From NCBI GenBank assembly GCA_963783655.1, contig CAWAOA010000007.1, positions 55,229 through 119,228 of the forward strand: a stretch of DNA of 64,000 nucleotides, in the 5' to 3' direction. Of this stretch, positions 1 through 64,000 are shown one piece after another (position 1 is the stretch's first letter; each line of letters starts with the position of its first letter). This DNA is from an uncultured Chloroflexia bacterium. GTDB taxonomy: Bacteria > Chloroflexota > Anaerolineae > CG2-30-64-16. The notes beneath the pieces were generated by a model. It saw only the letters and a list, made by a program, of their open reading frames with translations. It made no database searches and had not been told where the DNA came from. The translations under genes were made by a program, and so were the position numbers.

Positions 1-1960
1 GATTTTAGTCTGGGCCTGCTTCAGGTCTGAGGCCTTTGCCAACTGAAGGGCGATCTCGTGCAGCTGACCTGTCCACCGGCTGGTATTCAGCGCGGCCACA
101 TCGACATGGGGGGCGTGTTCTTTCATGAGGGGGGTTGCATCCGATTCCGCCGCAGCCAGCCTGGCGTGTTCACGGGAGGCCTGAATGTAGCCGGGCGTGT
201 CCTTACCCGGCAGCAGTCCGAAGCCGTCTCCCCTGTCGTTGACTATCCCATCACCGTTGATGTCCCCGTAGTTGCTCCCGTTGCGTCCTTCGATCAGGTT
301 GCAGATCCCTTCCGCCACGTTAGTGATCGCGCGCAAATCGCCGGCGCCGGAGGCGATCTGGAGCAACTCGGACTGCCGCTGCAGGATCTGTGCCTGCCCG
401 ATCAGTCCGATGGCGAATCCGCCAAGCCCGTTGCCTTCGCTTCCGGGCACGAGGACATGACGGAGGTGAGCCAACGACTTAGGCGGCAACTGCCCCGCGC
501 GGCGACCTGATCGCTCGGCAGCGAATTGGCCGGCCGATTCGCCGGCTCGATCGTGATCTCGGCGCTGTCGAAGGTTCCCAGGAGGTTTGCGGTTGCGGGA
601 TCGTTATAGGTCAACTGTAGCTCCCCGTCGCGCGGCTGGAAGGCTCCCGCATTCCGCCGATTCTCGTCCCCCCGCACCAGCCACAGGTTATACTCTGTAC
701 CGGGCGCCACCTGGGGTTTCTCTCCTCCCGAAGCCAGCAGGATCACCTGGTCCATCTTGCCCGGACCGCTGGCGTCGCGGAAGCCGATCCGTACCGGAGA
801 GGCGCCAGTCGATCCGGCCGGCGCAGCGCTCAGCCGTGATAGCAGCCCGGGAACAACGGCAAGCCCGCCAAGCGCCAGCACCACCACCAGCGCTCCGATC
901 GCCAATAGTCGCCGCTGCCCACCGAGTATCGGGGTTCTTCCGCCGGGTACGGCAACATCCTGCTGCGCTGGGGCACCCGCCTGGTCATACCGTGTTGCTC
1001 CGTCCTGTGGCCCGGCGATCGCACGACCCGGGAGATCTGCGCTGCCACTACTTGCCGGCGGAAGGCGCTGGCCGTTGTTGACGAGCGTGGGTGCACTCAA
1101 TGCACCCTGGTGCCCGAGATGATGTGGTCTGGCGGCGCCGATGGCCGCGGCGAACGCAAGCGCGAACTCGCCCGCCGTGGCATACCGTTCAGACGGATCT
1201 TTCGCCAGCGCGCGACAAATACCGCCTCGATACCCTCAGGCAAGTCGGGCGCGAACTGGCGTATGGGCGGTGGCGGCTCCGAAATATGCTTCAAGAGCAC
1301 CGCGGTCGGCGACTCAGCGTCGAAGGGGGCTCGACCGGCCAGCACCTCATACATCACGATTGCCAGCGAGTAAATATCGCTGCGGGCATCGATCGGCTTG
1401 CCGGATGCCTGCTCAGGCGACATGTAGATTGGCGTCCCGATGATGCTGCCGGTGTTGGAGAGCCGGTTGAGCTCGTTGAGCAGCTTGGCGATGCCGAAGT
1501 CGGTTAGGACCGGTTCGCCCTGGGCGGTGAAGAGTATATTGCCGGGCTTGATATCGCGGTGCACCGCTCCGCGGGCGTGGGCGTAGTCGAGGGCAGAGGC
1601 GATGCTTTCCAACAGCCCCAGCGCCTCGTCGGGCGGCATCGTTTTGCCGGCGTCGTGCATCGCGTCCAGCTTCTGCTTCAGTGACCCGCCCTCGAGGTAT
1701 TCCATAACCATGAACGGCTGGTCGTTCGCCACATCGAAATCGTGCAGCTGGACGATGTGGGGATGGCGCAGAGATGCCACAAGCCGCGCCTCTCTCCTGA
1801 ATCGCTCGCCCAGGCTTGGATCTAGCGCAAGGTAGGCGTGAATGACCTTGATCGCCACCTGCCGGTCGAGCTCAGGATGATGGGCAAGAAATACCGCGGC
1901 CATACCGCCGTAGCCAAGCGGCTTTGAGACGGTATATTTGCCGTACGACTCTGCCATCAT
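1..1960 (-). CDS. Ser/Thr protein kinase with one TM segment and an RskA-like extracytoplasmic domain. The 3' end runs off the window and there are internal frame changes.
   Basis: ORF 1097..1960 carries Hanks kinase motifs: GYGGMAAVF, VAIK, HRDIKPGNIL, DFGIAK, GTPIYMSPE. After a frame change near 1200 the reading continues in ORF 402..1100, with TM LLAIGALVVVLALGGLAVV followed by YNLWLVRGD...AEITIEPANRP (anti-sigma-K RskA C-terminal type). After another change near 505, my own translation shows a third minus frame open to base 1 (...GRNGSNYGDINGDGIVNDRGDGFG...). Confidence 0.8.
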
Positions 1961-2082
1961 CGGTTCACATCCTCACTCATCAAGGGCTGCCAAACGCCTA
2001 TCTGCGGCGCGACTGATGATGGCAGCCGCTGGGGCGCAAATCTGCCGCCCTCTCTCCGCCGGCCATCGCCACCGCCGGCCGT

Positions 2083-3784
2083 CTACTTCTTGCCTGCCGA
2101 GCGAGTGAGCTCCAGCTTGAGCCGCATTTTTACGTCGGAGTCGACAAAGAGTGCGCCATGCTGTTGGCGGACGGGGTGGATTTCGGAGCCTTCAAGGACG
2201 GCGCTGTGTTCCGGTATCGTACCGTCTCCGCCCGGTTCCATGATTGTCTCGGATCTGGAAAATGCGCCGGCCGGTATCGCGGCGCAGCGCCAGCCCGGTG
2301 ATCGTCTTGTGCCCGTAGCCGAAGATCGAGATGGCCGGTACGCTCGAGCGCGTGCCAAGTTCGCGGCGGAACTCGCGGGCTGCTTTGAGAAGGGGGCGCT
2401 GTGCGTCGGAGAGCCACGATTCGTCCGAAGTCAGGTCGAAGACCGAACCGCGCTCGTCACGAGCGCAAGGGTAGGTCGGCAGGATCTGATACGGAGGACG
2501 GCCACGAAGATGCCAAATCTCGCACTCGATCGCCAAGGAGTCCCAGGAGCAGCCCGGCCGGGCCCTGGAATACATGCGTGAGCGCCTTCGGCACTCCGCT
2601 ATGCGGTCCTCCGAGCAAGATGATGCGTGCCACCTTGCGCCGCCCGCCCAGGCATTCCACGTAGTAGCGGCTCACGAGGCACCCCAGGCTGTGAGCAATG
2701 ATCGTGATAGGCGGCGGAATTGGCGATTCGTCGATCGTCTTGGCGAGTCGCTTCGCCGACTCGCGCACATCCATCCGCCAGTCGTACGGGAACTCCATCA
2801 GGTCGCGGCCGCGAGCGTAGCCGAGACCCTCCTCGAGGTAGTCGGCCAGGCGGCTGTACTGCTCGAACTCGATGAGGTTAGGCACGACGACCACTTCCCG
2901 GAGAATGCTTCGTGGCTCCAGGGGGACCGCACCGGGGCGCGAAGCAGCTCACCGTGGGTCAACAGGTAACGAACGTTCGGCCAGACTCGCTCGTTGCCGA
3001 GCCACAATTCGGACCCGAGCATTCCGGGGACGAACACCACGGAACGGCGGGGCTGGCGGGCGGAAAGGCGTGGTTCACCGGCAATGGTCAGATCGACCGG
3101 CCGGAAGCCCGGCTTGAAGACCATCTGGGCGGGTCCGATCCGGATGGTATCGGCCGGCTCGAGCAGCCGTTCCTCGATGCGCTCGCCGCCTGCCCACGTC
3201 CCATTCGTGCTGCTCAGATCACGCACCACGAACCGTGCGCCGCGACGTTCGATCCGGGCGTGGCGTCGCGAAACGCCGGGATGGTCGAGTACGACCTCCG
3301 CTAGCGGATCGCGACCGATGGTGATCCCGTCGCCCGCGAGCGATACGTCCCAGCTCCGGCCCTGTGAGTAGATTGTGAGACGTGGCTCGTGAGTGCCCGA
3401 GAGCGTCATCGACACGGCCTGCCGGGCAAGGGTCATCTCAAGATCGGCTTCGGTGTTGATCAGGGTAACCGCCGGGGTCCCCTGGCTCTCGTCGGCGACG
3501 AAACGGAGCACGGCATCGCCGAGCGTGACGACGTCACCCGGGGCGAGGGTCGCCTTGTCCACACGGATCCCGTTGACTGTGGTGCCATTGGCGGAAGCGA
3601 GATCGACGAGGGTACACACACCACCGCGTGTATCGAAACGGGCGTGCTCCCTCGACACCTTCGGGTCGTCGAGCACAATGTCGTTGGTCGCGCCGTGACC
3701 CACGCTCACGACTGCGTCGCGGAGCACGTATTCCTGGGTTTGTTGGTCGGTTCTCAGCAGCACGAGTCTGCCAACCGGCTGCAT
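2083..3784 (-). CDS. FHA-FHA-alpha/beta-hydrolase (LCAT/PGAP1-like lipase) fusion protein, with frame changes
   Basis: ORF 2798..3784 has two FHA domains (VSVGHGATNDIVLDDPKVSREHARF...NGTTVNG and ITIGRDPLAEVVLDHPGVSRRHARI...NGTWAGG). It runs without a stop into VVFVPGMLGSELW. The protein continues in ORFs 2457..2894 (FPYDWR, IIAHSLGC = GxSxG, GGPHSG), 2192..2575 and 2083..2358 (GDGTIPEHS, QQHGAL), giving a lipase Ser/Asp/His set. Confidence 0.7.
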
Positions 3785-4023
3785 ACGGTTCCTCCCTTTG
3801 CGGCGACGAGGAAGTCGCGCTGCGTGTCGGCGAAACTTACCCGTAAACGTGCTGAATGGTGGCGAACACCATCCATCGCCGGACAGGGACCGGCGATTGT
3901 TGTCCGTATGTTCACACCTAGTATCTAACTCGTATGGATTGCGAACTACATTGTGGAGACAAAGTAGGTCAACGAAGAAGTTTACGAATCAGCGGTGACC
4001 CGGGGTAGGCACCGGGCTGCACG

Positions 4024-4063
4024 AAAATGGGGCTCCGACGACGAATGGATTCGTGGGGGCCCC
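4024..4063 (-). terminator. Imperfect GC-rich hairpin followed by a T-run on the minus strand, just downstream of the hydrolase stop
   Basis: Plus strand reads aaaa-tggggctccgacgacgaatggattcgtgggggcccc. The arms ggggc..acgaat and attcgt..gcccc pair with bulges, and the aaaa becomes TTTT after the stem on the minus strand. Confidence 0.45.
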
Positions 4064-4091
4064 GGTGGAATTCCGCGCAGTTGGCTACGGG

Positions 4092-5431
4092 CTATTGCGC
4101 CGCTTTCACGTGGCGGTCAAAGAAGGCGACGGTGCGCTGCATGGCGAGGGCGAAGTCCGCTGGAATCAGATTGATGTTGTGGTTCTCATTCGGGTAAGTG
4201 AACAGTTCGATCTTCTGCCCGGCTGCGGCGGCCTGACGCACCAGCGATTGCGATGCCGCCACGGGAACGACGTCGTCGTTGGCAGCATGGTGCAGCTCGA
4301 TCGGGCCCGACAGTTCGGCCAGGTAGCTGTTGGGTGACATGGCAGCCCAAAACTCAGGGTTTCCCTCCGGCGTACCGAACCTGTCGATCAACTGCCGCCG
4401 CCACGGATGGAGGGCAAAAACGGCAGGGCCCGAGCCACGCGCATGGATATCCGGATAAGGCCCGACGCTCCCGCCCCAGATGACTCCGGCCTTGATATCG
4501 CGTGAAACCACCATCGTGCGCAGCGTGAGCTGGCCACCCATAGAGTGTCCCCACATCCCGAGCCGGTTGGGGTCCGCCTCCGGATGCCGCTTGACCGACG
4601 CGACGGCATTGAGCACGTCTGTGGTATACGCCGGTGAAGTGTACGCGTTGATCGGTGTGCCTTCCGAACTGCCGTGGCCCCGATAGTCGGTCTTGAAGAC
4701 GATGTATCCATTGCGCGCGAACGTGTCGATGTAGTAGATGTAGCGCTCTGTGGTGCGATGGAGTGAGGGCTCGATGGTGCCGTGATTCAGAAAGATGACG
4801 GGCCACCCGCCCGCGGGTTTCGGCCCTGCCGGGATCGTCATGAGCGCGTAGATCTTGAGTCCGTCCGAACGGTACGAGACCACGTAGCGGCGGTAGTTGC
4901 TGCCCGGCTGAAGTGTCTGCTCGACGATGATCTCGCTGCCCGGGTATTCTTGCTGTCGCATCTGCTCGATCTGCAGCGGATGTGACTCAAACCTGGGCGC
5001 CGCTTGTAGCCGCCGGCGGTTTGGGTGTAGCGGTGGCGGCCGGCAGGTGGGGCGTAGCGGTAGCGGCCGGCAGCTGGGCTGTGGCAGTGGACGCAGGCGG
5101 TACCGGTGTAGCGGCAGCGGCCGGGGGAACCGGAAACGTCGCGAACGGGCGCGGACGTCGAAACCGGCGACGCGGCCGGCGATGCGGCTGCCGGCAGCGC
5201 AGCGTGGACTGTCTGCGACCTGGAGTCTGCCGCGACGGCAGCAGCCATGGCCGTGGCCGGCAATAAGGTTGGGGTGCTCGGTTCCGGCGTGCCCGCTTTC
5301 GCCGTGTCTCCGGCTGTCGACAGGCCGATGCCCGCAATCCCACGCGCTACGCCCGCCTGTGCGGGCACGGAATCCGGGCCACAGCCCGAGATCAAGACCG
5401 TCAAGACCAGAACAAGCAAGCAGGTGCGCAT
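4092..5431 (-). CDS. Lipoprotein alpha/beta hydrolase (S9 prolyl-oligopeptidase/dienelactone-hydrolase type) with a Pro/Ala/Thr-rich linker
   Basis: ORF 4092..5435 C-terminal part: YALMTIP...GWPVIFLNHG, DYRGHGSSEG, nucleophile elbow GMWGHSMGG, HHAANDDVVP, NENHNI. The N-terminus lies in another frame (ORF 4838..5524, internal MRTCLLVLVLTVLISGC = lipobox signal). The linker lies in a third frame (ORF 4987..5343). Confidence 0.7.
5027..5134. repeat. About four copies of a 27-bp tandem repeat encoding 9-aa PAATATPxx units
   Basis: Consecutive units gtagcggtggcggccggcaggtggggc, gtagcggtagcggccggcagctgggct, gtggcagtggacgcaggcggtaccggt and gtagcggcagcggccgggggaaccgga. The minus-frame translation is PAAAATPVP PASTATAQL PAATATPHL PAATATPKP. 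Confidence 0.7.
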
Positions 5432-5755
5432 CCATGTTAACCGCACTCGCGTCCTCCCGAGTGATTTGCTACCGGCTGATATCTCGTCGATTGCGATGAC
5501 CGGTCCCACCGGGGCGTTACACATTCGACAGCGCTACGGTGGCATTCATGCCGGGCGAGTTGCCCGCTGGCAGTTTGGGGCAACAAGCGGCGCCACCGGC
5601 CGGCAGTGCCGGAGTATACCGCGAATCGGCCCCGAGCGGCTAATTGGCGTGGCTCCGCGACATAACGATTCGTCCTGCCCGGTCGATGAAGCTGTGGCCG
5701 CCCAATTGGAGCTCGCGGCGGCAGTGCAGGCGCGGCCAGACAGCTGGCACACAGC

Positions 5756-5785
5756 AAAAGCGGCAGCCGTTTCGAAGGCCGCCGC
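5756..5785 (-). terminator. Rho-independent-type terminator after the VWA gene
   Basis: Plus strand reads aaaa gcggcagcc gtttcgaa ggccgccgc. The stem is 9 bp with one mismatch, and TTTT follows it on the minus strand. It lies about 40 bp past the stop at 5822. Confidence 0.5.
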
Positions 5786-5821
5786 TTGCCGCAGGTGAGG
5801 CGAGAGCACGCATCCGGGCCG

Positions 5822-6823
5822 CTACAGTAACCGGTTGAACCAGAGAATCGAGAGTCCGGTCGCGACCACCGACAGCGCCAGGGCGGCAGCCGTGAACAGG
5901 GCCGTGATCTCAGTAAGCTGGGTCCGGAGCACGAATTCCTTGCGCAGGTTATCGTAGATCGACTGCAGGTCCTTCCCCGAGGAAGCGTTGAAGTACTTCC
6001 CTTCGGTGGCCTCAGCGATCGCCTTCAGCGTGTCCTCGTCAAGGCGCACGCGCATCGAGCGCCCCCGATTCTGCAGCACCGCCCCTCGGCGCTGCCCAGC
6101 CCGATCGTGTAAACGCGAATACCCGTTGTCCGCGACCTGCTGCATCACCTCCAGCGGAGCGGGGCCCGCGTTGTTCTCTCCGTCGGTCAGCAGCGACGAT
6201 CACCGCCTGGCCGTTGCTGCCCGCCGGAACCTGGATCGGCTGGGGTCTGACCTGGCCCTGCGCATCCCCTTTGGTCAGGGTTTTCGTTGATGGCTTCCAG
6301 CGAGGTCAGCAGGGCCGAGCCGATGGCCGTGCCGCGCTGCGGCAGGCAGCCGGTTGATCGCGGCGATGACCGCCTCCTTGTCGGTGGTCGGGGACCTGCA
6401 CCAGGAAGGCGTTGTCGCTGAAGCGCGACGACGCCGATCTTGACGCCCACCGGCTGTCTCTCGACGAAGGCACGCGCCGCCTCTTTGGCCGCCTCCAGGC
6501 GGTTGGGCTTCATGTCGTCGGCGCGCATGCTGCCCGACACATCCATGGTCAGGATGACGTTGCCTTCCTGCGCCGGCAGTGTCACGACTGCGGATCGGGC
6601 CGCGCGAGCGCGACCAGCATGACGGCCAAGGCTAGCGAGGAAGAGCGCCGGCGGCACGTGCCGGCGCCAGCCCGGTCCCTGTCCCAGCGCCTCCTTGACC
6701 AGCGAAAGGCTGGCATAGCGCAGGGCGTAGCGCTGCCGTCGGCGCTGCAGCAGGATGTAGGCCGACCACCAGCACGGGCAACAGCAGTAATGCCCAGAGC
6801 ATCTGGGGCCAGGTGAATTCCAT
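5822..6823 (-). CDS. VWA-domain membrane protein (BatA-like), with frame changes
   Basis: The start MEFTWPQMLWALLLLPVLVVG is the tail of ORF 6632..7186 (ATG at 6823). The MIDAS motif is in ILTMDVSGSMRADDMKPNRLEAAKEAARAFV (ORF 6187..6657). The C-terminus is GKYFNASSGKDLQSIYDNL plus TM ITALFTAAALALSVVATGLSILWF (ORF 5822..6148). Confidence 0.7.
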
Positions 6824-6833
6824 ACGTCGCCTC

Positions 6834-7766
6834 ACGATCGTTGCCTCATGCAGCTCTACGTGCGACGGTGCAGGCGCTGGCGACGCTGCTTTCTCTGCTT
6901 GCGCCGTCCGGCGAACTGCGACGATCGCGCGCACCAGGTCATCCTCGGTCGAGAGGGACAGAACATCCACGCCGGCATGCCGAAAGGCGGCGTCCAGCGC
7001 CGCCTCGCGGCGCGCCGCAGCCTCGTGGAAGCGCTGGCGGAAGCGCCGGTCGTGCGTGTCGACCCAGAGCTGCTCGCCGGTCTCGGCATCCTGCATCAGC
7101 ACCAGACCGATGTCGGGCAGGTCGACTTCGCGCGGGTCCCACAGCCGCACCGCCAGCACCTCGTGGCGCCGGTTCAGCACGCCCAAGGGCGCTCCCAGCC
7201 GGGAGCGCTGATGAAATCGGAGACGACGAACACCAGCGAGCGCCGGCGGATGATGCTGCAGGGCCGTGCTCGAGCAGGATGCCCAGGTCGGTGAACGGCG
7301 CAGGCCGGCAGGTCGCGGCTGCTCGATGCAGATCGTTGATCAGCCGCAGCACGTGCAGGCGCCCGTGCCGGGCGGGATGCACGCGCTCGACCTGGCTGTC
7401 GTAGAGGATCGCGCCCGACGCGGTTGCCGTGCCGGGTCAGCAGCCGCGCCAGGACCGCCACGAAGTCGATCAGGCGCGTCGCGCTTCAGGCTGTTGACCG
7501 GTGCCGAAATCGACCGACGGGCTGAGATCGAGCAGGAACCAGGCCGTGATCTCGCGGTCCTCGTGATACTGGCGGACGTAGGGCGTGTCCATCCGCGCGG
7601 TGACGTTCCAGTCGATGTAGCGGATGTCGTCGCCCGGCTGGTACTCGCGCAGGTCGGCCAGGTCCAGGCCGTAGCCGTAGAACAGGCTGCGGTAATCGCC
7701 CTGCAGGATGCCGTCCAGCCGGCGGATGACCTGCCAGTCCAGCCGCTGCAGGATGCGCTCCGGCAT
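6834..7766 (-). CDS. DUF58 family protein, with frame changes
   Basis: LREYQPGDDIRYIDWNVTARMDTPYVRQYHEDREITAWFLLDLSPS (ORF 7470..7952) and HEVLAVRLWDPREVDLPDIGLVLMQDAETGEQLWVDT (ORF 6632..7186) are the typical DUF58 core. The gene sits between MoxR and the VWA gene. Confidence 0.7.
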
Positions 7767-7771
7767 CGGCG

Positions 7772-8798
<1,027 letters not shown>

Positions 8799-8812
8799 GT
8801 GCACCTCTACAT

Positions 8813-9802
8813 CTAGAATGGCGGCGGATCCGCCGGCTGCCGCCGCCACGTCGATCGGCACCGCAAAACCGATGCCGATGAAGAACTTTCTGGTCGGTAG
8901 GGTTGGCCAGCGCCGTCACGATGCCGACGACCTCGCCGTTTCGGTTCAGCAGCGGTCCACCCGAATTGCCGGGGTTCACCGCCGCATCGAACTGGATCAG
9001 CCCTTCGAGCACATCGCCCGCCTCGGAGGTCCGGAAGTTGCGGTTCAGCCCCGAGACCACGCCGGACGTGACCGTGTCTCGCAGGCCGAAGGGGTGCCCG
9101 ACGGCAACGATCTCGTCGCCGACTCGGAGCGCTGCCGGACTCCCCAGGGTGGCGGGAATCACCAGCGCCGGAGTCTGTGAGACGCGGAGCAGCGCAATAT
9201 CCTTATCCGGCAGAGACTCGGCGATTTCGGCGTGCGATACAGTGCCGTCGAAGAACACAACCTCGATCTTGTCCGCGTCCTTCGACCACGTGCAGACTGG
9301 TCAGGATCGCACCGCCGGCGTCAAGGATGACTCCCGTCCCGAGAGCCTGACCCACCTCACCCTCGCGCGTCTCATCTGTACGGACGAGCACGAGTGAAGG
9401 CTGGACCGCCGCGTATACTCGCGCGGCGATGCTGGGCGGTGGCGTGGCCGATGCCATCACCTGTGCGGCCAGGGCCTTGATTTCGGTATCGCTCAGACGC
9501 GGCTGAAAAGCCTGCCGCGCGGTATACGCCAATAGAAGTGCGAACGCCAGATAGACCGCCACGGTGAGCATCACGGGCTTACGCCAGCGAACAAGCTTCT
9601 TGCGGGGCGCGGGAGCAGGCGGCTGCGCGGAGGCGGGGCTGGGCCTGGGTGGCCCGCCCGGCATTCCCGGCCTGTCTCTCATCCCTAGCCGCTCACGCGG
9701 CGGGCGGACGGGTGGGACTCGACCGGTCTCAGGTGGCATGGCAGCCGGTTGCGCTTGTGGCTGCGCTTCCTCCCGCTTTTTTCCCAACGGCAGGCGGTGC
9801 AT
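8813..9802 (-). CDS. Membrane-anchored trypsin-like serine protease (S1C/HtrA-like), with frame changes
   Basis: ORF 9203..9802 has TM VMLTVAVYLAFALLLAY followed by GTGVILDAGGAILTSLHVV (His region). ORF 8410..9258 has DIALLRV (Asp) and NPGNSGGPLLNRNGEVVGI (Ser). The tail GFAVPIDVAAAAGG lies in the frame of ORF 8115..8861. I did not recognise a PDZ domain. Confidence 0.7.
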
Positions 9803-9986
9803 TGGCGATTCTCCCTCGCGGCCCGCTACCCTGGGCCCGGCAAAGCAGGTTGGACAGATATAAGAGCATAACTATCATCGTTTTCACCGAAAGTCAACGG
9901 GGTTGGATTCCAGTGTAGGTTTCAGAGCGTTCTTATGCGATGGTTTGGGGAGCCGGTGGTTAGCTCGAAACAGTGGACGGAAACAC

Positions 9987-10021
9987 GAAGCCCCCCAGGA
10001 CTGCAGTACCTGGGGGGCTTC
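9987..10021 (-). terminator. Perfect 13-bp-stem hairpin downstream of the multicopper oxidase
   Basis: gaagccccccagg (9987-9999) and cctggggggcttc (10009-10021) are exact reverse complements separated by a 9-nt loop. Confidence 0.55.
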
Positions 10022-10044
10022 CAACCGATCGATGCGTAGCCGAG

Positions 10045-12184
10045 TGTCAGGGCACAGATGGCTATCGCTCGGCTGGCCCGGCTGCACGGGCCCGATGCGG
10101 TAGGGCCGCATCATCTCGTTATCCTCGTGCTCCACGATGTGGCAGTGCCAGACGAACTGGCCGGGCGTGTTGAACTGCGCCCGGATGCGTGTGACCTGCC
10201 CGGGATAGGCGATCACGGTGTCCTTGAAGCCGAGTCTCCCAGGGCTCGGGCGGATCGCGGGCTCGATCCGGCGCGAGCTGGACCGTCTTGCCGTCCTCGT
10301 TCGACCACAGATCGTCCTGGCGGTTCACGACCTCGAACACCACCTCGTGCACGTGCATCGGGTGCGCGTCCGCGGTGAAGTTGTAGAACTCCCAGATCTC
10401 CGTGTCGCCCACCGCCGGGTTCTCGGTGACGGGGTCCATCCACATCACGTCGGTCGTCAGGCTGCCGCGTCGCCGTCGACTGTACCCAGCATCGCCTCGG
10501 CGGGTCCATCGTCGCCAGTACATGGACATCTCTCCATCAGCGCCAGCGGGCGTGTGACTGTCACCGCCGGGCAGCGGCGCGATCGCCGGCAGCACCAGGA
10601 ACTGCGGCGGCGTGCGTGCGGATCGGCGCCACGGCCGGCACCACCCGGAATTGCATGACCTGCCCGGTCGTGTCCGGGATCGGCCGGATCGAAGTCCTCG
10701 CCGGGCATGCCGCCGCCGAACGGCTCGTCCGGGCCGACGTTGCCCAGGACGTAGTTGCCCACCGGCACGTTGCGTGAAGTCGACGATCAGTCGGCGCGCT
10801 CGGCCAGGCCCATCAGCAGCCGGTTGCCTTGCTGGCCGTCAGGTTGACCGGCGCAGCCAGGAAGCCGCCCTCGTTGCCGATCTGCCAGACTTCCACCCCG
10901 GGATGCTGTTGAAGTCGAGGATCAGGAAGCGCGACTGGCAGCCGTTCAGGAAGCGGAAGCGATAGCGGCGCTGCTCGACGTTCTGGAACGGCCAGGTGTT
11001 GCCGTTCACCATGATGGTGTTGCCGAAGAACTCCGGGTTCCAGATCGGCGAGAGATCGGTGTCCGGGATGATACGGGCCGGCGCTGTCGCCATCGAAGAA
11101 CTCGCGGCTGTCCGGATAGAACAGCGAGCCGTCTGCGTTGAACGAGCGATCCTGAATCGCGATGGGGATTTCGTAGTAGGTCTTGTTCGGCGGGAACGTG
11201 TCGCCCTCTTTCGGCGCGGGTCCGGGCAGCACCGCCGCGGTGCCGGTGCGCGAGTCGAGCACGGCATTCGTCTCCGCCGGTCCGCCGCGGATGATGTAGA
11301 AGCCGGCCGGGCCGGCATACACGTTCAGGCGGGTCATGCCCAGCGCGTGGTCGTGATACCAGATGGTCGAGGCGCGGTTCTGGTTCGGATACTGGAAGGT
11401 CGGCGAATCCCGGGCCCCATGCGACGCCGTAGTTCGTCTCCGCCTTCTCCTTGAAGAAGTTGTACCAGGTGCCCTCGGTCGCGTAGCCGGCCGGGATGTT
11501 CTTCGCCGCGGGGAGATACCACGCCTCGGCGTAGCCGTCGCTCTCGTCGCCTACACCCACGGCGCCATGCACATGCGTCACGATGGGCACCGGGCCGGTG
11601 TACGGGCCCGGCGTTTCGGTGAACATCGGCCGCGTGTCGCGCCCCGTCAGTGCCGCCGGGCGGGTTGGCCCAGTGCAGAGTCGGATCGACCGGCAGCAGG
11701 TGCGGCAGGTAGTTGCCGTGTGCGTCCACGAGTTCGTTGATCCACTTCACCCGCACGGGATTGTTCCATTTGGCCTCGATGGTGAGTGAAGGAGCGTTGT
11801 GAACCAGCAAGCCCTTCTTGCTCGACTGCCTTGACCGCGCCATATCCCCAGACAGTAGTGGGGGCAAGCCCGGCGGCAGGATCTGCTGCTGGAACTGGCG
11901 CATCGAGATCTCGTAGTAGTCGATGGCTTTGCCTCCCATCTGCATGATGGTCCCTGCCGCGAGGCATGACCGGCGGAATCAGCAGCGGCGTCTGGAACTT
12001 CGCGATGTCCGGCGGGTTAAGCGTGAGGTCCGGAAATGGCGGTGTAAATCCGGCCGCGGGCTGCGGATCGGACAAGGGACTGCGGCGCGGCGTACACCGT
12101 GCCACTCTGCGTGCGCACTAACAGGACCGCTGTCGTTGCGCCGGTCATGTACTTGAGGAAGGTACGGCGAGACAATGCGCTCAT
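10045..12184 (-). CDS. Tat-exported multicopper oxidase (CotA/bilirubin-oxidase-like), with many frame changes
   Basis: My own translation from the ATG at 12184 gives MSALSRRTFLKYMTGATTAVLLV (twin-Arg signal). Copper motifs: VTHVHGA (ORF 11006..11626), HPMHVHEVVFEV (ORF 10119..10595), WHCHIVEHEDNEMM (ORF 9884..10216). Intervening pieces lie in ORFs 11647..12105, 11334..11945 and 10813..11337. The exact stop is uncertain. Confidence 0.75.
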
Positions 12185-12556
12185 GATTCCACCTCTTTCT
12201 TACCCAACTTCCTGATAGCTTCGAGCATCTTCCCCGGTCTCTGTTTCGAAATAAAGCTTCTGGCGCCGGCCTGCGCGGCCATGGCGCGAGTCGCCGGGTC
12301 ATCGTGCAGACTCAGGAACAGGACGCTAACGTTTGGGCAGCGTGTACCCAGGATCTGCCGCGGCCCTCAATCCAATTGCGTCACCCATGTCGGCATCCAC
12401 GAGCGCGACGCACACGCCGGGCGCCGCCGCCAGCGTGATGGCCTCGTCCTCGTTGGCCGCCTCGCCCACTACCTCAATATCCGAGGCCGAAGACAGCAGC
12501 ATCCGGAGCCCTTCGCTTACTATTGACTGGTCACGTACGATCATTACCTTGATCAC
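12181..12556 (-). CDS. Single-domain response regulator (CheY-like receiver), with one frame change
   Basis: ORF 12326..12556 reads MIKVMIVRDQSIVSEGLRMLLSSASDIEVVGEAANEDEAITLAA...VALVDADMGD. After a shift near 12335 my translation continues VLFLSLHDDPATRAMAAQAGARSFISKQRPGKMLEAIRKLGKKEVES*. Its TGA (12181-12183) overlaps the MCO ATG (12182-12184) within tcATGA. Confidence 0.65.
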
Positions 12557-12602
12557 GAGCGCATCCTTGGTCCGGTTGACGGTTGCGATGGACGTGCCTC
12601 AC

Positions 12603-12632
12603 TTGCGGGTCATGTTGCACCAAATGTATAAT
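12603..12632 (+). promoter_or_regulatory. Candidate sigma70-type promoter with an extended -10, for the NarL regulator/kinase operon
   Basis: TTGCGG (12603-08), an 18-nt spacer ending in TG, then TATAAT (12627-32; tgtataat at 12625-32). It sits in an AT-richer divergent intergenic region. Confidence 0.3.
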
Positions 12633-12689
12633 ATTTATGAGAACCGCGAATCCCGCCCGGGAGTGAATTTTCTCGCCCTCTTGGAGTGA

Positions 12690-13430
12690 ATGCGACTCAC
12701 TCTTAAGTATCAGGAGGTCCGCGTGGTCCCCATTCGAGTGCTCATAGCCGACGACCACGGAATCGTGCGCCAGGGCTTGCGCATGTACCTGAGCGCCGAT
12801 CCGGAGCTCGAGGTCGTGGGTGAGGCCAGTAACGGTGCCGAGGCGGTTGAGCGGGCGCGGCTGCTTGAGCCACAGGTCGTCCTGATGGATTTGCTCATGC
12901 CCGTGATGGATGGCATCAGCGCCACAGCGGCCATCCGGCGTGAATTGCCCAACGTCGAGGTGCTGGCTCTCACCAGCGTTCTCGAAGACGCCTCGGTAGT
13001 TGAAGCCGTACGCGCAGGGGCAACCGGCTATCTGCTCAAGGATACGGGGGTCCAGGATCTGTGCCGGGCAATCAAGGCGGCAGCGGCCGGGCAGGTTCAG
13101 TTGGCTCCGGCCGCTGCAGAGCGCCTGATGGCCGCGGTGAGTGCACCCGTACATGGAGTCGATCATCTGACGGCCCGCGAGCGGGATGTGCTGCAACTGC
13201 TGGCGCTTGGCCAGTCGAACGCCGAGATTGCCGCCTGCCTTGGGATCGCGGAGCAGACTGTCAAGTCGCACGTCAGCCACATCCTCGGAAAGCTAGATTT
13301 GCCAAGCCGAACTCAGGCTGCTCTTTACGCTATCCGCGTTGGCCTCGTGCGGGCCGGCCAACCTTCGTCGCCACCCGAGGGCCGAGCCTCGGCCAATCAA
13401 CGGGGTCCAGGGCAGGCGCGGGCAGCCTGA
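12690..13430 (+). CDS. NarL/LuxR-family response regulator
   Basis: Receiver domain: RVLIADDHGIVRQGLRMYL...VVLMDLLMPVMDG...ALTS. LuxR HTH: LTARERDVLQLLALGQSNAEIAACLGIAEQTVKSHVSHILGKL. The start may be the GTG at 12723. Confidence 0.85.
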   Translation: MRLTLKYQEVRVVPIRVLIADDHGIVRQGLRMYLSADPELEVVGEASNGAEAVERARLLEPQVVLMDLLMPVMDGISATAAIRRELPNVEVLALTSVLEDASVVEAVRAGATGYLLKDTGVQDLCRAIKAAAAGQVQLAPAAAERLMAAVSAPVHGVDHLTARERDVLQLLALGQSNAEIAACLGIAEQTVKSHVSHILGKLDLPSRTQAALYAIRVGLVRAGQPSSPPEGRASANQRGPGQARAA

Positions 13431-13467
13431 CGGCCAGAGGCATCTCAGACATCAAGGGACGCGTGCA

Positions 13468-15584
13468 ATGAGAGACCCGATCCAGAGAGTGGCCTTGATC
13501 TCCGCTGCACTCATCGGGATTGGCGTACTGCTTGCAGGAGTCCTACCCGATCTTCTCTTAGAGGGCGCGCCTCATTTGGCGGTGCTTCACGCCGGTGTCG
13601 GTGTCGTGGCGGCAACCACCGGATACTTCTTCGTGGCCCGGATGGTACACGCTCGCGAGCACATGCGCGCTTCCACCGCTGCGTTGCTCACCGACCTGCA
13701 GTCCCACGAGCGGCTGCTCGCGGAAAACCTTCAGCAAAGAGCTCTACTGGAAGCGATCTTGGAGGCCGATCCTGACGGAATCGCCGTCTTAGCCGGTGGG
13801 GAACTCCGGTATCAGTTGGTCAACTCCGCTCATCGCAGCTTTACCCCGTACCCATCTCTCGATCCTGTCGCCTGCGCTTATGCCGACGTCTGGCGCGACG
13901 CCGGCTGTGTTGAATTGGCGGCTACCCTCCGGCAGGTCGCCGCCGGTGGGGAGCCCGCCGACCTCCAATGTGGAGAGTGCCGCTATCCAGATGGCCGCGT
14001 TTCCTACTTCGACATGCACGTCCGGCGTCTAGAGTGGGAGCAGGGTCAGGCCGTCCTCATAGTCCTCCAGGACATCACGGGTGCTGAAATGGCACGCCGG
14101 CAGGCGCAAGCCGCCACCTTGGAGGCGCAACGACGCGCCGACGAACTCGATGTTGTCTTCGAGGCGATGCTCGAAGGGGTGATCGTGTTTGACGCCAATG
14201 GGACGCCGATTCGCGCCAACCCGTTTGCGGCACGGTTCGTGGGCCACTCGCTGGGCAGCCCTGACCGCAGCGAGATGGTCCGATCCATGAAGCTGCGGCG
14301 TCCGGGTCAGGCATTGATCGAGCCAAACGATCTCCCCTCTGGTCGCGCTCTGCGGGGCGAGAAAGTGAGCGGAGATCGCTTCATCATCGTGGATCCGGAG
14401 GGTCGCGAATTCACGATCATGGCTTCGGCGGCGCCGCTGCTGGTAGGGGACGGGATTACGGGAGCAGTCGCTGTATGGCGTGACGTGACGGAGCTCGAGC
14501 GAACGGAAGACCAGATGCGAGAGGCCCTGGCGGCCTCGCGACGCCGCGAGGCCGAGATTGCGGCGCTACTGGCTCAGCTCGAGACGAGCGAAGAACGCTG
14601 GCGCTCACTCGTGGAGAGCTCCAATGACGCCATGGTCACGCTGAATACCGCGGGGGTGATCGTCTTCTGTAACCGGGCGGCACAGCGGACGTTTGGCTAC
14701 GATGAGGAGGAACTGATAGGGCGTGCGTTTATCTCGTTGCTGGCCCCAGGCGAGGCAGCCGGCCAGGAGGGTGAAACGTGGGAGCAGCGGTACGCCGCGG
14801 CATCGGCGCTCAGCGGGAGGAGTCTCGACGCCACAGGCAGGCGGCGCAACGGCACGGACTTCCCGCTGGAGTTCTCATACGCGCCGTGGCAGACCCGCGA
14901 GGGTGCATTCATCACTGCCGGTATCCGAGACATTACGCAGCGCGTGCAGGCGCGCGAGCGGGCGCAGAGGCTGGCCGCAGTGGAAGAGCGCCAGCGCCTG
15001 GCCCGCGAGCTGCACGATTCGGTGTCCCAGGCTCTCTACGGTATCGCTCTCGGCGCGAACACTGCGCTGACAATGCTCGATAGCAGCCGGGAACGGACGG
15101 TTGCCGCGCTGGACTACGTCATCTCCCTTGCCGATGTGGGTCTGACCGAAATGCGCGCGCTCATCTTTCAATTGCGGCCGGACGCCCTGCAGACGGAGGG
15201 GCTGGTCGCCGGGCTGGCGAAGCACGCCGCGGCGCTGCGAGCGCGCTACGGAACTGCGGTCCAGGAAGAATTCTGCGTCGAGCCAGACGTAGCTCTGGAG
15301 CTCAAAGAGTCGGTGTACCGGATCGCGCAAGAGGCCCTCAACAACGCCGTCAAGCACGCCCAGGCAACCCAAATCGGCCTCCGCCTGGACGCGCGTGCGA
15401 CTGCCTCGAGTTGGAAGTCAGCGATAACGGCAAGGGCTTCGATGCTGCCCGTGCCTTCCCCGGCCATCTGGGCCTGCGCTCGATGCGCGAGCGGGCGCAG
15501 CAACACGGGGGCATACTTGCGATCGACAGCATGCCCGGCGGGGGCACCCGTGTGCGCGCGATTATCCCTCTTCACCCGAGCTAG
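13468..15584 (+). CDS. PAS-domain sensor histidine kinase (HisKA_3, NarX/LiaS type), with one frame change near 15400
   Basis: The N-terminal TM region starts at MRDPIQRVALISAALIGIGVLLAG, followed by PAS-like segments. H-box: ERQRLARELHDSVSQALYGI. N-box: RIAQEALNNAVKHA. After the shift my translation reads CLELEVSDNGKGFDAARAFPGHLGLRSMRERAQQHGGILAIDSMPGGGTRVRAIIPLHPS*. Confidence 0.8.
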
Positions 15585-15745
15585 TTCATCCGCTTCCCCA
15601 TATCTACGGACATGTTCCGCTCAACGGCGATTGACTTCAAACCTCAACACCGTCTTCGCCATGGATAGTAAGACGTGCTACAATTAGCGTGGCCACCTGA
15701 AAAAAATGCCCGAACAAGGCTTCGACCCACCGGAAGGAGATCAAC

Positions 15746-17641
15746 GTGAATCGATCGCGCGCCGCAGTGACGACACTTGCACTTATTTTGCCATTGGTCT
15801 TGTTACTATTCTCACTGCAGATGGCCGGCAGCCACACAGCGGAAGCCGCACCTGTTGATCTCGCCCCGACGCAGAGCTTAAGTCCGCAGGCGCCCGCGAT
15901 CGTCCTGGACATGACCGTGGGTACCGAACCCGGCCGTCTGCGCACCACCAACCAGCTATCCAGTTCCCTTGGGTGGCGGTGAAGTTACCTACTGCTATAC
16001 AGCCCGGAATACGGGAATGTCACCCTCACCCTGCACACACTGGTCGATAGTCACTTGGGCACATTCTGTCGAACTACGTCGTGCATGTTTTGGCTCCCGG
16101 GGCCAGCTTCCTTCACGCAGACGGCGCTCGATCACGGCCACCCGAGTCAGCACCGCCACCTGGACGGCCGCCAACCCGGGACCGGTCGACACGGTAGTCA
16201 GGCACCGATTCGGTCACAGTCAACGTGGTTCCACCCAATCCGGCAATCAGTAGTGATGACGGTAGGTACGAACCCGGCCGTTTGTGCAAGCACCGACAGC
16301 ATCCAATTTCCTTGGGCGGCGGAGCGCCACGTACTGCTACACGGCCCGCAATACGGGGGAATCTCACTCTCACGCAGCATACACTGGTCGATAGTCACCT
16401 GGGCACGATTCTGTCGAATACGCGTAAGTTTTGCCCCCGGGAGCCAGCATGTCAGTTTACCAGATGGCGACGATCACGGCCACACGAGTCAGCACCGCCA
16501 CCTGGACGGCCAGCAATCCCGGGCCGGTGGACACGGTGGTGGCGACCGATTCGGTCACGGTCAACGTAGTTCCACCAATCCGGCAATCGTTTTGGATATG
16601 ACCGTCGGTACCAACCCGGCGGTTTGTGCCACGACGACCAGCGTCGTGTTCCCGCCCGGCGGCGGAAATGTCACGTACTGCTATTCGGTGCGCAACACAG
16701 GGAATATCACCCTCACCCGTCACACGCTGGTAGACAATCGACTGGGCTCAGTTCTATCGAATTTCCCCTATGCACTGGCTCCCGGGGCCAGCACGTTTGT
16801 CACCCAGACTGCCCTGGTCACAAACCCACAGGTCAGCACTGCCACCTGGACGGCGTCCAATCCGGGACCGGTCGATACCGCCATCGGCACTGATTCGGTC
16901 ACGGTTATCGTTTCGCCGCCGAGCCCGGCGATCGTCCTGGACATGACCGCGGGAACGAATCCGGCGGCCTGCGCCACGACAACGAGCATCCTGTTGCCGC
17001 CGGGCGGCGGAAATGTCACGTACTGCTACACGGCGCGCAATACGGGGAACGTGACCTTCACCCGCCATTCGCTGGTAGACAATCGACTGGGCACCCTTCT
17101 GTCGAATTTCCCCTACGCTCTGGCGCCCGGGGCCAGCGCATTCATCACGCAGACGGCCGTGATTACGGGCAGCAGCGTCAGTATGGCTACCTGGACGGCA
17201 TTCAACCCGGGACCGGTCGATACCGCCGTCGGCACCGATTCGGTCACGGTGACCGTTTCGTCGCTGACCCCTGCGATCGTGTTGGAGAAGACCGTAGGCA
17301 CCAACCCGGGGGTCTGCTCGGCCACTGACAATATTCTGCTTCCGTTCGGGGGCGGTGACGCCACGTACTGCTATTCGGTCCGCAATACGGGCAGTGTAAC
17401 CCTCACGCGGCACACTCTGGTCGATAATAAGTTGGGGACAGTCTTGTCAAGCTTCCAGTATACTCTCGCCCCCGGTGCCAGTGCCTTCGTGACGCAGACC
17501 GCGACCATCGCCGTCGACACCGTCAACTCCGCTACCTGGACGGCCTATAACCCTGGGCCGGTGAACACGGTGGCAGCGATTGATGTCGCCGAGGTGCGCG
17601 TCACCAAACGTGTCCACCTGCCTCTTATGTTGCGACCGTAG
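15746..17641 (+). CDS. Secreted protein made of five ~115-aa tandem domains (DUF11/TIGR01451-like beta-sandwich repeats). The first two repeats carry frame changes.
   Basis: Signal peptide MNRSRAAVTTLALILPLVLLLFSLQMAGSHTAEA, preceded by GGAAGGAG. Repeat unit: PAIVLDMTVGTNPAVCATTTS..PPGGGNVTYCY.(V/A)RNTGN(I/V)TLTRHTLVDNRLG..LSNFPYALAPGAS.F.TQTA......V..ATWTA.NPGPVDTA.GTDSVTV.V. The protein ends KRVHLPLMLRP*. Confidence 0.6.
15893..17610 (+). repeat. Five ~345-bp tandem coding repeats
   Basis: PAIVL(D/E) repeat starts recur near 15893, ~16237, ~16580, ~16925 and ~17270. The last three spacings are 345 bp. Confidence 0.8.
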
Positions 17642-17656
17642 ACTCGCATTCCCCAA

Positions 17657-17698
17657 CCCGTGCGCGGTCTGCGCCCGCCCTTGCAGACCGCGCACGGG
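17657..17698 (+). terminator. Perfect 16-bp-stem hairpin after the repeat protein
   Basis: cccgtgcgcggtctgc (17657-72) and gcagaccgcgcacggg (17683-98) are exact reverse complements with a 10-nt loop. The following T-tract is weak. Confidence 0.5.
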
Positions 17699-17707
17699 TG
17701 CCTTATC

Positions 17708-18825
17708 ATGGACGGCATGTACCAGCGGATCGTCATTAAGCTTGGGACCGGCGTGCTCACCGGAGGCGGCGCGGAGCTCGATCGCGCGTTCATGGTCGAC
17801 GTGGCGCGCCAGTGCGCGGCGCTGCACGGCCAGGGGCGCGAGATAGTCATCTGTACCTCGGGCGCCATCGCCGCCGGGCGCGCCCGGCTCGGCGCCCGCG
17901 CTGCCGGGCTGCCCGCAACGGTGCCGGCGAAGCAGATGCTCGCCGCCGTTGGGCAGAGCCGCCTCATGATGATCTATGTCTGCCTTCTTCGAGATCTACG
18001 GCATCGACGTCGGCCAGATGCTGCTCACACGCGCCGACTTCCGCGATCGTGGGCGTTTCCTCAACGCCCGTGAAGCACTGTGCGCTCTGCTCGAACAACA
18101 CATCGTTCCGATCATCAACGAGAATGACGCTGTCGCTACCAGCGAGATCAAGGTTGGCGACAACGACAACCTGTCCGCGCTGGTGGCGCTGCTGGCGGGT
18201 GCCGATCTGTTGCTTCTGCTCACCGATCAAGACGGGCTGTTCACGGCAGACCCACGACGCGACCCCGAACGCGCAGCTGATTCCGGAAGTGCGAAAAATC
18301 GACCGGGCTCTGCGTGAGCTGGCAGGCGGCAGCGGCTCGGATCAGGGCGTCGGCGGCATGGCCACCAAGCTGCAGGCGGCGGATGTCGCCCGCCGGGCCG
18401 GCATCGATGTGGTGATCGCCAATGGCCGCGCGCCGGATGCCATCCGCCGCCTGGCCGAGGGCGAGCGCATGGGCACGCGCTTCCCGGCGCTGGCGCATCC
18501 CCTCGAGGCGCGTAAGCGCTGGATCTTCGCCGGACGCGTGCCGCGTGGCAGGATCGTGGTCGACTCGGGCGCCGCGCACGCTCTCATCTCGCAGGGGCGA
18601 AGCCTGCTGCCGGCGGGGGTGAACGAGGTGGAAGGCGAGTTCGAACGCGGTGAGACGGTGTATATCGTCGGTCCCGCCGGCGAAGAGCTCGCGCGCGGGA
18701 TCGCTCGTTACTCGAGTGGCGAGCTTCGCCAGATCAGCCACCATCGTTCCGCTGAGATTGCCGAGCTGCTAGGCTACGACTATGGCCCGGTAGCGGTCCA
18801 CCGGAACGATCTGATCTTGCTCTAG
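17708..18825 (+). CDS. proB: Glutamate 5-kinase with a C-terminal PUA domain, with 2 frame changes
   Basis: [15 protein letters not shown] (ORF 17660..18073), [29 protein letters not shown] (ORF 17976..18317), and [25 protein letters not shown] plus the PUA segment [25 protein letters not shown] (ORF 17812..18825). Confidence 0.85.
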
Positions 18826-18953
18826 GCCGCACCCCTGGCCGTGTACTCCTGTTCGTTGCCTCCCATACCAAATAGACCCCGCGCCGCAAAACGCTTGCGT
18901 CGCGGGCGGGCGTCGGCTAACATGCGATTCAGAGCTGTCAGGAGGGGCTGTAC

Positions 18954-20222
18954 ATGGATCTTGAACGGATGGGACACGCAGCGCGGGTCGCAGCGCGCTC
19001 GTTGGCTGTTGCCGGGACCCAGCGTAAGAACGACGCTCTGCTCTATATCGCAGACGAATTGGAGCGCTCTGGCCCCACTATCTTGCCGGCAAACGCGGGA
19101 CGATGTTGAAGCCGCAGCGGCGTCGGGGACGAGCAGCGCGATCGTTGACCGGCTGCTGTTGAATGAGCCGCGACTGGCGGCGCTGGCGAGAGACATCCGG
19201 CACGTTGCCTCGCTTCCCGACCCGGTGGGCGTAGAGTTCGGCGGCCGCGTGCTGCCCAACGGATTGCGCCTGATCAAGCGCCGGGTGCCTATCGGCGTGA
19301 TCGGGGTCATCTACGAAGCGCGCCCGAATGTGACTGTTGACGTCGCCTCACTCTGCCTGAAAGCCGGCAACGCCGCCATTCTACGCGGCGGAAAGGAAAC
19401 GCGGCGCACCAACCTCGCCCTCACCTCTGCGATCAGCGTTGGACTGGAGAGAGCCGGTCTCCCAAGCGATGCCGTGCAAAGCATCACCGATCCCGACCGG
19501 GAAATCGTGTCGAGGCTGCTGCGGCTCGATCGCTACGTCGACATGATCATCCCGCGCGGGGCGCTGCGTTGCACCGGCTGTGCCGCGACGAGAGCACCAT
19601 CCCGGTGATCACGGGCGGGATGGGCATCTGCCACATCTTTGTCGACGATTCCGCTGATCTTGAGCGCGCCGTGGCGATCGTAGAGAACGCCAAAGTGCAG
19701 CGCCCGAGCGTCTGCAACGCCCTCGATACCGTGCTCATCCACGAGTCGATCGCGCCCGAATTCCTGCCGGTATTGGCCGCCCGGCTGGCCGGCTGCGGGG
19801 TCGAGCTGCGTGCCGACAGACTGGCCGGTGAAATCCTCGAAGCCTCGGCGTCTCGGCACCAAGCCCGCGTTCTGCCGGCCGGCCCCGAGGATTTCGATAC
19901 CGAATGGATGTCGCTCGTGCTCGGGATCCGCGTGGTCCCAGGGTTGGACGAAGCCATCGCGGACATCCACGAGCACAGCACGGAGCACTCCGACAGTATC
20001 CTCACCAGGGACCTGGAAAACGCCACACGGTTCGTCGACGAGGTCGACTCGGCCGCGGTCTACGTGAACGCCAGCACCCGCTTCACCGACGGCGGGCAAT
20101 TCGGCCTGGGCGCGGAGGTCGCGGTCAGCACGCAGAAACTTCACGCACGCGGACCGATGGGGTTGGAAGAGCTTACTATCTACAAGTGGATTGGCTGGGG
20201 TACCGGTCAGATCAGGGAGTAA
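18954..20222 (+). CDS. proA: Gamma-glutamyl phosphate reductase, with frame changes
   Basis: The ATG at 18954 follows GGAGGGG and starts [30 protein letters not shown]. Further motifs: [80 protein letters not shown] (ORFs 18841..19608 and 19569..20222). It lies immediately downstream of proB. Confidence 0.85.
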
Positions 20223-20227
20223 GCGAA

Positions 20228-20686
20228 GTGAAGAAGAGCCAGCTTCTGCAGAAGGTGGACGACGCATGGGCGTCGTTCAAAGCGTCCTTCGCCGGCCTGT
20301 CGGACGCAGGGTTTGAAAAACCGGGCGCGCTGGGCGAGTGGTCGGTGAAGGACATTCTTGGCCACGTCACCGCATGGGAGGAGGAGTCGCTCAAGCATCT
20401 GCCCGTGATATTGGAAGGGAAGCGACCTCCGCGCTACAAAGACGTCTACGGTGGTATCGACGCATTCAATGCGCGAACGGCGGAGGAAAAGCGAAGCCTT
20501 CCCCTCGCTGACGCACTGAAGCAGCTAGACGAAATCCACGCCAGGTTGGTGGCCTATCTCGGCAGCGCGCCGGACGAGGAATTCGTGCAGACGCGCTTCC
20601 GCTGGCGCATCTACTGGGATACCTACGGCCACTACCCGCAGCACACCGCCGCCATCCTCGAGTGGCGGGAGAGGAGCGGGCTATGA
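20228..20686 (+). CDS. DinB-superfamily / ClbS-DfsB-like four-helix-bundle protein
   Basis: The GTG at 20228 opens VKKSQLLQKVDDAWASFKASFAGL...WSVKDILGHVTAWEEESLKHL...YGHYPQHTAAILEWRE (second half of ORF 19904..20686). The family call is by motif resemblance only. Confidence 0.5.
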   Translation: MKKSQLLQKVDDAWASFKASFAGLSDAGFEKPGALGEWSVKDILGHVTAWEEESLKHLPVILEGKRPPRYKDVYGGIDAFNARTAEEKRSLPLADALKQLDEIHARLVAYLGSAPDEEFVQTRFRWRIYWDTYGHYPQHTAAILEWRERSGL

Positions 20687-21118
20687 CACTGCCGTTGCAG
20701 TCGCACACCGGTGCGGGACACGTAGCGCATCTGAATCCACCGGAGCTCTTCAGGAGCCCTGCCTTCACCCAAGTCATTTCCGTTACAGGGCACGTCAGGA
20801 CGGTATATGTGGGCGGGCAGGACGCCGTGGACGCTTCGGGGCAGATCGTCGGAAAAGGGGACATGCGGGCGCAGGCGGAGCAAGTGATGAAGAACATCCA
20901 GCATGCTCTCGCTGCCGCCGGCGCCGGCCTCGAACATGTCGTCAAGTGGAATGTGTACGTAGTCCAGGGCCAATCGCTGCAAGCGGGCTTTGAGGTTTTT
21001 CAGCGCGGTCCGGGGAGATCGCCCTGACCCGCCCGTCATCTCCGGGATGTTCGTGGCCGCGCTGGCAAACCCGGAGTATCTGTTGGAGATCGACGCCATC
21101 GCTGTAGTGCCGGCGTAA
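20683..21118 (+). CDS. RidA/YjgF-family protein, with one frame change near 21010
   Basis: FTQVISVTGHVRTVYVGGQDAVDASGQIVGKGDMRAQAEQVMKNIQHALAAAGAGLEHVVKWNVYV. After the shift my translation reads ...PVISGMFVAALANPEYLLEIDAIAVVPA*. The start overlaps the previous stop (ATGA). Confidence 0.75.
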
Positions 21119-21128
21119 TCTCGATTTC

Positions 21129-21160
21129 GGCGCACGCCTGCCGGCCGGCAGGCGTGCGCC
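21129..21160 (+). terminator. Perfect 14-bp-stem hairpin after the proBA-DinB-RidA gene string
   Basis: ggcgcacgcctgcc ggcc ggcaggcgtgcgcc, with no clean T-tract. Confidence 0.45.
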
Positions 21161-21534
21161 GGGGACTGTTGATTCTCACCGGTTCCTACAATCCCACCCA
21201 CGAACTCTCACCACATTCTCCGCGGGTTCTGACCTATCAGAAGTGTCACTCGCCCCACTGTCTGCCTCGCGGTCCACTGTCTAGACTCCACGCTAGGCCG
21301 GTTGCTACTATCATGGGGGTGACGAAAGTGAAGGTCACAATTCTCGGCGCGGGTAACATGGGCCGGCCCACTGCGCAGGGCTCGCCAGCTCGAGGGGTTG
21401 GGCCTGTTGAATATCGTTCTGCAGTCCTCGACGGAGAAGACGTGGATGACTGGAGTGAAGCTCGCGGACTAGCGAGGTGTCTCACGGACGAGGTAGAACC
21501 CGATCTCGGCCCAACCTCGCGCGGCGAAAGCGCG

Positions 21535-21564
21535 CCGGCGATATCCAAACTCGGATATCGCCGG
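21535..21564 (-). terminator. Perfect 12-bp-stem hairpin about 50 bp downstream of the Gfo/Idh/MocA gene
   Basis: ccggcgatatcc aaactc ggatatcgccgg. Confidence 0.4.
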
Positions 21565-21613
21565 CGTGTTGCCCGGTGGTACTACGTGTGCGCAATGCCG
21601 CCCCGGTGCTCGT

Positions 21614-22635
21614 CTACCCGAGCGACACGGCCCGACCGGTTCGGATAGATTCCAGGGCAGCCATCGACACCTCGAGCGCTTCCCGACCCTGGCGCCCTCC
21701 GCCGGCACCGGCCGGTCCTCCAGGATACTGTGGGCGAAGGTCTCGATCTCGAGCTGGTACATATCCTGATCTGAGTTGGAAATCGTCTCCCAATCACCTC
21801 CCTCGGCCAACACCCGCACCACCTGGTGTCGCATCGCGAGGGTGACCTCGGCGGCGCCCTTCGGGCCGTAGATCATGTCTGGGAGAGCGGCCGGGTTTAC
21901 CCTGGGGGGAAGACCCCAGGTCGCGGTGAAGATGCCAACATCGCCGCTCTCGTACGTAACCTGGACGGTGGCCGTATCCACGGCCGGAACAGCTATATGG
22001 GCGATCTCTGAACGGCCGGCGGCGATGGCAAACCCCTGCGCATAGACTGCTTGAGGGCGGGAGCCGAAGAGGCAGTTCCACGTGTCGAAGAGGTGGACGC
22101 CCATGTCGACAACCGGTCCGCCGTTGGCGTCGGGATCGTGCATCTCTCGCTTTGGCCGCAACTCGCGGGCATCCAACGAGGTATACATCAGGGGGCGACC
22201 CAGGCCACCTGCGTCAAGCCACCGGTGCAGCGCCAGGAACGAAGGGGAGTAGCGACGCATGAGGCCGATGCCCAGTTTTACACCTGCGCTTGCCGTCGCC
22301 TCGATCATGGAGTCGGCAGCCTCCAGGTTTAGAGCGATCGGTTTCTCTGATAGCACATGCTTGCGCTGTCCCGCAGCCGCAATCGTGACTGCAGGATGGA
22401 GATAAGTCGGTACGCATACGGAGACTACGTCGACACCCGGCAGCGCTACCGCCTCGCGGTAGTCATCGTACCAGCGGCTGAGTCCGTGAAGCCGCGACAG
22501 CTGCTCGCCTCGATCCGGGCGAATGTCACAGACCGCTACCACGCAGGCGTCGGGCAATGCGTTCCAACGCTCGGTGTGCTTGGTGCCCATGTCGCCGCAC
22601 CCGACCACGCAGACGCCCAGTTTCCCGTCCCTCAT
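21614..22635 (-). CDS. Gfo/Idh/MocA-family NAD(P)-dependent oxidoreductase, with one frame change near the 3' end
   Basis: LGVCVVGCGDMGTKHTERW (Rossmann fold) and HVLSEKPIALNLEAADSMI (EKP motif). My shifted translation of the tail gives EALEVSMAALESIRTGRAVSLG*, with the stop at 21614-16. Confidence 0.85.
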
Positions 22636-22689
22636 ACCGTCTCCTCCCTCGTGGGCCGTGTTGATCGCTCGATCGATCGGGCGATCAGC

Positions 22690-23453
22690 TCAGATCCGCC
22701 AGCGTTCCATCAGATACCTACGGCTCATCCTTGCGCTGTCTACCGCCGGCCCGCCGGTAACGTCTTGCTCCACCACAACCCACTCGGGGGTCCGGTCCAG
22801 GACGACCGGCATCAGGGCATCGAGGTCCACCTGCCCTGCGCCGAGTTCCTTCCAGTCCGACTCGGTGGTGTCCTTCAGATGAAAATATCCCACGCGCGGC
22901 AGGAAATCTTTCGCCACCCGGGCAGGATCTCCTCCCCACGCTGAATCCACGCCACGTCCAGGCAGAGCGAAACCAGGTCGGGATCGGTGTTCTCGCAGAT
23001 GTAACGAAGCTCGCGGCAGTCGCCGGCGATCTCCCAGTAATGGTTGTGATATCCGAGCTTCAGCCCGCTGGCCGAGCAGAGTCGGCCAATGCGTTCGAGG
23101 TTCACGGCGGTGTTTGCGAGCTCCCGATCGCTCTTGTTCTCGCGCATCGCACCGCTGAACGCCAGAAACGGTGCTCCCACGGCTGCCGTAAATTCCACTG
23201 CGCGCTCCAGGTTAGCCAACGCCTCTTTCACCGACTCCGGGTTCCAGATCTCCCCGCCGACATGAATCGCAGCGGGCGACAGGCCATGTTCGGCCAGCAA
23301 CTGCCGGAACGGCTCGGGCTTGCTCACATCCAGGTGTTGAGCGCCGATCTCGATTCCGTCGTATCCTGCCGACGCTACCTCGGCAAGCACCTGCGCCAGG
23401 TTCTTGCGGTTCATCTCAGGCCCCCAGGGCCTGGTCTGCACTCCGACCTTCAT
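22690..23453 (-). CDS. Sugar phosphate isomerase/epimerase (xylose-isomerase-like TIM barrel), with one frame change
   Basis: AGYDGIEIGAQHL, LKLGYHNHYWEI, VSLCLDVAW (ORF 22875..23453), then VGYFHLKD...EWVVVEQD (ORF 22690..22950). Confidence 0.8.
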
Positions 23454-24199
23454 CTCCAGCTACTCCTTCGCCGCTCGATGGGTTCGAGAGACTCCGCACG
23501 CTCGCCGAACTGGAATGCGGGTCCGCCTGAGGGCGCTGCCCAGAGCGCGGCGTTTCGCAGCACCTGCCGGATCTCCGGTTGGTAGTATATCGGGTAGCTC
23601 TCGTGTCCCGGGCTGAAGAAGAATATCTTCCCGGCCCCCCGCTGGAAGCAGCATCCGCTGCGGAACACCTCGCCGCCTTCGAACCAGCTCATGAACACGA
23701 TGGCATCCGGCGCAGGGATGTTGTGCCGCTCTCCATACATTTCCGAACGTGGCACCTCGAAATGGTCGGGCAGCCCGGCAGCGATCGGATGTCCCGGCTC
23801 CACGACCCAGACTCGCTCGCGCTCGCCCGCGACGCGCCATTTCAGACGGCACGTGGTCCCCATCAGCGTGCGAAACACCTTGGAGCGATGGGCGGAATGC
23901 AGCGCCACGAAGCCCATACCGTTCAGGATGCGATCGATCACTCGCCCGGCGACCTCGTCGCTAACCTCCTCGTGTCGCAGGTGACCCCAGTAGAAGAGGA
24001 CATCGGTTTCTTCCAGAACCGCTTCCGTTAGTCCGTGTTCGGGGTCCGTCAGCGTCGCCGTCCTAACCCGATGCCCTGCGTCCCCCAGGACCCCGGCGAC
24101 GACGCTGTGGATCCCCTCCGGGTAGACCTTCCCCACAGCCGGGTTAGCCCGCTCATGGTGGTGTTCGTTCCAGACCGTAATTCGCAGTGATGGCGGCAT
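23450..24199 (-). CDS. ThuA-domain protein
   Basis: The ORF is intact: RITVWNEHHHER...VYPEGIHSVVAGVL...DVLFYWGHLRHEEVSDEV...GFVALHSAHRSKVF...FFFSPGHESYPIYY. Confidence 0.85.
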   Translation of the reverse strand: MPPSLRITVWNEHHHERANPAVGKVYPEGIHSVVAGVLGDAGHRVRTATLTDPEHGLTEAVLEETDVLFYWGHLRHEEVSDEVAGRVIDRILNGMGFVALHSAHRSKVFRTLMGTTCRLKWRVAGERERVWVVEPGHPIAAGLPDHFEVPRSEMYGERHNIPAPDAIVFMSWFEGGEVFRSGCCFQRGAGKIFFFSPGHESYPIYYQPEIRQVLRNAALWAAPSGGPAFQFGERAESLEPIERRRSSWR

Positions 24200-24231
24200 T
24201 TCTCTCCTCGTCGTGATTCGAGACTCAAGTG

Positions 24232-26405
24232 TTACCAGCGCGTAAGCTTGGTGCCCGGCGGTACCCCTTCAAGCATGCCTTGCGGCGAGACCTCGATGGT
24301 AACGCCCGGCAACGCCAGTTGCTGCCTTGGGCTGCCGAACACGAGCAACTCCTCCAGGGAAGCGCGTCCCGCCAACTCCCCTGTGTGCTGTACGGCGGGA
24401 CCGAGGGGTAGCATGTAGCCCTCGCGCCCGTATACCGGGAACCGGTCCATGGACACGGTGGTCTCGAGTTGCCTTCCGCCTTCAATTCGCTCGCCGGACC
24501 ACAGGTCGTACCACCCTCCTGGCGGCAGATAGAGGCGCACGGCGCCGCCGGGCTGCAGCACAGGCGCCACCAGGAGCGCGGGGCCCAATAGGTACTGCTC
24601 CTCGAAGCTCCACGCTAACCGGTCGTTCGGGAAGGCCAGCGGCATCGCCCGCATCACAGGCAGCCCGCATTGGCTCGCTTCAACGCGCACGCCTGAAGGT
24701 AGGGCAGCAGGCGATATCGCCATCGCAACCAACTCCGAACGATCCCCTCTGCCTCCTCGCCGAACAGCCACGGCTCAGCGCGGCGTGAGGCCGTGGAACC
24801 GGGTATGGGATGAGAGGACGCCGGCCTGCATCCAGCGGACGTAGAGCTCGGGGCTGGGGGGCGGCTCGCGTAGAAGCCCCCGATGTCGTGCGCATAGAAT
24901 GGCACGCCGCTCATCCCCCAGGAGAGACCACCGCGGACGCTCGCGGCCAGACCCTCCCAATCGCCCTGAGGGTCTCCACCCCATTGCACCGGATATCGCT
25001 GGCTGCCCGTCCAACCGGCTCGCGACCAGACGACCGGTGACCCCTTCGCGTACATTTCGGTAGCCTCGAAGATGCAGCGGTTGTACAACAGCGCGTAGAC
25101 GTTATGCAGCCTCCGTCCGGAATCGCCGTTGAAGGCAACGACGTCAGGCGGAACGGCCTCGCCGTAGTCCGGCTTCATGACGGCTACACCGATCTCAAAG
25201 AGGGCGCGGTGCTGGTCACGGAACCAGTTGTACGCGTCCGGGTTCGTGAAGTCGATGATGCCGCTGGGCTGTAAATGGGGCAGCGACTGGTCGAACGGCG
25301 GCGGCAGCCAGCGCTGAACAAATGGCTCGCCCGACGCCTGGCGCAGCAGGAAGCCCTGGCTCGCCAGCCAGTTGAAAAGCGGGTTCAGGGTCGATATATA
25401 GGGATATTCCCACAGGCACAACCTGAGGTTCAGATCCTTGAGCCGGGCGATGGTCGCAGCCGGGTCCGGGTAGCGCTCGGGGTCCCATGAGAAGTCGAAG
25501 CGCGTCTCCGATCGATGCCATGCCCGGCCGTCCAGCAGCATCACATCGCAGGGGATTTCGTGAGTGCGCAGCTCGGTAGCTGCTTCCAGCAGCTCTTCCT
25601 CCGTGCGATAGAATGCCCGGCCCATCCACACTCCGTAACTCCATTGAGGAGGCAGGGGTGAGCGCCCGGTAAGCTGCGTGAATCGCTCGAGGATCTGCGC
25701 CGGGTCGGCGCCGGTTATCAGGAAGACGTCCAGGACCGGATCTTCCACCTGGATCACGTATGAGCGGTGCGACCACGGCGCGTAGCCAACGGCGTGGGTT
25801 ACGCGGCCGGGCGTATTTACGAAGAGCCCCCAGCCCTCTGGGCTCCACGCAAACGGCATGTTCTTGTAGGACCGTTCGGCATTGACACCGGTCGCGTCGT
25901 AGTTCCATGACGTAATGAGTTCGCCGCGATGATTCAGCCGCCCGAACTTCTCGCCCAGTCCGTAGACCGGCTCGCCGCTGCGGAGCGCAAAGGCCATCTG
26001 CCATGCACCCGCGCCCTTGGCCAGAGTGGGAAACCGGCTCATCCCCAGCATCCCCTCATCGGTCACCGATTCGAGGATCGGGCGGTTGCCTAGCAGGAGG
26101 CGGAAACGGACCGGCGAGGGCATCACCTCCAGGGTCACATCGCCTGCGCTGAGGACGACCCGGTCGCCGCGCTGTTCGGCGGAAGCGCCCGTGTCTCGTG
26201 GCCCGGCGGCGAGCAATCCGTAGTCGATACCGGCTGCGGGCTGGCTTTGAAAACGAAGAACCCCCGGGGCGTAATACGACAGGTCAAATGCCCCGTATGG
26301 GGTGATAAAGCGCATTCCCCCTTCGATCGCCGGTCCCGGCGAGAGCGAAAGGATCGCCCCGAAGCCCTCCTGGGCACGTACAGATTCCTGGTCGACAAAC
26401 GACAC
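24232..26405 (-). CDS. Glycoside hydrolase family 31 (alpha-xylosidase/alpha-glucosidase type), with frame change(s) near 24700-24800
   Basis: PLPPQWSYGVWMGR, IPCDVMLLDGRAW, GVAVMKPDYGEAVP (nucleophile-Asp region), YPVQWGGDPQGDWEGLAASVRGGLSWGMSGVPFYAHDIGGF. The C-terminal beta-sandwich lies in ORF 24232..24771. Confidence 0.85.
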
Positions 26406-26433
26406 GATGCCTCCCTCTATGCGCTCGGTTGGT

Positions 26434-27327
26434 CTATCGCCCGCCGAAGCCGGTCATTGCAATGCCCTGCACGAAGTAGCGCTGCGCAGCCAGGAAGACC
26501 GCAACGATGGGGATGACCATCACGGTGCCGGCCGCGAACACAAGCTCCCAGTTGGCCGCATTCGAATCGTTGAGCGAGCGGATCCCCAGCGCCAGCGTCC
26601 ACTTGTCCATGCTGTTCAGGTAGATGAGGGGCTCCAGGAAGCTGTTGTAATGCTGCAGCAGTGCGAACACGGCGACCGTGGCGATAACCGGCTTGCACAA
26701 GGGCAGGAGTATCTCGGTCAGGATGCGCACGCGCCCGGCGCCGTCCATCAGTGCAGCTTCCTCCAGCTCCATCGGGATGCCGCGGAAGAATTGCTGGATC
26801 AGGAAGACATAAAGCGCCGTGCTCGCTGCCCAGTAGGGCACCACCAGCGGCGACCAGGTGTCGATCCAACCCAACTCCTTGAAGATCAGGAATCGCGGGA
26901 TCAAGGTCACTACCTCGGGCAGCATCATGGTGCCGATCAACAGCGAGAAGAAGAAGTTGCGCCCCGGCCACCGCAGCCGGGAAAATGAATATGCCACCAT
27001 CACCGAGGAGACGATGGTTCCCAGGACCGCAAGCGCCACGACGACAATCGTGTTCGCGGCGAACCTGGCAAGCGGGATGACCTCGAACACGCGCTGGTAG
27101 TTGATCCACTGGGGATCGCGCGGGATCCAGGTGATCGGATGCTGGAAGATCTCGGTCGACGCTTTGAGCGAAGCCGACACCATCCACAAGGTCGGCGCGA
27201 GGAACGAAACAAGCACTACGCTCATCAGGATCTGTAATAGGACGAGCCAGATTCGCTCCATTACCTTCTGGCGCGATAGGTGGCCTGCAACCCTATCTGC
27301 CTCGACCGGACGCACCGTGGTTGCCAT
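26434..27327 (-). CDS. Carbohydrate ABC transporter permease (MalG-like)
   Basis: The ORF is intact, has multiple TM segments, and carries the EAA-type loop EEAALMDGAGRVRILTEILLPLCKP. Confidence 0.9.
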   Translation of the reverse strand: MATTVRPVEADRVAGHLSRQKVMERIWLVLLQILMSVVLVSFLAPTLWMVSASLKASTEIFQHPITWIPRDPQWINYQRVFEVIPLARFAANTIVVVALAVLGTIVSSVMVAYSFSRLRWPGRNFFFSLLIGTMMLPEVVTLIPRFLIFKELGWIDTWSPLVVPYWAASTALYVFLIQQFFRGIPMELEEAALMDGAGRVRILTEILLPLCKPVIATVAVFALLQHYNSFLEPLIYLNSMDKWTLALGIRSLNDSNAANWELVFAAGTVMVIPIVAVFLAAQRYFVQGIAMTGFGGR

Positions 27328-27336
27328 ATTCGCCCC

Positions 27337-28251
27337 CTACGCCTCGTAGAATACCCATCGTTCGGAAAGGTAGAATTGCGCAATGGTGAAGCCAACGACG
27401 ATCACGAAGAGCTCCCAGGCCAGCGTTGAGGCATATCCCATGTTGAAGAACTGGAAGCCTTGCTGCCAGATGTTGAGCACCACAAACAGGGTGGAGTTCT
27501 CCGGTCCGCCGTCAGTCATGATCTTGGCGGGGATGAACGTCTGGAACGAGTTGATGATGGCGATGACCATATTGTAGAAGATCAGCGGCGTCATCATCGG
27601 GATCGTGATATGCCACATTCGCCTGAACGGCGACGCCCCATCGATGCTGGCCGCCTCATAGAGGGTTTGTGATATGTTGCCGAGACCGGCGATGAAGATC
27701 ACCATTTGCCGCCCGATCAACCAGAACGACATAATGATGAACGCCGGTTTGGCCAGATTCACATCGAACAACCACTTCTGGGGGGCAATGCCTACCCAGC
27801 TCAGCGCCTCGTTCAGGATGCCGTATTCGTAATGGAAGACGCGCTGCCAGACCACGGCGCTTGCCACCAGGGGGACGATGATCGGCAGGTAGAATCCCGC
27901 CCGGTAAACGTCACGGAATTTGATTCTTTGTGTCAGAGCCAGCGCCAGCACGAAAGAGATCACGAGCTGGACGGGCACGGCCAACACCGTGTAGTACGCG
28001 CTGTTGTAGAGGCTCAGGTTGGCGCGCGGATCGGTGAACATCTTAACGAAGTTGTCGATTCCGACGAAGCGGGCGGGCGACAACAGATCCCACTTGTGGA
28101 ATGACAGCCAGATGGAGTACAGCATCGGGAATGCGGTGAAAAGCACGAAGCCAATCAGAAACGGCGCAGCAAAGAAGTACCCGGCTACCCATTCCTGTAG
28201 CTTGAGGGGGCCGGGCCGCTTGAACCGTCGGGCAGTTGCGCTGGTCGCCAT
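27337..28251 (-). CDS. Carbohydrate ABC transporter permease (MalF-like)
   Basis: The EAA loop is YEAASIDGASPFRRMWHITIPMMTP. The likely start is the internal MATSATARRF at 28251, because the upstream part of the ORF overlaps the palindrome. Confidence 0.9.
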   Translation of the reverse strand: MATSATARRFKRPGPLKLQEWVAGYFFAAPFLIGFVLFTAFPMLYSIWLSFHKWDLLSPARFVGIDNFVKMFTDPRANLSLYNSAYYTVLAVPVQLVISFVLALALTQRIKFRDVYRAGFYLPIIVPLVASAVVWQRVFHYEYGILNEALSWVGIAPQKWLFDVNLAKPAFIIMSFWLIGRQMVIFIAGLGNISQTLYEAASIDGASPFRRMWHITIPMMTPLIFYNMVIAIINSFQTFIPAKIMTDGGPENSTLFVVLNIWQQGFQFFNMGYASTLAWELFVIVVGFTIAQFYLSERWVFYEA

Positions 28252-28313
28252 CGCAGATCTCCTTGCGCCAGGATGGAGGCGCATTTGGTTCGCAACAGGA
28301 TGCCTCGGTGGTG

Positions 28314-28349
28314 GCATGCGGTACGCCGGTCGACCGGCGTACCGCATGC
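28314..28349. repeat. Perfect 36-bp palindrome (intercistronic hairpin) between the binding-protein and permease genes
   Basis: gcatgcggtacgccggtcgaccggcgtaccgcatgc is its own reverse complement and is centred on GTCGAC. Confidence 0.9.
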
Positions 28350-28401
28350 AATCGGGGGATGCACGGGATCGCAATTACCCCCGTGCAGCGACGCCTCGCG
28401 C

Positions 28402-29850
28402 TTACGCCGAGAGCAGCTTCTGCAGCTCGGAGTCCACCTTGGCGAGCGCCTCGGCGGCTGTCGCCTTGCCTGCGATCATTGGGTCCCAGCCAACCGGCTT
28501 GACGACCTCACTCCACATCTTGGAGCGAGGAACGGCGCTGACGACGTCGATCTGGCCCTTCTTGAATGCCTCAAGGAATGCCTTCCCATTGCTGACGCCG
28601 TACAGCTCCTTGATCTTGGGGATCCAGAAGCTTTCCACCAGCTTGGGATCGTTCGGCATGCGGCCGGTCGTCTCGGAGTAGATCTTGTCGCCCTCTTCGC
28701 CGCCCATGAACGCAGCGAACGCCCAGGCCGATTCCTGGGTATCGGCTTTGGTTTTGGGGATTGCCAGCCCTTCCGACCAACCGCGCTGCGAACGCTGTGC
28801 ATCCTTGCCCTTCGGCATCAGCACCACGTCGAACTCCACCGCCTTCTTCTGTTCGCGCAGGGCCGGCGAATTCATCTGAGGGAAGAACCAGGCGCCCTCA
28901 TACTTCATGGCGCAGTTGCCGGTTTGAATCGTGTTCGCGCCACCCGACTGGTCAGCCGGCGTGGGGGCGATCTTCATGGTGTTGAAGACGTCGTTGGCCA
29001 CGATCTGAATGATCTCCACGATCTCCGGCTGGTTGAACATGGCCTTCTTGGGGTCGATGACGTTGTCGAACTCACGCTTGCCCGTTCCCACGATCCAGCC
29101 GATGTCACGGTACCATTGGCCGTTGGCCTGGTAGCCGAACATCTTGTTGTCGCCGGAGGTCTTTGTAAGCTTCTTGGCCGTGTCCAGGAATTGGTCCCAG
29201 GTCCAGTCATCCGTCGGGAACGGTATGCCCGCGTCCTGGAACGGCTTCTTGGCGTAGAACATCACCATCGTGGCCATCTGGAGCGGTATCAGATAGCGCT
29301 TGTTCGCGCGACGCGTGCTCGTCTCGAGGCCGGCGATGCCTTCGGTATACGGGCCGGTCAGCTTGTCGTGCGCGATCAGTTCGTCAATCGGCGTGAGCAG
29401 GCCCTTATCGGCGTAGGTTTGCCATTCCCAACCCTGGAATGAAGCCAGGTGAGGCGGCGTTCCGCCCGCGATCATCGTCTGTAGCTTTGGATAGAAGTTG
29501 TTGCCCGGGTCGGCGATACTGGTCACGTTCACCTTGACGTTGGGATTCCTCTCCATATACAACTTGGAGAGCTTGTCCCACGCCGGGATGTCCGAGGCAT
29601 CGCCCCAGGCCAGGAAGTCAACCACACCTGCGGCCTTGGCCGCGGGAGCGGCCGCAGGGGCTTTGGTGGCGGCTGCGCCTGCCGCGGGGGCAGCAGTTGC
29701 CTGTCCAGCCTGTGGTTTTGCCGGCGCTTGGGTCGCCGGTGCGGCGCATCCGGCCACCAGGGCCGTGAGCGCTACGCCTTGCCCCAGTTTCAAGAACTGG
29801 CGGCGAGACAGCTTTTTCCCTTCCTCCATTTGAGATCCCTCCTTGGACAC
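28402..29850 (-). CDS. ABC transporter extracellular solute-binding lipoprotein (family 1, sugar type)
   Basis: The ORF is intact. It has the twin-Arg-like SRRQFLKLG plus the lipobox LVAGCAAP, an Ala-rich linker, and then a typical SBP_bac_1 body. Confidence 0.9.
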   Translation of the reverse strand: MSKEGSQMEEGKKLSRRQFLKLGQGVALTALVAGCAAPATQAPAKPQAGQATAAPAAGAAATKAPAAAPAAKAAGVVDFLAWGDASDIPAWDKLSKLYMERNPNVKVNVTSIADPGNNFYPKLQTMIAGGTPPHLASFQGWEWQTYADKGLLTPIDELIAHDKLTGPYTEGIAGLETSTRRANKRYLIPLQMATMVMFYAKKPFQDAGIPFPTDDWTWDQFLDTAKKLTKTSGDNKMFGYQANGQWYRDIGWIVGTGKREFDNVIDPKKAMFNQPEIVEIIQIVANDVFNTMKIAPTPADQSGGANTIQTGNCAMKYEGAWFFPQMNSPALREQKKAVEFDVVLMPKGKDAQRSQRGWSEGLAIPKTKADTQESAWAFAAFMGGEEGDKIYSETTGRMPNDPKLVESFWIPKIKELYGVSNGKAFLEAFKKGQIDVVSAVPRSKMWSEVVKPVGWDPMIAGKATAAEALAKVDSELQKLLSA

Positions 29851-30163
29851 TCGATCCCATCATCGGACCTGCACCGAAAATGCACACGCAGGTAAATCGG
29901 TTGTTCGCTGGCTTTCGGTTCTCTTCACCTCCTCTGCGCCGGCAGGCATGGCCCCGGCGCGCAAGTAGTCCTTCTCCGTTTTCGTATTTCGATACGCAGC
30001 GTCGGCACCCTCACCGGACGACCGGTGCGCCTGACGCGAGCGGTCTACTCTGGCCGCGGGACCGGCGGGCCGGGCATCCCGATGGCCGCCGAAGACTCCG
30101 CATGAAACCCACTTCATCGCCGGCCATATTCCTCAATGTCAGGTGGTCGGAATGCGCGCGGTT

Positions 30164-31474
30164 TCACGACACTGCATGCATTGTGAGCGGCCCGTCTCCG
30201 CTGATAAATACCGGCGCGGTCAAAGGGGGCGCCGGGTGCCGGTAGAAGAACGTATCAAGGGCCAATGCCGCCGCGCCAAGCACGCCTGTGCATGAACCAA
30301 AAGTGGAGGGGCGCAGGTCGACCTGCTCTCCCAGTCCGGCGAAAGCTCGCTGCTGCACCGTCTCGCGGATTGCGGGCAGCAGGACATCCTGCCCCGCAGC
30401 AAGCAAACCGCCCAGAATGATCGTGTCCGGGTTGATGATATCGATCAGGTTGGCCAGCGCCGTGCCCATGTAGCGAGCCGCGCTGCGGAGCAGCCGGACG
30501 GCTGCAGCGTCTCCGGCGCGTGCCGCTGCGAAGACTGCATCGATGCCGGGCGTGTCGCCGCTCGCCAAATAGGACGCCAGTAGTGACTCCGGGTGTTGCG
30601 ACGCATCGATCAGTGCCAGCTTGACGATCGCCGGCTCCGAGACAAGGGTCTCCAGGCAACCGGTGTTTCCGCACCGGCACAGTGCGCCCCCATCTGCGAT
30701 GATGGTCGTATGGCCGATCTCACCTGCGCCTGCGCCGCTGCCGCGGTAGAGGCGCTGTCCGACCACGAGTCCGGCCCCCACTCCCACCCTCGCGTACACA
30801 AACGCCAGGCTGTGGACATTGCGGCCGGCGCCGAACATCGCTTCGGCCAGTGCCATCGCGCGGGCGTTGTTCTCGACTACCACGCGCGCGTTGAGCCGCG
30901 ATGCCAGCATGCTGCCGATGGGGAGGTTGCGCCAGCCCAGGTTTGGCGCCAGCATGTTTACACCTGTCTCCAGGTTCACCAGTCCCGAGGCGCCCACACC
31001 AACGCCCACTACCCGCCGGCGATCGACCCCGCTTTCGTCCAGCGCCCGCTCGACGAGCTGCGCAGCACGCTCCAGTAGGTGCGCGGCCGGATCGTGCGAG
31101 CTGTGAGGGACCACCAGGACGTCCGTCAGCTCTCCGGACAGATTGGAGAGAGCCACGCGCACGTTGTCGACGTCGAAATGGATGCCTATCGCATGGCGCG
31201 CACCCGGCACCAGCCGGACCGGAATGCGGGGCCGTCCCGCGCCCCGGCGCCCATGGAGCTCGCGCTCATCTTCGCTCACGATTCCCTGGCCGAGAAGTTC
31301 GGCGACAAGGTTGGTTACGGTGGTGGTGGAGAGGCCGGTCAACTCGGCGAGTGCAGCGCGTGAAACCGGTCCACGGTGAAGCAACGCCGACAATACGGCG
31401 TACCGGTTGTGGGCCTTCACGTTCGCGATATTGCTGCCGGCAAAGGCAGGCGATGGCTGGGCGTCAGCGACCAT
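30164..31474 (-). CDS. ROK-family transcriptional regulator
   Basis: The ORF is intact. HTH: VSRAALAELTGLSTTTVTNLVAELLGQGIV. ROK glycine-rich motif: VGVGAGLVVGQRLYRGSGAGAGEIGH. Zinc motif: CRCGNTGCLE. Confidence 0.9.
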   Translation of the reverse strand: MVADAQPSPAFAGSNIANVKAHNRYAVLSALLHRGPVSRAALAELTGLSTTTVTNLVAELLGQGIVSEDERELHGRRGAGRPRIPVRLVPGARHAIGIHFDVDNVRVALSNLSGELTDVLVVPHSSHDPAAHLLERAAQLVERALDESGVDRRRVVGVGVGASGLVNLETGVNMLAPNLGWRNLPIGSMLASRLNARVVVENNARAMALAEAMFGAGRNVHSLAFVYARVGVGAGLVVGQRLYRGSGAGAGEIGHTTIIADGGALCRCGNTGCLETLVSEPAIVKLALIDASQHPESLLASYLASGDTPGIDAVFAAARAGDAAAVRLLRSAARYMGTALANLIDIINPDTIILGGLLAAGQDVLLPAIRETVQQRAFAGLGEQVDLRPSTFGSCTGVLGAAALALDTFFYRHPAPPLTAPVFISGDGPLTMHAVS

Positions 31475-31600
31475 GGCGCGCCACCTCGAGAGGGCATCAG
31501 TCGGTCAATTAATTAATCAAGGGGCGAAACTATTTCTGTTCCACTTTACCCGACCGGGGCACAAATGTCAATCCCCCGCGGACTGCGAAAACGGCCCGTT

Positions 31601-31629
31601 TTGGTTGCGATTCGCCGCTGTGGTAACAT
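31601..31629 (+). promoter_or_regulatory. Candidate promoter for the GroEL-like gene
   Basis: TTGGTT (31601-06), a 17-nt spacer ending in TGG, then TAACAT (31624-29), about 40 nt before the ATG at 31668. I saw no CIRCE-type inverted repeat. Confidence 0.3.
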
Positions 31630-31667
31630 GCAACACCCCGGGCAGATCCGGCACCTCAGCGCATACG

Positions 31668-33316
31668 ATGAAGGGATCAAGAGTGAGGAAATCGAACCAG
31701 GTGCCACCTCGACCCGGCGTAGTCTTTCCGCCCACCAGCCATGCCGGGATGCGAAGCGGATTTCTCCAGATAGTGAACCTCCTACGCCCCACGCTTGGTC
31801 CACACCCGCGAACCGTGATCAACGACCGCGGCTCCCCCCACCAGTCATTCGAGGTGCTCGACAGCGGCGGCACGATCGTGCGCCGGCTCATTGAGCTGCC
31901 CGATGCCGGTGCAGATGTGGGTGCGATGTACCTGCGCAACCTGCTGTGGCGCCTTCACGAGCGCGTGGGCGACGGCACTGCTACGGCAGCGGTGCTGTTC
32001 GACGCCGTCTACAACGGGGGGTACCACTATCTCGCCGCAGGCGGCAGCGCCCCCCGGCTCCGGAGCCATCTGCAGCAAGGGATGCGACTGGTGCTTGATG
32101 AGCTTCGGTCCATGGCGCGGCCTTGCCGCGGGCGGGCCGCAATTGCGGGCCTGGCGTTGTCTCTGTGCTACGATCGTGACCTCGCCGGGATGCTCGGCGA
32201 GATCTTCACGATCATCGGTGCGGATGGCCGCCTCGAGATCAGGACGCACCAGAGCCGCGAGCTGAAGCGTGAATACGTCGAGGGCAGCTACTGGGATGGC
32301 GGTCTCCTGAGCCGCGACATGGCGACCGATCCGGGGCGCGGCCGGGCAGAGTTCGTGCGGCCCGGGGTGATCATCTCCGATCTGGAGATCGACGATCCAG
32401 AGGACGCGGTGGAGATCATGGAGCTCGGGCTGCGCGGCAGATCTGCCGGCCCTCCTGCTGATTGCTCGCAGCATCTCGCCGGCAGCCGTGGCAGTCTTTC
32501 TGTCGGACCGAAACCGCCAGAGTCTGAGCGTGTACGCAGTGGCAACTCCCGGTGGTGTGGATTCGGGCTCTCAACTTCACGACATCGGCACGCTCACCGG
32601 TGGACGACCGCTGCTGCAGGCAACCCACGACCGGTTCAGCTCCCTGCGGGTGGATGACCTGGGCCAGGCGCGCCGCGCCTGGGCCGACGGCACGTACTTC
32701 GGGATAGTCGGGGGCGGCGGGGACGTCTCGCACGTGAAACGGCACGCCTCCAGTTTGCGGGCTGCCAAAGCCAGAGAGGACGAGGCGGACGCGCGAGGGC
32801 GGCTGGAGGCGCGGCTGGCCGTCATATCCGGGGGAGCTGCTACCCTCTGGATTGGCGGCAACACGCCCGGACATGTCGACGCGCGCAAAGAGACCGCCGA
32901 AAACACCGCCCGGTCAGTCAGAGGCGCGCTGCAGCACGGCGTGCTCCCGGGTGGCGGCGCTGCCCTGCTGGCCTGCCGCCCGCTCCTCCAGGAGAGGGCC
33001 GCCCACAGCGCCGATCCCGACGAGCGAGCCGCCTATCGCATCCTGGCGACAGCCGTGATGGCGCCCGTGCGTGCCCTACTCGAGAACGCCGGCGTGGAAC
33101 CCGCGGAGATGCTTGCCGGGCTCGAGGCGCGGCGGACCGGGTTTTGCCTACGACGTCGAATCGGGGAAGATGGCCGATATGTGGGCCGGCGGCATCGTAG
33201 ATTCGGCAGCCGTCGTCATGGGTGCGGCGAGCGCTGCCATATCGGGCGCCGCTCTTGCGCTCACTACCGATGTCCTCGTCCACCACCGCAATCCCGAGAA
33301 GGCTTTCCAGACATAG
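31668..33316 (+). CDS. Highly divergent Cpn60/GroEL-family paralog, with frame changes near 32450 and 33130
   Basis: By-eye colinearity with E. coli GroEL over the whole length. LLRPTLGPHPRTVI matches LGPKGRNVV. VGDGTATAAVLF matches GDGTTTATVL. YVEGSYWDGGLLSRDM matches VEGMQFDRGYLSPYF. VYAVATPGGVDSGSQLHDIGTLTGG matches [55 protein letters not shown] matches [59 protein letters not shown] matches the C-terminal equatorial helix. Pieces lie in ORFs 31407..32657, 32488..33774 and 33071..33316. Confidence 0.7.
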
Positions 33317-33325
33317 GATGTACGC

Positions 33326-34271
33326 TTGACTATCAACGACCAATCCGCCGTCCCGTCGCAGGAGCAGTACGTGTTCGGCGTTGTCGCCCACGGTCGGGAC
33401 GTTTACGCTGCCACCACATCGGGACTGCTGCAGTCTCAGGACGAGGGCTACACGTGGCTGCCGGCGTTCGCCTCACTCATGCTCGCCGAACCACTCCAGG
33501 CATTGGCGGTGGGATTGGCCGGCGCTCCTCACGAAACCCGCATCCTGGCCGGGATGAATGGCGGGATACTGGTCTCGTCGGACGGCTGCGCGACCTGGTC
33601 GTCTGCCGCCTTTCGCGAGCCGGCTCCGGCAGTGTCTGCGCTCGCGATTTCGCCCTCTTACTCGAGCGACCAAACGCTGCTGGCGGGGACGGTGGGGTCC
33701 GGTGTCTTCCTCAGCACCGATGGCGGTTCGCGAGTGGTCAGAGTGGAACTTCGGCCTGCTGGACCCGCGCGTGATTTGCCTGGCCCTGTCGCCAGACTAT
33801 GCCGGTGACGAAATCGTCTTCGCCGGAACGGAGAGCGGGCTGTATCTCAGCCGGAGCGGCGGGCGCGGCTGGGAAGAGCTGGCGTTGCCGTCAGGTGTCG
33901 CTCCTGTGCTCAGCCTCGCCGTGTCGCCCGAGTTCGCCACCGACCGGACAGTCTACGCCGGCACGGAGTCCGGCTGCCTGCTGCGCTCGAACGACTGCGG
34001 CGACAGCTGGACCGAGATCGGGGCCGGCGAATTTGACGGCGCTTTGAACCAGGTTCTCGTCGACCGTGCGGGACCGGGAGGCCGTTTGCTGATCCTCCAC
34101 GATGCCGGCGCCTCGATCTCCCGTGACGGCGGAGAACGCTGGGCGCCCTGCGATTGGGTGCTGCCGGCGGGGGTGTCTGCTACGGCTGTCGCGCAGCTAT
34201 CCGGCCTGGGACCCGGTGCTTCCGTATTGGTGGGGTGCACGGATGGGGCGGTCCGCCGGCTGACCGTTTGA
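33326..34271 (+). CDS. Asp-box (BNR) repeat beta-propeller protein (Ycf48/sialidase-like fold), with one frame change near 33730
   Basis: Six SxDxGxxW-type boxes: SQDEGYTW, SSDGCATW, STDGG(R)EW, SRSGGRGW, SNDCGDSW, SRDGGERW. These lie in ORFs 33326..33808 and 33558..34271. The gene starts 10 bp after the GroEL-like stop. Confidence 0.65.
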
Positions 34272-34319
34272 GCCCGGCAGCCGTCAATGCCGGCATGCGG
34301 CGGCCGGCGAATACCGGCG

Positions 34320-34601
34320 TCAGCCCGCGCCGCCTCGCGCTGCGCGCGCTACCCCTCGTGCTCTCGCCTTGGCTGCCTCCACCTCGCGATTCTTCGGCGA
34401 GCCTGTCGACTCCAGTGCGTCGAGCAACTGGGCCGAGACCCTTGCGATTTCGTCGACGGCCAGGTTGAATGCCGCCTCGTTCGCCCGCGACGGCTGACTG
34501 AAACCACTGATCTTTCGCACGAACTGCAGCGAGGCGTCCCTGACCTCCTGGTCGCTTACTGGCGGCTCGAAGTTGAACAGGGTCCTGATGTTCCTACACA
34601 T
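34320..34601 (-). CDS. DUF2277-family protein
   Basis: MCRNIRTLFNFEPPVSDQEVRDASLQFVRKISGFSQPSRANEAAFNLAVDEI matches my memory of the DUF2277 N-terminal signature (MCRNI.TL.NFEPPAT). Confidence 0.65.
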   Translation of the reverse strand: MCRNIRTLFNFEPPVSDQEVRDASLQFVRKISGFSQPSRANEAAFNLAVDEIARVSAQLLDALESTGSPKNREVEAAKARARGVARAARGGAG

Positions 34602-35214
34602 CTCGCGCTACCTTCGATGCCGGATCGGATGCTTCAGAGACTCCCGTGTCTGCGGATTGCTGCCGGTAGCGGAGGAACTGGACTCCGGAGCCGAAGATCT
34701 TGGTCTCCACGAGCTGCAGGCGCAGGGGAGTCCCCAGATCCGGAAACATTCGCTTGCCGCCCCCCAAAAGCACCGGGTTGAGGTACAACCAGTATTCGTC
34801 CACCAATCCCATCTGGATTAGGCTCGACGCAAGGTTCGCTCCCCCCACGGAGATGTCCTTGCCCGGCTGTTCTTTTAGCCTCCTGATTTCGTCAGGGTCG
34901 ACTTCCCTGACCAGGCGGGTGTTATCAACGACCTGGTCGAGCGTCCTGGAGAAGACGATCTTGTTCATTCTTTGCCAGATAAGGGCGAAGTCGACTTCGA
35001 AGTCGGCGCTTGCGGGATTCGTATCGCCGGTCGGCCAGTAAGCGGCCATCACATCGTACATCCGCCGCCCGTAGAGTTCAGTGTCGAACGCGGTCTGCTG
35101 CTCGTTGATGTACCTGTGCAGCTCCTCGTCAACGATCACCCAGTCCAGGCTCCCATCTGTCCCTTCGATGAAACCGTCGAGCGAGACCATCATCGAGTAG
35201 ACCAGTTTCCTCAT
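34594..35214 (-). CDS. Dihydrofolate-reductase-like (RibD C-terminal domain) family protein
   Basis: The ORF is intact: MRKLVYSMMVSLDGFIEGTDGSLDW...LYGRRMYDVMAAYWP...ISVGGANLASSLIQMGLVDEYWLYLNPVLLGGGKRMF. Confidence 0.8.
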   Translation of the reverse strand: MRKLVYSMMVSLDGFIEGTDGSLDWVIVDEELHRYINEQQTAFDTELYGRRMYDVMAAYWPTGDTNPASADFEVDFALIWQRMNKIVFSRTLDQVVDNTRLVREVDPDEIRRLKEQPGKDISVGGANLASSLIQMGLVDEYWLYLNPVLLGGGKRMFPDLGTPLRLQLVETKIFGSGVQFLRYRQQSADTGVSEASDPASKVARDV

Positions 35215-35381
35215 CGTTGTCCATCCCTTCGAGTCTTATGACCCCGTCCGGCTTGGGAGGTCGCTGGGCGGCGGCCGCCGTCAGAGCGCCCGGTCGCAGT
35301 CCAGCCGCCTCATGTCAACGCCAGCGGGCGGCCGGATGTACTACCGCCGCCCATGCGATCGCCCATACCCCGGCGACCCGG

Positions 35382-36831
35382 CTATCGCGCCGGTGGGATA
35401 TTGTGGTTCATCCTGAAGAGGTTGGTCGGGTCGTACCGGGCTTTGATCGCCGACAGGCGATCCCAGGTGGGTCCCGGATATGCCTCACGAACGCGCTCTT
35501 CGCCCCCGTCGCCCACGAAATTCACGTACGCTCCGGTGCTGCCGTCGCTCAAAGCCGACGCAAGGCCGGTAACCCAGCGCTTGTGAATGGCCGCCTCATC
35601 CGGATGGGCAAAGATGGCGGCGACATTGGCCAACACCTTCCGTCTGCGGTGGGCAAAGGCCGTGGCCACTTCCGGCACGCGCCCCATCGCCCCACCCATG
35701 ACCCGCAGCTGCACCACCGACATCATGGCAGACGAGGCTTGCAGGCCGTCCAGAATCAGCCGCGCAGCACGCTCGTCAACGCCGCCCAGGAACATCGTGC
35801 GCGGGTACCCCATAGGATGGTAGTCTTCGTCCTCGGGGGCGTAAATCTCCGGGTAGCTCATTGGGCGGATCATGTCCGCCAGGGGAGTGGCGAGTGCCCG
35901 GAACGGGGCAACGGCGCGCTGCCCGGCCTCTGCCGGTCCGGCGTAGACCAGCATTCCCATCAACACTAACTTGCCGTGGAGCGCCTCCGGCAGGAAGGGC
36001 ATGGGCGGGGCAACCATGATGTTGGCGATGGTCGACAGCTCTTCCGGGGCTGCGTCGGCCTCGGCGACGAACGAGCAGATGAGCTCGGACGTCGCCGGCA
36101 GCACCAGCATGCCGCCCACCACCGAGCTGACATCATGCAGCCGGAACTGGAATCGGGTTGCCACGCCGAAATTGCCGCCCCCGCCCCTGATCGCCCAGAA
36201 GAGGTCAGGGTTGTTTTCGGCATCGACGCGCAGCAGCTGCCCGTCGGCTGTCACGAGATCGGCAGCCAACAGGTCGTCGATCGTCAGCCCATGTTTGCGA
36301 ACCAGGTACCCGACGCCCCCGCCGAGCGTGAGCCCACCGATCCCGACGGAACCCGTGTCGCCGAACCCGGTCCCGAGGCCATGAGCGGCTGCTGCGGTCG
36401 TATACTCGGCCGCGGTCAGCCCCGTTTCGGCCCACGCCGTGCGCCCGTCGACGTCGATTTCCATGCGCTTCATGGAAGAGAGGTCGAGTACGATACCACC
36501 GTCTGAAACGCTGTGGCCGGCAATGCTGTGCCCGCCGCTGCGTACGGCTAGCGGCAGGCCGGATTTCGCGCGCGAGCGAGACGACGCGCACCACGTCAGA
36601 GCTGTTTGCGGGCTGCACGACAAGCGCGGGCCGCCGGTCATACCCGCCGTAAAAGAGTGATCGTGCCTTGTCGTATCCCGGCTCGCCAGGCTGTATCACG
36701 TGACCGGCTATCTGCGTGCGGAGCTGCGAAATTGCGGTACCGTTCGCCCCCTCAACCCGGTCGGCCGAGGAGCGGTCATTTCCCCCCTGGACTTGGTGTT
36801 CGGCGTTGTCTCTGTCTCGTAACATAGCCAT
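35382..36831 (-). CDS. FAD-linked oxidase (PCMH-type FAD-binding, berberine-bridge-enzyme-like C-terminus), with one frame change near 36600
   Basis: RPALVVQPANSSDVVRVVSLARE (ORF 36205..36831), LPLAVRSGGHSIAGHS, GVGIGGLTLGGGVGYL, NPDLFWAIRGGGGNFGV, and the C-terminal YDPTNLFRMNHNIPP (ORF 35382..36641). Confidence 0.8.
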
Positions 36832-36954
36832 TCTCCTTATCCAGACACATCAAGTTCGCCGGCAGGCACCGGCAGCGACGGACATTGTAGCACATTTGTG
36901 CTTTTAGTCCAGGGAGTTTGGCTTAAAATTCTGACGAGAACGAAAATAATTGAA

Positions 36955-36985
36955 ACGCCCGCGAGGATTGTACTCCCGCGGGCGT
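36955..36985 (-). terminator. Hairpin with flanking A/T runs after the DsrE-like gene (could work in both directions)
   Basis: acgcccgcg(a)gga ttgtac tcccgcgggcgt: 12 paired bases with one bulge. The 5' flank is gaaaataattgaa and the 3' flank is ccgttttc. Confidence 0.5.
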
Positions 36986-37048
36986 CCGTTTTCTTACCTG
37001 GTGTGCGATCGGGTGGGCCGGCAATGCAGCTCGGTCCTGGTGCCGCGT

Positions 37049-37551
37049 TCAGATGAAGATGATCTGCGCGCCTTCGGTCATGTCCATGAAGTCGCCGGCG
37101 GTGACGATGTCCTGCACGCCGTCGACGAAGTCCTCCTTCTTCAGGTCCATCATGTCCACCGACATCTTGCAGGCGTACAGCTTGGCGCCGGCGTCCACCA
37201 GCATCTGCAGATACTCGCGCACCGGCGGCACCTCCAGCTTGGCCATCTTGTCCTTCATCAGCTTGGTGGCGAAGGCGGTCATGCCGGGCAGCACGCCCAT
37301 GAGGTTGGGGATGCCCAGGTTGCCGGTGTCACGCCCATCATGCTCATCTTCATGCTGGTGTTGGCCACCGGCGCGATCTCCAGGTGGTCGACGCGGTTCT
37401 TGTTGATCATGTCCATGCCCCAGAAGGTGAAGAAGATGGTCACGTCGATGCCGTTGCCCAGCGCCGCCCAGCCCATGACCAGGGCGGGGTAGGCCATGTC
37501 CAGGTTGCCCTTCGAGCAGATAAATGCGACCTTGCGAGTTTCTTCAGCCAT
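37049..37551 (-). CDS. DsrE/DsrF-like sulfur-relay family protein, with one frame change near 37320
   Basis: KVAFICSKGNLDMAYPALVMGWAALGNGIDVTIFFTFWGMDMI (ORF 37279..37551) and KLYACKMSVDMMDLKKEDFVDGVQDIVTAGDFMDMTEGAQIIFI (ORF 37049..37300). Confidence 0.7.
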
Positions 37552-37595
37552 GTCGATTCTCCTTGTGCATGCCGATGCACGCGCCTCGTCGCGAC

Positions 37596-37903
37596 TCAGA
37601 CACAGCCTTCGGGCTTGCCCAGGCCGGCGATGCGGGCAACCTTCTTGGCCGGGCCCTTCGGGAACAGGGCGAACAGCTCCTTGGTCGAGACGCCGGCCGC
37701 GGTGGTGATGCGGCGCAGGGTGGGCGCCTTGCCGCGTCGCGCTGGCGTCCTGCGCGGCAGAACTCGATCACCTTCCAGTGCGCCGGCGGTCAGCTCGCCG
37801 ATGCCCTCTTCCTTGGCCAGCTCGGCGGCGATCTCCTTGGTCCACTCGCCGGGTCGGTCATGAAGCCTTCGTCGTTGACCTGAACGGTCTTGCCTGCAAT
37901 CAT
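37596..37903 (-). CDS. TusE/DsrC-family protein with a single C-terminal Cys, with several frame changes
   Basis: My own translation gives MIAGKTVQVNDEGFMTDPAEWTKEIAAELAKEEGIGELT..HWKVIEFCR...GKAPTLRRITTAAGVSTKELFALFPKGPAKKVARIAGLGKPEGCV*. The DsrC-type tail is ..P.GCV. The position 11 residues upstream of that Cys is Ala. Confidence 0.65.
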
Positions 37904-37955
37904 CGGGTTGCCATAGTATTCCTCCTTGATGTCAGTCTCTAGTGATCGGCTGATG

Positions 37956-38684
37956 TCATTGCAGTCTGCGTGACTTACGGCCGTTACTTGCCGTTGCCGC
38001 TGCGCCGCTGCCTGCGCGCCGATCGCGCGCAGCACGCGCAGCGTCAGCGCCAGGCCGCGGCGGACGTTCGGGTCGCGCATCTGGCGCAGCAGCGCGACGC
38101 AGCGAGGTGTCCACCGGCTGGTCCTTCTCGCGCTCGATGACCTGCACGGTGTTGCGCACGAAGTTCATGATCTCCGGCTGGGTCATCTCCTTGACCGTCT
38201 GCAGGATCAGCACGACGTTGTCGCCCAGCGGCCGCACGTCCTCCTCGCTGAACGAGGTGACGATGTTGTCGACGATCCGCATGCCGCCCCGGGCGAAGGC
38301 GAAGTAGCCCTTGCGCTCCAGCCTGCTCCAGACTGTCCACCGCCTTGCCGAACGCCTCATCGCTCAGCGGCCCGACGGTCTCGACCAGGTCCATCACGCT
38401 CTCGAGCTGGTCGAGCATCTTCTCGATATTGCGCCCGTTGCGCAGCAGGCGCTTGACAGCCGCAGCAGGTCGTCCAGGTCGACATACTCCTGGACCTCCT
38501 CGAGCTGCTCGACCGCCAGCCGGAAGGCGTCGTTGGCGATCGGCATCAGGTCGCGCATCAGCTCGGCGCGCTCCTCGCGCTGCGCGCTCGGCGATGCCTG
38601 CGCCTGCTCGGTCAGGATACTGCACCTGGGCCGTCAGGAGGTCGATCTTCTGGTTCGAGCTTCGCACGCGATTGCCTGGTCCAT
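37956..38684 (-). CDS. DUF1641-family protein, with frame changes and an uncertain 3' end
   Basis: The ATG at 38684 follows AGGAGGG. Key strings: LLRNGRNIEKMLDQLESVMDLVETVGPLSDEAFGKAVDSLEQ (ORF 38044..38667) and GMRIVDNIVTSFSEEDVRPLGDNVVLILQTVKEMTQPEIMNFVRNTVQVI (ORF 37956..38360). From memory, DUF1641 usually sits next to SQR-type flavoproteins. Confidence 0.55.
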
Positions 38685-38697
38685 GGCGTGCCCTCCT

Positions 38698-39941
38698 CTA
38701 CTGGCGCCACTTGCCGGCCATGCTCATGCGCGCCGGCAGCGGCAGTTCCTGGCCCTTGAGCAGGATGTTCCAGTACATCCAGCGGAACATCATCTTGCCC
38801 CAGTGGTTCATCTCGGATTCCTCGAGCAGCGTGAAGGGACCGACGCCGGGCAGCGGGTAGCGGCCGGGCAGCGGCTCGACGTCGTAGTTGAAGTCGATCA
38901 GCAGGCCCTTGCCGAAGCCCGACTCGATGAAGCAGTTGGCGTGCCCGTCGAAGGTCGGCAGCAGCTCCAGCCCGTCGATGTAGCGCAGGAAGTTCTCGGC
39001 GAAGACGTCCACGGCGAAATGGGCCACCGAGCCGGCCTTCGAGGTCGGCAGCGTTGGCGGCGTCGCCCAGCACGAAGATGTTGGCGTACTTGGGCGACAG
39101 GAAGGTGTGCTTGTCGACCGGGACGTAGTTCAGCTCGTCGCCCAGCCCCGAGCGGGCGATCACCTCGGCGCCCATGTTGAGCGGGACGCTCACCAGCAGG
39201 TCGTACTCGCACCTCCTGCTCGTCGTAGGACACGATCTTCTTGGCGTCCGGGTCCACGTGCTCGATCATGAACTCGGGCACCACCTTGATGTTCTTCTGT
39301 TCCAGGATGTCGCCCAGGTGCTTGGAGGCGATCGGCTTGGTGAACGCGCCGGGCAGCGGCGTGGCATAGATCAGCTCGACCCGGTCGCGGATGCCCTGCT
39401 CGTGGAAGAACCAGTCGGCCAGCATGAGGAACTCCAGCGGCGCCACCGGGCACTTGATCGGGTTCTCGACGACGTTGACCACCAGGCGGCCGCCCTGCCA
39501 GGTGCGCAGGTGCTTCGCCAGCGCCAGCGCGCCCTTCGAGGGTGTAGAAGTCGTGGATCGACTTGCTGCCACTCGTGCTCCTGCAGCCCGGGGGTCTGCT
39601 CGGGGTGCGTCTGCGCGCCGGTGGCGATGACCAGGAAGTCGTAGTTGAGGTAGCGGCCGTCCTTGGCCAGCTTCACCCGGTTGTGGTCCGGCTCGATCGA
39701 CCTCGATGGGCGACATGATCAGCTCGACGCCGGCCGGGATGAAATCGCGCTTGGGCTTGACCACGTCGTTCTTGCCGTAGATGCCGAACGGGATGAACAG
39801 GAAACCCGGCTGGTAGTAGTGCTGTCTCGTGCTGGTCGACGATGGTGATGTGCCACTCGTCGTGATCGAGCAAGCCGGTTGAGCCGGTTGGCGACCATCG
39901 TGCCGGCCGTGCCGGCGCCGAGGATCAAGAAGCTTCTTCAT
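38698..39941 (-). CDS. FAD-dependent pyridine-nucleotide-disulfide oxidoreductase, sulfide:quinone-oxidoreductase type, with at least 5 frame changes
   Basis: Reconstructed from ORFs 39719..39928 (ILGAGTAGTMVANRL), 39673..39873, 38898..39941 (YYQPGFLFIPFGIYGKNDVVKPKRDFIPAGVELI; NPIKCPVAPLEFLMLADWFF; IYATPLPGAFTKPIAS), 39371..39676 (YDFLVIATGA), 38612..39193 (VSVPLNMGAEVIARSGLGDELNYVPVD, IFVLGDAAN) and 38698..39027 (AHFAVDVFAENFLRYIDG...FDGHANCFIESGFGKGLLIDFNYDVEPLPG). Confidence 0.75.
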
Positions 39942-40755
39942 GTGCTATCCCTCCTTGCTCGTAAATTGGTTCTATAGTGACGGTCAGCACGGCGATCGGC
40001 TTGCAGCCGGTTGATGATGAGCTCCGGTCTTCTGCAATGTGCGAGAACACGTCGGCGATCCGCTGGACAAATCGAAGCACCCGGGCACGTTGCTCCGCGT
40101 CGAGATGGTGGACGGCATCGCAGTGAGCCGCCAGATATGCAGTCTCGGCCCCTGCTTCCTTTGCCGCCTCAGCCAGCTGTTCGCTGCTCGGCGGCCAGTT
40201 GTCTGGGGCGATGCAACCGGCCACGACAAGGCCCTTCAACTCGCTACCCTGGCGGATCAGACCGCGGGCACACAGCAAGCCCAACTCATTGGTGGTGAAC
40301 CGGGGTTCGAGCGAGATGGCATCTGCCATTTGTTGCCAGGTACGCATGCAGCCCGCCCAGCCGGAACCGGTGTGCTCCGTAACCGCCACGAAGAGGCCGC
40401 TGGGATTGCTTACCTGAGTAACCGGTTGTCCTTGCATGTCGGTGACGACGAGCGCGCACTCCAGCATTTCCGCAAAGGCATCCTGAATCAGTTGGACGCA
40501 CGCAAGTGGGAGGATCTGGGCAAGAGACGCCGGCGCCGCGGAAGCCGAATGCGCCGGCGGTGCGACGGGCGCCGGATCGACTGCCGGCAGTGCGCCCTGT
40601 GTCTGCATCCAACGCCCCAGCTCTTCCTTCGAGAAACGCCATTGCTTTCCGACCCGAATGGCCGGCAAACGGCCATCGTCGATCATCCGGTAAATCGTCG
40701 TGCGGTCAACCTGCAGCAGGTCCTGGACCTGGCGTGTGGTGAGTAAGTCGGCCAT
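39925..40755 (-). CDS. Transcriptional regulator: excisionase/MerR-type HTH plus PocR sensory domain
   Basis: LLTTRQVQDLLQVDRTTIYRMIDDGRLPAIRVGKQWRFSKEEL, then LIQDAFAEMLECALVVTDMQGQPVTQVSNPSG...LLCARGLIRQGSELKGLVVAGCI (PocR-like). The 3' end may be frame-shifted, and it overlaps the SQR start. Confidence 0.7.
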   Translation of the reverse strand: MADLLTTRQVQDLLQVDRTTIYRMIDDGRLPAIRVGKQWRFSKEELGRWMQTQGALPAVDPAPVAPPAHSASAAPASLAQILPLACVQLIQDAFAEMLECALVVTDMQGQPVTQVSNPSGLFVAVTEHTGSGWAGCMRTWQQMADAISLEPRFTTNELGLLCARGLIRQGSELKGLVVAGCIAPDNWPPSSEQLAEAAKEAGAETAYLAAHCDAVHHLDAEQRARVLRFVQRIADVFSHIAEDRSSSSTGCKPIAVLTVTIEPIYEQGGIAHEEAS

Positions 40756-41112
40756 CTCGCATCCACTCTCCTGGGCCCGTATCGTCGAAGTGATTGTGCG
40801 GCAATATACAAGCTTGTGCGTACGGTAACAGATGAGTCTCAGATAGTCAAATCTAGATGCATCAGAATTGTGGGCAGACGCTTGCGGTCAGACATAGATG
40901 TATGTGATGCATTAGGTTGCGGAACAGTTGAGGTGCGAAAGCGGGGTAAACGGGAAGGGTTAGCGTGGTCTAGGGAGCAAGGGGAAGAATGCCACGTTGG
41001 AAGCCGGGAAGACTTGCAGCGTGGCACGGGTGCGAGCATATCGAAGCGCCGCCTGGCAGCGCACGATCTCAACGAGGCAGAACTTCTCTACTTTCGAGCT
41101 GCCAGTCTCAAC

Positions 41113-43793
41113 CTATTGTTTTCCGGGCAACGCCCACACGTCAAAGCCTTGCGTGTTCGCGGCCACCAGCAGGCTCCCGTCGGGCGAGAAAGCCACCCAC
41201 TTCGTGGCGCCCGCTCCGGATTTGAGCGTCGTCACCTGGTCGCCCGTAGCAACATCCCAAATCTTCACCGCCGTCTCGCCGGTCGTTGCCAACAGCTTGC
41301 CATCCGGCGAGAACGCTGCGTCCGCTGCGGAGGTCTGCTGGATCTCCATCATCATGCGCCTGGTTTCGGGTCGTAGCACGCGAACGGCGTTGCCGGTAAC
41401 CGAAGCGAGCCGGCGCCGTCGGGCGAGAACGCGATGGCTTTCAGGTCCGTGCGGCTGTCCAGTTGCACGGGCTCATCAACCGCTCCCAGGTCCCATAGCT
41501 CCACTCCGAGGACGCCGGCCGCCGCCAGATGGCTGCCGTCAGGCGAGAAGGCCACCCGTTTCACGGTCTGCGTCTTCCCGGGGAGCGTGTCGATCTCCTG
41601 CGAGGCCGGCGGGGTCCAACAGCTTGGTGACCATGCCGGTCCCGGCCGCCAGCAGGCTGCCGTCAGGTGAGTAGGCGAGGCTCTCGACGCTGCCCGAGCA
41701 GACTTGCTGGAAACCAGCTCGCCGCCGGTGCGCGGGTCCATCAGGCTTGATCCCCTCGCCGGTTCCGAGTGCAAGCGCTTTCCCGTCAGGCGAGAATGCC
41801 ACGCTCAAGACCATATCGTTCGACTGCATCTGTCGACCGGCCTACTCCGGCGGGCATGGTCCACAATGAGACTGTGTTCTCGACCGTCACGAGCTGCTTG
41901 CCGTCGGGTGAGAATTCCAGCACTCGCGAGTAGGGACTGCTGGTAGGCAGCGCCCGGCGCTCCAGCTGAGCGACGTTGGCCGCCGTGATCGCGGAAGGTG
42001 ATAACGGCACAGGCGCTGCGCGCGGGCCGGGCGGCTGAATCACTCTCGCGACACCGTTGCCGCTGGCAAGCCCCCAGATGCGAACGTCGTCGCCTCCCTG
42101 GCCGGCCGACGCCAGCAGCGTGCCGTCGGGAGAGAACGCGACGGCATCCACCCACGCCGTGTGTCCGCGCAGGCTTCGCAACCCCTCGCCGGTGGCCGCG
42201 TCCCATAACCGCACCGTCAAGTCTCCGGATGCAGTGGCCAACAAGCTGCCGTCTGGCGAAACCGTCACGCCACTGACCGGTTTGCCGTGGCCGGTGAATG
42301 TCATCGACTGTTTCCCGCTTGTGACATCCCACAGTCGTGGCTGCGCCATCCATAAGAGGAAGCTGCGAGCGATCTGCTGTCCGGCGAGAACCTCACTTCC
42401 GTGACTTCGCCTCCGGGAACGGCGAGGGCGCGCGGCGCGGCCGCGCCGTCAAGCTGTGTGGATTTGAATGTCGCTTCCTGCGATCGCCAGCCACTTGCGG
42501 TCGGGCGACCAGGCCAGCGATTTGAGCATATTGGTGTTACCGGCGAGCGTGTCCAACTCGCGGCCGCTCTCGACGTCGAGCAGGCGCACCACGACGCCCG
42601 AGATCGCTGCAAGGCGCTTGCCGTCGGGAGGAGAAGGCCAACCGGCCCGCATCCGGAACATTGGCGAAGGTCACAACCTCACCCCCCGTCGACCGGCATT
42701 GCGTACCCATACCTTGTCCCCGGCCGCCGCCGCCAGAAGCTTGCCGTCCGGTGAGAAAGCTACACCGCCCGACCACCCGCCTGTGTCCAGCTTGCGCTTC
42801 TGCTTCCAGCTCTGAGCCTCATACAGCTCGATCTCGTACGATGCGACCGCCAACAGACTTCCGTCCGGCGACCAGGCCAGCTGCTGGGCCATCACAGTCG
42901 ATCTGCGCTACTTGGGCGACCTGGCCAACGTTGGCCGCCGAGATGGCGCTGCCGGCGACTGCCGGCGCCCCCGGGGAAGCCGTCTGTGCGGCCGCTGGCG
43001 CACGAGTCGCCGCGATCGGAGACGCCGGGAGCGCCGCGGCTACACGTGGCGTCGTGGTACCGACCGGAACGGCGACCGGGGCGGGTGATGTCTGAGCCGG
43101 ACGAGCCGTCGCCGGTGACAGGGATGTCAGGGATGAGGGAGCGGCTGGCGAAGCCCCAGCGCCGGCGATGACCGGCGCTGACAGGGTAGAGGTCGGGGCC
43201 GGCGCGACGCTTCGTGTGAGCCACCACCCGCCGGCCACCCCCAGCAGCGCCACGACCGCAATCACGGCGATGGTCCATAGCGGCACCCTGCGCTCTCGCC
43301 CCGGGAGCGAGAGCGCTCGCCCGGCCGGCGGAGTCTGTTGGACGCTCTGGGCGGTCGCTGCCGGAGCCGAGGTGCCAGGATCGCCTGTCTCGCCGCCAGC
43401 AGTGCGCTGATGCTATCGGAGAGCGTTTGCAGGTGCTTCTCCAGGGGAGGAGTCGGCGCGTCCAGCCAGTGAGGGACACTGATGAGATACTCCATCGACT
43501 TGGACGGTGGGATATCCTGGATACGAAATGGGACGAGCGGGATCCCCTTACTCACGGCTCGCTCTACCTCGCGCATAACCTGGGGCGACGCGTTGGCATT
43601 GGCCGAAAAGACGAGTACCATCACGCGGCTGCTGTTTATGGCATCGATGATCGCTTCCCCGTAGGGCACGCCCGGCAGCACATCGCGGTGGCGCGATCCA
43701 GCAGCGGATGCCGCGCCCCTCCAGGATCGCGCAGGCCGCGTCGGCGGTGACCTTGTCCTGGTTGGAATAGCTGACGAATACATCGTGCGCCAT
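41113..43793 (-). CDS. TIR-domain / single-TM / ~14-blade WD40 protein, with many frame changes
   Basis: TIR domain: MAHDVFVSYSNQDKVTADAACAILEGRGIRCWIAP (ORF 43548..43826), then RDVLPGVPYGEAIIDAINSSRVMVLVFSANANASPQVMREVERAVSKGIPLVPFRIQDI (ORF 43262..43783). My translation links this to PGTSAPAATAQSVQQTPPAGRALSLPGRERRVPLWTIAVIAVVALLGVAGGWWL (TM, ORF 42819..43286) and a P/A/S/T linker. Repeated (A/V)(F/W/Y)SPDG..LA blades with LWD/IWG strings then follow in ORFs 42671..42895, 42449..42661, 42301..42612, 41786..42349, 41539..41829, 41352..41774 and 41113..41379. GAAGGA lies 8 nt before the ATG at 43793. Confidence 0.75.
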
Positions 43794-43883
43794 AGACACG
43801 TCCTTCGCAGTAACTGGCATCATCACCGATGGTATGGGTATGCTTCAGGCATCGCGCTCGGCCAAAACCGCCGCAGCGGCGCA

Positions 43884-46420
43884 TCACTGCATGCGATAGA
43901 TCTCGAATTTCGCAGCGGCCAGGAAATTAGGAATCGCCCGCACCGTCTGGCGGTCCCATTCCTTCACCTCGTCGGGCAGGTCGGCCCACGGAACCAGGTA
44001 AGGGGATACCTTCCGCTCGATGTTCTTTTCGGGGCCGTAGACCCATCCGGCCAGCCGGCGCTCGCTTACCCACCGGTCATGCTCGATCTCGGCCAGAACC
44101 TCGAGCTCGACCGGCGTGAACACGAAGGCACGCGGATCGGGGCTGGTCACGGGGCCGAACCCGCAGCCCACACGCCGCAGCCTGGCCGGGATATCGTCGG
44201 CCTGCCGGCGGTTGGAATCTTTGAGCCCCGCGTCAAGCTGGTCCCATGGTTGCATGGATGGGTCGGAGTCGGGGCGCTTGCCACGCTGCTCCTCGCGAAA
44301 CGCCTGGTGGATCGCTTGGGCCAGGGTCTCACGCGACGCCCCGAACAGCACGTCGCGCACCACAAGACGGGAGAAGACTTCGTCGTCCACATGCAGCCGC
44401 AGCTGCTCCCGGGGCGGCAGGCAGGACGGCTCGAAGCACGATTGCCCCTGGAGCATGCTCATGTCCAGAATGGCTTCCATCGATCGGGCGCCGTGCTTGT
44501 AGAGGGGGACCTTGATCAGCGCTCGCAGCACGCCGTCGTCAATGCGGGCGCGCTTCTTACTGTCGAGCGGGAAACCCACGTTGCGCTCAATCATCGACCG
44601 GAGCAACATGGCGCGGCGGATGATATAGGCGAAGTCAGTGTCACTGACGGGGTTCGGGCCCATGATATTGACATAACCGCGCAGCCGGCTGGTAAAATCC
44701 GGGCCCTTCACCTTTCGGAAAGCGTCCAGGGCGCCGGCGCGTGCCTCGGGGGGTACATCCTGGCGGCAAAACGCTTCGAAGCTCGCACAGGTGCCCCCGG
44801 CAAAGATGAAGATCGACTTGCCGATGGGGTGCACCGCCTCGCCGTCGCGAAACTCACCGTCTTGCATCGGCGCCAGGAAGTACTTCAGCCAGCCAAGATC
44901 GCCCTCGAAGCCGGAGTCGAATTCGTCAAAAAACACCAGCGGCACAATGCCTTTCAAGGCCAGATCTCGCACCCGGTGGAATGCGCTGATGAGATCGACC
45001 GGCGAGCGGAACTGCGAGAGGTTGAACTCGATTTTGACCACGCGATCGCCGCCGATGCTCTTGGCCACCTGCGTTACACCAAAGGACTTGCCGGAGCCTG
45101 GTGACCCGAAGACCGCCAGCGAGAGCGGACGTGCAACCTGCGCCTCACCGATGTACTGCTGCATCAGGTTGTGAATGCTGCGGAAGCTCTCGATCTCGGC
45201 CCGATCGACCGTTTTGAGAGCGCCGAACTGTCCTACCGGCACCCCCTTCATCGCAGCGGTGTTCCCCTCCTTGACGATCGCATAGGCGATGTCTTCCAGG
45301 ATGCTGCCGTTGACGTCCTGGAGGATGCACCAGTACGTGGGGTCGGCCGGCTCGGTTGCCACCGGATTGGGAACCACCACGTCGGCGAGGTAATCGCCCT
45401 CAGGCGCGAATATCCTGGGGTCGGGGAACGACAGGACTCTCCATCTGCGTCCCGTAGCCCAACCTGAGCAGCTGTTGGGCAGCACGCAGTCCCGACCGGA
45501 TCCCCTCGCCTACGGATGTGCCGGGCGCGGGCTCGTCCGCGTCAGGACCGGCAAGGCGAGCCGCCAGGGCTGCCGTGAATGCGGAGGCGAGTCCTTGCAT
45601 ATCCCCGGCGTAGCGGGCGTGATAGCCACCTTCGGGCTGCGCCGGGTCGAAGTACAGGCGCGCCTGAACGCCCTCCCGCGATTGCCGGTAGTAGATCGCG
45701 GCCTCGAGCCCGAAGCGCACGATCAGATGCCGGCAGTTGGCGAGCGCGCTCAGGGAGGGGTTGCAGGACATCTGCCAGACGAATTCTTTCGCCGTCCGCT
45801 CCCAGGAGAGGCGGCGGCTGATGTTGACGCCGCCCGCCCGAAGGCCGTCGGCGCTGATCACCACCACCAGACGGTCCGCGTGACAGCAGCGCAGGTGATC
45901 CCATAGCAGACCCGTGGCTACCGGCCGGTTCATCTTGTAGATCACGAGTGGCCGGCGCTCGTCGCTGCGAATGGCCAGCGGCCAGAGCGAGGGGAGCGAG
46001 CGGAAGCCGTTGCCGGCATCGTCCAGGATCACGAGAGCCGCGGCCGGGTCGTCGTCGGGCACGGGCCGCAAGCCGGGCTGGCCCCGATGACGGGCCCACG
46101 TAGCCTCGGAACTGCCTGACCCGGTAAACGGGCTTGTCTTTGCTCTTGGGGTCGCTGAAGAGAGCCAACTCGACATTTGAGTGCAGCACTTCCTCGGGCG
46201 AGATCATGGCCAGGCCGTCAAGGCGGGGCGCCAGCACCGGCAAGCCGGTGGTGATGCGGACCATCTCTGCGAGCAACAGGGCGCCACCCGGCACCGGCGC
46301 CATCCGCCCGCCATCATACAATTCCCAGTTCAAGCCCTCATCGTGCTGTCTGGTTGGCCACTGCAGCCAGTCGATGCACAGATCGCCGGTAACGACGATG
46401 TTTCGCCCTTGACCATCCAT
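43884..46420 (-). CDS. Three-part protein: ribokinase(PfkB)-like N-domain, AAA+ ATPase, and two tandem RyR-type repeats. Frame changes near 46090 and 45440.
   Basis: N-domain (ORFs 45542..46420 and 45400..46176): NIVVTGDLCIDWL, PGGALLLAEMV, LVILDDAGNGF, ADRLVVVISADGL, HARYAGDMQGLASAFTAALAARL (compare the PfkB GAGD..aa tail). AAA+ (ORF 43884..45485): Walker A LAVFGSPGSGKSFGV, Walker B PLVFFDEFD, IFIFAGGT. RyR-like repeat 1: LAQAIHQAFREEQ...MQPWDQLDAGLKDSNRRQADDIPARL. RyR repeat 2: LEVLAEIEHDRWVSERRLAGWVYGPEKNIERKVSPYLVPWADLPDEVKEWDRQTVRAIPNFL. Confidence 0.75.
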
Positions 46421-46439
46421 GCCGGGGTCCCTCCTTCGC

Positions 46440-47162
46440 CTAATGAATGCCGGGTATGCCCACCCGATAGAAATACATCATGTGCTCACCATTCGAGCTC
46501 GGGAAACGCTCGAACGTGACTGTCCCTTGCTCGTCACCCAGGCTGACCGGCTGCTCGCTGCCGGGCTGGCGGTTACCGGCATGGACCCATGCTAACGGCA
46601 GGCCGCGTCGCCGCGCCTCCGAGACGACCCAGCCGGTCCCGCCGGCTCCCTGGGGCGGCTGCCCATCCCAGACCGCCAACAACACATCACAGTGCGCCAG
46701 AATATGCCGCCCCGCCGGCTTCGTAGGCCTGCTCGTGGCCCGCACCGCCGCCGGCCCGGACGACCTGAACAGCCCGGGCAAGCAAATCGTCCGGGCCGGC
46801 GCCAGAGCAGGTAACCATGAGATCGGATCGACTATCCGGCTCGCCGGGCGGCAGTACGGCAATCAGGACGGCGCCGGGGCGCATCAGCACGCTGCTCGAG
46901 CGCCTAACCGGTCGGCTCCGTCAGCCAGGCAGCAAATCGCCGCCAGCGGAACAGTGGGGAAGGCAACCTCGATTGCGGCAATGGCCTCATCCAGTCCCTC
47001 TGTCACCCGGTCCACGCCTGCCAAAAAGCGATGTCCTGTAATACCGATTCGGGCATAGGTCGACCTGGCGACCGGCGTGAACGTCACTTCGGGCGCCGCC
47101 GATCGTTGGCGCATAGCGCGGCCGGCATCCCGCAATACCTGCGAAGCGAGACGCGTTGTCAT
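46440..47162 (-). CDS. SLOG-superfamily (DprA/LOG-like Rossmann) protein of about 240 aa, with frame changes near 46890 and 46700
   Basis: ORF 46884..47420 from the internal MTTRLASQV (ATG at 47162): ARIGITGHRFLAGVDRVTEGLDEAIAAIE...LAAICCLADGADRL. ORF 46687..46890: AVLIAVLP. ORF 46440..46862: HCDVLLAVWDGQPPQGAGGTGWVVSEARRRGLPLAWVHAG. This is a strand / Gly-rich loop / helix pattern like LOG PGGxGTxxE. Assigned by motif only. Confidence 0.5.
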
Positions 47163-47331
47163 TGGTCCGGGGAGCTTTGAAGAGGAATTACTGTGCTCAA
47201 CTTCTCGTAACCTGATGGCGGGTAGCAGCGAGCGCCGGTAGGGCGCGGCGAAGTTCCAAGGAGAGCGAGCGAGGTGAACCAGACGGCGACGAAACGGCAA
47301 GCGCCAGCCGGGTTCGCGTACACTTGTGACA

Positions 47332-47360
47332 AGTATAACACTCGAATTCGCCCGGGACAA
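47332..47360 (-). promoter_or_regulatory. Candidate promoter (minus strand) for the SLOG / AAA-RyR / TIR operon, overlapped by a 13-bp palindrome
   Basis: Minus strand reads TTGTCC (47360-47355), a 17-nt spacer, then TATACT (47337-47332). The palindrome ACTTGTGACAAGT at 47322-47334 overlaps the -10/+1 region. Confidence 0.3.
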
Positions 47361-47495
47361 GGGGATTTTCGTGGGTGCGGGGATGCCGGCGGGCCCAAGC
47401 CGGGCTAGGGCAGCTCGCACTACCGCGAGCTGCGGGTCACGCTATCATAGGACAATCGGCTACAGATATCCGGACGACCGGCGTTCCGGATCCGG

Positions 47496-48105
47496 CTACC
47501 CTGCGTATTGCAGAGAGCGCATTGCGGGGAAGTGACCACGTACGGGCTGTCCGGCCGGCTCGGCTGCCTGGAGCACAAGAAGCATCTCGGCCGGCTCTTC
47601 GGTGGGGTTACACCATGAGTGCGGCAGTTCAGCATGAAAAAGCAAGAAGTCCCCGGCAGCCAGCGTATACGGTATGCCCTCGACCTGGTACTCCACCACT
47701 CCCCGAAGGCAATAGACGAACTCCTGGCCGCTGTGAACAACTTCGGCAGCCCCGGCATGGGAATGAGGGGCCAGGGTGACGTGGAACGGGTCCACTTTCT
47801 GGTCGCTGATCCGCCCGCCGAGGGCTTCAATCGAAACGCCCTCATTCGTAATGCGTGGCCGCATGCCGGCTCTCGCGGAGTACGACGCTTGATTCGTCCG
47901 GCGTCTCGAAGAAGTAGCTCATGCGCACGCCCAGGGCGCCTGCGAGGTGCTGCAACGTGGCTACACTCGGCGAAGTCTCATCGCGCTCGATCAGGCTCAC
48001 TGTGTTCGTGGAAAGGCCGCTGAGATCGGCGAGATCGCGTTGGGACATACCGCGTTCTCTCCGCAGCGCCTTCAGTTTCGACCCGACCGAGATTTCTGGT
48101 CCCAT
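47496..48105 (-). CDS. XRE-family HTH plus cupin-domain transcriptional regulator, with one frame change near 47860
   Basis: GSKLKALRRERGMSQRDLADLSGLSTNTVSLIERDETSPSVATLQHLAGALGV (ORF 47842..48105) and the cupin part HSGQEFVYCLRGVVEYQVEGIPYTLAAGDFLLFHAELPHSWCN (ORF 47496..47864). Confidence 0.8.
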
Positions 48106-48233
48106 GCTCCTGCCGTTCTTGCTCCACAGAATGCGCTGATTCTAGCCTCGCCGGTGGCATGTGTCAACACCTTGGGCCGGGCGAAATGGGAAATTGGGGT
48201 AACCAATACCCAGGATATTGGTAGTTAGCCACA

Positions 48234-48263
48234 TTGACAGGCCCAAACTACACATAGTATATT
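48234..48263 (+). promoter_or_regulatory. Near-consensus sigma70-type promoter facing the copper-related gene string
   Basis: TTGACA (48234-39), an 18-nt spacer, then TATATT (48258-63), in an AT-richer intergenic stretch. The inverted repeat accaata-N7-tattggt lies at 48202-48222 just upstream. Confidence 0.45.
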
Positions 48264-48333
48264 GTATCTGGATTTGTGCTTCCAGTTACAAAGCGTCGTC
48301 CGAGGCCGACCTCGCTCTCATCGAAGGCAGCTC

Positions 48334-49910
48334 ATGCGCCGGTTCGTTCGCACCGTGATCCAGGCATCCATGTGTGGCGCGCTCGTGCTCTTGTCGGGTT
48401 CGCCGGGCTTGGATCTGCCGGCCGCGCGGCCGGCAGCCCGGGTCGTCTACAACCTGTTCGCCACCGATGGATACGTTCGCCTGGGCGATGGCTCGCGGCT
48501 GCATGTCTTCGGATTTATCGGCGGTCGCGAGGGGCAATCGCTCACGTACCTGGACGAAGCGGGCGTGGCCCACACCCTGGAAGCCGGCGCCCCTGCACCT
48601 ACGGGCGGCTCGCTCACCGAGGCCGAGACCCAACTCGCCGGTCACGCGGCAGCTTCTGGCCCCACTGATCTGGGCCAGCTCGGCTGACGTGATCGAGGTG
48701 CGGTTGAAGAACCTGGGGTCCGCGGACAGTGACGCCCCGAGCTCTCCCGTGGGCATCGAGTTTCGGGGTCTCAGCGTGCCCGTTCCCGGCACCGCCGTGC
48801 CTGAAACGTCGCTTCTGGCCATCCCGTATAACGACTCGCTGCCCTTTTCCGGCAACGTGCTCTCCTATACCTTCCGCGCGACCAGGCCCGGCACCTACGC
48901 CTACGGCTGGAGCTCCGACGCCCATGCCGGCCACGAAGTGGCTTCGGGAATCAACCCTCAGCCATCGCACGGCGGCAGCGCTACTGCCGGTGCTGCCATG
49001 GTAGAGGGCTGTCCCTGCCGGTCGATGCGCATGGGCGATCCAACTGGGTCACTCTTGGACGGGTCGTCCGGCTCCGCGTATCCGGTTTATGACGGCGCCC
49101 TGGTCATTTATGGCGCCGGCGACTCAGCCGCCCAGACCGGTCCTGGGACGGGAGCCGGTGGCACGCTGCCGGGCATGCGTTACGACGGGGACTACGTGGT
49201 GGTGATCGGAGGAGGCGCGCCGCTGCCGCCGGTGGACCACGGCGGCTATGGAGATGGCCGGGATGCCGGGAGTCTCGAGCGGTTCACCGGCTCCGTTCCT
49301 GTTCGTCAATGGACTCCCGGCCGAAGCCTACGCCAGGATCGCCGCCGGCGCCACTGCAGAGCCAGCCCGCAATTCAGCCGCGTTTATCGGGTACCGCCCA
49401 TTCGCCCCGGGCGCTGCGCAGGGAACTGGGCGTGTCCTGGTCAGGATCCTGAACCTCAGCACGTCTCCGCAACCTCTTGCAGCGATCACGCTGGGCCACA
49501 ACGTCGCGGGCTACCTGTCCCGCACGTTGGAGGTTGGATACCCCGCAGATACCAAGGAGTCTTGGGGTGGCGGAAGCGGATCGCCGGCGGATCGCGTGCC
49601 CGCCTTTGCCGCCGTCGAGCCCGGCCTGGCGGTCGATGCGCTGCTGGACCTCGGTTCCGGTGCCTTGGGCGGGCCGAGCGAGCCGTCGTACCCGGGTTTT
49701 GTCACGACCACCGGCGGCGCCGGCGCGTCGCGGCCGGCGTCCATCGGGATGGCCGGCATGGACATCGCACCCGGCGGAACGGTACCGTGCGCGATGATGG
49801 CGGTATCTCCGACGCAGGCGCCCGAAGGCGGACTTGCGTCAAGCTTAGCGATTTCAGGCACCGTGGCGTGCGGCGCGATGCAGTGCCAGATGCTGAGCGG
49901 TGCGAGGTGA
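48334..49910 (+). CDS. Secreted multicopper-oxidase-like (cupredoxin-fold) protein with degenerate copper-ligand motifs, with frame changes
   Basis: Signal-like MRRFVRTVIQASMCGALVLLSG. MCO domain-1-like strings: YNLFATDGYVRLGDGSRLHVFGFIGG and GPLIWASSADVIEVRLKNLG. Where MCOs have IHWHGL this protein reads GIEFRGL, and where they have GT.WYH.H it reads PGTYAYGWSS. Pieces lie in ORFs 48262..48687, 48374..49918 and 49248..49910. Confidence 0.5.
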
Positions 49911-49920
49911 CATTCTAGCC

Positions 49921-50872
49921 ATGCAAGATCTTCACCGGCCGGACGGGACGATCGCACCGGGCGCCGCGGGCAACCGCCGGCGTGGAAAGCGCCACGAATT
50001 CCTCGTGGCGGCGCTTGGGTTTTTGGCGTTCCTGCCGGCCGTGGTCTACGTCCTTGCGCGGAATGCCTCGCTCGCTCCGGCAAAGGCGCCGGAGGCGGAC
50101 AGGGTATTGGCCGCACAGGCCGGCCTCCCATTTCAGGTATTGATCCCGGGTTTCCTCCCCGCAGGATTCGACCGGGCAGGATCCGAGGTTCTGGCCGGCC
50201 CGCTAGGCGCTTCGGGACGCTCTACCGCCCGCATCGGATATCACGACCCGCCGCTCTGGGGCAGCCATTTTCGTGAGCGAATGGATGCCGGTAAGCCCTA
50301 CGCTCGAAACCCTCGTCGGGTCCCTGCCTATCGACACGAAATGGGGGCGCGGGCTATCTGTTGGCGGACCCGAACGGCGGCCTCGCAACGGTCTGGGCCG
50401 ACATAGGCTCCGTTCGCGTTGCCGTGGATAGCTCGAGCATTAGCGCTGTTCCGCCCGAGCTGCTCGTTGGGATCGTGAACAGCATGGGACCGGCCGCCAA
50501 CCGGATGGTGTCGTCGATGATCGGTGAGAAGCCCGTTATCCATGCTGCACTCGCCGCCACCGCCTGTGCCGGCGAAGATCAACGAGCTGGGCACTCAGGA
50601 ACTCACCCTGGTCGCGACCCCTGCCGGATACTCGCCGGCGCGGTTCTCCGTGCGCACGGGGCACACCGGTCACGATCACTTTCCGCGAGCTCGAGGGTGC
50701 AGCGTGCGCCGGAGAGCTGCTTTTCCCGGCCAATCCGCCTGAACTCACCGAACTCACGCTGGCGTCGCCGCAGGACAAGAAGACGCTCCAATTTACACCG
50801 ATGGAGGTGGGCGATTTCGCCTTCCGCTGTTCGCATGACATTTATCAGGGCGTGATGAGCGTGCAAGGATGA
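49921..50872 (+). CDS. Membrane-anchored protein with a C-terminal cupredoxin-like domain, with frame changes
   Basis: TM FLVAALGFLAFLPAVVYVLA. My shifted translation of the tail gives GYSPARFSV..TPVTITFRELEGAACAGELLFPANPPELTELTLASPQDKKTLQFTPMEVGDFAFRCSHDIYQGVMSVQG*, which ends in a C-x-H-x6-M type end-motif. Confidence 0.5.
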
Positions 50873-50925
50873 TCGCCTGCCGTTCTCCATTTTTCGGTCA
50901 ATTCTTCGCGAAGGGGGCAAACATC

Positions 50926-51342
50926 ATGAAAATCGCCGGAGCGTTGATCGTGATCCTGGCCCTTGTGATCGGTATCGTGCCACAATTGACTGACTGCCAT
51001 TCGCAGGGCAAGCTGCTGACCTTGGCCGACGGACGGACCGTCGACATGAAGTGCCACTGGACGGCCATGGCAGAGGTCGCACTGGCCGTACCGCTTTTGG
51101 CGGTCGGCGGGCTGATGGCTTTTGGTCGCCGCAAGGAGAACCGCCGCAGCCTCGGCATCATGGGTACTGTGCTGGGCGTGTCCGCCATCCTCGTGCCTAC
51201 CGTGCTGATCGGCGTCTGCGCCAACAACACAATGCTCTGCAAATCGATCATGCAGCCCACGCTGATCCTGGCCGGCACCGTTGCCGCCGTGGCAAGTCTG
51301 GCGATCCTGGTCGTTCCCATGAGAGCGAGCCGAGCAGTTCGC
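50926..51342 (+). CDS. DUF4418-family small membrane protein. The stop is not resolved: it reads through in-frame into the permease as assembled.
   Basis: MKIAGALIVILALVIGIVPQLTDCHSQGKLLTLADGRTVDMKCHWTAMAEVALAVPLLAVGGLM...LIGVCANNTMLCKSIMQP. The CHWT and Cys-pair pattern are as I remember for DUF4418. AAGGGGG precedes the ATG. Confidence 0.6.
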
Positions 51343-52540
51343 ATGAGCTTACTTCGACTCGCCTGGCGCAACATCGCCGGCAGCAGCTTCCGCAGCTGGG
51401 TGGTCTTTCTGTGCGCGCTGTTCGTGGCGGGGCTGGCCCTGTCCTCGACGCTGGTCATGCGCGGCGCAGAGAACAGCCTGCGCCTGGCAATGGAGCGCCT
51501 GGGCGCCGACATCATCGTCGTGCCGCGGGGCGCCGAGACCAAGGTCGAGTCGGCCCTGCTGATGGGCCACCCGGCGACCGTGTGGATGCCGCGAGGAGAA
51601 CCTGCGGAAGATCGCGGCAGTACCCGGGGTAGCTGCGGTCACGCCGCAGCTCTACCTCTCCACGCTGAAGGGTGCTTCGTGCTGTTCGGCATCCGAGATG
51701 TTCCTGGTGGCCTATGACCCGGCCACCGACTTTCACCGTTACACCCTGGCTCCAGGACAAGCTGCACGGCGGGCTCGCCCAGGGCGAGGCGGTCGGCGGC
51801 ACCTACGTCTTTGTCCCGGAGGGCGAGCAGAACATCAAGCTGTACGGCTACTACGTCACTCTGAAGGGCAACCTGGAGCCAACCGGCACCGGGTCTGGAT
51901 CAGAGCCTGTTCTTGACCTTCGACACCGCACGCGATGTCGCCCGCATCTCCAAGACTCAGGCTGAGCAGCCGCTGGAGATGCCCTCCGGCAGCGTGTCTG
52001 CGGTGCTGGTCAAGCTGGCGCCGGGCGCCGACACGGCCCAGGTGGCCGTCGATATCCTGGATCGGGTCCCCGAACGTGACGCCCATCCAGAGCCCGAACC
52101 TGTTCCAGTCCTACCGCAAGCAGATGCTGGGTCTGCTCACGGCGATCCTGGCCATCTGGGCATCACCTGGGTGCTGTCTCGATGGTCCTGATCGGCCTGG
52201 TCTTCTCGATGGCGGTCAACGAACGGCGGCGCGAGATCGGCGTGCTGCGGGCCCTCGGGGCAACTCGCGGCTTCGTTTTTCGCTCGCTGCTGGCCGAGGC
52301 CGGTATCCTGGCGCTGAGCGGCGGCATTGCCGGCGCTGCCTGGCTGCGTTCGCCATCCTGCTCTTCCGGCAGGTCGATCATGAGCTCGCTGGGCATCCCG
52401 TTTCTCTTCCCGTCCCGCTGCCCCTGTTGGGGTTGGTGCTCGGGGGCCTGGCGCTGGCCCTGGCAGGCGTGACGCTGGCGGCCTTGCTGCCGGCCTACCG
52501 CATCAGCCACCAGGACCCGGCCCTGGCCATGAGGGAGTAG
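51343..52540 (+). CDS. ABC transporter permease, FtsX/MacB type, with several frame changes
   Basis: MSLLRLAWRNIAGSSFRSWVVFLCALFVAG, periplasmic-core strings (LGADIIVVPRG, LKGNLEPTGTG), and the FtsX region VFSMAVNERRREIGVLRALGATRGFVFRSLLAEAGILALSGGIAG and LLPAYRISHQDPALAMRE*. Confidence 0.75.
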
Positions 52541-52543
52541 GCC

Positions 52544-53263
52544 ATGATCTCACTGCTGAACGAGGTCGAGCAAAACCTATCCTCTGGGCCGGGAGAACAC
52601 AGTTGCGGCGGTGCGTGGCGGTCAGCCTGGAGGTCGACACGCGGCGAGTTCATCGTCATCACCGGGCGCTCGGGCTCGGGCAAGACCACGCTGCTCAACC
52701 TGGCCGCCGGCCTCACCCGGCCGACCTCGGGCAAGTGTTGATCGACGGCGTCGACCTGTGGAGCCTGCCCGACGGCCGAGCAGTCGCTGCTGCGCAACCA
52801 GAAGATGGGCTTCGTGTTCCAGTTCCCCAGCCTGCTGCCCTCCCTGACCGTGCTGGAAAACGTGGTCTTGCCGACCATCTTCGGCGCCGACGGGCAGAGC
52901 GGGCCGAGCACGCCGGTGCACGAGCGGGCCGGCCAGCTGCTGGAGCAGGTGGGCCTGGCCGAAAAGTGGACGTCGTACCCGCGCCAGCTCTCGGCCGGCC
53001 AGCAGCAGCGCGTGGTGGTGGCGCGGGCCCTGATGAACCAGCCGGAGATCCTGCTGGCCGACGAGCCGACCAGCGATCTGGACGAGCAGACCGAGCAGGA
53101 GATCATGGAGCTGTTCAGCCAGATCCATGCTGCCGCTGGCATCACGTCCTGCTGGTTACCCACACGCAGCCAGCTCGTCGCGTATGGCACCCGGGCCGTG
53201 CAGATGGCCGGCGGCTTGTTGCTGGAGCCAAACGAGACGACACTTGCCGGGCGGCAGCACTGA
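52544..53263 (+). CDS. ABC transporter ATP-binding protein (MacB/LolD-like), with frame changes
   Basis: Walker A GEFIVITGRSGSGKTTLLN, Q-loop MGFVFQFPSLLPSLTVLENV, signature LSAGQQQRVVVARAL, Walker B ILLADEPTSDLD. Confidence 0.85.
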
Positions 53264-53281
53264 TCAAATGAGGAGAAGGAA

Positions 53282-54056
53282 ATGAGCAAGCGGACTACCG
53301 TTTTGATGACGGTCGCAGTCGTTGCCCTGCTGGCACTCGTCGTCTTTGCGACATCGGTACTGGCCAAGGCGCCGGCCGCACGGGACCGGTCACAAGCAGT
53401 CCCGACGCAGAAAGCGCCCGTCGCCGGGGGTATGATCATGAGCAGTCCCGCACCGGCGCCACGCCGGCGAAGGCCGTGACTGTGCCGCTGTCGGGCACGC
53501 CGGTGGCCGGAAGCATGAATGGCGGCCAGATGGGGAGCGCAGGCATGCAGGCGATGCCCGGCGCGGCGACTGGCATGGCGGGTAGCGCCATGGGTGGCGC
53601 CATGGGTGGCGGCATGATGGGCATGCAGGGTGTGCAGGGCGGTCAGATGCCCGGTGGCATGATGGGCATGATGGGTGGCGGCATGATGGGTATGATGGGC
53701 GGCCAGATGAACACCTCCGTCATGACCGGCACGATCCCCGGCAGCATGGTCGGCTGCGCCATGATGCCATGATGCCGGGCACGTCCTCACCGCTGCCGGC
53801 GATGCCGATGACCGGCACGATGCCGGGCGGCATGGGGGGCTATCCCATGATGCCGGGCACGTCATCGCCGCTGCCGTCAATGCCTATGACCGGCACTGCG
53901 ACGAGCGGCATGGCCGGTTGCGCCATGATGCCCATGATGGCGGGCACGTCCTCGCCGCTGCCATCGATGCCGATGACCGGCACGATGCCGGGCGGCATGA
54001 CCGGCGCTCCGATGCAGGGCATGGGGTCGCCACTCCCCACACCGGCGGCGCGATAA
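53282..54056 (+). CDS. Secreted Met/Gly-rich low-complexity protein (candidate Cu(I)-binding), with 2 frame changes
   Basis: Signal/anchor MSKRTTVLMTVAVVALLALVVFATSVLA (ORF 53282..53479). Then GSMNGGQMGSAGMQAMPGAATGMAGSAMGGAMGGGMMGMQGVQGGQMPGGMMGMMGGGMMGMMGGQM (ORF 53476..53772). Then three MM(P/A)GTSSPLP(A/S)MPMTGT modules (ORF 53769..54056). Confidence 0.6.
53769..54011 (+). repeat. Three tandem 78-87-bp coding repeats (MMPGTSSPLPxMPMTGT...)
   Basis: Repeat starts ATGATG(C/G)CGGGCACGTC occur at 53769, 53847 and 53934. Confidence 0.8.
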
Positions 54057-54193
54057 GCGCCACATTCGTGCATTGTCACACGACAAAGCATCCCATCGGC
54101 GGCACCGCCGTGCCTGCACAGCCGCACCCGGCGGGGTCCGCCGGGCCCGCTAGGCCCTAACTGATACAGATGGATCACATGGGGAGGTGCACG

Positions 54194-55822
54194 ATGAGTT
54201 CGCGACAGATCAACCGGCGCCAATTCCTGCGCAGCGCGGGGCTGGGCGCAGCCGGAATCGTCTGCAGCAACCTGGCCGCCCGCGGAGCGAGCCCTGCGCC
54301 GTCCCCCACCGTGGGTTCGGCGATGGCCGGTGCAGCACCCGCCAAGGCGATTGCGCCTTCTTTTTTGCCGGACGCTGAGGTGTCTATCCGGGCCGTTCAG
54401 AAGACCGTCCAGATTCTGCCGGGCGCGCAGACGATCGTCTACGGCTACGAAGGAAAGCTGGTGAGCGGGTCCGGAGTGACCGTGGATCCCATCCCCGGCA
54501 GCTCTCTCGGTCCAATCCTCCGCGTCAAGACCGGAACGAAACTGCGTCTCGTATTCGACAACGAGCTGCGCGAGCGAGACGGTGCTGCACCCACACGGGC
54601 TGCGGGTGCCGGAAAACTGCGATGGGCAGCCAATGCAGTCGATCGACCCGGGCCAGACCAAGCTTTACGAGTTCCCGGTCGTCGACCGCGCGGGACCGTA
54701 CTGGTTCCATCCGCACCCGATGGGCCGTACCGCGGAACAAGTCATCCTCGGAATGGCGGGGCTATTCTACGTGTGGGATGACGACGAAATTGCTGCCGTG
54801 CCCGGCGCCCGCACCGGGGCGAACGACGTACCGGTCGTGATCCAGGATCGGGCTTTCGATCGCAACAACCAGCTTCTGTATCAACCGAACATGATGTGGG
54901 GCTTCCTGGGCGATCGCATTCTCGTCAACGGCAAGCCGGACGTCGTGCTCTCGCTCGAGCCTCGTGCCTATCGCCTGCGCATCCTGAATGGCTCTAACGC
55001 CCGCACGTACAAGCTGGCGTGGAGCGACGGCAGGCCGTTGCTGGTCATCGGGACGGACGGCGGCTTGCTGCCGGCGGCCGTGACCAGGCCCTACGTCATG
55101 CTGATGCCGGGAGAGCGCGTCGATGTGTGGGCCGACTTCAAAGGTCTCGCGGGCAAGCAGGTAACGCTCGACAGCCAGCAGTTCGTCTCCGGTGGAATGG
55201 GTATGATGGGCGGCATGGGTATGGGCGGCATGGGCATGGGCGGTATGGGTATGGGCATGATGGGGGGGCTGGACCGGCAAACGGGGCAGCGCTGAAGATC
55301 CTGACGGTCAACGTCGGCCGCGACGCCTCATCCAATCCTAAGCTTGGTCCGCTGCCCGCGCTCGACGAGCGCTACGATGCCACCAATGTCCCAGACTTCA
55401 ATTCACCGCACAGCTTCGTTCTCGGCATGCAGTCTATGATGAACTGGACCATCAACGGGCGCGTCTACAACATGACTGAGATCGCCGAGGACGAGAAGAT
55501 GGTTCGCGACCAGGTCGTGACCTGGGAATGGGTAAACAACTCTCCGATCCCGCATCCGATGCATATCCACACCGTGCAGTTCCAGGTCATCGAGCGCGAC
55601 ACGTCATTCGTAGCCAACAGTTACAGCACAATAAATCAGGGGCTCGTCGACAGCGGCTGGAAGGACACGGTGTTGGTGTGGCCGGGCGAACGGGTGAAGG
55701 TCGCCATGAAGTTCGGTCCGCATACGGGGATGTACATGTACCACTGCCACATTCTGGAGCATGAGGACATGACCATGATGCGCAACTTCATGATCATGGA
55801 AAGCGCCCACTCGGGCATGTAG
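54194..55822 (+). CDS. Tat-exported multicopper oxidase (CueO/CopA-like) with a methionine-rich insert, with frame changes
   Basis: GGGGAGG precedes the ATG at 54194, followed by MSSRQINRRQFLRSAGLGAAG. Copper motifs: VLHPHGL, YWFHPHP, HPMHIHTVQF, YHCHILEHEDMTMM. The insert is GGMGMMGGMGMGGMGMGGMGMGMMGG. Pieces lie in ORFs 54170..54781, 54582..55295 and 55019..55822. Confidence 0.85.
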
Positions 55823-56051
55823 TCCATTACAGGCGCACCTCGAGCGATCCGGTGACACTTATAATTGCCAACATATCGCTCGAGATTGGGCTGCCTTCGG
55901 GATTCCCGGAGAAATATTGGGACGCACTCGTTAGGGCTGCCGAGAAGTATGCCGTGAAACGGCGCCTGAATAGCCGCCCAGGATCGGCCTGACGACTGCT
56001 GTGAAGCAGCCGGTCCCCTGGCCGGCAAAAGGCCGTCACCGCAACTGCACG

Positions 56052-56083
56052 ACACACACCGGCAAGCGCCGGTGTGTGTTTTT
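56052..56083 (+). terminator. Rho-independent terminator
   Basis: acacacaccggc aagc gccggtgtgtgt is a perfect 12-bp stem followed by TTTT(T)G. Confidence 0.6.
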
Positions 56084-56154
56084 GTCCCTCCCGGTACCAA
56101 GCCTCAGGTACTCCGCGAGCGATAACTAGGTGTCTGAGACGGCGCCCCAGAGAA

Positions 56155-57570
56155 CTACAGCAGGCCTTCGGCAAACCGCAGGAAGCGGCACACATCTGCA
56201 AAGTTCGTCACCATCCCCACCGAGATGCGCACGGCACCTGAGCTCTTTCCATCGATGCACAGCCGGAAGTCGTCCAACGTCAGGTGTTGCGCCGGCTGGT
56301 TGAAGCAGGCGACCAGCTCGAGCTGTGACAGCCCGAGGGCGACCTCACCGGCGCCGGGGTTACAAAAGCAGCCCGTCCGCAGTGAGATGTTGTCTGCACC
56401 GGCCTGCTGCTCGATCACGCGGTGGTCGATTGGCTGCCCGGCGCTGTCGTAGAAATTGAGTGCCAGGGTGCCGCCCCGCCAGCTCGTATTCGGGGGACCG
56501 TACAGGCGCACGAGGGGCCGGCCGCTTCGGTGTCGAAGGGCAAGCAGCCCGTCGAGCATCCAACCGGTAAGGCAGCGTACTCGCTCGTGAATCGATTCCA
56601 GCCCGATGGCCTCGATGTGTCTGAGGCCAATTTCTACCGCCGGCAAATTGAGATAGTTGACCGTGCCATCTTCAAACGCCGCTTCGCTTTCCGCCAGATA
56701 GTAGCGGTCCCCCTGGACCGAGGCAACAGTGATGGTGCCGCCGGCAAACCAGGGGCGGCGCAGTTGGGCGAGCGCGTCCCGGCGAGCGATCAGGCAGCCC
56801 ACACCGGTTGGATAGCCGAACATCTTGTAGAACGAGATCGACACAAAGTCGGGATGCCAGCGACTAAGATCCATTCGATTCGTCGGGACAAAGGCAGCGG
56901 CATCCAGCAGCACCGTCCATCCCCTCTTCTGGGCCGCGGCGATCCAGTCCAGCGGATGCTGCACCCCAGAAAAGTTGGATTGTGCCGGATAAGCGAAGAG
57001 GTTGTGGCCGCCTGGCCTGGCCCGGTCCAGATAGTCAGCCAGGCGCTCCTCATCCACGCGCATCTCAGGCAGCATCACCGGCACGTAGGTCACGTCAGCG
57101 TGCCGTGTACGTGCGAACTCGCGAATGCCGTTGACCGAATTGTGATTGTCGAAGGTCAGCAAGTATTGATCGTCCGATTCGAACGGAAAAGACTCGCCCA
57201 CCAGTTTGAGGGCCCCACTTGCGTTGGGGGTGAAGATCGCGACATACTCATCTGGCGACGCGCCGAAGTACTCGAGCACATAGCTTCGCGCCTGCTCAAC
57301 CAGAGTCGTCGTGGCGCTCGAAGTGGGGTTGGAGGAGTGCGGGTTGCCAAAGACGCAGTCGTTGAGCAGCCGGGTGTGCTGCCTGATTTGGGAGAGCGCG
57401 TGCAGGCCGGCTCCCGTGTAATCGAGATATACCTGGCCGCACGAATCCAGGCGCGCATATTCGGTGGCGCGCAACTCGTCAAGGTGGCGCGTGGATTCGA
57501 ATGCCGGATAAGACCGCACAAAGGCAGCCAGGTCTGCCGGTAAATGGCCCGCGTTATCGAGTTCGCGCAT
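56155..57570 (-). CDS. Class V aminotransferase-fold enzyme, molybdenum-cofactor-sulfurase N-domain-like
   Basis: LDELRATEYARLDSCGQVYLDYTGAGL, VFGNPHSSNPTS, FAYPAQSNFSGVQHPL, LLDAAAFVP, DFVSISFYKMFGYPTGVGCLI (PLP-Lys region), LRTGCFCNPGAGE. The likely start is the internal MRELDNAG at 57570. Confidence 0.8.
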   Translation of the reverse strand: MRELDNAGHLPADLAAFVRSYPAFESTRHLDELRATEYARLDSCGQVYLDYTGAGLHALSQIRQHTRLLNDCVFGNPHSSNPTSSATTTLVEQARSYVLEYFGASPDEYVAIFTPNASGALKLVGESFPFESDDQYLLTFDNHNSVNGIREFARTRHADVTYVPVMLPEMRVDEERLADYLDRARPGGHNLFAYPAQSNFSGVQHPLDWIAAAQKRGWTVLLDAAAFVPTNRMDLSRWHPDFVSISFYKMFGYPTGVGCLIARRDALAQLRRPWFAGGTITVASVQGDRYYLAESEAAFEDGTVNYLNLPAVEIGLRHIEAIGLESIHERVRCLTGWMLDGLLALRHRSGRPLVRLYGPPNTSWRGGTLALNFYDSAGQPIDHRVIEQQAGADNISLRTGCFCNPGAGEVALGLSQLELVACFNQPAQHLTLDDFRLCIDGKSSGAVRISVGMVTNFADVCRFLRFAEGLL

Positions 57571-58230
57571 TGGATCTCTGTCCTTGGGGTAGCCGGTGGC
57601 AGACTGCCGATCCCCGGATTGGCTCAGGAACGCTGGGTGGGGTTGCCGGATGCAGCAAGACGAAAGAGCACCAGTACGCGCTGACACCACCTTCTAAGCC
57701 ATTATCGTCGAAAGCGTGCGAGAGAGCTATTCTCAGCAGCCTCTGTACTTGGACGTGCGTGTGGGAGCAACAATTCGCCCGCCAGCCAGAATTCACCCGC
57801 CCCGCAACACGGCCGGCGTGCCCGGTAGAACCTGTCCGGCGCGCTTGGCGAGCTGGTGATACGAGGCGGCATGGTTTCGTGAAGCAGTCTGGTAGTACAA
57901 TACGGATCATCGAATCGAAGGCCAGCGCTTCACTGAGCGCGAGTGATTTCCTGAACTGCGCCACGAGAAACGCTGCGGGAGATCTCGTCTTCAAGGCGGC
58001 GACTTCGCCAAACGGTCGATTTATCTGGCCCGGCGGAACAGACTGCGCTGACGCCAGTTCACCTGGGGGTGGAGAGCTAAATCGACGCGCCGAACCATTC
58101 TTCTTCGCTTCGTCTCTGAAGAGCCAGGTTAGTCTGGCCACCAGACAGGGCCTTCTGTGCAAGGTGGGCGGACCATGCTACCGGCCTGCCACGTAAGGCC
58201 GAACTATTTGTCACCGGCATCATGGAGTGA

Positions 58231-59084
58231 GTGTCGAGGAGGCAGAGCAAAATTAGCATGAAACCGACGAAGACCTCTCACGCGTTCGAAAAGTACGTCC
58301 AGGAGACCGTCGATGAGGGCGTCGCGTACCTGAGCCGGCACGGCTGGCTGGATCCAAATACAGGCGGCCCGGATGTGGGTAAAATCCGTCCCATGTTGGG
58401 CCCGCAGGAGGTCCGGCCGCCCGCTGAGGTCTACGTGGCCCTGACGCGCAGCACGTGGAATGCGCCGGCGCACGAATACCGCGGCAATCTGACCACGGCC
58501 TCTGCCTGGTATGAGCTGGGTCGGTACGGCTGGCGCGGCGAAAGGATTTTTGCCGGCGAGACCAATCCGGTCCCTGCCCAGAGAGTCCGAGAAGCTGCGG
58601 CTATCAGCCAGCTTCCGGCTGCCGTCTGCTCGGACCGGGTGGGGCAAACCCGACGCGCGCGATGGACTTATATCATTGGGCAGCCGAGAACTACAGGCTC
58701 ACCGAGGCGGAAATCGAATACTACGGCAGCTCGAAGCAGATCCAGCCGATTTGGGAGTGCCTGCCCCTGAGGTCGTATGCGCTGGCCTGTGTCGAAGATT
58801 GGCCGGGCGCTCTGTCGGCAGCCGAAGTTGCTGACCGGTGGGCGAAAAAAGACCGGCGCGCGCAGACCGGCGAATCCTATCAGCTCCAGCTCCAGCTTCT
58901 ACCGGTCTTGATCGCCCTGGCAAGCTACAAGCTTGATCCGAACGCGGAAAACCGCCAAGAAGCCCAGGCGATGCTCGATTGCAGCGCCATCACCTCGCGA
59001 AGCTCGTCGGAACGCCTGCTGTGCTACTTCTATCTCTATAACCTGCGCTCACGCTTTGGCCGCGACCTGCTGGAAATGACTTGA
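58231..59084 (+). CDS. Hypothetical protein, with one frame change near 58650
   Basis: ORFs 58231..58770 and 58662..59084 join plausibly. The composition is ordinary (Trp/Tyr-rich, e.g. DLYHWAAENYRLTEAEIEYYGSSKQIQPIWECLP). I recognise no family. Confidence 0.4.
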
Positions 59085-59257
59085 AGCCGCACGAATGCAT
59101 ACCACTCTGCGTGGAAGTCGCAATCTGAAAGAGATGGCCTCCATTAGGCATTGGACACTGGATATGCAGATCAAAGGTCGCATTGCGAGGCGGGTCACCG
59201 GCGGAGCGGGCCAAGCCGTAGGGGTAGCTCATCCGCCCGGGGCGCAGCCTTGATTCC

Positions 59258-60623
59258 TCAGCCTAATTGATTCGAAGCTGCTGTCGCCGCCGCCGTTATG
59301 GCTGCGCTTAGCAGCGTTATGAGTTCGTCGATCTGCGCTTCAGTGATGACCAGGGGCGGTCCAAGCGTCAGCAGGTCCCCGGCGACTCCATCTACGCAGC
59401 CGCTGCCGGGGTACACGACGAGACCCAGATCGAGCGCGGCGTCGGCTACACGCTGCCCGAAATGTAGCTGCCGGCGGGAAAGGCTGTTTGGTTCCACGGT
59501 CTGCGACAAACTCGATGCCCCACAGCATCCCTACACCACGCACGTCGCCGACACAGGCTTGCCCGGCCAGCGCCTCGGCCAGCTTGCGGCCCAATATGCC
59601 GCCAAGACGAGCGCATTCGGCAATCAGATCGTGATTGATGAGGTAATCAAGCGTCGCCAGCCCGACCGCTGCCGCGACCGGATGGTGCGAGAAGGTGCCA
59701 CCGTGGACGAAGCCGCCCGCGTCGACTACCGCATCGAGCCACTTACGATCGACCGCTGCAATGGATAGGGGAAAGTATCCGCCCGATGCCCCCTTGCCCG
59801 CCGTCATCACGTCGGCGCGGATTCCCCAGCGTTCGAGCGCAAACCAGTGCCCCGTGCGGCCGAAACCGGTCATCACCTCATCGGCGATCAAGAGCAAGCC
59901 GTAGTGGTCGCAAATCGCGCGCACCATCGGCCAGTACCCGGCCGGCGGCACAATTGCGCCCAGCGTGGCGCCGATGATGGGTTCGGCCAGGAACGCGGCC
60001 ACGTTCTCCTTACCCAGGCGCTTGATCTCCACCTCCAGCGCCTCGGCGCACTCCAGGCCGCAGTCGCCGTCCGTTCGCCCAAAGGCGCAGCGATAACAGT
60101 ACGGCGGTGAGATCATAGCCGACTGTCCGAGCAGCGGCTGGTATGGCCGGCGCATCGCAGGCTTGCCGGTAACGGTCAGAGCGCCGAGAGTCGTGCCGTG
60201 GTAGGAACCACGACGCGTGATCGTGAGGTAGCGGCTGGGCTGGCCGGCAGCAATTTGCGCCTGCCGTGCAAACTTGAGCGCGTGCTCAATGGCTTCCGAC
60301 CCGCTGGAAAGGAAGTAAAAACGGGGATCGCGTAGCGGCGCCAACTCGGCCAGGCGCACGGCATACGTTTCTATGGCCGGACTGGTAAAGACCGTGGGAT
60401 GGATATAGGCCACGGCTGTCGCCTGGGCGGCCATTGCCGCACCGATTTCGGCCACCCCATGCCCCAGGTTCGCCACGATGGCCCCCCCGGAGCCATCCAG
60501 GTAGCGTTTGCCTTCCGTGTCATAGAGGTAGACGCCTGCGCCATGGTGAATAACCGGATGGGCGAAATGTTCACGTCGGTAAAAGACGCTTCCCTCGGGG
60601 TGCTCGTGTTTCTGGCGCTCCAT
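59258..60623 (-). CDS. Class III (omega-type) aminotransferase, with one frame change near 59490
   Basis: YLDGSGGAIVANLGHG, FLSSGSEAIEHALKFAR, LIADEVMTGFGRTGHWFA, DVMTAGKGASGGYFPL (PLP-Lys), and the tail LLTLGPPLVITEAQIDEL (ORF 59258..59509). Confidence 0.85.
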
Positions 60624-60625
60624 GC

Positions 60626-61808
60626 TCAGCCTCGCTTCACGATGAGAGCCATGCCCAGCCCACCGCTGACGCACAACGTTGCCAGGCCGAGCCTGCCGTC
60701 ACGCCGGGCGAGTGCATGGACCAGGGTGACGACGATGCGCGTGCCCGAGCAGCCCGTGGGGTGGCCGAGAGCCACGGCGCCCCCATGTACGTTACGGCGC
60801 GCGGTATCCCAATCAAGAGCCCGCTTACGGCAAGCACCTGCCCGGCAAAAGCTTCGTTGATCTCGATCACGTCCAGATCGGACAGCGCAAGGCCCGCCGC
60901 GCTGATCGCCTTACGCGTCGCCGGCGTTGGCCCCAGCGCCATCTGCATCGGGTCCACACCCACGCTGGCAAAGCCCACGATTGTTGCCAGCGGGGTCACG
61001 CCCAACGCTTCGGCACGCTCGCCGACATCAGCACCACCGCGGCGCGCCGTCAGCGATACCGCTGGCATTGGCCGCCGTAACCGTCCCCCCTTCCGCCGCC
61101 GCCGAAATACGGTAGCCAGGCGCGACAGTGCACGTTCATCGGTGTCCGCCCGGGGGCGTTCGTCTCGCGTCACGAACGTCTTCTCACCCTTGCGTCCCGC
61201 AATCTCCACGGGTACGACCTCCGCGTTGAACGCGCCGTTCTTCCAGGCTGCGATTGCCTTACGGTGGCTTGGGCCGTGTAGCGGTCTTGTTGGTGTGGTG
61301 ATGCCGTATTGCTCCACCAGCCGGTCCACCGTCTCGCCCATCACCATGCCCGAAAGCGGGCAGTCGTAACCTCGCGGTAGTTGGCATCTACCAGGCTCTC
61401 ATTTCCCAGCCGATACCCCCAGCGCGCCTTCAGCAGCAAGTAAGGCACTTGCGACATCTGCTCGACGCCGCCTGCCAGCACAATCTCATTCTCGCCGGTC
61501 ATGATGGACTGGATGCCCAGGGTGATGGCCTTCAAGCCGGACGCGCACGCTTTGTTCACCGTGAACGCCGTTTGCTCAACCGGCACGCCACAGCGCCAGG
61601 CAATCTGGCGGGCAATGTTTGGCCCAATCCCTGCCTGCCGCGCGCTGCCAAAGATCGTTTCATCGATCTGGGCGGGTTCCAGTCCTGCCCGGGCAACGGC
61701 CACCTGCGCCGCTGTCTCGCCCAGGGCTGCGGCAGGCACATCCCTCAGTACTCCCCCGAAAGCACCGATGGGGGTGCGAACGGCGGCGGCAATCACGACT
61801 CGTTGCAT
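60626..61808 (-). CDS. Acetyl-CoA C-acetyltransferase (thiolase), with frame changes
   Basis: [31 protein letters not shown] (active-site Cys), and [13 protein letters not shown]. My shifted translation of the tail gives [21 protein letters not shown]. The stop lies 3 bp before the aminotransferase ATG. Confidence 0.85.
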
Positions 61809-61821
61809 TTCTTCTCCTACC

Positions 61822-62614
61822 CTACTTGCTGCTATACAGCCCCTGCGGGTCCAATTCAACCCGGATCAGGTGCAGCTCCTCCGCAGTCGGCGGCTCAGTC
61901 ACGCCCAGTTCAAGCGCCACAGCTAGCGGCCAGCCCACCGCAGCCTGCACCTCGTCAATGCTCACGCCTGGATGCAGTGAGGTCAGCGTCATCTCGCCCC
62001 CGTCAGCGGGGAAGCGGAAGATGGCTTTGTCGGTGATTACCAGTTGTGGGCTTGCCGGGCAACCCTGCCGCCGCCCGCTCGCCCGGCCTGCCCGACAGGT
62101 GCCCGGCCGCGGTGCGGAAATCCAGCCGCTCGACAAATGCCCGCTTGTTGAGCCGCATGATGATGAAGATGCGGCGCGCATGAATGGCGATCTCGCACAT
62201 GCCGCCGCTGCCGGGCAGCCGCACCCTGGGACGCCGGTACGCCTCGAGGGCGTCCTGGCCGGGCGCGGCGACAACGGTGCTGTTCAGGTTGCCAAAGCGG
62301 TCAATCTGCGCTGCGCCAAGAAAGGCGACTTCGATCCGGCCGCCCTGCAGGTAATACAAGAAGAGCTGCGCCATCGGCACTACGGCGGTGGCGCCGGTGA
62401 CGAGCGCGGATCGCCGATTGAGAGGGGCAGGCGCTCCGGGCGCCGCTCCGAACACGCCCGACTCATACACCAACTCGAGATTGATGCTCACGGTGCGCCG
62501 GGCCAGGTTGCAGGCGACGTTTGGCAAACCGACGCCCACAAATACCACCCGCTCGCCCGCCAGCGCTCGCGCCGAATCGCAAATCATCATCTCCGATGCC
62601 GAATACTCAGCCAT
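61822..62614 (-). CDS. CoA-transferase subunit B (glutaconate/3-oxoacid CoA-transferase family), with one frame change
   Basis: MAEYSASEMMICDSARALAGERVVFVGVGLPNVACNLA, YESGVFG, FLGAAQIDRFGNLNST, LPGSGG, and the tail LVITDKAIFRFPADGGEMTLTSLHPGVSIDEVQAAVGW. Confidence 0.75.
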
Positions 62615-62615
62615 G

Positions 62616-63536
62616 CTATCCTCGCATGCCGTAGCGGCCGTAGTTCACCGGCTCCGACGGCACGCTCCCCGCAGCCAGCCGTTCCCAGATACCCGGCTGG
62701 GCTGCCGCCAGCTTCTCAAGGTATTCTTCCCAGCCCGTCACGCCGTAGACCCAATCCGCCAGCCACGCCTCAACGGCCGCATGGCTGCGCGAGATTTTAT
62801 CCCATGCCAGGTAGAACTGGTTATCGCGATCGTAGTAGCCTTGCACATACGATGGGCACGCCGCGTGGCTGTTCCACCACGGCATCTACCACCATGTGCG
62901 GGATAAGGGTGCGGTTGGTATCTGAACAGATCGTCTCGGCAGGCACGATCTCTTCAACAACGACGATAACGTGGCGCCGCGAATGCCACTTCGGCTTGCA
63001 CCCCCAGCAGCCCCCATAACTGCGTGTTGCCGCTTGCATCGGCACGCTGGGCGTGAATGATGGCGACATCAGGGTTGAGAGGCGGGACAACCGCCACCGA
63101 CCCGGCGCCAAGGGTCGGCGACGCGGCGAATCAGCGGGTTCGCCACGGCCATGTCTGTGCCATCGTAGCTGTGCAGCGGGAAAAAGGGCAGGTGGGCCGC
63201 TCCGGCCATGTAGCGCGTGATCATCCCGAAATGCGAGTACTCCTTGATTTCCAGTGCTGGGGGATCTCGTTCCACCGCCCGCCGCACGCAATTGAGAGAC
63301 CCCACGCCCGGATTCCCGAGATAGCTGAAGATCAATTTGCGCGGCGCAGCCGGCCGCAATCATCTGATCATAGACCAGGTCAGGCGTCATGCGGCAAAGC
63401 ACAAGATCACGGAATCTCTGCCGGATGATCTCATGCGCCGCCGCAAAGCAGATGAAGGCGGTGAAGCCTTCGATCGCCACTATGTCGCCGTCATGGACGT
63501 AGCGGGCGACGGCATCGGAAAGTGCCGTGATTTCAT
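62616..63536 (-). CDS. CoA-transferase subunit A, with frame changes
   Basis: (MK)ITALSDAVARYVHDGDIVAIEGFTAFICFAAAHEIIRQ, then FSYLGNPGVGSLNCVRRAVE...ALEIKEYSHFGMITRYMAGAAHLPFFPL (ORF 63069..63359), and the C-terminus in ORF 62616..62885. Confidence 0.7.
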
Positions 63537-64000
63537 GGCCGCGCCTGGGCCGGTATCCCCCCGGGCTGACTCAGCCGCAACCCGGCCAAAGTTACCGGCC
63601 GCGGGATACCCTGCTCATCCCAGCCGCGCAGCCGGTAATACTCGGGCAGCATTTCGCCCAGGTGCGTCACAGAGCCCTTTGCCGGGCCTTCGGGCAGGGC
63701 TCTTGGAGCATGCGTCGGGGCAGCGTGTCGTCGGTCGCCGTGAAGCCTGCGGCAAGCAGGAAAAGACGCTCCAGGTTGAAAACTCGCTCGCCGGCTTCCA
63801 GCAGCGTCTCGGGCGTGTAGGCCGCGCCCGTGGCCCTGTTCATCAGATCCGTCAGGCGCAGGGGCGAAATTAGATGCATGAGGTCCGAAAAGGTAGCGGA
63901 CGGCCAGGAAAACACACAATCCGGCCGAATCGATAATGACAAACGCGTCTTGCCACCGCTTCACCAGCGCCGCCTTGCCCGCGGTCGCCAGCGGGTCGCT
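63533..64000 (-). CDS. Aldehyde:ferredoxin oxidoreductase family, C-terminal part only (5' end outside the window), with frame changes
   Basis: VIIDSAGLCVF, LMNRATGAAYTPETLLEAGERVFNLERLFLLAAGFTATDDTLPRRMLQEP, and MLPEYYRLRGWDEQGIP match the AOR C-terminal domain as I remember it. Confidence 0.6.
   Translation of the reverse strand, partial: SDPLATAGKAALVKRWQDAFVIIDSAGLCVFLAVRYLFGPHASNFAPAPDGSDEQGHGRGLHARDAAGSRRASFQPGASFPACRRLHGDRRHAAPTHAPRALPEGPAKGSVTHLGEMLPEYYRLRGWDEQGIPRPVTLAGLRLSQPGGIPAQARP

Follow-up and report, generated by a model that had tools for sequence, protein, structure and literature searches.

The pairing of a TIR protein with a nucleotide-sensing partner is the established paradigm of Thoeris systems; in type I the TIR protein ThsB is combined with ThsA, in which a SIR2 domain is joined to a SLOG domain. 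Fusions of SLOG with SLATT constitute a known class of conflict-system effector. SLOG–SLATT and other SLOG conflict systems were reportedly described by Burroughs et al. in 2015, and to our knowledge none of them associates SLOG with a PfkB-AAA+-RyR protein. The same SLOG systems are treated in two other papers (PMC6459960; PMC9503650). The SLOG domain of ThsA binds 3'cADPR (PDB 7uxs), and the further Thoeris types include type VII, which consists of a TIR and a SLATT protein and uses cADPR as its signal, and type X, which combines a TIR protein with an ion channel (10.64898/2025.12.03.692087). Phages, in turn, use RyR-domain proteins specifically against TIR signalling (PMC13232231). These proteins either bind 2'cADPR, 3'cADPR and cADPR, with nanomolar binding of 3'cADPR, or cleave 2'/3'cADPR, and the residues of RyDEP and RyR Tad that contact the cADPR isomers are H, W+3, K+18, H+25 and D+42 (PMC13232231; 10.64898/2026.06.04.730250).

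Here we describe a bacterial locus that probably belongs to a widespread, unnamed, Thoeris-like nucleotide-signalling cassette, in which RyR and SLOG modules of the host would read a TIR-made signal. It lies in a 64,000-nucleotide stretch of DNA from an uncultured Chloroflexia bacterium (the window) and comprises three co-directional minus-strand genes in the order A, B and C, with gaps of 19 nt (A/B) and 90 nt (B/C) (Table 1). The original prediction had placed the genes at these positions and had seen in them a free-standing SLOG-like protein (A), a possibly inactive PfkB-like domain joined to an AAA+ ATPase and two RyR-type repeats (B), and a TIR protein with a transmembrane (TM) helix and roughly 14 WD40 blades (C), a composition matching no named system. 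Profile and structure searches bear out each of these assignments, the difficult ones (SLOG for A and PfkB for the N-terminus of B) included, and A and B are covered by no model in PADLOC or NCBIfam.

Table 1 Features of the locus, in positions of the window
Feature	Position	Strand	Evidence or remark
HTH_3 (XRE-type) + Cupin_2 regulator, upstream neighbour	47496..48105	-	frameshift-split
Sigma-70-like promoter match TTGTCC-17-TATACT, TG extension	47332..47360	-	~170 nt ahead of the start codon of A
Gene A, free-standing SLOG-fold protein, YpsA-like clade	46440..47162	-	ATG 47162, stop 46440
Gene B, whole	46420->43884	-	ATG 46420, stop 43884, over three frames
B, N-terminal ribokinase/PfkB fold	45430..46420	-	Foldseek; frameshift near 46085
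B, central AAA+ ATPase module	44355..45225	-	Walker A, Walker B, Foldseek
B, C-terminal tandem RyR (Repeat12-type) module, stop codon included	43884..44354	-	Pfam, PDB profile, Foldseek
Gene C, whole	43793->41113	-	start near 43793, stop 41113
C, N-terminal TIR domain	43409..43793	-	TIR_2 E=4.7e-18; frameshift near 43680
C, single predicted TM helix PLWTIAVIAVVALLGVAGGWWL	43218..43286	-	Kyte-Doolittle hydropathy scan
C, 14 WD40/PD40-like beta-propeller blades (2 x 7)	41113..42900	-	motif spacing; at least 5 frameshifts

About 12 frameshifts interrupt the three genes within 6 kb (two in A, two in B and about eight in C), and B is truncated in its closest relative too; the locus might accordingly be taken for a decayed remnant, that is, three pseudogenes or chance neighbours without a joint function here. 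We regard this as very improbable. Because the four frameshifts inspected all fall on GGGG or CCCC runs and the housekeeping and regulator genes alongside the cassette are split at a similar rate, sequencing or assembly error is a more likely cause than pseudogenisation, although frameshifts in such number do weigh against the cassette that we propose. In A, B and C no in-frame stops were seen between the frameshifts, and the conserved motifs are whole. A chance neighbourhood is excluded, since the adjacency of A and B and their fusions recur across phyla. The promoter upstream of A is a consensus match only, one of three in the region, where shuffled sequence would yield 1.0 by chance. The HTH_3/Cupin_2 regulator probably lies outside the cassette and is missing from the clusters of neighbours that recur around B elsewhere.

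The core of A (47054-46494) is supported by an HMM of its family and is spread over three reading frames by frameshifts near 46893 and 46715; homologues measure about 185-200 aa, and the true start of the gene may lie nearer 47060. The family counts at least 366 homologues, every one annotated 'hypothetical'. As A matches no curated SLOG, YpsA or LOG sequence model in Pfam, NCBIfam or PADLOC, and no PDB sequence, its membership of the SLOG superfamily is one of fold. In the structure model of a homologue (P0003; pLDDT 91) this fold is Rossmannoid, the best Foldseek match in the PDB is YpsA (2nx2; E=2.6e-7, TM 0.60-0.66), and the top 25 matches all belong to the SLOG superfamily (YpsA, DprA, ShosA, TM1055, MCP, LOG and ThsA-SLOG); TRPM channels also figure among the structural matches. 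Gly-rich nucleotide-binding loops are present, and the family conserves the motifs GHR, G-x-D and GGT (G8-H9-R10 and G47-x-D49 are invariant, and G136, G139 and T140 conserved), the second of which corresponds to the G-x-D/E motif defined for the YpsA clade (PMC6459960). Bacillus subtilis YpsA, with which the YpsA clade of SLOG proteins was founded, thus resembles A in fold, size and motif, but the two are only 16% identical, the YpsA family is represented in Pfam by DUF1273, which does not match A, and a conserved C-terminal segment, WVHAGN..PGT...SLG.EQG, is peculiar to the A family. Moreover, YpsA has been tied to cell division and GpsB rather than to TIR or RyR genes (PMC6459960). The SLOG conflict systems share with A the YpsA-clade-like signature, and the longer proteins of the A family fuse SLOG to SLATT_3 or SLATT_1, whereas the A protein of the window is a SLOG domain alone.

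The B protein is 846 aa long, and Foldseek searches with a structure model (pLDDT 87.8) return PfkB, AAA+ and RyR Repeat12 folds. The top matches of the N-terminus are HldA, PfkB, ribokinase (RbsK) and pseudouridine kinase (PsuK), with E values of 1e-8 to 1e-6 and target-normalised TM scores of 0.47-0.57. This domain has the ribokinase fold and keeps the substrate-side motifs GD...D and GG, but not the catalytic residues: when the family is aligned by eye to predicted secondary structure, rather than by structural superposition, 37 of 56 sequences have Ser at the position of the GAGD catalytic residue, 10 have Asp and 5 have Ala (the window has Ser), and the NXXE position reads S/N-A-D-D. The domain is probably not a kinase. 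The central module, just downstream of a frameshift near 45425, carries Walker A (GSPGSGKSF), Walker B (LVFFDEFD) and sensor-1-like (FAGGT) motifs, and adopts an AAA+ fold matching ClpB NBD2, Skd3 and RFC. Eight of its residues are invariant in the 56 sequences (G443, G446, G448, K449, S450, D503, E504 and D506); the match to Pfam AAA is weak (E=4.4e-4) and, at 21.1 bits, falls just below the 21.2-bit cut-off.

The TIR domain of C is matched by a locally built HMM in two frames, and all 121 members of its clade retain the presumed catalytic Glu (E85, motif REVE). The TM helix comprises residues 175-193 of the stitched sequence and stands between an Arg-rich stretch and a linker, about 130 aa long, that is rich in Ala, Pro, Ser and Thr; nine Arg residues precede it and one follows, and by the positive-inside rule this bias predicts a cytoplasmic TIR domain and extracytoplasmic propellers. 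The repeats appear as 14 xxFSPDGxLLA motifs spaced 116-128 nt apart (a period of about 120 nt, or some 40 residues) with a 222-nt break after blade 7, hence two sets of seven; the part of C that was scanned gives WD40 and PD40 matches in Pfam. C resembles the TIR/DUF4062-STAND-WD40/TPR conflict systems of multicellular bacteria (Kaur et al. 2020, PMC7159879; a term search of this paper finds no mention of RyR, PfkB or ribokinase) and the bacterial NLR-like/Avs proteins in joining a repeat sensor to TIR, but has a TM helix in place of the NTPase, so that an extracellular position is predicted for its repeats. If correct, the predicted arrangement of repeats outside, one TM helix and TIR inside would give a bacterial protein the topology of a Toll-like receptor.

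Against the background of Thoeris, the window thus has a TIR gene with its catalytic Glu beside a SLOG-fold protein, the combination of a putative signal maker and a putative signal reader. The differences are considerable. The SLOG protein is free-standing and YpsA-like, comes without an effector of the SIR2, Macro or TM kind and yields no hit to ThsA models; the most conserved partner in the cassette is instead the PfkB-AAA+-RyR protein, and a term search of the preprint on Thoeris types (10.64898/2025.12.03.692087) finds no mention of RyR, AAA or ATPase. ThsB is small and cytosolic, whereas C is membrane-anchored with predicted extracytoplasmic propellers; PADLOC matches only the TIR domain in the window, with weak, domain-level hits to ThsB. 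In place of an adjacent effector that unites signal-binding and toxic domains there are A, which is SLOG only, and B, in which Pfam and Foldseek reveal no recognisable toxic domain. No recognisable toxic effector was found in the window, which speaks against the signalling cassette that we propose.

The synteny elsewhere that the original prediction had made a test of its reading is found across phyla. Of the 41 A-centred metagenome loci with at least 700 bp on both flanks, 28 have B immediately next to A and on the same strand (43 of 80 overall). Among 80 B-centred genome loci, about 25 have a gene of the A family no more than 8 kb from B, and these loci span Chloroflexota, Acidobacteriota, Planctomycetota, Actinomycetota, Gemmatimonadota, Alphaproteobacteria and Firmicutes. 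The order of the window, A before B, recurs at six loci (L067, L104, L105, L118, L123 and L175). Among the top 150 representatives of the B family there are fusions of B with A (P0507), B with TIR (P0411), TIR with B (P0417) and PfkB-AAA with TIR (P0500). Where at least 1.5 kb follows a B-A pair, a TIR or DUF4062 gene lies within 3.5 kb in 14 of 26 cases, and a TrkA_N gene follows in 11 of 26. TIR genes with a TM helix and WD40-type repeats follow the pair at L065, L110, L124, L133 and L136, and follow A at L132; the best matches of the window's TIR (E=1e-63 to 1e-40) are TIR genes that stand beside B or A elsewhere. The TIR partner nonetheless differs among loci (TIR-TM-X, TIR-STAND or DUF4062-STAND), and TIR/DUF4062-STAND-WD40/TPR proteins adjoin B or B-A at many of them. 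Eight members of the window's TIR clade on long contigs were sampled blind to context; six have a RyR-domain gene within 7 kb (four of six independent contexts), in four architectures (one with RyR and then a SLATT gene, two with TrkA_N-RyR and one with RyR-TPR-S). Related loci wire the same TIR clade, RyR and SLOG modules to SLATT pores and to a 2TM-TrkA_N(RCK)-RyR protein, much as Thoeris employs SLATT and channel-like membrane proteins; the window has neither of these membrane effectors. NUDIX genes occur beside B at L045 and near a TIR gene at L169 and L171.

Two observations on distribution count against the proposed cassette. The closest relative of B (L175, 78% identity) has no RyR module and no TIR gene nearby, and many B genes of Firmicutes, mostly Clostridia, stand without A, TIR or any other partner conserved in the operon, so B may work without a neighbouring TIR. 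The B family as a whole comprises 3,838 representatives at E<=1e-30 in a library clustered at 50% identity and is spread patchily over bacteria and archaea at 50-60% identity; counting RyR-only ones, matches to the B profile account for some 7e-6 of the 1.84 billion representatives in the library. Should the signalling role hold, a family of this size would amount to a new and abundant branch of TIR-based bacterial immunity.

The C-terminus of B matches Pfam RyR (PF02026) with E=2.5e-13 and 50.5 bits against a cut-off of 27.4 bits, a B-family profile finds RyR1/2/3 among PDB sequences in two matched stretches (E=3e-28), and Foldseek returns RyR3 Repeat12, including its AMP-PCP and ADP complexes (PDB 9l9b, 9ls7); B thus has two repeats forming a Repeat12-like unit. 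In repeat 2, the ligand-contact positions of the phage proteins correspond, by spacing rather than structure alignment, to H785 (56 of 56 sequences), an aromatic residue at +3 (55/56), R/K at +18 (54/56) and D827 at +42 (56/56), and the contact region of the window reads EIEHDRW...K...KEWDR. Position +25 is Ser/Thr in B, as opposed to the phosphate-contacting His of the phage proteins, and a conserved Lys is found at +23. RyDEP and RyR Tad have PF02026, the Repeat12 fold and, to judge by spacing, the pattern H, aromatic(+3), K/R(+18), D(+42) in common with B, but they are small homodimeric counter-defence proteins of phages, whereas B is encoded by the cell, carries its two repeats in tandem on one chain, fuses them to AAA+ and PfkB-like domains and is linked to host-side TIR genes. 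The A and B families are essentially absent from viral contigs. The parallel between RyR domains and cADPR, which the original prediction had flagged as speculation, has gained a footing for this domain family in the phage-protein experiments (PMC13232231; 10.64898/2026.06.04.730250).

The same residues raise a different possibility. The catalytic dyad of RyDEP consists of a His and an Asp (PMC13232231), both of which B retains, so that its RyR module could destroy the signal instead of sensing it, a point against sensing. B and A would then form a signal-clearing or NAD+-restoring module that resets or dampens TIR signalling and prevents self-damage: as a RyDEP-like glycosidase, the RyR module would open cADPR isomers and yield ADPR, the PfkB-like domain would bind the ribose product or phosphorylate it, A would be a LOG-like N-glycosidase or a buffer, and the TIR protein itself would do harm through NAD+ depletion. 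RyDEP is encoded in a phage NAD+-resynthesis operon (PMC13232231), a pathway of a kind that the ribose-kinase-like fold of B would suit; some SLOG clades include N-glycosidases (PMC9503650), and the lack of a visible toxic domain in A and B and the NUDIX genes at three loci are in keeping with such a role. We nevertheless consider clearance unlikely. The catalytic Asp of the PfkB-like domain is replaced in most of the family, binding of the signal without cleavage is what most phage RyR homologues with these residues show (PMC13232231), and a small-molecule hydrolase needs no AAA+ motor. Furthermore, the RyR and SLOG modules of relatives are fused to or stand beside SLATT and 2TM-TrkA_N proteins, the layout expected of a sensor and its effector.

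Returning to the signalling cassette, C would be both sensor and signal generator. Its two seven-bladed propellers may detect a cue at the cell surface, be it phage attachment, envelope damage or another cell, whereupon the cytoplasmic TIR domains would cluster and convert NAD+ into an ADP-ribose-derived, cADPR-type signal. The putative readers are encoded next door, namely the tandem RyR module of B and the SLOG protein A, a probable docking partner of B. Ligand binding would switch on the AAA+ ATPase of B, the PfkB-like domain could offer a further pocket for a ribose or nucleoside, and the infected cell would arrest growth or die. B, as an AAA+ ATPase that carries a kinase-like pocket for ligands, would then be a possible new type of signal-gated effector.

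The same machinery might instead serve transmembrane signalling outside immunity, with the propellers of C sensing an environmental or cell-cell cue and the TIR-made messenger tuning physiology through B and A (e.g. dormancy, development or ion homeostasis). Propellers on the outside, as predicted, would be unusual for phage sensors that act in the cytoplasm; the window is flanked by housekeeping genes and by transcription regulators on either side and lies outside any defence island, which also weighs against the immune cassette proposed above. Related conflict-type systems are enriched in multicellular and filamentous bacteria (PMC7159879), the solitary B genes of Clostridia suggest a wider physiological role, and the TrkA_N/RCK partners suggest control of ion flux. 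Even so, a role apart from phage defence seems improbable to us. STAND NTPases (TIR or DUF4062 heads, WD40 or TPR tails), SLATT, IS elements and TIR paralogues in tandem make up a partner repertoire that is the hallmark of conflict systems, the patchy spread of the B family points to horizontal transfer, and the RyR-domain proteins of phages are aimed at TIR signalling specifically.

A broader and more tentative proposal, which we put forward as possible, is that host RyR Repeat12 modules are the native receptors of TIR-made cADPR-type signals in a large, unnamed branch of Thoeris-like immunity, phage RyDEP and RyR Tad being captured host sensors. RyR, often together with a YpsA-like SLOG, might in this branch gate interchangeable outputs, namely a PfkB-AAA+ machine (as in the window), SLATT pores or an RCK-bearing two-TM membrane protein. 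The bacterial RyR domain was called previously uncharacterised in the RyDEP preprint (PMC13232231); if the proposal is true, it would acquire a host-side job, and the cellular counterpart of the anti-Thoeris phage proteins of 2026 would have been found, which would explain their origin.

Animal ryanodine receptors share the Repeat12 fold and the conserved ligand residues with B, and R12 of RyR3 binds adenine nucleotides. The 2TM-TrkA_N-RyR membrane protein of the relatives recalls a ryanodine receptor, although it gives no pore-domain match in Pfam and the window itself encodes no channel. The resemblance of the cassette to ryanodine receptors and TRPM2 is one of domains only; if the signalling proposal is right, the long-debated link between cADPR and the ryanodine receptor would become testable in a simple bacterial system. 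TRPM2 has a SLOG-like MHR1/2 domain, in line with the TRPM channels among the structural matches of A.

The three genes put forward by the original prediction, here called A (a free-standing SLOG-fold protein), B (a PfkB-like, AAA+ and RyR protein) and C (a TIR, transmembrane and propeller protein), do run in one direction, and the gaps of 19 nt between A and B and 90 nt between B and C agree with the roughly 20 and 90 bp that had been proposed. The overall reading of the locus is supported by the analysis, in both its domains and its gene linkage. When the genes are mapped by homology, A and B each show two frameshifts and C about eight, in a window with a GC content of about 64%. All four inspected junctions fall at GGGG or CCCC homopolymers, and the flanking sulfide-quinone-reductase-like and HTH-cupin genes are frameshifted as well. 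Breaks at homopolymer runs are typical of unpolished long-read assemblies, and because the junctions coincide with such runs and the flanking genes are equally broken, the frameshifts probably represent assembly errors rather than decay. That the locus has decayed, or that its genes are neighbours by accident, appears very improbable despite the number of interruptions, and a pseudogene reading was judged unlikely on the same grounds. Proteins taken from this contig consequently require frameshift correction. Nearly all genes examined between 37800 and 50500 (probably in the entire window) are split over two or three frames.

Features of the locus and its flanks on contig CAWAOA010000007.1 (window positions)
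Feature	Position	Strand	Remarks
Sigma-70-like site	47360-47332		consensus-type match, predicted
Gene A	ATG 47162 to stop 46440	minus	
Gene B	ATG 46420 to stop 43884	minus	
Gene C	start near 43793 to stop 41113	minus	
HTH_3 (XRE-type) + Cupin_2 regulator	47496-48105	minus	~330 nt upstream of A, same strand; frameshift-split
HTH_17 + PocR sensory regulator	39925-40755	minus	
Sulfide:quinone-oxidoreductase-like and DUF1641-like genes	37956-39941	minus	frameshifted; translations read by eye

The HTH-cupin regulator was rejected as a member of the cassette since it is not a recurrent neighbour at B or A loci elsewhere. Pfam gave no match for the fragments of the two genes at 37956-39941, a terminator scan produced no result exceeding chance, and the 64-kb window contains neither tRNA genes in a tRNA scan nor Rfam families at gathering score.

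The PfkB-like, AAA+ and RyR protein is the most conserved component of the cassette. Stitched across its frameshifts, B is 846 aa long and carries an RyR domain at its C-terminus (Pfam, E=2.5e-13); a profile of its family matches RyR1, RyR2 and RyR3 in the PDB at E=3e-28 over two stretches. In an AlphaFold model of a 61% identical homologue, P0122 (pLDDT 87.8, pTM 0.81), the N-terminal third matches ribokinase/PfkB enzymes (HldA, PfkB, RbsK and PsuK), the middle matches ClpB-NBD2, Skd3 and RFC, and the C-terminus matches RyR3 Repeat12 (AMP-PCP and ADP-dantrolene complexes included). The family alignment shows invariant Walker A and Walker B motifs, and the AAA+ and RyR assignments made from sequence alone hold. 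The PfkB-like domain retains its substrate-side motifs (G11-D12...D16 and G44-G45), while the position aligned to the catalytic Asp of the GAGD motif is Ser in 37 of 56 members, Asp in 10 and Ala in 5. The earlier description of this fold as possibly inactive is fair, given that this position is mostly Ser, the window included. Numerous other polar residues of the domain are invariant, which suggests that its pocket is under selection. NCBIfam and PADLOC scans assigned B to no family, the sole PADLOC match being a marginal, AAA+-level one to IetA (E=0.0037).

The RyR complement of B varies. About a dozen representatives of ~1,015-1,065 aa (P0401, P0402, P0406, P0407, P0412, P0414, P0415, P0421, P0426, P0438, P0445 and P0502) have two complete RyR tandem modules and hence four repeats, equal in number to those of animal ryanodine receptors. 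A subfamily that ends at about residue 690, free of any RyR module (L175:1053-3077, P0420, P0422, P0429, P0449, P0477 and P0480), includes the closest relative of the window protein, the 78% identical B of locus L175, which has lost its module.

Protein A escaped the Pfam, NCBIfam and PADLOC scans, and a search of its profile against PDB sequences likewise gave no match; the fold search alone succeeded. Its hundreds of homologues, of ~190 aa, are all annotated as hypothetical, and the family, like B, is without a PADLOC or NCBIfam model; the PADLOC comparison suggested alongside the original prediction thus finds no model for either protein. The best PDB match to a model of the homologue P0003 (pLDDT 91) is YpsA (2nx2, E=2.6e-7); DprA, ShosA, TM1055, the Moco carrier protein, LOG enzymes and the ThsA SLOG domain bound to 3'cADPR are also among the best matches, with TRPM channels lower in the list, which confirms the proposed SLOG-like nature of A at the level of the fold. 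The family conserves a GHR loop, a GGT loop and the G-x-D motif that has been reported as a YpsA-clade signature (PMC6459960). In longer homologues of A, of 536-591 aa, SLATT_3 and SLATT_1 membrane domains are also present.

Protein C begins with a TIR domain (TIR_2, E=4.7e-18), whose REVE-motif glutamate is shared by every one of the 121 clade members aligned. An Arg-rich stretch follows, then a single hydrophobic helix (residues 175-193), an Ala/Pro/Ser/Thr-rich linker of ~130 residues and 14 SPDG-type blades spaced by ~120 nt, so that the membrane-tethered TIR and the WD40 array of about 14 blades described before are both recovered. The one longer break falls after blade 7, which suggests two seven-bladed propellers, and the positive-inside rule predicts a cytoplasmic TIR domain with extracellular propellers. 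With such a topology the cassette could be a non-immune transmembrane signalling pathway, a possibility to which we give little weight.

Matches to the B family number at least 1,593 in a 90%-identity protein collection, with identities of 50-60% across Chloroflexota, Planctomycetota, Actinomycetota and methanogens, and B is present in at least 316 of the species genomes scanned. A 50%-identity library contains 12,672 representatives at E<=1e-3, of which 3,838 reach E<=1e-30. Viral contigs gave no match to A and one weak match to B, for which reason a phage-borne cassette was dropped from consideration.

An HMM of A, run on 80 B-centred genome loci, located an A gene within the distance limit of 8 kb in about 25, mostly directly downstream in the same orientation. 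They come from Chloroflexota, Acidobacteriota, Planctomycetota, Actinomycetota and Gemmatimonadota, together with one alphaproteobacterium and one Syntrophomonadaceae MAG; the B genes of Clostridia are mostly solitary. B directly adjoins A in 43 of 80 A-centred metagenome loci; among the 41 loci whose flanks each extend 700 bp or more, it does so in 28. Most often B comes first, then A and a 2TM-TrkA_N-RyR gene, with a TIR or DUF4062 gene last; the order of the window, with A before B, is found also in L067, L104, L105, L118, L123 and L175. Downstream sequence of 1.5 kb or more is available for 26 B-A pairs; 14 of these have a TIR or DUF4062 gene in the next 3.5 kb, and 11 are followed by a TrkA_N gene. 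DUF4062 was not counted as TIR, since hhalign lent no support to its being a TIR-like domain (probability 0.4%). Genes combining TIR, a TM helix and WD40-type repeats follow the B/A pair in L065, L110, L124, L133 and L136, and follow A in L132, so the three-gene synteny anticipated for other genomes does occur. The top 150 B-family representatives furthermore include fusions of B with A (P0507), of B with TIR (P0411), of TIR with B (P0417) and of PfkB-AAA with TIR, lacking RyR (P0500). Adjacency kept across phyla, variable gene order and gene fusions, taken together, are the usual evidence for functional coupling. When the operonic neighbours of B were scanned with PADLOC, all matches were at the level of the TIR domain or of repeats.

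The TIR clade of the window is very large, its members being 65-74% identical within the domain and diverse at their C-termini; among the compared loci, the nearest relatives of the window TIR are genes adjoining B or A. Eight clade members on long contigs were picked with their context unknown beforehand. In L167 the TIR gene is followed by genes for an 81-aa RyR protein and a SLATT_1 protein, in L168 and L170 the TIR genes adjoin a TrkA_N-RyR protein, and in L172, L173 and L174, which represent one syntenic locus of related genomes, an RyR-TPR-S protein is encoded directly upstream of TIR; L169 and L171 are devoid of an RyR gene. An RyR-domain gene thus lies within 7 kb of TIR in six of the eight loci, or four of six independent contexts. 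Since B-profile matches, RyR-only proteins included, make up only ~7e-6 of library representatives, chance is excluded as the cause of this proximity, and the RyR module is the common denominator among the partners of this TIR clade.

Several of these loci have features of their own. Four same-clade TIR paralogues, one on the plus strand and three consecutive on the minus strand, lie near the TrkA_N-RyR gene at L170:7001-12625 and recall the multi-TIR arrays of some Thoeris loci. The arrangement of L172, L173 and L174 (about 4590-7530), with a short TIR gene and an adjacent lptC/lptA/lptB-rpoN-hpf housekeeping block, is kept in all three metagenome contigs; the RyR-TPR-S protein matches the A family weakly (E=2e-6 in L173), and L172 and L174 have a separately called downstream ORF with a weak guanylate-cyclase match. 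The recurrent 2TM-TrkA_N-RyR partner, of ~600 aa (L051:11389-13143, L062:7672-9501 and, on the minus strand, L168:8228-10063), consists of two TM helices at its N-terminus, joined by a short hydrophobic loop, a TrkA_N/RCK domain and a C-terminal tandem RyR. We would guess at an architecture like that of a ligand-gated channel, and 'channel' stays a guess because Pfam detects no Ion_trans or pore domain at E<=10. At L003:10142-13220 such a gene appears to be split by an inserted DDE transposase, which separates the TrkA_N part (236 aa) from the RyR part (317 aa).

Two 2026 preprints report that phage RyR-domain (PF02026) proteins defeat Thoeris (PMC13232231; 10.64898/2026.06.04.730250). RyDEP acts as a glycosidase: with an H75/D117 dyad, and with W78 stacked on the adenine, it opens 2'cADPR and 3'cADPR to ADPR. 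Other homologues serve as sponges of nanomolar affinity (PMC13232231), and RyR Tad binds 3'cADPR, 2'cADPR and cADPR via H129/W132, K147/H154 and K170/D171 (10.64898/2026.06.04.730250). At equal spacing, the second repeat of B has putative counterparts of these residues, namely H785 (56/56), an aromatic at +3 (55/56), R/K at +18 (54/56) and D827 at +42 (56/56), whereas the His at +25 of the phage proteins is Ser or Thr in B; the putative ligand-contact region of the window protein reads EIEHDRW...K...KEWDR. Conservation of the RyDEP dyad would suit a role for B and A in clearing the signal or restoring NAD+, an alternative that we nonetheless consider improbable.

We favour, with some reservation, a conflict or defence role in which a TIR-made nucleotide signal is read by the RyR and SLOG modules, and place far less confidence in any specific output of B. 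The propellers of C would sense a surface cue, upon which its cytoplasmic TIR domains would turn NAD+ into a cADPR-type signal; binding of this signal by the RyR module of B and by A would then switch on the AAA+ ATPase of B. The output in the window would have to originate either in B or in the depletion of NAD+ by the TIR domain. In the sister cassettes, the wiring of the same sensors to a SLATT or 2TM-TrkA_N-RyR protein points to membrane or ion flux as the likely output.

Both phage RyR preprints (PMC13232231; 10.64898/2026.06.04.730250) treat viral proteins, whereas B is cell-encoded. The literature searched contained no description of host RyR-domain proteins encoded beside TIR genes and no paper in which the RyR domain is named alongside SLOG, TIR, anti-phage or conflict systems; only the pairing of 'RyR' with 'Thoeris' led to the two preprints. 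A systematic Thoeris survey gives 29 predicted types, among them type VII (TIR and SLATT, with cADPR as signal) and type X (TIR and an ion channel), and its main text does not contain 'RyR', 'AAA' or 'ATPase' (10.64898/2025.12.03.692087); 'RyR', 'ribokinase' and 'PfkB' are absent from Kaur et al. 2020. The system of the window fits the TIR-signalling paradigm but departs from one defining feature of Thoeris, as it includes no sensor-toxin fusion.

NUDIX genes lie directly after B at L045:10687-11208 and near the RyR-less TIR genes at L169:8950-9558 and L171:8922-9365. ADP-ribose is a substrate of NUDIX enzymes, and these hydrolases may for that reason be another module of the same network.

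Follow-up and report, generated by a model that had tools for sequence, protein, structure and literature searches.

Can a bacterial TIR domain be joined through one membrane helix to a sensor on the outside of the cell, and what would such a protein do? The question is raised by a minus-strand gene of the window, by which we mean the whole 64,000-nucleotide stretch that was analysed, from an uncultured Chloroflexia bacterium of the CG2-30-64-16 lineage. A sequence-only reading of this gene had proposed a TIR domain, an Arg-rich flank, a single transmembrane helix, a linker and an array of WD40 blades, in that order. All of these features were found in place; the gene is not intact in this assembly, since 12 reading-frame changes lie within 43793–41113, and the TIR-WD40 'protein' discussed here is a reconstruction.

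Table 1. Features of the TIR-WD40 gene and of the two genes upstream of it, in window positions.
Feature	Position	Strand	Basis
TIR – membrane helix – stalk – 2 × 7-blade WD40 gene	41113..43793	-	Three-frame translation, piece coordinates, Pfam TIR_2 + WD40
TIR domain, residues 1 to ~136	43382..43793	-	Pfam TIR_2; one frame change after WIAP at 43688
BB-loop 'Box 2' motif RDVLPG (RDxxPG)	43670..43687	-	Family alignments
Glu75 codon, putative catalytic Glu of SPQVMREVERAV	43568..43570	-	Alignments A1–A4
Arg-rich flank GRERRV, predicted cytoplasmic	43284..43301	-	Helix frame; family positive-inside bias
Predicted single transmembrane helix PLWTIAVIAVVALLGVAGGWWL	43218..43283	-	Hydropathy + homologues
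P/A/S/T-rich stalk, ~90 aa	42945..43217	-	Translation; P0001 equivalent predicted disordered
Propeller 1: closing strand ISAANVGQVAQVAQI + blades 1–7	42059..42944	-	~120-nt blade motifs, WD40 Pfam matches, P0001 7-blade model
Propeller 2: closing strand ITAANVAQLERRALP + blades 8–14	41116..41989	-	Translation, blade motifs
Frame-change sites of the TIR-WD40 gene	near 43688, 43290–43415, ~42895, 42693, 42629, 42457, 42347, ~41836, 41745, ~41703, ~41605, ~41415		
AAA-RyR gene, ~880 aa: N-terminal domain of unknown family + AAA ATPase + two RyR repeats	43884..46420	-	tblastn, Pfam RyR + AAA
Two RyR repeats (PF02026)	43896..44336	-	Pfam, local HMM, PDB search
SLOG-like gene, ~215 aa, first of cluster	46440..47114	-	Motifs, local HMM, homology

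Three-frame translation gave a product of ~878 residues, which starts with the ATG at 43793 (N-terminus MAHDVFVSYS) and ends at the stop codon 41115–41113. Propeller 1 and propeller 2 contain five frame changes each. The join between TIR domain and helix requires one frame change within ~43415–43290, the GC3 frame plot being too noisy over the P/A/S/T stalk to place it exactly, and the join between helix and blades requires one near 42895. Because the 878 residues can be reconstructed with zero nonsense codons or in-frame stops, and with 21 of 21 family-invariant residues kept, the frame changes point to indel errors or, alternatively, to very recent decay. The indels cluster in 38.9–47.1 kb, many of the other long genes in the window are uninterrupted, their Pfam matches running over the full length, and neither a long homopolymer nor a common sequence motif was found at the indel sites. 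The adjoining sulfide:quinone-reductase-like gene is also frame-shifted several times. With no stop needed and every invariant residue kept, the 12 indels are read as most probably errors of an assembly that is poor at this place.

If the frame changes were real, the TIR-WD40 gene would be dead in the CG2-30-64-16 source organism, and, counted with the two changes of the AAA-RyR gene and the two or more of the SLOG-like gene, they would describe a decayed, inactive module. The concentration of the indels in one region among many intact long genes, at junctions away from long homopolymers, is what such decay would offer in its favour; true decay with ~16 indels should, however, have brought many substitutions too, and the lack of nonsense codons, the complete set of invariant residues, the disappearance of the apparent stops of the SLOG-like gene after frame correction and the similar shifts in the sulfide:quinone-reductase-like gene all argue against it. 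We regard decay as rather doubtful, with a real chance of being correct.

The start codon leads directly into the TIR domain, in line with the earlier reading, and no signal peptide precedes the TIR in any member of the family. Pfam TIR_2 matched residues 15–121 of the reconstruction (5–111 when counted from MAHDVF) with an E-value of 1.2e-17. Structure models were made on two intact relatives, P0017 (residues 1–150), whose TIR is 76% identical to that of the window, and P0001. The AlphaFold2 model of P0017 residues 1–150 reached a pLDDT of 88, and Foldseek searches with it returned the TIR domains of plant proteins (RPP1, RUN1), SPARTA, MAL, SARM1 and AbTir at query-normalised TM-scores of ~0.65–0.76, with a probability of 1.0 for RPP1, RUN1, SPARTA, SARM1 and AbTir. 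By profile and by model, the window domain is a member of the TIR superfamily with the flavodoxin-like TIR fold.

The conserved Glu claimed for this domain is E75 (43570–43568), the first Glu of the motif SPQVMREVERAV at 43588–43553, and it is invariant in the four family alignments A1–A4. It lies in the helix following strand C in the P0017 model, and a profile search paired it with the Glu of the S-x-W-x-x-x-E motif in TIR-STING, TLR1, TLR2 and TLR6. Judged by motif spacing, E75 would be equivalent to SARM1 E642 and RUN1 E100. In the BB loop, R36 and P40 are (near-)invariant in all four alignments, and D37 and G41 are so in most. The RDxxPG Box 2 is described as a hallmark of animal TIRs (TLR, IL-1R, MAL and MyD88) that prokaryotes usually lack (PMC7075850). 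The best PDB sequence matches of the window TIR were oyster TIR-STING, Hydra TRR-2, TLR1, TLR2, TLR6 and MAL; the conserved Glu and the RDxxPG loop also occur in animal adaptor-type TIRs.

GRERRV and PLWTIAVIAVVALLGVAGGWWL are translated from one common frame, and the mean Kyte–Doolittle hydropathy of PLWTIAVIAVVALLGVAGGWWL is 2.35 over 19 residues, the only such segment in the protein. Intact relatives have a helix at the equivalent place in 114 cases out of 120 among database proteins, at 69 of the 80 genome loci and in 90 members of a set of 129 diverse representatives. The flanks of the window protein carry four Lys+Arg on the TIR side and one on the other; among 108 homologues, the mean Lys+Arg count per 15 residues is 3.95 on the TIR side versus 1.61 on the opposite side, with the TIR side richer in 88 and poorer in 11, which agrees with the earlier positive-inside prediction. 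For the intact relative P0001, AlphaFold2 gave a TIR domain, a disordered stretch, the membrane helix, a disordered stalk and a 7-bladed propeller. The predicted topology is a type II single pass (N-in/C-out), with the TIR inside and the propellers outside. The receptor-like layout that had been proposed is supported in silico by the conserved helix, the charge bias, the lack of a signal peptide, the exchange of ectodomains described below and the model of P0001.

The possibility that the helix is an artefact of a wrong join, or of a GC-rich shadow frame, was considered and rejected, because the frame of the helix also encodes the conserved propeller-closing strand, the other frames are implausible (the second is broken by stops and the third, rich in Arg and Gly, is a shadow frame, leaving this the only protein-like frame there), and the helix recurs at the corresponding place in intact homologues.

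The P/A/S/T-rich linker of the earlier reading corresponds to the stalk directly after the helix. The ectodomain contains 14 SPDG-type blades with a period of ~120 nt, falling into two sevens as had been estimated, and an I[ST]AANVxQ[VL] strand (ISAANVGQVAQVAQI and ITAANVAQLERRALP) precedes each group of seven. The WD40 Pfam match of the reconstruction has an E-value of 1e-56. In relatives the propeller is exchanged for PPC, DUF1080, FGE-sulfatase, trypsin-like, Sel1, DUF4189 or T9SS sorting domains, all of which are usually extracytoplasmic.

A STAND/NLR architecture was also considered and rejected. No NACHT/NB-ARC NTPase was present among the best 25 Pfam families of the reconstruction, where TIR_2 was the only match outside the beta-propeller/WD40 families, and the P0001 model has only the helix and disordered linkers between TIR and propeller.

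The family comprises 8,688 clusters at E ≤ 1e-30; these clusters, defined at 50% identity, occur in many soil and sediment phyla. Members were found in Chloroflexota, Acidobacteriota, Gemmatimonadota, Alphaproteobacteria, Planctomycetota, Armatimonadota, Bacillota and others. Single genomes hold several paralogues with differing ectodomains, as seen on contigs of the same MAG (L018/L079, L023/L028, L050/L055 and L038/L056). The earlier hint that a membrane-bound form is unusual did not hold within this subfamily: judged from the homologue survey, membrane anchoring is its rule and no rare oddity. No description of bacterial membrane-anchored TIR receptors was found in the limited collection of literature searched.

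The TIR gene is the last of a one-strand cluster, SLOG-like to AAA-RyR to TIR, whose order matches that of the clusters at loci L073, L006 and L058. The clusters most similar to it come from Chloroflexota, at ~43% identity. With the neighbour proteins of L073 (883 aa) and L006 (884 aa) as queries, tblastn aligned 46405–43893 in three frames (E 1e-154 and 5e-136), and the two frame changes of the AAA-RyR gene were placed near 46075 and 45445. Its RyR repeats matched Pfam with an E-value of 7e-14 (52 bits against a cut-off of 27.4) and local HMMs with 2e-13 and 2e-27. A PDB search with the repeats returned the Repeat12 regions of RyR1, RyR2 and RyR3 (E 2e-18) and the Bacteroides structure 3NRT (1.6e-8); the same type of search with the N-terminal domain of the 880-aa protein gave nothing useful.

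The first gene of the cluster contains at least two frame changes, with its middle third in another frame. It carries the motifs IGITGHR, ADGADR and CDVLLAVWDG..GGT, which we take to be SLOG motifs, and matched local HMMs with E-values of 6e-18 and 1e-11. Its product is homologous to that of gene −2 at L073 and, in SLOG-like/SLATT proteins, to the N-terminal half; that relatives carry such a fusion with SLATT speaks for the putative assignment of 47114–46440 as a SLOG-like gene. Profiles of the SLOG clan gave sub-threshold matches only (YAcAr, matched by 5 of the 16 members with a best E of 0.003, as well as DprA and YpsA), the comparison of the SLOG-like profile with an LSDAT-bearing neighbour by hhalign was negative, and a PDB sequence search with the domain gave no match. 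No SLATT domain was found in the window, where the partner genes are without a recognisable killing domain. PADLOC models matched partial stretches of the TIR protein (ThsB, E 6e-4 and 1e-2; SAVED_TIR, 7e-7) and none of its window neighbours.

Related genes are found across the family. Among 80 genome loci, SLOG-like domains occur in 18, SLATT in 15 and RyR in 11, giving 26 loci with at least one of them; about two thirds of the 80 have none of the three within 6 kb, and many family contexts are housekeeping ones. In seven loci (L007, L010, L014, L021, L023, L055 and L070), spanning at least four phyla that include Chloroflexota, Thermodesulfobacteriota, Armatimonadota and Ca. Dadabacteria, a SLOG-like/SLATT gene stands directly upstream on the same strand, and the SLATT domain ends 43–93 nt before the TIR start. 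SLATT_1 scored above its NCBIfam cut-off in family neighbours. Six WD40-type relatives have a usable contig, and in four of them a RyR-domain gene lies within 7 kb; its product is a protein of ~845–850 aa at P0007, P0009 and P0011, and a RelA_SpoT-RyR protein of 832 aa at P0010. Partner types in relatives comprise TrkA_N-RyR with N-terminal hydrophobic segments, RelA_SpoT-RyR, RyR-cyclase and RyR fused to SLATT. A TPR-S domain occurs in RyR, SLOG-like and cyclase neighbours, and relatives also have DUF4062, NACHT and additional TIR genes around them and a DGR accessory gene next to them.

SLATT proteins are the effectors of the cADPR-signalling Thoeris type VII, SLOG domains bind TIR signals, and TPR-S is predicted to take part in TIR signalling (10.64898/2025.12.03.692087). 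Phage proteins with RyR domains bind or cleave 2'cADPR and 3'cADPR (PMC13232231). SLOG-like, SLATT and RyR domains are known or proposed sensors or effectors of cADPR-type signals made by TIRs.

The reading that we favour, at a probability of roughly 0.55, is that of an outward-sensing, Thoeris-like TIR signal generator whose TIR component is a transmembrane receptor. We infer the topology, the enzymatic activity of the TIR, its product, the ligand, the reading of the signal by the neighbouring proteins and an anti-phage role. The flexible P/A/S/T stalk would hold the two 7-bladed propellers outside the membrane, where they may bind an extracytoplasmic ligand, candidates being a phage part, an envelope fragment or the surface of another cell. 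Ligand binding would cluster the receptors and so bring the cytoplasmic TIR domains together, TIR enzymes being active only when assembled with one another, and the assembled TIRs would convert NAD+ into a cADPR-type nucleotide signal. The two proteins encoded just upstream, one small and SLOG-like, the other an AAA-ATPase of 880 aa with its pair of RyR repeats, could then read this signal; in other genomes this part would fall to a membrane effector of the SLOG-like/SLATT kind, or to a protein that combines TrkA_N, N-terminal hydrophobic segments and RyR. The sequence-only reading had spoken of an intracellular NAD-consuming domain. The intracellular placing is supported; mere consumption is less favoured, since the neighbouring genes suggest a TIR that makes a signal molecule for partners. 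Against the favoured reading stand the roughly two thirds of loci without partner domains, the housekeeping contexts, the weak PADLOC matches, the sub-threshold profile matches behind the SLOG assignment, the lack of SLATT and of a recognisable killing domain in the window, and the occurrence of the Glu and the RDxxPG loop in animal adaptor-type TIRs.

SARM1 and many bacterial TIR effectors deplete NAD+. A TIR that acts on its own in this manner, needing no signal molecule, with domains clustered by ligand binding outside bringing about suicide or arrest and with the SLOG-like and RyR genes belonging to separate systems of the same island, would account for the two thirds of loci that lack partner domains, and an invariant Glu75 in a catalytic-type TIR fold is in keeping with it. 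It fits less well with the tight, same-strand SLOG-like/SLATT adjacency (43–93 nt) kept in seven genomes of at least four phyla, or with the recurrence of four kinds of signal-sensor domain (SLOG-like, SLATT, RyR and TPR-S) beside the family. The Thoeris preprint also cautions that a TIR in a configuration not yet verified may be an effector that depletes NAD (10.64898/2025.12.03.692087). On balance we consider a stand-alone effector unlikely.

Ordinary outside-in signalling without immunity seems distinctly improbable. Here receptor 'ADP-ribosyl cyclases' would turn environmental or cell–cell cues into a second messenger that acts on ion flux (TrkA_N-RyR), nucleotide metabolism (RelA_SpoT, NUDIX, cyclase) or an ATPase, as the TrkA_N-RyR, RelA_SpoT-RyR and RyR-cyclase partners would allow. 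A very large family across soil phyla, with several paralogues per genome, lectin-like or repeat-binder ectodomains as in environmental sensors and frequent housekeeping contexts, is consistent with this; SLATT partners, however, are known as cell-killing effectors, and DUF4062, NACHT, extra TIR and DGR accessory neighbours are typical of conflict islands. A non-enzymatic scaffold, in which the TIR recruits other TIR proteins by TIR–TIR contacts like animal TLR and MAL, could draw on the animal-type PDB matches, the kept RDxxPG loop and the extra TIR genes near several loci, and has a very slim chance in view of the invariant Glu and of partner domains that bind nucleotides, not TIRs.

A bolder form of the receptor-type signal generator may be put forward tentatively, as rather doubtful in its full extent. 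The family would then consist of transmembrane receptor ADP-ribosyl cyclases that turn an extracellular ligand into a cADPR-type messenger read by host RyR-repeat proteins, including TrkA_N membrane proteins. Such proteins would prefigure both the TLR architecture and the animal cADPR-to-ryanodine-receptor axis, with the RyR repeat as the ancestral cADPR-binding module.

If the sensor domain does lie outside, bacteria could couple surface events such as phage docking, envelope damage or contact with a neighbour to NAD-derived signalling, and a TIR with an outward sensor would come nearer in function to a Toll-like receptor than any other bacterial protein. The recurrent linkage to SLATT, SLOG-like, TPR-S and RyR-repeat genes supplies concrete, testable partner pairs, and the RyR link touches the old question of how ryanodine-receptor repeats recognise cADPR-type molecules. 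The family is very large and its ectodomains highly varied, yet no paper describing it was found in the literature searched. Nor did the TIR defence literature searched, in which infection of the cell by a phage acts as the trigger, describe a surface-receptor TIR.

Among known systems, bacterial metacaspases share the logic of a cytoplasmic effector, membrane helices and an outward receptor, with CHASE2 or FGE-sulfatase examples (PMC3501461); their head is a protease instead of a TIR, and they have no link to NAD-derived signalling. The soluble bacterial TIR-STAND/NLR-like proteins have an N-terminal TIR and a C-terminal WD40 array (TPR in some) in common with the window protein, but place NACHT or NB-ARC between the two, where the window protein has a membrane helix and stalk.

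Thoeris, in which a ThsB TIR signal generator works with an effector (types I–XI, with SLATT in type VII and SLOG in type III), shows the same operon-like pairing of a TIR bearing a catalytic-type Glu with a SLOG-like/SLATT neighbour. In the window the SLOG-like and AAA-2×RyR genes lie directly upstream of the TIR gene on the same strand, an adjacency of the Thoeris type, and the SLOG and SLATT classes that respond in Thoeris to TIR-made cADPR-type molecules are those to which the SLOG-like and SLATT neighbours of the window family are assigned. The differences lie in the TIR, which here would be a transmembrane receptor with a large, variable ectodomain, whereas the text of the preprint gives transmembrane helices for effectors only; in the weak match of the PADLOC ThsB models to the window TIR; and in the AAA-RyR and TrkA_N-RyR host partners, which are not among the effectors named in that text.

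Toll-like and IL-1 receptors have the single-pass layout predicted here, in which an ectodomain built of repeats binds the ligand and the TIR, with its RDxxPG Box 2, lies in the cytoplasm. The nearest solved relatives of the window TIR by sequence are TLR1, TLR2, TLR6, MAL, Hydra TRR-2 and oyster TIR-STING. The order is inverted, however: the animal receptors have a signal peptide and a C-terminal TIR (type I), the window protein an N-terminal TIR without a signal peptide (predicted type II). Their ectodomains are built of LRR or Ig instead of WD40 (or PPC, DUF1080, Sel1 and others), and they use death-domain adaptors where the window family has nucleotide-sensor partners.

Lastly, the window RyR repeats are homologous to the ryanodine-receptor Repeat12 (E 2e-18), and the phage protein RyDEP, of the same fold, binds or cleaves TIR-made 2'cADPR and 3'cADPR (PMC13232231). 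Unlike RyDEP, the window repeats are host-encoded and fused to an AAA ATPase (to TrkA_N, RelA_SpoT, SLATT or a cyclase in relatives), and because their gene adjoins that of the TIR, this suggests a role for the host RyR protein as sensor or regulator rather than in phage counter-defence.

ORF listing and three-frame translation found no single open frame for the TIR gene; between 43793 and 41113 on the minus strand there are 12 frame hops among recognisable protein pieces, which when joined in order give a product of ∼878 residues (the window protein). The original observation is confirmed, albeit for a gene that is interrupted in this assembly: the translated parts list places every element named by the sequence-only reading where it had been described, from a TIR domain at the very N-terminus, lacking a signal peptide, through an Arg-rich stretch, a single hydrophobic helix and a P/A/S/T linker to the blades. 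These had been put at about 14, enough for two propellers; the 14 counted form two sets of seven, with a similar strand ahead of each.

Features of the TIR gene and its neighbours in the window
Feature	Position	Strand	Evidence or remark
SLOG-like gene, ∼215 aa	47114–46440	minus	19 nt upstream of AAA-RyR gene
AAA-RyR gene	46420–43884	minus	unknown-family N-terminal domain, AAA ATPase, two RyR repeats
Start of TIR gene, MAHDVFVSYS...	ATG at 43793	minus	no signal peptide
TIR domain	directly after start	minus	Pfam TIR_2, E 1.2e-17
RDxxPG motif	43670–43687		BB loop, 'Box 2'
Glu75 codon	43570–43568	minus	first Glu of REVERAV
Arg-rich stretch GRERRV	43301–43284	minus	translation
Hydrophobic helix PLWTIAVIAVVALLGVAGGWWL	43283–43218	minus	hydropathy 2.35; sole such segment in window protein
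P/A/S/T stalk, ∼90 residues	after helix	minus	
14 blades, type xxFSPDGxxLA	C-terminal to stalk	minus	spacing ∼120 nt
Strand ahead of first blade set, ISAANVGQV...	42944	minus	
Strand ahead of second blade set, ITAANVAQL...	41989	minus	
Stop codon of TIR gene	41115–41113	minus	
HTH_17 + PocR sensory-domain regulator	39925–40755	minus	intact; ∼360 nt downstream of TIR gene
Sulfide:quinone-reductase-like gene	38898–39941		at least four frame shifts

Twelve frame changes within 2.7 kb are extreme, and we attribute them, with a probability of about 0.75, to indel errors in a stretch that was polished poorly. The reconstruction crosses no in-frame stop and keeps 21 of 21 family-invariant residues; moreover, both upstream genes are frame-shifted likewise (AAA-RyR twice, SLOG-like at least twice, its apparent stops vanishing when a different frame is used for the middle third), as is the reductase-like gene. 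Together these features favour either indel errors or very recent decay, and it is unlikely that the genes are true pseudogenes. The problem is local (∼38.9–47.1 kb), since the rest of the window has many intact long genes (such as 13339–15687, 24654–26405 and 56155–57690). In the GC3 phase plot, many short runs were also seen at ∼7.9–12.7 kb and 51.5–52.4 kb.

The possibility that the membrane helix is an artefact of a wrong frame join, raised in the sequence-only reading, was rejected, because one unbroken frame (43376–42900) runs from the Arg-rich flank through the helix and stalk into the first propeller-closing strand, neither of the other frames is suitable (four stops in one, an Arg/Gly-rich shadow sequence in the other) and the layout is shared by intact relatives. 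A protein search with the N-terminal 371 residues returned 2,831 proteins at E≤1e-5, and a hydrophobic 19-mer was present in 114 of the best 120, nearly always single and at residues 155–250, just C-terminal to the TIR domain. Likewise, a genome scan with one genome per species gave more than 600 matching stretches; the helix was found in the TIR proteins of 69 of the best 80 loci, and in 90 of 129 representatives clustered at 50% identity. The AlphaFold2 model of an intact relative, P0001 (mean pLDDT 85.6), comprises a TIR domain (1–136), a disordered segment, a helix (170–189), a further disordered segment (191–236) and a propeller of 28 strands in seven blades.

No family member carries a signal peptide, TIR strand A being formed by the first residues. 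The residues flanking the helix agree with the positive-inside prediction: across 108 homologues, Lys+Arg per 15 residues averaged 3.95 before and 1.61 after it, with the N side richer in 88 and poorer in 11, and the window protein has 4 versus 1. In place of the propeller, relatives carry PPC, DUF1080, FGE-sulfatase, trypsin-like, LRR, Sel1, TPR, DUF4189 or T9SS-tail domains, which are mostly extracytoplasmic. The absent signal peptide, the charge bias and the type of ectodomain together make the predicted topology, with the TIR domain inside and the propellers outside, well supported, and the receptor-type interpretation of the window protein is supported in silico.

A 1,027-aa protein (L058:9373–12453) has the TIR-helix-WD40 layout with a TIR of another subfamily (SDVFISYSRKD...); its hydrophobic helix is near residue 250 and its WD40 arrays are long. 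The layout is thus not confined to this subfamily. In L086 (5851–9522), three genes stand in the order TIR-helix-WD40, TIR + FGE-sulfatase-fold and bAvd. The last encodes the accessory protein of diversity-generating retroelements, a hint of hypermutation in some ectodomains of the receptor family.

The TIR domain was examined through a model of that of P0017 (76% identical to the window TIR; pLDDT 88). Foldseek matched it with probability 1.0 to plant TIRs (RPP1, RPS4, RUN1), SPARTA, MAL, SARM1 and AbTir, at query-normalised TM-scores of ∼0.65–0.76. The conserved Glu of the sequence-only reading is Glu75, invariant in all four family alignments; a profile search aligns it to the S-x-W-x-x-x-E Glu in TIR-STING, TLR1, TLR2 and TLR6, and its spacing from the preceding Ser is presumably that of the plant catalytic motif. 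The same alignments retain the RDxxPG motif, which accounts for the closest solved sequence relatives of the family TIR being animal TIRs. One survey presents this loop as a usual feature of the TIRs of animal receptors and adaptors (TLR, IL-1R, MAL, MyD88) that prokaryotes mostly lack (PMC7075850). The top-scoring representatives of the subfamily (P0121–P0139) have 2 to 5 tandem TIR domains per protein.

Upstream, tblastn with neighbours from related loci showed that two ORFs, a '339-aa unknown' and a '533-aa AAA+RyR', are one ∼880-aa gene with two frame changes, completing a one-strand cluster in which the SLOG-like, AAA-RyR and TIR genes are separated by 19 and 90 nt. The AAA-RyR protein (∼880–920 aa) is a recurrent neighbour of the TIR-helix genes in Chloroflexota, with full-length homologues at L073:835–3486 (E 1e-154), L006:2675–5329 (E 5e-136) and L058:1323–4085. 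Its RyR repeats match ryanodine-receptor Repeat12 (E 2e-18), and its first ∼340 residues have no match in Pfam, NCBIfam, PADLOC or PDB sequences.

The partner-gene neighbourhood is recurrent. When three genes on each side of the TIR gene were clustered and searched with local HMMs at 80 genome loci, a SLOG-like domain was found at 18, SLATT at 15 (SLATT_1 over the NCBIfam cut-off) and RyR at 11, with any of the three at 26. In seven genomes of at least four phyla the SLOG-like/SLATT gene lies immediately upstream on the same strand, the SLATT domain ending 43–93 nt before the TIR start. RyR partners occur as N-terminal hydrophobic segments+TrkA_N+RyR (∼610 aa), X+AAA+2xRyR (∼880–920 aa), RyR+SLATT, and RyR+TPR-S+SLOG-like+cyclase (765–775 aa; L063:7633–9930, also L071 and L056). 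The last carry an adenylate/guanylate cyclase domain, so that a single output enzyme bears several modules that are putative nucleotide sensors.

Precomputed annotations around the closest WD40-type relatives of the window protein gave RyR proteins of ∼845–850 aa (near P0007, P0009 and P0011), RelA_SpoT-RyR with NUDIX (P0010), RelA_SpoT with a weak LSDAT_prok match and NUDIX (P0003), SLATT with a faint LSDAT_prok match (P0011) and extra TIR genes (P0007, P0009); other contexts were plain housekeeping. DUF4062, described as a TIR-like NADase family (2026 preprint), is encoded within a few kb of P0007, P0009 and P0010, one copy being fused to a NACHT-TPR protein.

At E≤1e-3, 1e-10 and 1e-30 the TIR family has 65,977, 20,643 and 8,688 representatives, respectively, spread over Chloroflexota, Acidobacteriota, Gemmatimonadota, Alphaproteobacteria, Planctomycetota, Verrucomicrobiota, Armatimonadota, Abditibacteriota, Myxococcota and Bacillota, and over some MAGs labelled archaeal. 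The significance lies mostly in this family and its partner genes, and less in the damaged window copy. In the limited literature collection searched, no account was found of a bacterial TIR receptor whose sensor domain faces outward.

In a recent preprint Thoeris comprises eleven types, in which effectors (SLOG, Macro, SLATT or others) respond to a cADPR-type signal made by a TIR protein; type VII pairs canonical cADPR with a SLATT effector, and type III has a SLOG effector (10.64898/2025.12.03.692087). Phage RyR-domain proteins, homologous to RyR Repeat12, bind or cleave 2'cADPR and 3'cADPR (preprint, PMC13232231). The domains recurring beside the TIR family thus appear to be of kinds known (TPR-S: predicted) to bind TIR products or react to them, which would make signalling a more likely role for the TIR domain than bulk NAD+ depletion.

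A STAND/NLR protein was rejected for the window protein, as it has no NTPase. The window protein resembles Toll-like receptors in its logic and BB-loop motif, but its reversed domain order and non-LRR ectodomain set it outside that family. The module of TIR and partner genes would work in the same way as Thoeris; however, its TIR component is predicted to be a type II membrane receptor whose ectodomain varies, whereas the Thoeris preprint text mentions transmembrane helices in effectors only, never in the TIR protein (10.64898/2025.12.03.692087).
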